This document shows positions 1 through 12,278 of a stretch of DNA of 12,278 bases, piece after piece. A program made the translations under genes and the position numbers. The stretch covers positions 26,191,400-26,203,677 of the forward strand of contig CM119263.1 of the NCBI GenBank assembly GCA_051294375.1, written 5' to 3'. The notes beneath the pieces are model-generated. The model did no database searches, was not told the DNA's origin, and was given only the letters and a program-made list of their open reading frames with translations. Source of the stretch: Paraspadella gotoi (lineage: Eukaryota > Animalia > Chaetognatha). Positions within the stretch are counted from its first letter, which is position 1. Every line of letters begins with the position of its first letter.

Positions 1-362
1 TGACCATTTATGCCAAGACAAAAATATGCCAGTTGACCAAATTCTTAAAGTTGACCAAATTATGCCAGTTGGACCAAATTCTGCAATGTTGATCAAGTTC
101 TGGCAAGTTGACCAAATTATGCCTGTTGACCAATTAGGCCAGTTGATAAAATTATGCCAGTTGACCAAATTATGCCGGTTGGACCAAATTATCTTAATTG
201 ATCAAATTATGTCAGTTGACCAAATTTATGTCAGTTGACCAAATTATGTTCAGTAGGACCAATTATGTCAGGTAACCCAAATTATGTCTGTTGACCAAAA
301 TTATGCAAGATGATTTAAATTATGCAAGTTGACCAAGTTAGCTTATTACCACTTAATTATCG
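1..362 (+). repeat. 18-bp tandem satellite (GTTGACCAAATTATGCCA)n plus flank; inverted copy of 8923-9297
   Basis: About 18 monomers. The order of variant monomers and the flank GTTAGCTTATTACCACTTAATTATCG match the reverse complement of 8923-9297. Confidence 0.9.
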
Positions 363-607
363 ATTGACCTGGAATTTTGTATGTGAGTAGAGAAAGTGTG
401 TGATTGAACAGGAAACCAAGTTTCGATGGATCTTTTGAGTAGAAATGAGTTAAATGGAAAAAAAACAAAAAACCTGTTTCACTAATTGATTATGATTTCT
501 TTTTCCTTTTATATTAAATGTTTATATGCAGGATGTATTAATAAATCAAATAATTAATCAGTTAATTAATCAATTAGTCAATTAATTAATCAATTAATTA
601 ATCAGGT

Positions 608-1512
608 CAACCAATCCGTCCATCCGTCCCACCTTAGCAAAAAGCTCAATAAACTCGTGATTAGCTGGTTGGATTGGAATGAAATTTTGTTGTGTGGGTA
701 GGAAAGTGTGTGATAAAGCTCGATATAAAGTTTCGACTGGAATCGTGTGAGTGGAAATTAGTTTAAGTGGAAAAAACATAAGTCGCATTTACTAAAATAT
801 TTTTACTTATTTTAACCAATAAGTACTCCAATTAATCATAATTGGATGGATAGATTGAGTTCAAATTTTTTGTGTGGGTAGAAAAATGTGTGAACGATGC
901 TTGATATAAAGTTTCGGTGGAAATGTACGAGTGGAAATGAGTTTAAATGAAAAAAATATGAGTCACATTTACTTGAATCATTTTACTTATATATACCCAT
1001 AATAGATTGAGATGAAATTTTTGTGAGCGGGTAGGAAAGTGTCGTGAAGAAGCTAGATATAATTTTTGACGAATTGTGCCAGTGGAAATGAGTTTAATTG
1101 GAAAAAACATAAGCACATTTACTTGAATCTTTAATATTAATGATTACTTAATAAATGTTTTAATTAATTAATTAATGTGAAAAAATGATGCAAGTTAAAA
1201 AATTCTTAAAAGCATAAAGATCGTCGCAATTGCATAAAAAGAAGAGAGAGAGAGGAGATAGAGAGAGTGAGAGAGAGAGAGCAAGAAGGAGAGCAAATAA
1301 ATAGAGGATATTTGTTTGTTTTTGATTAAATGTAAACAAAATATATTTAATAACTGTCCTAACCGCAATTTAAGGACATCGATGATGATAAGTTGAATAT
1401 AAATTTAAAATTAATTATTACATATTAAATGTATTAATTAATTAATTAACTCGTAAATTCAATTAATTAATTTATCGTAGGCAGATCCGTCATTGTTTGC
1501 TCAAACTTGTTT
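608..1512 (+). mobile_element. Helentron/DINE-1-like non-autonomous element copy lacking the 18-bp array
   Basis: Has a CCGT/CCAT microsatellite remnant at ~616-630 and three ~160-bp internal repeats (GTGGGTAGGAAAGTGTG...GTGGAAATGAGTTTAA). It ends ...GCTCAAACTTGTT, resembling the DINE-1 CTTGTT terminus, and is the reverse-complement homologue of 3170-3550 and 9440-9870. Confidence 0.6.
1241..1292. repeat. (GA)n microsatellite
   Basis: Imperfect GAGAGA run seen directly. Confidence 0.9.
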
Positions 1513-1785
1513 TAATAAAAATATATCTTATAATAGGATGGTCCTATTCAAATGTAAACAAGTTTGAGCAAACAATATCAAATCTGCCTACGATAATTAA
1601 GGGGAAATAATCTGAATCACGGTAATTTTCTTTAATTTTCAATTTGTGAACTTAACAGATCATAACACATCGTAAAAAAACAAATCATAACACTTCCTAA
1701 TAAATCTATAAAAAAATCTATAAATCAAATGATCTATCAATTATTACTAGTAGCCTCGCCAATGCCAACATGAATAATTTAATAA

Positions 1786-2709
1786 TTTTGCATAATTTGC
1801 TAATTTTGCATAATTTTGTCAACTTGCATAATTTAGTCAACTTGCATAATTTAGTCAACTTGCATAATTTGATCAACTTGCATTATTTGGTCAACTGGCA
1901 TAATTTGGTCAACTGACATAATTTTTTCAACTTGCATAATTTGGTCAACTTGCAAAATGTTGTCAAATTCCATAATTTGATCAACTGGCATAATTTGTTC
2001 AAATGATGTAATATGGTAAACTGGCATAATATGATCAACTGTCATATTTGGTAGACTGGCATAATTTGGTCAATTGACATAATTTGGTTAACTGGCATAA
2101 TTTGGTAAACTGGGCATATAAGTTTTGTTTCCAACTTGGGCACTAACTTTGAGTCAGCTTGGCAAAATGTTGTACAACTGCGAGGACGTAATTTGATCAA
2201 CTGGCATAATTTGGTAGAGACGCTGGGCATAATTTTATAAACTGGCATAATTTGATCAACTAGTAGAATTTGGATAATCGGCATAATTTGGTCAATTGAT
2301 GTAATTTGGTCAATGGCATAATTTGATCAACTGCCATAATTTGGTAAACTGGCATAATTTGGAGAACTTGCTTAAATTGATCAACTGATATAATTTGGTC
2401 AACTGACATAATTTGGTCAACTGGCATAATTTCATCAACTGGCATAATTTCATCAACTTGGAGAATTTGGTCACTTGAATAATTTGGTCAATTACATAAT
2501 TTTATCAACTGGCAAAATTTGGTCAACTTGCAGAATTTGGTCAACTGGCATAATTTAGAGAACTAGCTTAAATTGATCAACTGACATAATTTGGTCAACT
2601 GACATAATTTGGTCAACTGGCATAATTTTATCAACTGGCATAATTTGGTCAACTTGCAGAATTTGGTCACTTGAATAATTTGGTCAACTGGCATAATTTG
2701 GTCAACTTG

Positions 2710-2710
<1 letters not shown>
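1786..2710. repeat. 18-bp tandem satellite (AACTGGCATAATTTGGTC)n, ~50 units
   Basis: Direct tandem periodicity, interrupted at ~2112-2190. It generates the spurious MPVDQI ORFs. Confidence 0.95.
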
Positions 2711-2742
<32 letters not shown>

Positions 2743-2815
2743 TGAGAGAGATGAGAGAGAGAGAATTTTTAAAAATGTTTTTGTTTTTTTAATTTAAACT
2801 CTTTTCCACTCCTAC

Positions 2816-3171
2816 TAGGGCCAATCTTTGTCAATGGGGTGGGTCAGAAGTTTGGTTTGGGAACCTTTCTAAAATGGCTCAAAGCACTAGTAATTAATTT
2901 TTAAATATTTATTTAAAAAAAATTATTTATTCTTTTTTATTAATTCTATTTTTAATATTTTGATGATAAGTTGGTCAAAATTAGGAAAAACCTTAAAAAA
3001 TCATCAACATAATCATTATGTAATGATTTAAACAGTTTTTGCTAATTTTCATTAAAAAATATCAAAATTTTAAAAGGTTGTAATTTGATTTTTTGCTCAA
3101 CTTTTTGAGCTCTATCAGAATCAATTAAAAAACTTTAAATATTAAAAAAAAAAATTTGGTCGGCTTCTGCT
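2816..3171. mobile_element. 356-bp insertion with 8-bp target-site duplication (MITE-like, possibly hAT-type)
   Basis: ACTCCTAC occurs at 2808-2815 and 3172-3179. The paralogous element has the empty site CCACTCCTACGATTCC at ~9450-9465. A partial second copy lies at ~11090-11245. TIRs are weak. Confidence 0.65.
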
Positions 3172-3477
3172 ACTCCTACGATTCCATCAAAAATTTATTT
3201 CCAGCTTAATTGCATACTTTCTACCCACACACAAAATATAAATTAAATTTATCTATCCAATTTTTAATAAATATAATAATTATGAGTAAATATAAGTAAA
3301 AATACTAAAGGTAAATATGACTTGTTTTTTCCATTTAAACTCATTTCCACTTGCACGATTCCAACAAAACTTTATAAAATTATATCCAGCTCAATCACTC
3401 ACTTTCCTACCCACTCACAAAATTTCATTCCAATCCAACCATCCAATTACGAGTAATTGGAGTTTTTTGCTAAGGTG

Positions 3478-3552
3478 GGACAGACGGATGGATGGATGGA
3501 TGGACGGACGGACGGACGGACAGACAGACAGACAGAGACAAACGGACAGACA
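3478..3552. repeat. Compound (GGAT)n(GGAC)n(AGAC)n microsatellite
   Basis: Seen directly; typical of DINE-1/HINE elements. Confidence 0.9.
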
Positions 3553-4380
3553 TCTTTTTTTTGCATAATTTATCAAAATTCAATGTTCTGACTTGAAATA
3601 AGTTAATGCCCGACAAGATTGAGGGGGCGGACCGATGGACCGACAAAGTGGATTATAGAGTCGGGATCATGTCATTGATGAGCACATAACTAAGAAAGTA
3701 GGCAAGCGAGACTACTGGGAGTTGAAAAATTAAAAAAACGTCAGCGATTTTTTTACCAGGGTGCAAAATCTGAAGTCGTTTTATCAGATAATTTAGCCAC
3801 AGTATTTGAGCATTTCATTTAACTCCCACTTGAAATCCGTGTAAAAGCTTCAGAACCATAGACCTGTCATTCATCGTATGTTTTAATTTATTATTTAGGA
3901 ATATGTGGCAATCCAGTTATCCAGCTATCCCTCCGGATGTCCAGTGTAATTTTTTTCATTTTTAATCTTCTTCAAGTATTGTAAAATTTCAGAAGAAAAA
4001 AGATGTCTTTTTTACATTCAGCTTTGCGGTAGAGTACTTCATTTAAAAAAATTATTGCTCTTACACAGATGGCCTAATTTTAATAAAAATTTATGCCAAA
4101 CTTATTATCTTTCAATAAACTTTAAATCACTTTTAAATTTTTTTTAAAAATTGAATTTTATAGGGTGATTTTTAAAGTCTGAAATAAAGTGGTACCTTTT
4201 TTTTTGCACAGGACAGTAATATAACAAAAATTTTTTTTATTATTTTCATTTTTATAGTAATTGAATATTCACTCTTTTTTATTGAAGTTATATAGTGAAG
4301 AAACAGTAATGATTGTTATGTGTTAGTGACAGTCTGGTGGTCCTATCACCACAGATGGATTAAAGCTATTTCTTTCGCAG

Positions 4381-4437
4381 TGGCTCAGTGGACTAATGCA
4401 CCATCCCAATGTGTGTCCCTGGTTCGAGCCCTGAGGT
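4381..4437 (+). promoter_or_regulatory. tRNA-like Pol III internal promoter in B LTR1
   Basis: A box TGGCTCAGTGG at 4381-4391 and B box GGTTCGAGCCC at 4421-4431. The acceptor-like stem GCCTCAG/CTGAGGT is visible in the LTR2 copy (4816-4867). Confidence 0.8.
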
Positions 4438-4439
4438 TG

Positions 4440-4520
4440 TCATGTAGAAAGTGGGACGGACCGGGTAACCCGCCTGTAGGCAACGGCCTGCTGCCAGATC
4501 CAAAGCTCTGCACTACATGA
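4440..4520 (+). ncRNA. Predicted twister ribozyme, type-P5 permutation (B LTR1)
   Basis: P5 TCATGTAG/CTACATGA; GA-CGGA; U^AA-CCC-GC; P3 hairpin; P4 CAGA/TCTG with loop TCCAAAGC. One T1 mismatch. Confidence 0.75.
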
Positions 4521-4592
4521 ACATGCTGTTTCGCTGTCGCCACGAGGTGACACCGCTGCGGGTGTGGCGCCCTGTAAAACCAGCCTCTTCAA

Positions 4593-4606
4593 TGGTGAGG
4601 CCGACG
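4593..4606 (+). promoter_or_regulatory. Primer-binding site, tRNA-Trp-like (element B)
   Basis: TGGTGAGGCCGACG lies 1 nt after the LTR end. The complement of the metazoan tRNA-Trp 3' end is TGGTGACCCCGACG. Confidence 0.75.
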
Positions 4607-4869
4607 CAAACCGGGCCTGATAATACTCCTCTGCCCTTGATGTGGTTTGAGCTACGCAGCTGCCACTCAACGCATAGGCCACCAGAATGAAGAGAGGTTC
4701 AGCGGAGAGACATGCGCTTCATCCCCTGCTTCGTACTCTCATATGTGAGAGTCCTGGGGGCAGCTGTCTGGTGGTCCTATCACCACAGATAGATTAAAGC
4801 TATTTCTTTCGCAGCGCCTCAGTGGCTCAGTGGACTAATGCACTATCCCAATGTGCGTCCCTGAGGTTG

Positions 4870-4950
4870 TCATGTAGAAAGTGGGATGGACCGGGTAACC
4901 CGCCTGTAGGCAAGGGCCTGCTGCCAGATCCAAAGCTCTGGACTACATGA
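4870..4950 (+). ncRNA. Predicted twister ribozyme, type-P5 (B LTR2, best-preserved copy)
   Basis: T1 TGGA/TCCA is perfect, T2 GC/GC, P4 CCAGA/TCTGG, P5 8 bp, conserved GA and UAA. Predicted cut at 4896^4897. Confidence 0.82.
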
Positions 4951-5040
4951 ACATGCTGTTTCGCTGTCGCCACGAGGTGACACCGCTGCGGGTGTGGCGC
5001 TCTGTAAAACCAGCCTCTTCAACAGAACCGTTCAATATAA

Positions 5041-5114
5041 GCAGTCTCTAAGCTTCAGATCAAGCTGTAACACAGAGTTACAGGCGGGTTAAGCGCCCCG
5101 TCCCTCTTAACTGC
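5041..5114 (-). ncRNA. Predicted twister ribozyme, type-P5 (A1 3' LTR)
   Basis: Minus strand reads GCAGTT AAGAGG GA CGGG GCGCT TAA CCC GC CTGTAAC-TCTGT-GTTACAG CTTGA TCTGAAGC TTAGA GACTGC. T1 is retained through G-U pairs. Confidence 0.75.
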
Positions 5115-5117
5115 AAG

Positions 5118-5189
5118 ACGACCACCGGGCTAGAACCTCGGACCTTTGGGTTCGGAGGCGAATGACTTGCCTCCGGCAGCAATGGCCGC
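5118..5189 (-). promoter_or_regulatory. 72-nt tRNA-derived module (degenerate A/B boxes) in family A LTR; paralogues at 6122-6193, 8361-8432, 8771-8842
   Basis: Acceptor-like stem GCGGCCA/TGGTCGY, A-box-like TGGTGCCGGAGG, B-box-like GGTTCTAGCC, and anticodon-like loop CTCCCAA in three of the four copies. Confidence 0.7.
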
Positions 5190-5359
5190 TGATGAACAGT
5201 TGGTGGATTTTAGTCCACCATACATCCCCCCAGGGAGAAGTCTGTTGCGTCTCGTCAGTAAATTGTTGTTGGTGGAATATTCGTCACCAAGTTGAGGCAT
5301 GTCGCTTGATGTGTTGATGGCAGAAATTGCATCGCCAGGTTGAGGTATGTCGCCTTAAA

Positions 5360-5372
5360 GTCGGGCTCACCA
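5360..5372 (-). promoter_or_regulatory. Primer-binding site, tRNA-Trp-like (A1; identical at 8630-8642 in A2)
   Basis: TGGTGAGCCCGAC lies 1 nt after the LTR end CTCTTCA; 12/13 match to the tRNA-Trp 3' complement. Confidence 0.8.
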
Positions 5373-5390
5373 ATGAAGAGACAGTAATTA

Positions 5391-6003
5391 TTAAGGCGTA
5401 GTGAAAGTTACATATGGAAATTCTAAAAGTCAATTATGAACAACATACCATCAGTGAACATTAATTTGTAAAAAAAATTAATTTTATGTCTTTTAATTTT
5501 TGCAGTAGGCTATATTTATATATAGTACTATCCTTATAAAATCGAAAAAATTCAAAATAGGCTTTTCTTAATTTTGATTGCAGATTTGAATTCCTCGTCA
5601 AAAGTTGATAAAAGAAAATATAAATCATTTTTAAAATTGTTTCATTAAGTGGGTTAAAAATTAAAAAAACTATATTTATTATATTAAAAGTTAATTTTCA
5701 GCTTAAAATATAGCTTTTTCTAATTTTTGACCCACTTAATGAAGGAATTTTTCAAAAAGAGTTATATTTCTTTTTATCAACTTTTTATGACGAATCAAAA
5801 TCTGCAAAAAAATCTTAGAAAAAACTGTTTTGAAATTTTAACATTTATTGGTTTAGAACTAGTATAAATATGGCTTACTGCGTAAATTGTAAAATTTATT
5901 CTAAATTTTTTTATTACATAAATGTTCATTAATATAATGTTGTTCGTTCCTCACTTTTAGAATTTTAATTAAAATTAAATTTAGAAATTTTACTACGCTT
6001 TAA
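5391..6003. mobile_element. 613-bp foldback MITE inserted in A1 5' LTR
   Basis: Termini TTAAGGCGTAGTGAAA / TTTTACTACGCTTTAA. The arms pair along their whole length (e.g. TTCATTAAGTGGGTTAAAAATT with AATTTTTGACCCACTTAATGAA). TAATTA is duplicated at 5385-5390 and 6004-6009. Confidence 0.85.
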
Positions 6004-6044
6004 TAATTATTGTTATGTATTAATGACAGAACCGTTCAATATAA

Positions 6045-6118
6045 GCAGTCCCTGAGCTTCGGATCAGGCTGTAACACCGAGTTACAGCCGGGTTAAGTGC
6101 CCTGTCCCTCTTAACTGC
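6045..6118 (-). ncRNA. Twister ribozyme, mutated copy (A1 5' LTR)
   Basis: Same fold with L4 TCCGAAGC, but T2 GC is changed to GG and T1 has an A.C mismatch. Confidence 0.65.
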
Positions 6119-7553
6119 TAGGCGACCACCGGGCTAAAACCCCGGATCTTTGGGTTGGGAGGCAAATGACTTGCCTCCGGCACCAATGGCCGCTGATTAA
6201 CGGTTGGTGGATTTTAGTCCACCATAATAGTAATGTTCTAAAATTTTTTTTTATTTAGTAAAAACAATTACGTGCCTATCTTGTGACTACCCATATGAAG
6301 GTGCATCTCCCAGTTTTATTGTTCACGAAAAAACCAATGGTTTCAACAATTTAAACTCTACTTCTAATACCAAGATGGAAAAAAAATTGTCGCATTTTAA
6401 TGTAAGAATCGAAAAATAAAAATTAGATATCAAGAAACTTTGGCCTCTTGTGATTTATATGAGCTGTATCTTATTTATGTACGACAAAAAATACAAGAGT
6501 TCCATGCAAAAGAAAATGAGTTGTCCAAAAAAATGCTTCCTTCTTTTTATCTTTTTCATATCTACACTTTTCATTTATATTAATTTCGGTTCTTTTTTAT
6601 TACTTTTTGAGTTAAACCGTTACTATTATCCCTGCCTTTTCTCTGTCTCATGTCAAATGGTTATTGCATCATCTCTATTAGGATAGATTTGTCAAAAAAG
6701 TACGATATTAAAAATAAATTGATGCTGTAGATGCTCCAGAATATTTTTATTTACGTCTGGATGTATTATCAGAACGAAGTATCAAACAAGTCTAAAAAAA
6801 AAAAATCAAAGATTTTGTTGAACGGAAAGACAATGCATCATCACATTATACAGTAACAACTCAAGCCAAAAACCATTTTTTGCCCAAAATCTGATAAAAT
6901 ATTAATAATAATATGAGTAGTCCTCTTGATCAAAAAGAGGTAAAAACAGAGGCAACCTCTTTTGGAAGTTATAAAGTCCAGACGACCATAACCCAGATGC
7001 TCTTTTTGTCTCCCAAATCAGAAAAATATTGACTTTCGGCTCACTGTCAATTTTTTGCGATCATTCAGCGTTTGGACGGGACTCTTATAAGTGTTTGTGT
7101 CTAATAATAATTGATATTTTTATTGATTATTAGTAGTATTCTGATATAGATATTTCAATTGCTCGCCGGAAAGAGCAGATGGAATATCTATATGCTTTGA
7201 TTTTTTTATTAAGGTACCATTAAATATCAACAAGACGATTCCCAAGGCATAAGAAACATTTAATATTAACTTTCTGGCGCCGCCGCCCCCCGGGTTTGAG
7301 GGTGGTTTCTGTCCCGACGTCTTCTCCCTCTCCGCTAGGTCGAGGAGGGGTTCTACAAAGTAATTGTATGCAATAAATAATTTTATGCTGTTGAGAAATG
7401 AAATGTTTATTCAGGCCTAGGGAGGTCATATTACATTTTAAAACCTATTTAACGGCCAAAAAATTTATTTGACAATGAAATTAACCGACTTTTCCAAACC
7501 GCGACAATTTTTTTTCCATCATGTTGTGTACTCTTAACATCGATCATATGTGC

Positions 7554-7633
7554 CTATAATGTCAGTGTACAAGCCGAAATTTGGGCTCGGAAGCTTATTC
7601 CTCTTGTTGTTTGTTCCGAAACACAATAACTTC
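7554..7633 (-). CDS. Terminal coding exon of unidentified Cys-rich protein: (G)SYCVSEQTTRGISFRAQISACTLTL*
   Basis: Phase-1 acceptor TAGTAG, open in the frame set by the preceding exon, TAG stop at 7554-7556, 84-bp intron. Confidence 0.7.
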
Positions 7634-7717
7634 CTACTAATTTATAATCAGTGTAATCATTACAAATAAGGAATTATCTCTTAAACTACGCATTTATATT
7701 TATTTCCTATGAATTAC

Positions 7718-7862
7718 CCGGACTTTTCCTTTTACAAAAATCAAAAATTATCCTGTCCAGATCGCCAACGTCAGTATTGCATTCAAGACCGCATTGCCTG
7801 ATTTCTTTTCTTTTTACGACGTTACAAAACTTGGAATTTCCATTACATCGGTAGAGACAAAA
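7718..7862 (-). CDS. Coding exon FCLYRCNGNSKFCNVVKRKEIRQCGLECNTDVGDLDRIIFDFCKRKSP
   Basis: TTTCTTTCCAG acceptor, GTAATT donor, 145 bp open in phase 0 to 1, 76-bp upstream intron. Confidence 0.8.
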
Positions 7863-7938
7863 CTGGAAAGAAACTTTATTAACCCATCAGAGGAATGATA
7901 AATTTTTAAAACTTTTTCTAATTTGTTTGTAAGTTTAC

Positions 7939-7992
7939 CTTTCGACATCGAATGAACTCGAATGGGCCTTCCTGAGAAGGATCGATTGCGAT
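7939..7992 (-). CDS. Coding exon IAIDPSQEGPFEFIRCRK
   Basis: TTTTTCTTTAG acceptor, AG|GTAAAC donor, 54 bp, phase 0 to 0. Confidence 0.8.
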
Positions 7993-8329
7993 CTAAAGAA
8001 AAATAAACAAAAATTTCTTATGAGTATATATGTGGATAAGGCGCTAAGTGGGCTGAAGAGTAGAGTGGAGGACTGGGGAACATTAATTTTATTTGAGTTA
8101 ACAAACAAGGATATTTAAACATGAAGTAGTATGATTAAGGAGTACAAAAATATTTTGCTTATATTGTTTGGGGAACAGTATCATTAATTATAATATATTT
8201 ATAGTAATAACCTTATAAAAAAATAAATTTTTAAAATATTTTTTTGTAAAATTTTTATTAAATATTCTGATTCTTTATGAAAAGTTAGATCAATAATATA
8301 ATACAATATGTTATTAAAAATTATAATGT

Positions 8330-8875
8330 TGAAGAGACAGTAATTATTGTTATTGTTAAGGCGACCACTGGGCAAGAAGCCCGAACCTTCAGGTTGGGAG
8401 GCAAATGACTTGCCTCCAGCATCAATGGCCGCTGATGAACAGACAGTTGGTGGATTTTAGTCCACCATACATTCCCCCCTCCTGTAGGGAGAAGTCTGTT
8501 GCGTCTCTTCAGTGAATTGTTGTTGGAAAGTGGAAAGTTGAGGCATGTCGCCTGATGTGTTGGTGGCGGAAAGTGCATCGCCAGGTTGAGGCATTTCGCC
8601 AGAAAGTGTTGTTACTGTTGTGTTCGGAAGTCGGGCTCACCAATGAAGAGACAGTAATTATTGTTGTGTTAGTGACAGAACCGTTCAATATAAGCAGTCC
8701 CTGAGCTTCGAAGCAGGCTGTAACGCGGTGTTACAGGCGGGTTAAGCGTCCTGTCCCTCATAACTGCTCGGTAACCACCGGGCAGGAACCCCGGACCTTT
8801 GGGTTGGGAGGCAAATGACTTGCCTCCGGCACCAATGGCCGCTGATGAACGGTTGGTGGATTTTAGTCCACCATA
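8330..8875 (-). mobile_element. Family A mini-LTR element (copy A2), intronic
   Basis: TSD ATGT at 8326-8329 and 8876-8879. 5' LTR 8644-8875 (232 bp), PBS 8630-8642, PPT AGGAGGGGGGAA 8472-8483. The 3' LTR 8330-8469 has the ribozyme segment deleted. Confidence 0.9.
8694..8767 (-). ncRNA. Twister ribozyme, mutated copy (A2 5' LTR)
   Basis: P5, P3, UAA-CCC-GC and AAGC are intact. The P4 closing pair and T1 (TTCG/CAGG) are degraded. Confidence 0.65.
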
Positions 8876-8889
8876 ATGTCTTCAGCATC

Positions 8890-9333
8890 AACAAGTTTGA
8901 GCAAACAATGTCGGATCTGCCTACGATAATTAAGTGGTAATAAGCTAACTTGGTCAACTTGCATAATTTAATCAACTTGCATAATTTGGTCAACTGACAT
9001 AATTTGGTTAACTGACATAATTTGGTCTACTGACATAATTTGGTCAACTGACATAATTTGGTCAACTGACATAATTTGATCAATTAAGATAATTTGGTCA
9101 ACCGGCATAATTTGGTCAACTGGCATAATTTTATCAACTGGCCTAATTTGGTCAACTGGCATAATTTGGTCAACAGGCATAGTTTGGTCAACTTGCAGAA
9201 CTTGATCAACTTGCAGAATTTGGTCAACTGGCATAATTTGGTCATCTTTAAGAATTAGGTCAACTGGCATATTTTTGTCAATTGGCATAATTTGGTCAAT
9301 CAATCAATCATTCAATCATTCAATCATTCAATA

Positions 9334-9374
<41 letters not shown>

Positions 9375-9966
9375 GAGAGAGATAGAGAGAGAGAAACTTT
9401 AAAAAATTCAAATAAATGTGTCTTTTGGTTTTCTAATTTGAACTCTTTTCCACTCCTACGATTCCATCAAAAAATTTATATCCAGCTTTATCACATACTT
9501 TCCTACCCACACACAAAATTCAATTTCGATTTATCTATCCAATTTTTAATAAACATAAAAATTATGAGTAAATTTAAGTAAAAATACTTCAAGTAAATAT
9601 GACTTTTGTTTTTTCCATTTTAACTCATTTCCACTCGCACAATATCCACTCATGAGCAATTGGCGTTCAAATAGTGAAATATATTTTTTTGTTTTTTCCA
9701 TTTAATTCCATTGATCTTAATTTCCACTCGCACAATTCCCTCGAAACTTCATATCCATCTCAATCACACAGTTTCCTACCCACACACAAAATTTCATACC
9801 AATCCATCCATCCAATCACGAGTAATTGGAGTTTTTTGCTAAGGTGGGATGGACGGACGGACGGACATCATTTTTTTTGCATAATTTATCATAATTCGAT
9901 GTTCTGACATGATATAAGTGTGTGCCCGACAATATTGAGGGGGCGGACCGACGAACCGACAAAGTG
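8890..9966 (-). mobile_element. Helentron/DINE-1-like element with 18-bp satellite (8947-9300), (TCAA)n, (GA)n, (GGAC)n
   Basis: Collinear with 1556-3650. Confidence 0.65.
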
Positions 9967-10247
9967 AAAAAAGGTCAAAATTCTTTACTTTTTTTACTAA
10001 TCGTAACAGAAACTGTTATATGATAAAACTTTTTAGTCATTTTTTATAGCTTTAACCTCAAAATATCATAAAATATATTTTACAAAAATTTTTCAGTTTT
10101 TTTTCGGCGAATCCGAAACTGTTCTTAAAATTTAAAAAATAGGATTTTGAAATGTAATGATTTCATAAGGATATTACTATAAAGAAAATTCAATTTATAA
10201 TATTGTAATCACAAAAAATTTTAAAAAAGGGCTTATTTTTTATTACG

Positions 10248-10506
10248 TATACATACATATACAAAGACAGCAAAAACACATTGTTCCATCGCTCTACCCT
10301 ACTAAAGAGTCATATACGCAACTTCTTTAACCCCATCTTACAGCCATGGAACGGGTCCTCGGCATGGAACCAGGCTTGAGATTTTTCTACGCCCAAGGCG
10401 GTTTATGGCCGTACTCACGCTTAACCCAGGGTAGGTACTGCGTTAGGATTGAACCCGGTACCTAATGATCATGAGCTGACGGCTTTACTCAATGAGCCAC
10501 CGGGTC
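10248..10506 (-). mobile_element. tRNA-derived SINE
   Basis: Minus strand: GACCCGG TGGCTCATTGAG (A box)...CTCATGA (CAT anticodon-like)...GGTTCAATCC (B box), GC-rich body and (TATG)n tail. No clear TSD. Confidence 0.75.
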
Positions 10507-10715
10507 ATAGAATTAAGTATTAGATTAGAATCGTTTATATGCGGGGTGAACCTAGGCAATGCCCGACTAGCGACTACATAAGTCTTTACTTCAAGCAAAT
10601 TTATTGTTTGTTGTTTTTTTATTTTTATATAAATTTATAATTAGCAAAATCATAAACATTTACATGCCAAAAATACTTATTGTACCCTTTTTTAATGAAT
10701 AACTTCAAATCTTAC

Positions 10716-10840
10716 TTCTTGGTATGTCTTTACTTCAAATTCTGTTTTCAGTGATAATTCTCTGACATTTCTTGCGAGCTTATCTGACGTGAAAGCCGCT
10801 CCCCAACGGTCAAGGTCCAATTGAATCCGATTGTTTCTTT
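10716..10840 (-). CDS. Coding exon RNNRIQLDLDRWGAAFTSDKLARNVRELSLKTEFEVKTYQE
   Basis: Strong TTTTTTTTGTTTGCAG acceptor, GTAAGA donor, only one open frame. Its phase-0 end matches the exon at 7939-7992. Confidence 0.75.
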
Positions 10841-11089
10841 CTGCAAACAAAAAAAACATTAAATGTAAGAATCATGAATTTTATTTAGTACAATTTTCCG
10901 AAAGCACCCAATTTCTGTTTTTTATAAGTTTCTTAATATTAATCTTTAGATCTAATAATCTAATAATCTAATCTAAAGTTTAGAGCAGAAAATCAGAATC
11001 TCAAATAATTTAAAAATCAGAACACTTGAAAAACCGATCTTAACTTTGGCTAATGTGGGCAAACATCTTGATTTTGCAATAGGATATAA

Positions 11090-11245
11090 TAGGAGGGCAA
11101 ATCTATGTCAATGGGGTGGGTCAGAAGTTTGATTTGGGAACCTTCCCAAATAAAATTTTATATATTTCTAAAAAAACTTTCAATGGACCAAAAATTTTTA
11201 AAATGGTTAAAAGCACTAGTAATTAATTTTTTAATATTTATTTAT
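11090..11245. mobile_element. Partial second copy of the 2816-3171 insertion
   Basis: Shares TGTCAATGGGGTGGGTCAGAAGTTTG..TTGGGAACC and AAAGCACTAGTAATTAATTTTT. Confidence 0.7.
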
Positions 11246-12102
11246 AGATAGGAAACGTCAAAAAAATGTTTTAAAATTTTGTACAGGGTAGTGAATCAAA
11301 ACTTAGAATAGTATTATCATCACATTTTATAGTCCAAAAGTTATCGAATGTCTTTTTATAATATAAGCGCCGGTAAAAAGACGCTGTCATTTGCAAACCA
11401 GTGGTTATTTCATTGATTTTAAAAATTAATTGAGTAGAAAATATTAAAGTCATTTATGTGTTCAAATTTTATATTGATCAGTTAAGATATGCCCTGACAA
11501 TGAGTGGAGAAAGTTGGCTTTTAAAATCGGGTTTCACTTTCCAACTCACTGTTTTTAAATTCTTTTTTTTTCAACTTTTAGCACTTTTTTAAACAAAGTA
11601 TTTATTAAGATATTAACAATATTAATATCCACAAAAGCTATTAAAAAATGAAGAGAATGATATACTTACGAAAGATCTAACATAAAAAGTAAGCTGCACA
11701 GCCTTGGTTTAATTAAGAGAGTCAAAAGTGAATTATTTAAAATTTTAAATCTTTTTTTAAAATATATGACCTGTTTAAATTATTATGAATTAAATTATTA
11801 TTATTTATATAACTATCATGAAAGAGCATGACAAAAAAAGATTTAAGATAGCCAATCACAATTTGATAAAAATCTTAAATTTACCCTCCAGCTATTGATT
11901 TTTGGAAAGATGTTTTGTTTTTAAGTATCCTAATTAAATTACAGCTGGGCCGGTTAAACTTTATACTACAGTATTTGTAAGTATGTCATTCTCTTTAGAT
12001 TTGAAAGGGCTCTCCGAAGATAATAATATTAAGAATATTTCATTTCAATTTTTTTCAGAAAACTTATTATGTGATAATCCTTTCTTTTCGTTGTAAATGA
12101 TT

Positions 12103-12203
12103 TAGAGAAAAAACAAAGTTTTATTAGTTTCAACGAATTTGTTTTTATTGAAAAACAATAAAAACAAATTCGTTGAAACTAATAAAACTTTGTTTTTTCT
12201 CTA
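12103..12203. repeat. Perfect 48-bp inverted repeat with 5-nt loop
   Basis: 12103-12150 is the exact reverse complement of 12156-12203; the loop is AAAAA. Confidence 0.95.
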
Positions 12204-12278
12204 GAAAACTTATTGAAAATAAGATAAAAAATCGAATCTAAAAAAATCTTAAAAGCAATAGGGATCGAGCCGCTTTCG

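What the first reader, a model, noticed from the sequence alone, without database searches (positions are those of the whole stretch)
4296..8875. Mini-LTR retroelements whose LTRs hold a tRNA-like Pol III promoter fused to a twister ribozyme ('twister LTR-retrozymes')
Seen: three non-coding ~550-690 bp elements (A1, B, A2; A1 sized without its nested insertions) with paired LTRs, 4-bp TSDs (ATAG, ACAG, ATGT), PBS and purine tract. The LTR layout is 5' hairpin, tRNA-like module, 2-3 nt, twister-like fold, CTCTTCA. Known: plant LTR retrozymes carry hammerhead ribozymes in their LTRs; Cassandra TRIMs carry 5S Pol III promoters; animal retrozymes are typically non-LTR hammerhead repeats. Inference: this element supplies its own Pol III promoter, self-processes with twister, and borrows RT/integrase from an autonomous LTR retrotransposon. 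I do not know of a described element with this combination, but could not search.
Basis: partly seen in the sequence, partly recalled or inferred. Interest (0 to 1): 0.95.

Follow-up and report, generated by a model that had tools for sequence, protein, structure and literature searches.

The report
Mini-LTR retroelements carrying twister-type ribozymes
Small non-coding jumping elements in this genome carry in their end repeats a tRNA-like sequence, likely a promoter, followed directly by an RNA fold predicted to be a self-cutting twister ribozyme, so they would likely cut their own RNA into unit-length, possibly circular, copies, a new twist on a known kind of element.

Summary
A1 (4296-6226, two nested insertions), B (4333-5021) and A2 (8330-8875) have paired LTRs, exact 4-bp TSDs, a tRNA-Trp-type primer site and tRNA-like LTR modules. 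The addition is a P5-permuted twister-like fold 3 nt after the tRNA-like module, in 5 of 6 LTRs and in a probable solo LTR of a third family (10303-10573). The core UAA, GA and both pseudoknots are kept; 11 of 22 pairs change on both sides across three families. Against: Rfam twister models give no hit, stem P1 is missing, no cleavage or RNA data exist, and no relatives were found in public contigs. Two published wasp Helenus families show, by eye, an unreported type III hammerhead at the same LTR position with the same primer type, which suggests the slot selects for self-cleavage. Best reading (0.5): Pol III-type LTR retrozymes that self-cleave in both LTRs, likely circularise, and borrow Gypsy enzymes. 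New variant of a known kind; interest 0.72.

The parts
4296..6226 (-). Element A1 (family A TRIM), about 619 bp without its two nested insertions; TSD ATAG 4292-4295 / 6227-6230
   Evidence: contigs leave the element with unlike flanks at 4296 (47 in run X1, agreement 0.4) and 6226 (61 in X1, 13 in X9)
6011..6226 (-). A1 5' LTR, main part (its last 18 bases lie at 5374-5391 beyond the MITE): hairpin, tRNA-like module 6193-6122, twister-like domain
6044..6118 (-). Twister-like domain, A1 5' LTR; predicted cut between 6095 and 6094; one T1 and one T2 pair broken in this copy
5392..6002 (.). 611-bp AT-rich MITE-like insertion with terminal inverted repeats and an 8-bp duplication (5384-5391 / 6003-6010, one mismatch); hAT-like by TSD length (family trait recalled)
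   Evidence: joints skipping it
5360..5372 (-). A1 primer-binding site, 12 of 13 bases as the tRNA-Trp PBS in Fig. S2 of PMC10886601
5225..5231 (-). A1 purine tract, followed by TG and the 3' LTR
5026..5222 (-). A1 3' LTR, main part (rest 4296-4332): hairpin, tRNA-like module 5189-5118, twister-like domain
5040..5114 (-). Twister-like domain, A1 3' LTR; predicted cut between 5091 and 5090
4333..5021 (+). Element B (family B TRIM), 689 bp; TSD ACAG 4329-4332 / 5022-5025
4333..4591 (+). B 5' LTR: hairpin, box A 4381-4391, box B from 4421, twister-like domain, GC-rich U5 hairpin, CTCTTCA
4441..4519 (+). Twister-like domain, B 5' LTR; predicted cut between 4466 and 4467
4593..4605 (+). B primer-binding site, tRNA-Trp type (11 of 13 bases)
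4756..4764 (+). B weak purine tract (five G), then TG and the 3' LTR
4767..5021 (+). B 3' LTR: hairpin, 7-bp acceptor stem 4816-4822 / 4861-4867 with T arm deleted, twister-like domain
4871..4949 (+). Twister-like domain, B 3' LTR, the most complete copy (T1 3/3, T2 2/2, P4 5/5); conserved GA at 4885; predicted cut between 4896 and 4897
8330..8875 (-). Element A2 (family A), 546 bp; TSD ATGT 8326-8329 / 8876-8879; 5' LTR 8644-8875, PBS 8630-8642, purine tract 8472-8483, 3' LTR 8330-8469 lacking the twister-like domain
8693..8767 (-). Twister-like domain, A2 5' LTR; predicted cut between 8744 and 8743
10303..10573 (-).
   Evidence: boundaries chosen after the fact
10349..10430 (-). Twister-like domain of family C; predicted cut between 10405 and 10404; L4 and one T1 pair depart from the core

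Best explanation
These are non-coding LTR mini-retroelements of the Helenus kind (paired LTRs, tRNA-Trp-type primer site, 4-bp target duplications, tRNA-like LTR module) whose LTRs carry, right after that module, a circularly permuted twister-type fold predicted to self-cleave, so that they likely work as Pol III-driven LTR retrozymes. Steps: (1) inferred: Pol III starts at the box A/box B module of the 5' LTR; (2) predicted: the RNA cuts itself at U^A in each LTR, releasing one unit (430 nt in B) with 5'-OH and cyclic-phosphate ends and no terminal repeat; (3) inferred by analogy with retrozymes: a host RtcB-type ligase closes the unit into a circle; (4) inferred: tRNA-Trp primes a Gypsy reverse transcriptase, which runs round the circle and rebuilds two LTRs without strand transfer; (5) shown: insertion left 4-bp duplications; inferred: by a Gypsy integrase that trims two terminal bases. 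Shown: the layout, the TSDs, high repetition, and conservation of the fold across three families.
For: Layout and TSDs. Core order GA-T1'-N6-UAA-P2-GC-P3-P4-U-T1-AA-GC-P4'-P5' in 6 of 6 domains, with fixed spacing, box B 45-50 nt upstream of UAA in the 5 of 6 that keep a box B. On the 6-row alignment 90.9% of cells pair and 11 of 22 pairs change on both sides, including 2 of 3 T1 pseudoknot pairs; slid structures give at most 2, and 0 of 500 shuffles reach it (three families only, structure drawn from these sequences). A model built from A and B alone ranks C as its best hit outside the training copies and their reverse strands (18.4 bits, rough E 1e-5; next 7.0 bits). Family A and B P3 starts and the L4 loop resemble S. 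mansoni twisters (Table 1 of PMC8501958). A viral sequence with the same UAA-CCC-GC strand passes Rfam Twister-P5 (41.6 bits, cut-off 37.6), and that model has no P3 and a long P1, which can explain the miss here. At the two core positions broken in A1's 5' LTR, 91-100% of contig depth in runs X1, X5 and X9 shows a letter that pairs. P1 is reported dispensable (PMC5408937). Two Synergus Helenus families with a tRNA-Trp PBS show by eye a type III hammerhead at the same LTR position. Retrozyme cycle and RtcB ligation are published (PMC4918200, PMC7229834). The B unit folds as a circle better than 59 of 60 shuffles (z -2.1; modest).
Against: No Rfam twister match even at E<=10 on 106-121-nt stretches or E<=1 on the window. 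P1, listed as an essential stem, is replaced by an unpaired 6-nt linker, and PMC8501958 calls cleavage without P1 inefficient. P2 has two or three pairs instead of four. The domains alone are not unusually stable (z -0.05 to -1.75 for five A/B domains, +0.43 for C) and the predicted minimum-energy folds often differ from the twister fold. T1 pairs in only 77.8% of cells. A2's 3' LTR lacks the domain. Box A and box B of family A each depart from the consensus. Lack of T4 runs is not significant (502 and 523 of 2000 shuffles also lack them). No tandem multimer, circle junction or RNA was seen or testable. No autonomous partner is in the window.
Confidence: 0.5

Rival explanations
1. The fold is an active but slow twister that serves as a leaky 3'-end former. 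Transcripts that escape cutting in the 5' LTR and are cut in the 3' LTR keep a terminal repeat of about 110 nt and are copied by ordinary LTR strand transfer as linear RNA. The ribozyme replaces the T-rich stretch that follows the tRNA-like module in many Helenus LTRs.
For: P1 is missing, which may slow cleavage. Many published Helenus LTRs have a T-rich run at this position, by eye and not counted; the window's elements have none there. Cassandra transcripts start and end in the two LTR modules (PMC10886601). The 5' hairpin would be transcribed only in the 3' LTR and could make the two sites unequal (inference).
Against: Both LTRs are the same sequence, so at most about a quarter of transcripts would be productive. 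The Synergus hammerhead at the same position looks complete, with a long loop-loop pairing, which suggests efficient double cutting. Fish Helenus LTRs lack a T run and show no ribozyme by eye.
Confidence: 0.22
2. The fold derives from a twister but no longer cuts. It entered the LTR with a tRNA-headed SINE-like module and is kept as a structural element (stability, packaging or RT recognition); the elements replicate like ordinary Helenus.
For: Rfam misses it; P1 absent, P2 short; C departs in L4 and T1. Kojima proposes that Helenus arises by SINE insertion into an LTR. No activity data.
Against: The invariant columns are the catalytic ones (UAA, GA, L4 U/A/G/C), while stems and the 6-nt linker diverge with two-sided changes. 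A non-catalytic role would not need the scissile UA and the general-base G fixed in three families whose LTRs are otherwise near shuffled similarity (A vs B 148 matches, shuffled mean 143).
Confidence: 0.18
3. The ribozymes cut, but their job is to release the unit from host Pol II transcripts (the elements sit between probable exons, A and C on the gene's strand), and the tRNA-like module acts as RNA structure or is a decayed promoter.
For: Family A boxes are imperfect; 7-bp acceptor stems are kept in A and B, which a promoter does not need; read-through release is the role proposed for ribozymes in R2, RTE and retrozymes. Probable exons on the - strand near 10716-10841 and 7817-8017 (unconfirmed).
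Against: Families B and C have good box A and box B at tRNA-like spacing; B lies on the opposite strand; the exons found no homologue.
Confidence: 0.1

Closest known systems
Helenus TRIMs (TRIMp3; Kojima 2024, PMC10886601), above all Helenus-2_SyJa and Helenus-2_SyUm of Synergus wasps
   Same: Non-coding, under 1 kb, two LTRs with a tRNA-like box A/box B module, PBS, PPT, 4-bp TSD in animals, Gypsy-type primer site. The two Synergus families share the tRNA-Trp PBS and, by eye, the layout 5' hairpin, tRNA-like module, ribozyme, short tail.
   Different: The paper reports no ribozyme in any LTR ('twister' 0 times, 'ribozyme' once, in a reference title). No twister core seen by eye in the animal LTRs of its Data S1. 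The Synergus motif is a type III hammerhead. The window's LTRs end CTCTTCA and start TA/TC; no sequence match to a published family was seen.
Plant LTR retrozymes (Cervera et al. 2016, PMC4918200)
   Same: Non-autonomous, a self-cleaving motif in each LTR, PBS, PPT, 4-bp TSD, presumed Gypsy partner; proposed circle as RT template.
   Different: Type III hammerheads, tRNA-Met PBS, plants, no tRNA-like module described in the passages read; circles are shown there and untested here.
Type-P5 twister ribozyme (Rfam RF02684; class review PMC5408937)
   Same: Order of parts, UAA with the scissile UA, GA before T1, L4 with T1 and T2 partners, P2, P4.
   Different: No P1 (6-nt linker), P3 present (absent from the Rfam P5 model), 3-nt P2 strand with a bulge or mismatch, T1 not CCC/GGG; no Rfam score.
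Twister T-variants of Perere-3 in Schistosoma mansoni (PMC8501958)
   Same: Twister with weak or missing P1 inside an animal retroelement; similar P3 start and L4.
   Different: P1-type order, at the 5' end of an autonomous non-LTR element, one copy per element.
Animal non-LTR retrozymes (PMC7229834; bioRxiv 10.64898/2026.07.22.740005)
   Same: Short non-coding ribozyme-bearing units in animal genomes, circularised by RtcB in vitro.
   Different: Type I hammerheads in tandem repeats, described as lacking LTR, PBS and PPT, tied to Penelope-like elements.

Membership tests
Helenus (TRIMp3) | Short non-coding element with two LTRs | tested here: met
   546-689 bp, LTR pairs 91-97%; no long ORF
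Helenus (TRIMp3) | tRNA-like sequence with boxes A and B in the LTR | tested here: met
   Boxes found in B and C, imperfect in A; ARAGORN at 80% threshold 4 of 7 modules vs 3-5 of 300 shuffles; none at default
Helenus (TRIMp3) | PBS for the 3' end of a tRNA, Gypsy type in animals | tested here: met
   12 of 13 (A) and 11 of 13 (B) bases as the tRNA-Trp PBS of Gypsy-32_NVi and Helenus-2_SyJa; host tRNA not available
Helenus (TRIMp3) | Polypurine tract before the 3' LTR | tested here: inconclusive
   Clear in A2 (12 purines) and A1 (7), only five G in B
Helenus (TRIMp3) | 4-bp TSD (animal families) | tested here: met
   3 of 3 full elements, plus probable solo LTR C
Helenus (TRIMp3) | Identity with a named family in Repbase or Dfam | not testable with these tools
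   Libraries not on hand; no match seen by eye or by six motif terms in Data S1
Helenus (TRIMp3) | Pol III transcription | not testable with these tools
   Unproven for Helenus too; T4-run test not significant
Twister ribozyme, type P5 | Conserved L1 and L4 nucleotides (UAA, GA, U..AAGC) | tested here: met
   UAA and GA in 6 of 6; AAGC in 5 of 6, ATGC in C
Twister ribozyme, type P5 | Pseudoknots T1 and T2 | tested here: met
   T1 77.8% paired with 2 of 3 pairs changed on both sides; T2 91.7% paired, invariant
Twister ribozyme, type P5 | Stems P2 and P4 | tested here: met
   P4 5 pairs, 86.7%; P2 2 pairs plus one across a bulge, shorter than the four described; same short form in Rfam-passing L380
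Twister ribozyme, type P5 | Stem P1 | tested here: not met
   6-nt linker with at most one wobble pair in 6 of 6; reported dispensable in vitro or inefficient without it
Twister ribozyme, type P5 | Score against Rfam twister models | tested here: not met
   No match, while 5 of 9 viral control loci matched
Twister ribozyme, type P5 | Self-cleavage at U^A | not testable with these tools
   Needs in vitro assay
LTR retrozyme | Hammerhead (type III) in each LTR | tested here: not met
   No hammerhead match in the window; a twister-like fold stands in its place in both LTRs of A1 and B, in one LTR of A2
LTR retrozyme | Unit-length circular RNA in cells | not testable with these tools
   No run on record as RNA; contigs only

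The most novel reading that the evidence does not exclude
Animals have their own LTR retrozymes: a branch of Helenus TRIMs, primed by tRNA-Trp, in which a Pol III promoter is followed by an interchangeable self-cleaving ribozyme (a P1-less, P3-bearing P5-type twister in at least three families here; a type III hammerhead in Synergus wasps). Each element would be a natural promoter-plus-two-twisters machine for making circular RNA, and the first twister described in an LTR.
Probability: 0.45. Interest if true: 0.87.

Novelty: new variant of a known kind. Interest (0 to 1): 0.72.

Why it matters
Twister ribozymes have few known jobs, and reviews describe animal retrozymes as lacking LTRs, PBS and PPT. 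An animal LTR element with a ribozyme in each LTR would join two separately described groups (Helenus and retrozymes), give twister a testable role in LTR retrotransposition, and address how a Pol III TRIM ends its transcript and rebuilds its LTRs. Two unrelated ribozyme classes at the same LTR position would be the usual argument that cleavage is what is selected. The variant is invisible to Rfam, so such elements are likely undercounted. It would also be a natural counterpart of engineered tandem-twister circular RNA constructs (mentioned in PMC7229834).

Tried and rejected
No whole genome is held, so no genome-wide census of copies, TSDs, multimers or partner Gypsy elements. Searches for relatives: strict pattern in viral contigs 0 hits; relaxed pattern 88 viral, 45 metagenome and 22 prokaryote hits. 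Of the first 133 loci none matched the window by BLAST, and 3 of the 45 metagenome loci had full T1 with P4 of at least 3 pairs, against about 2 expected by my rough estimate, so I treat them as chance; L098 (AT-rich) looked twister-like but had no tRNA module. Model R1 found no further copy in the window and nothing above 16 bits in 42 metagenome loci. Reciprocal test: R1 ranked the Rfam-passing L380/L381 first of 37 loci at 20 bits, but a pattern-selected prokaryote locus reached 18 and reverse-strand echoes 14-17.5: inconclusive. P1-type viral patterns: 3 of 120 loci (3-nt P2) and 5 of 121 (4-nt P2) passed a pairing filter; the two 3-nt P1-type candidates given to Rfam (L176, L189) got no match. 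T4-run depletion not significant. Host lineage not established: Pfam, protein atlas and homologue search on a probable exon gave nothing usable; 'animal' is inferred from the 4-bp TSD, the introns and the repeat content. The two 'taacccgc' hits in Ajax LTRs lack the rest of the core by eye. A tyrosine-recombinase (DIRS-type) reading was dropped because of the TSDs and tRNA PBS (family traits recalled). Earlier findings of this scan: none on this genome or sequence.

Full report
Observation. The window is 33% GC and no genome is held. Self-comparison and direct reading give three elements. A1 spans 4296-6226 on the - strand between ATAG duplications. B spans 4333-5021 on the + strand between ACAG duplications and sits inside A1's 3' LTR; A2's 5' LTR shows the empty site. 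A 611-bp MITE-like element with an 8-bp duplication splits A1's 5' LTR. A2 spans 8330-8875 (-) between ATGT duplications. The joint chance of the three 4-mers is about 2e-6 from local composition. LTR pairs are 91-97% identical over aligned columns. Contigs of run X1 (28,744 laid on 4260-6260) leave the element with unlike flanks at 4296 (47) and 6226 (61), so both ends are family ends and the elements are highly repeated (depth gives no copy number). Both families have a primer site matching the tRNA-Trp PBS printed for Gypsy-32_NVi and Helenus-2_SyJa (12 and 11 of 13 bases). The purine tract is clear in A and weak in B. In all three the integrated 5' end lacks the TG that follows the purine tract, which fits two-base trimming by an integrase (inference).

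The tRNA-like module. ARAGORN finds nothing at default, and 4 of 7 modules at 80% threshold, where 3-5 of 300 shuffles score for each of the four modules shuffled. B and C have good boxes A and B; A has one departure in each. A and B keep a 7-bp acceptor stem, and the next stem begins 3 nt after it in both. Each B LTR has lost a different piece of the module. Absence of T4 runs is not significant.

The twister-like fold. Six sites share the order GA, T1 strand, six-base linker, UAA, three bases, GC, P3 hairpin, P4, loop U-T1-AA-GC, P4, all closed by P5: five in A and B, none in A2's 3' LTR (deleted), and one in a probable solo LTR of a third family at 10303-10573. A generic descriptor finds exactly these six; 150 block-shuffled windows give a mean of 0.84 and at most 4. 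I wrote it after seeing A and B, so C is the independent case; a model trained on A and B alone finds C at 18.4 bits, next unrelated hit 7.0. On the six-row alignment 90.9% of cells pair and 11 of 22 pairs change on both sides, including two of three T1 pairs; slid controls give at most 2. This rests on three families and a structure drawn from them, so it is not a probability. Outside the motif A and B LTRs are barely above shuffled similarity (148 vs 143 matches). At the two core positions broken in A1's 5' LTR, 91-100% of contig depth in three runs shows a pairing letter.

Against it. Rfam 15 gives no twister match on the window or on two short stretches. P1 is absent and P2 is short. The domains are not more stable than shuffles. 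As calibration I fetched viral loci by pattern: 5 of 9 given to Rfam matched twister models, and L380, with the same UAA-CCC-GC strand, passed Twister-P5. The printed P5 model has no P3 and an 8-pair P1, the reverse of the window's form, which can explain the miss but does not prove activity. The review PMC5408937 lists P1 as essential in the consensus yet reports full activity without it; PMC8501958 says cleavage without P1 is inefficient. No relatives were found in viral, metagenome or prokaryote contigs. No RNA evidence could be had.

What is known. tRNA-like LTRs in non-coding TRIMs with 4-bp TSDs in animals are Helenus (PMC10886601; main text parts 1-4 of 6 read; supplement parts 1 and 5-10 of 11 read, two term searches of the whole file; fungal parts 2-4 seen only as snippets). 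The text never mentions twister and has 'ribozyme' once, in a reference. Reading the animal LTRs by eye I saw no twister core, but Helenus-2_SyJa and Helenus-2_SyUm show a type III hammerhead after the tRNA-like module, a 5' hairpin and a tRNA-Trp PBS; this was not machine-checked, and term searches can miss motifs split by line breaks. Plant LTR retrozymes have hammerheads in both LTRs and replicate through circles (PMC4918200, passages). Animal retrozymes are described as lacking LTR, PBS and PPT (PMC7761336 and PMC7229834, passages; bioRxiv 10.64898/2026.07.22.740005, passages). Twisters in retroelements are reported for non-LTR RTE types (PMC8501958, passages and one section). Also seen as passages: PMC6765202, PMC10085705, PMC5680766, PMC13570524. 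Roth et al. 2014 was not read. Nine searches listed no paper describing a twister in an LTR or a ribozyme in Helenus; the library lacks most subscription papers, bioRxiv supplements are closed, and Repbase and Dfam could not be searched. Earlier scan notes e1-9967494 and e1-9702518 (unchecked) mention a twister-headed retroposon and a twister that standard models miss; they are leads only.

Mechanism. Shown: layout, TSDs, repetition, conservation of the fold. Predicted: cleavage at U^A in each LTR, giving a 430-nt unit in B. Inferred: Pol III start at the tRNA-like module, ligation to a circle by a host ligase, tRNA-Trp priming, Gypsy RT and integrase in trans. I put this at 0.5; a slow ribozyme acting as a leaky 3'-end former on linear RNA at 0.22; a non-cutting twister-derived structure at 0.18; release from host Pol II transcripts at 0.1. 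That the fold cuts at all: about 0.8 summed over these readings, untested.

Verdict. Real feature. It works like an LTR retrozyme and meets the tested Helenus criteria (purine tract of B inconclusive). It is not a member of Rfam Twister-P5 as modelled, nor of the hammerhead-defined retrozymes. New variant of a known kind; interest 0.72, 0.87 if cleavage and circles are shown.

Noticed in passing
   Followed up: yes
PMC10886601 Data S1: Helenus-2_SyJa-LTR and Helenus-2_SyUm-LTR: By eye a complete type III hammerhead (core CUGAUGA and GAAAC, three stems, about 12 nt of loop 1-loop 2 complementarity) after the tRNA-like module, with a 5' hairpin; not mentioned in the paper. Not machine-checked.
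   Followed up: partly
window 5392-6002: 611-bp palindromic MITE-like insertion with an 8-bp duplication inside A1's 5' LTR; very repetitive in the runs.
   Followed up: partly
window 4333, 6226, 8875: All three integrated 5' ends lack the TG that follows the purine tract at the 3' LTR, so the processed end is TA or GA rather than CA; several published wasp Helenus LTRs also start TA.
   Followed up: partly
L380/L381 80-143 (+) and L377 77-131 (-): Viral type-P5 twisters with a 3-nt P2 strand; L380 passes the Rfam cut-off, L377 scores 25.3 bits. L176 and L189 look like P1-type forms with a 3-bp P2 that Rfam misses.
   Followed up: partly
window 1-360, 1770-2710, 8950-9300 with flanks 400-1150, 2750-3660, 9380-9960: Arrays of an 18-bp repeat embedded in longer dispersed repeats present in both orientations, probably another non-autonomous element family.
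   Followed up: no
window 12094-12212: Near-perfect 57-bp-arm palindrome (93% complementary); its Rfam miRNA matches are below cut-off and reflect the hairpin.
   Followed up: no
window 10716-10841 (-) and 7817-8017 (-): Probable short exons of a host gene on the - strand; no family or homologue found.
   Followed up: partly
window 4527-4575 and 4957-5005 (+): Family B has an extra GC-rich hairpin in U5 (about -22 kcal/mol for 4520-4591) that family A lacks.
   Followed up: no

Follow-up and report, generated by a model that had tools for sequence, protein, structure and literature searches.

Two families of miniature long terminal repeat (LTR) retrotransposons in the window, the whole 12,278-nt stretch of Paraspadella gotoi DNA analysed here, carry in their LTRs a twister-like motif that lacks the P1 hairpin. 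Judged from its letters and pairing, the motif has the genuine strand order of a type-P5 twister, with the catalytic G and A, both pseudoknots, P3, P4 and P5, and by their sequence features its hosts are Helenus-like miniature LTR retrotransposons (TRIMs). On balance, we favour a model in which these folds cleave the transcript that contains them, and the freed unit is circularised and reverse-transcribed by a helper retrotransposon. The LTR-retrotransposon setting, an A-U pair closing P4, a competing register of P2 and a palindromic linker are points beyond those raised in the earlier note on this DNA.

Five copies of the motif are present in the window, two in family B (U-1 at 4896 and 4466) and three in family A (U-1 at 5091, 6095 and 8744):

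4870..4950, plus strand: family B motif of the 3' LTR, the best preserved of the copies, with U^A at 4896^4897
4870-4877/4943-4950, 4924-4928/4937-4941 and 4904-4923, plus strand: its stems P5, P4 and P3
4881-4884, 4885-4886, 4887-4889 and 4890-4895, plus strand: its core, namely P2', GA, T1' and the linker (central CCGG)
4899-4901, 4902-4903 and 4929-4936, plus strand: its P2, T2 and L4, downstream of the cut
5040..5115, minus strand: family A motif, copy A1, with U^A at 5091^5090 and a decayed P4
5114-5110/5045-5041, 5064-5060/5051-5047 and 5083-5065, minus strand: its stems P5, P4 and P3
5106-5103, 5102-5101, 5100-5098 and 5097-5092, minus strand: its core, namely P2', GA, T1' and the linker (central GCGC)
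5085-5084 and 5059-5052, minus strand: its T2 and L4, downstream of the cut
4440..4520, plus strand: family B motif of the 5' LTR, U-1 at 4466, with one T1 pair and one P4 pair broken
6044..6119, minus strand: family A motif, copy A2, U-1 at 6095, with a perfect P4
8693..8769, minus strand: family A motif, copy A3, U-1 at 8744, whose breaks lie in T1, the closing pair of P4 and the palindrome of the linker

Each copy runs in the order P5, 3 nt, G(A/U)GG, GA, T1', 6 nt, UAA and CCC, followed by GC, P3, P4, an 8-nt loop, P4', 1 nt and P5', which in all copies is the strand order of the Rfam type-P5 twister consensus minus the P1 hairpin. The conserved twister features, UAA, GA, L4 and a strand order with its ends in P5, are thus present. 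In the 4896 copy, standard pairs account for 8/8 positions in P5, 5/5 in P4, 3/3 in T1, 2/2 in T2 and 7/8 in P3, the exception being one U.U, while the 5091 copy has decayed to one mismatch and two wobbles in P4 and one wobble in T1. T1 (3 bp) and T2 (GC/GC) can pair in these two copies and are broken in the other three; overall, one to three core pairs are broken in four of the five copies (all but 4896), and in the 6095 copy these are one T1 pair and one T2 pair, with the linker palindrome also lost. The motifs are very probably derived from a twister fold, and the ribozyme is probably active in master copies of the elements.

The earlier note had placed a plus-strand motif at 4896 and a minus-strand motif at 5091, had proposed cuts at 4896^4897 and 5091^5090, and had read a type-P5 twister; both motifs lie where it put them, both cuts are U^A positions, and strand order and core pairing agree with that topology. 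Its T1 of four pairs (UCCG/CGGG and UCCA/UGGA) is one pair too long against the 3 bp given in the twister literature (PMC5408937), and P1, which it described as reduced to a 5-nt linker, is indeed absent, with the linker measuring 6 nt because T1 has three pairs. The letters that it quoted for P4 and T1 of family A do not come from the 5091 copy whose coordinates it used; its P4 letters belong to the 6095 copy. P5, given as GCAG/CTGC against GTAG/CTAC, is longer (5-7 bp in family A and 8 bp in family B), and the junction-equivalent register is off by one base, so that the P5 covariation it drew from these letters depends on the alignment.

Covariation between the families, which the note put in its heading, is not significant: 40 of 500 shuffles reach the score of the five copies over the 18 unambiguous pairs (P5 and upper P3, where covariation depends on alignment register, being excluded). 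Two-sided changes occur in only 2 of these 18 pairs, and 90% of cells pair compared with 21-47% when the strands are slid. Families A and B differ on both sides at 9/27 pairs (five in P5, two in P3 and one each in P4 and T1), a count in which two families amount to one contrast. The inter-family covariation is therefore suggestive only.

A chance resemblance to twister in a GC-rich repeat is very improbable. No twister match came out of Rfam scans, whether of the window or of three small stretches, even at E 10, and the RF02684 gathering score was not reached, in line with the earlier suggestion that standard models may miss the motif; plain folding z-scores, from -1.4 to -2.5, were similar on the opposite strand. 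Against these points stand three controls. A relaxed type-P5 descriptor, which finds two of the five copies (4896 and 5091), matched 2/1500 shuffles of the window, 0/8000 shuffles of the GC-rich region 4291-5400 and 0/42 outside loci. With the core letters held fixed, the observed pair total was reached by 0/300,000 shuffles for the 4896 copy and 58/300,000 for the 5091 copy, in a test that is post hoc, the structure having been derived from the same sequences. Among 42 outside loci with the same core letters, eight of which represent one element, none had a P4 of at least 4 bp or a P5 of at least 6 bp.

Pattern scans for relatives covered viral (9 and 3 loci), metagenome (16) and prokaryote genome (17) collections; all matches lacked P4 or P5, and no second host for the motif emerged from these scans. 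A recurring mobile-element stretch of viral contigs (L001-L003 and L005-L009, at about 301-352) matches the core letters, has no P4 and by this test is not a twister. Read contigs from four runs show that the family is very large, read depth not being taken as copy number. Over 5040-5118, a listing of 40 of the 140 rows has eight positions at which most of the depth departs from copy A1, and all six of those that lie in stems give standard pairs. Invisible to Rfam as the motif is, such ribozymes are probably under-counted in repeat-rich genomes.

The elements that carry the motif are laid out as follows:

4333..5021, plus strand: complete family B element, with 5' LTR 4333-4591, internal part 4592-4764 and 3' LTR 4765-5021
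4593..4606, plus strand: primer-binding-site-like tract of family B, one base past the LTR-ending CA
4756..4763, plus strand: G-rich, weakly polypurine-tract-like stretch of family B, before the inner LTR start
4381..4430, plus strand: tRNA-like head of the family B 5' LTR, with Pol III box A at 4381-4391 and box B at 4421-4430
4296..6226, minus strand: family A element A1/A2, in pieces, with 5' LTR 6226-6004 plus 5390-5374 and 3' LTR 5224-5022 plus 4332-4296
5372-5360, minus strand: primer site of A1/A2, with the internal part continuing to 5225
5117..5189, minus strand: family A tRNA-like head, directly 5' of the ribozyme, with box B at 5137-5128
8330..8875, minus strand: second family A element (A3), with 5' LTR 8875-8644, internal part 8643-8472 and primer site 8642-8630

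Family B measures 689 bp and A3 546 bp, and neither the elements nor the AT-rich, repeat-laden window contain a credible open reading frame or gene, respectively. The LTRs of the family B element are identical at 240/247 aligned bases, and those of families A and B align at 146/220 positions. All three elements are bounded by exact 4-bp target duplications: ACAG at 4329-4332 and 5022-5025 for B, CTAT at 6230-6227 and 4295-4292 for A1/A2, and ACAT at 8879-8876 and 8329-8326 for A3. Element B sits in a family A LTR in the opposite orientation, and reads joining 4328 to 5022 show the A sequence uninterrupted; A1/A2 accordingly has its 3' LTR split by element B and its 5' LTR split by a fold-back insertion. 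The elements share a common start and a CA end, and many different flanks join at 5222 (141, 109, 12 and 29 contigs in X1, X2, X5 and X9). In both families the LTR ends in CTCTTCA, with a primer-site-like tract following inside the element, and just before each inner LTR lies a short G-rich tract. Against the Gypsy-32 tRNA-Trp primer site of the Helenus supplement, which is an insect site, comparison by eye gives agreement at 12/14 letters for the family B tract and at 12/13 for the A3 site.

The motif occurs in both LTRs of B and of A1/A2 and is missing from one LTR of A3, in whose 3' LTR the entire ribozyme is deleted right behind the tRNA-like head (8357-8358). Box A is retained in the B 3' LTR (4823-4833) and box B is gone in a 12-nt deletion; the family A head has a degenerate box A and scores only weakly against the Rfam tRNA model (13.2 bits, E 9.5), and ARAGORN made no tRNA call on it. 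The ribozyme-bearing tail after the tRNA-like head extends for 120-150 nt without a T run, and sense-strand runs of four T are absent from B, A3 and the A1 part and number one in A2.

LTRs usually begin with TG and end with CA. The inner LTR starts here (4765, 5224 and 8471) have TG, and the outer starts (4333, 6226 and 8875) read TA or TC, at the same place where the read flanks diverge, which points to a non-canonical LTR end or to end processing of an unusual kind. At the LTR starts of both families (4335-4351, 5201-5220 and the remaining ones), some 30 nt upstream of the tRNA-like head, there is also a short hairpin whose first letters are TGGTGG, perhaps an integrase, promoter or packaging signal. 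In view of the primer site and the 4-bp duplications, a Helitron reading of the terminal hairpin was set aside, as was identification of the elements as tandem SINEs or non-LTR retrozymes. Self-priming by the tRNA-like end of the LTR was also rejected, because by eye the 3' end of neither head complements its own primer site.

Published animal retrozymes are tandem, non-LTR and tied to Penelope-like elements, which raises the alternative that the elements here are non-LTR retrozymes or SINE-like derivatives of Penelope-like elements (e.g. Naiad) with LTR look-alikes. This is improbable: Penelope-like elements have no primer site or polypurine tract and make longer duplications, whereas here exact 4-bp duplications in 3/3 elements are combined with fixed ends, a CA end and a tRNA-Trp-like primer site. 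The ribozyme module itself could still derive from a Penelope-like element.

Other repeats surround these elements. The insertion at 5391-6003 in the family A LTR is rich in AT and folds back on itself, with 73% self-complementarity across some 630 bp; its ends are TTAA-like, and TAATTA appears to be duplicated. An 18-bp unit forms arrays at 25-336, 1788-2711 and 8950-9299 beside TCAA, TTAA and GGAC microsatellites, in both orientations, and adjoin shared blocks of 100-300 bp; we take them to resemble non-autonomous elements of the Helentron/DINE type. Long, near-perfect AT-rich hairpins at 12094-12212 (57-nt arms) and 1467-1600, with weak microRNA-family matches below cut-off, are probably MITE-like.

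The observed layout has an LTR on either side of the internal part, 4-bp duplications, a tract resembling a primer site, and a tRNA-like head that immediately precedes the motif. It accommodates the following route, which we hold, partly by analogy, to be somewhat better than an even prospect. Pol III would start at the tRNA-like head of the 5' LTR and transcribe through both LTRs, and cuts at U^A in each LTR would free a unit, which for family B would span the cut-to-cut distance of 430 nt and for family A about 400 nt. Such a unit would lack the terminal repeat needed for normal strand transfer. In plant LTR retrozymes, according to the available text, a circularised unit lets reverse transcription from the primer site run round (PMC4918200); as the double cut here would likewise leave no terminal repeat, we infer circularisation. 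The P5 permutation suits this route because the ends of the unit carry the two halves of one ribozyme, and it would keep those ends together, favouring ligation into a circle; in the predicted ensemble of the B stretch from cut to cut, P5 pairs the two ends with each other. With a tRNA-Trp-like molecule as primer, a Gypsy-type enzyme could then copy the circle more than once round, restoring both LTRs, and integrase would insert the product. No helper element was found. In a weaker step of the model, the palindromic linker may stand in for P1 through pairing between the two LTR copies, so that the precursor would be cut and a single-copy circle left intact.

How far the motif departs from the twister norm was judged against phage contigs. 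The comparison set, which is biased by the fixed T1, L4 and P4 core patterns used in the search, comprised 142 loci, reduced to 131 distinct motifs and then to 113 well-formed ones; every one of the five parses with a linker of 3-12 nt is among the 18 of 131 that were excluded for poor P2 pairing. A phage scan for short-linker type-P5 twisters returned seven loci. The linker is 6 nt here, compared with 14-35 nt in 113/113 phage motifs and, by eye, 14-23 nt in five bacterial Rfam matches. P2 is 3 nt long in 68 of the 113, 4 nt in 44 and 5 nt in one, and 19 of 20 fully paired 3-bp P2 motifs tested exceed the Rfam cut-off. Based on this set, the absence of P1 is the true oddity and a 3-nt P2 is common. 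The shortness of P2, which the earlier note had singled out, is thus ordinary, and what remains unusual is that it forms two pairs with a third that is mismatched or needs a bulge. In the phage contigs L129-L191, 3-bp P2 type-P5 twisters outnumber the 4-bp consensus form (68 vs 44), often with several per contig.

The available portion of PMC5408937 reports that P1 is dispensable for activity in type-P1 twister constructs, a P1-less mini-twister cleaving at a near wild-type rate, that P2 length is suggested to be critical, and that the G-C pair closing P4 is essentially invariant in twister structures. In both families here, this closing pair is A-U where G-C is expected. Imperfections of P1 and P2 are tolerated among type-P1 twisters, according to the accessible parts of PMC11662667 and PMC5113685. 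By analogy with the type-P1 constructs, in which P1 can be dispensed with, loss of P1 would lower membership in RF02684 and not the working resemblance. With no P1, no G-C closing pair and no model match, we do not file the motif under RF02684.

Under the energy model, the twister register of P2 does not exceed a probability of 0.007 in any of the five copies, and the comparator medians are 0.84 and 0.98. A competing register, 2-7 kcal/mol more stable and preferred also in the dimer, occupies the catalytic G together with the bases of T2; it is, within the folding model, the main result against activity. That model ignores pseudoknots, whose stacking alone is worth about 9-10 kcal/mol before loop costs.

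The competing register, the A-U closing pair and the mismatched or bulged P2 are what would be expected if the motif were an inactive or vestigial twister from another retroelement, kept for structure or packaging in an otherwise ordinary Pol III TRIM. Decayed copies, a 3' LTR without the motif, and the fact that a double LTR cut would take away the repeat needed by ordinary LTR replication point the same way. However, the catalytic letters, L4 and both pseudoknots have been kept across families whose LTRs align at only 146/220 positions, and T1, P4 and P3 have changed on both sides, which makes a vestigial motif rather unlikely.

The centre of the linker is palindromic in both families, GCGC in A1 and CCGG in B, and the palindrome is lost in two of the three A copies. 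The change between the two linkers is a swap on both sides, under which the palindrome is preserved, and each could form a hairpin on its own only round a 2-nt loop. For self-pairing, the intact linkers rank in the top 1.1-1.3% of all hexamers and only in the top 5% at the same GC content. In the ensemble of the unaltered two-LTR B stretch, P5 is swapped between copies with probability 0.92-0.95, compared with 0.04 in cis, and the linker duplex forms with probability 0.21. For A1 and B, the swapped dimer with its linker duplex gains 10-12 kcal/mol over a pair of monomers, and in the decayed A2 and A3 the linker gives the swapped dimer no help. Swapping of P5 is generic, being favoured wherever identical arms occur in tandem, and co-transcriptional folding would favour the cis form first. 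In the available parts of PMC7229834 and PMC6765202, axolotl hammerheads with one pair and a palindromic tetraloop cap cleave efficiently only as dimers. From this modelling we suggest, tentatively, that a dimer may be needed for cleavage. The complete design, a non-plant LTR retrozyme with a Pol III head and a twister whose P1 is replaced by a palindrome and which cleaves only as a strand-swapped LTR dimer, is more doubtful still. It would mean that only full-length precursors are cut, the circle being pre-assembled and left uncut, and would make this the first dimeric twister from nature, a case of convergence with the dimeric hammerheads.

Alternatively, the ribozyme may be active as a monomer, like the engineered mini-twister, and the palindrome incidental; the near wild-type rate of that construct (PMC5408937, as far as its text is available) favours this, as does a palindrome that after GC matching is only a roughly 5% event per family, and the circle route would still be possible. 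On the other hand, the mini-twister does not probe the type-P5 situation, in which a 6-nt linker must span from T1' to the scissile U; all of the 113 natural comparators have a hairpin linker of at least 14 nt; and the two-sided A/B swap preserves the palindrome. A monomer of this kind is possible, if on the unlikely side.

Most genomic twisters have no known job, and the LTR setting offers one, namely production of an LTR element's circular intermediate. If the model is correct, LTR retrozymes would not be limited to plants or hammerheads, and the design of a Pol III TRIM could be combined with that of a retrozyme. A dimer-gated twister, if real, would add a new mode for the class and a simple coincidence switch for RNA engineering. 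In the literature covered, which took in a minority of the subscription papers, we found no twister in an LTR element and no natural dimeric or P1-less type-P5 twister. The retroelement twisters described in the available text of PMC8501958 and PMC7761336 belong to RTE-type non-LTR elements, and the accessible parts of PMC10085705, PMC5680766 and PMC13725137 contain nothing closer.

With the type-P5 twister (RF02684), the motif shares the order P2'-GA-T1'-[P1]-UAA-P2-GC-P4-L4, an 8-nt L4, a 3-bp T1, a GC/GC T2 and a 3-nt P2 strand, as in 68/113 phage motifs. It differs in having no P1 hairpin (6 versus 14-35 nt), a mismatched or bulged third P2 pair, a 5-bp P4 closed by A-U, a long P3 and a strong P5, and in lying below any Rfam threshold. 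Among retroelement twisters, the T-variants of Perere-3 in S. mansoni, as far as they are described in the available text of PMC8501958, likewise have a weak P1 and the same P3 base, with, by eye, the same U.U pair as in family B. Unlike the motif here, they are type-P1, lie at the 5' end of an autonomous non-LTR element, have a 4-bp P2 and make one cut.

As TRIMs, the elements resemble Helenus and TRIMp3 (PMC10886601, in the parts available) in being shorter than 1 kb, with a box A/box B head in the LTR and a primer site matching a tRNA 3' end, and in having the 4-bp duplications of animal Helenus. They show the tested Helenus features except the outer TG, with clear boxes A and B in family B, and with a clear box B and a degenerate box A in family A. 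In the Helenus LTRs covered, however, the head lies near the LTR end and is usually followed by a T run, whereas here 120-150 nt and a ribozyme follow, with no T run. The available text of PMC10886601 does not mention twister, and motif searches of its supplement, where line breaks may hide matches, found no twister loop in a Helenus LTR.

The dimer-cleaving type I hammerheads of axolotl and newt repeats and of Penelope-like elements have two copies per transcript and a cut-site helix shrunk and capped by a palindrome, there one pair and a tetraloop, according to the accessible parts of PMC7229834 and PMC6765202. They belong to another ribozyme class and to non-LTR elements, and their dimer cleavage is demonstrated, whereas here it is predicted.

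The closest overall design is that of the plant LTR retrozymes (PMC4918200, as far as available): a non-coding LTR element with a self-cleaving motif, here a predicted one, in each LTR, a primer site, a polypurine tract, a 4-bp duplication and a cut-to-cut RNA without a terminal repeat. In place of a type III hammerhead and a tRNA-Met primer site, the elements here have a twister and a tRNA-Trp-like site, together with a Pol III tRNA-derived head in the LTR and a smaller unit; circles are made by the plant elements and only predicted for these. As Rfam found no hammerhead in the window, we do not file the elements under plant retrozymes. In print, we found this LTR retrozyme-like design only for plant elements with a different ribozyme, and the best working likeness for the system in P. 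gotoi would be, by analogy, a type-P5 twister within an LTR retrozyme.
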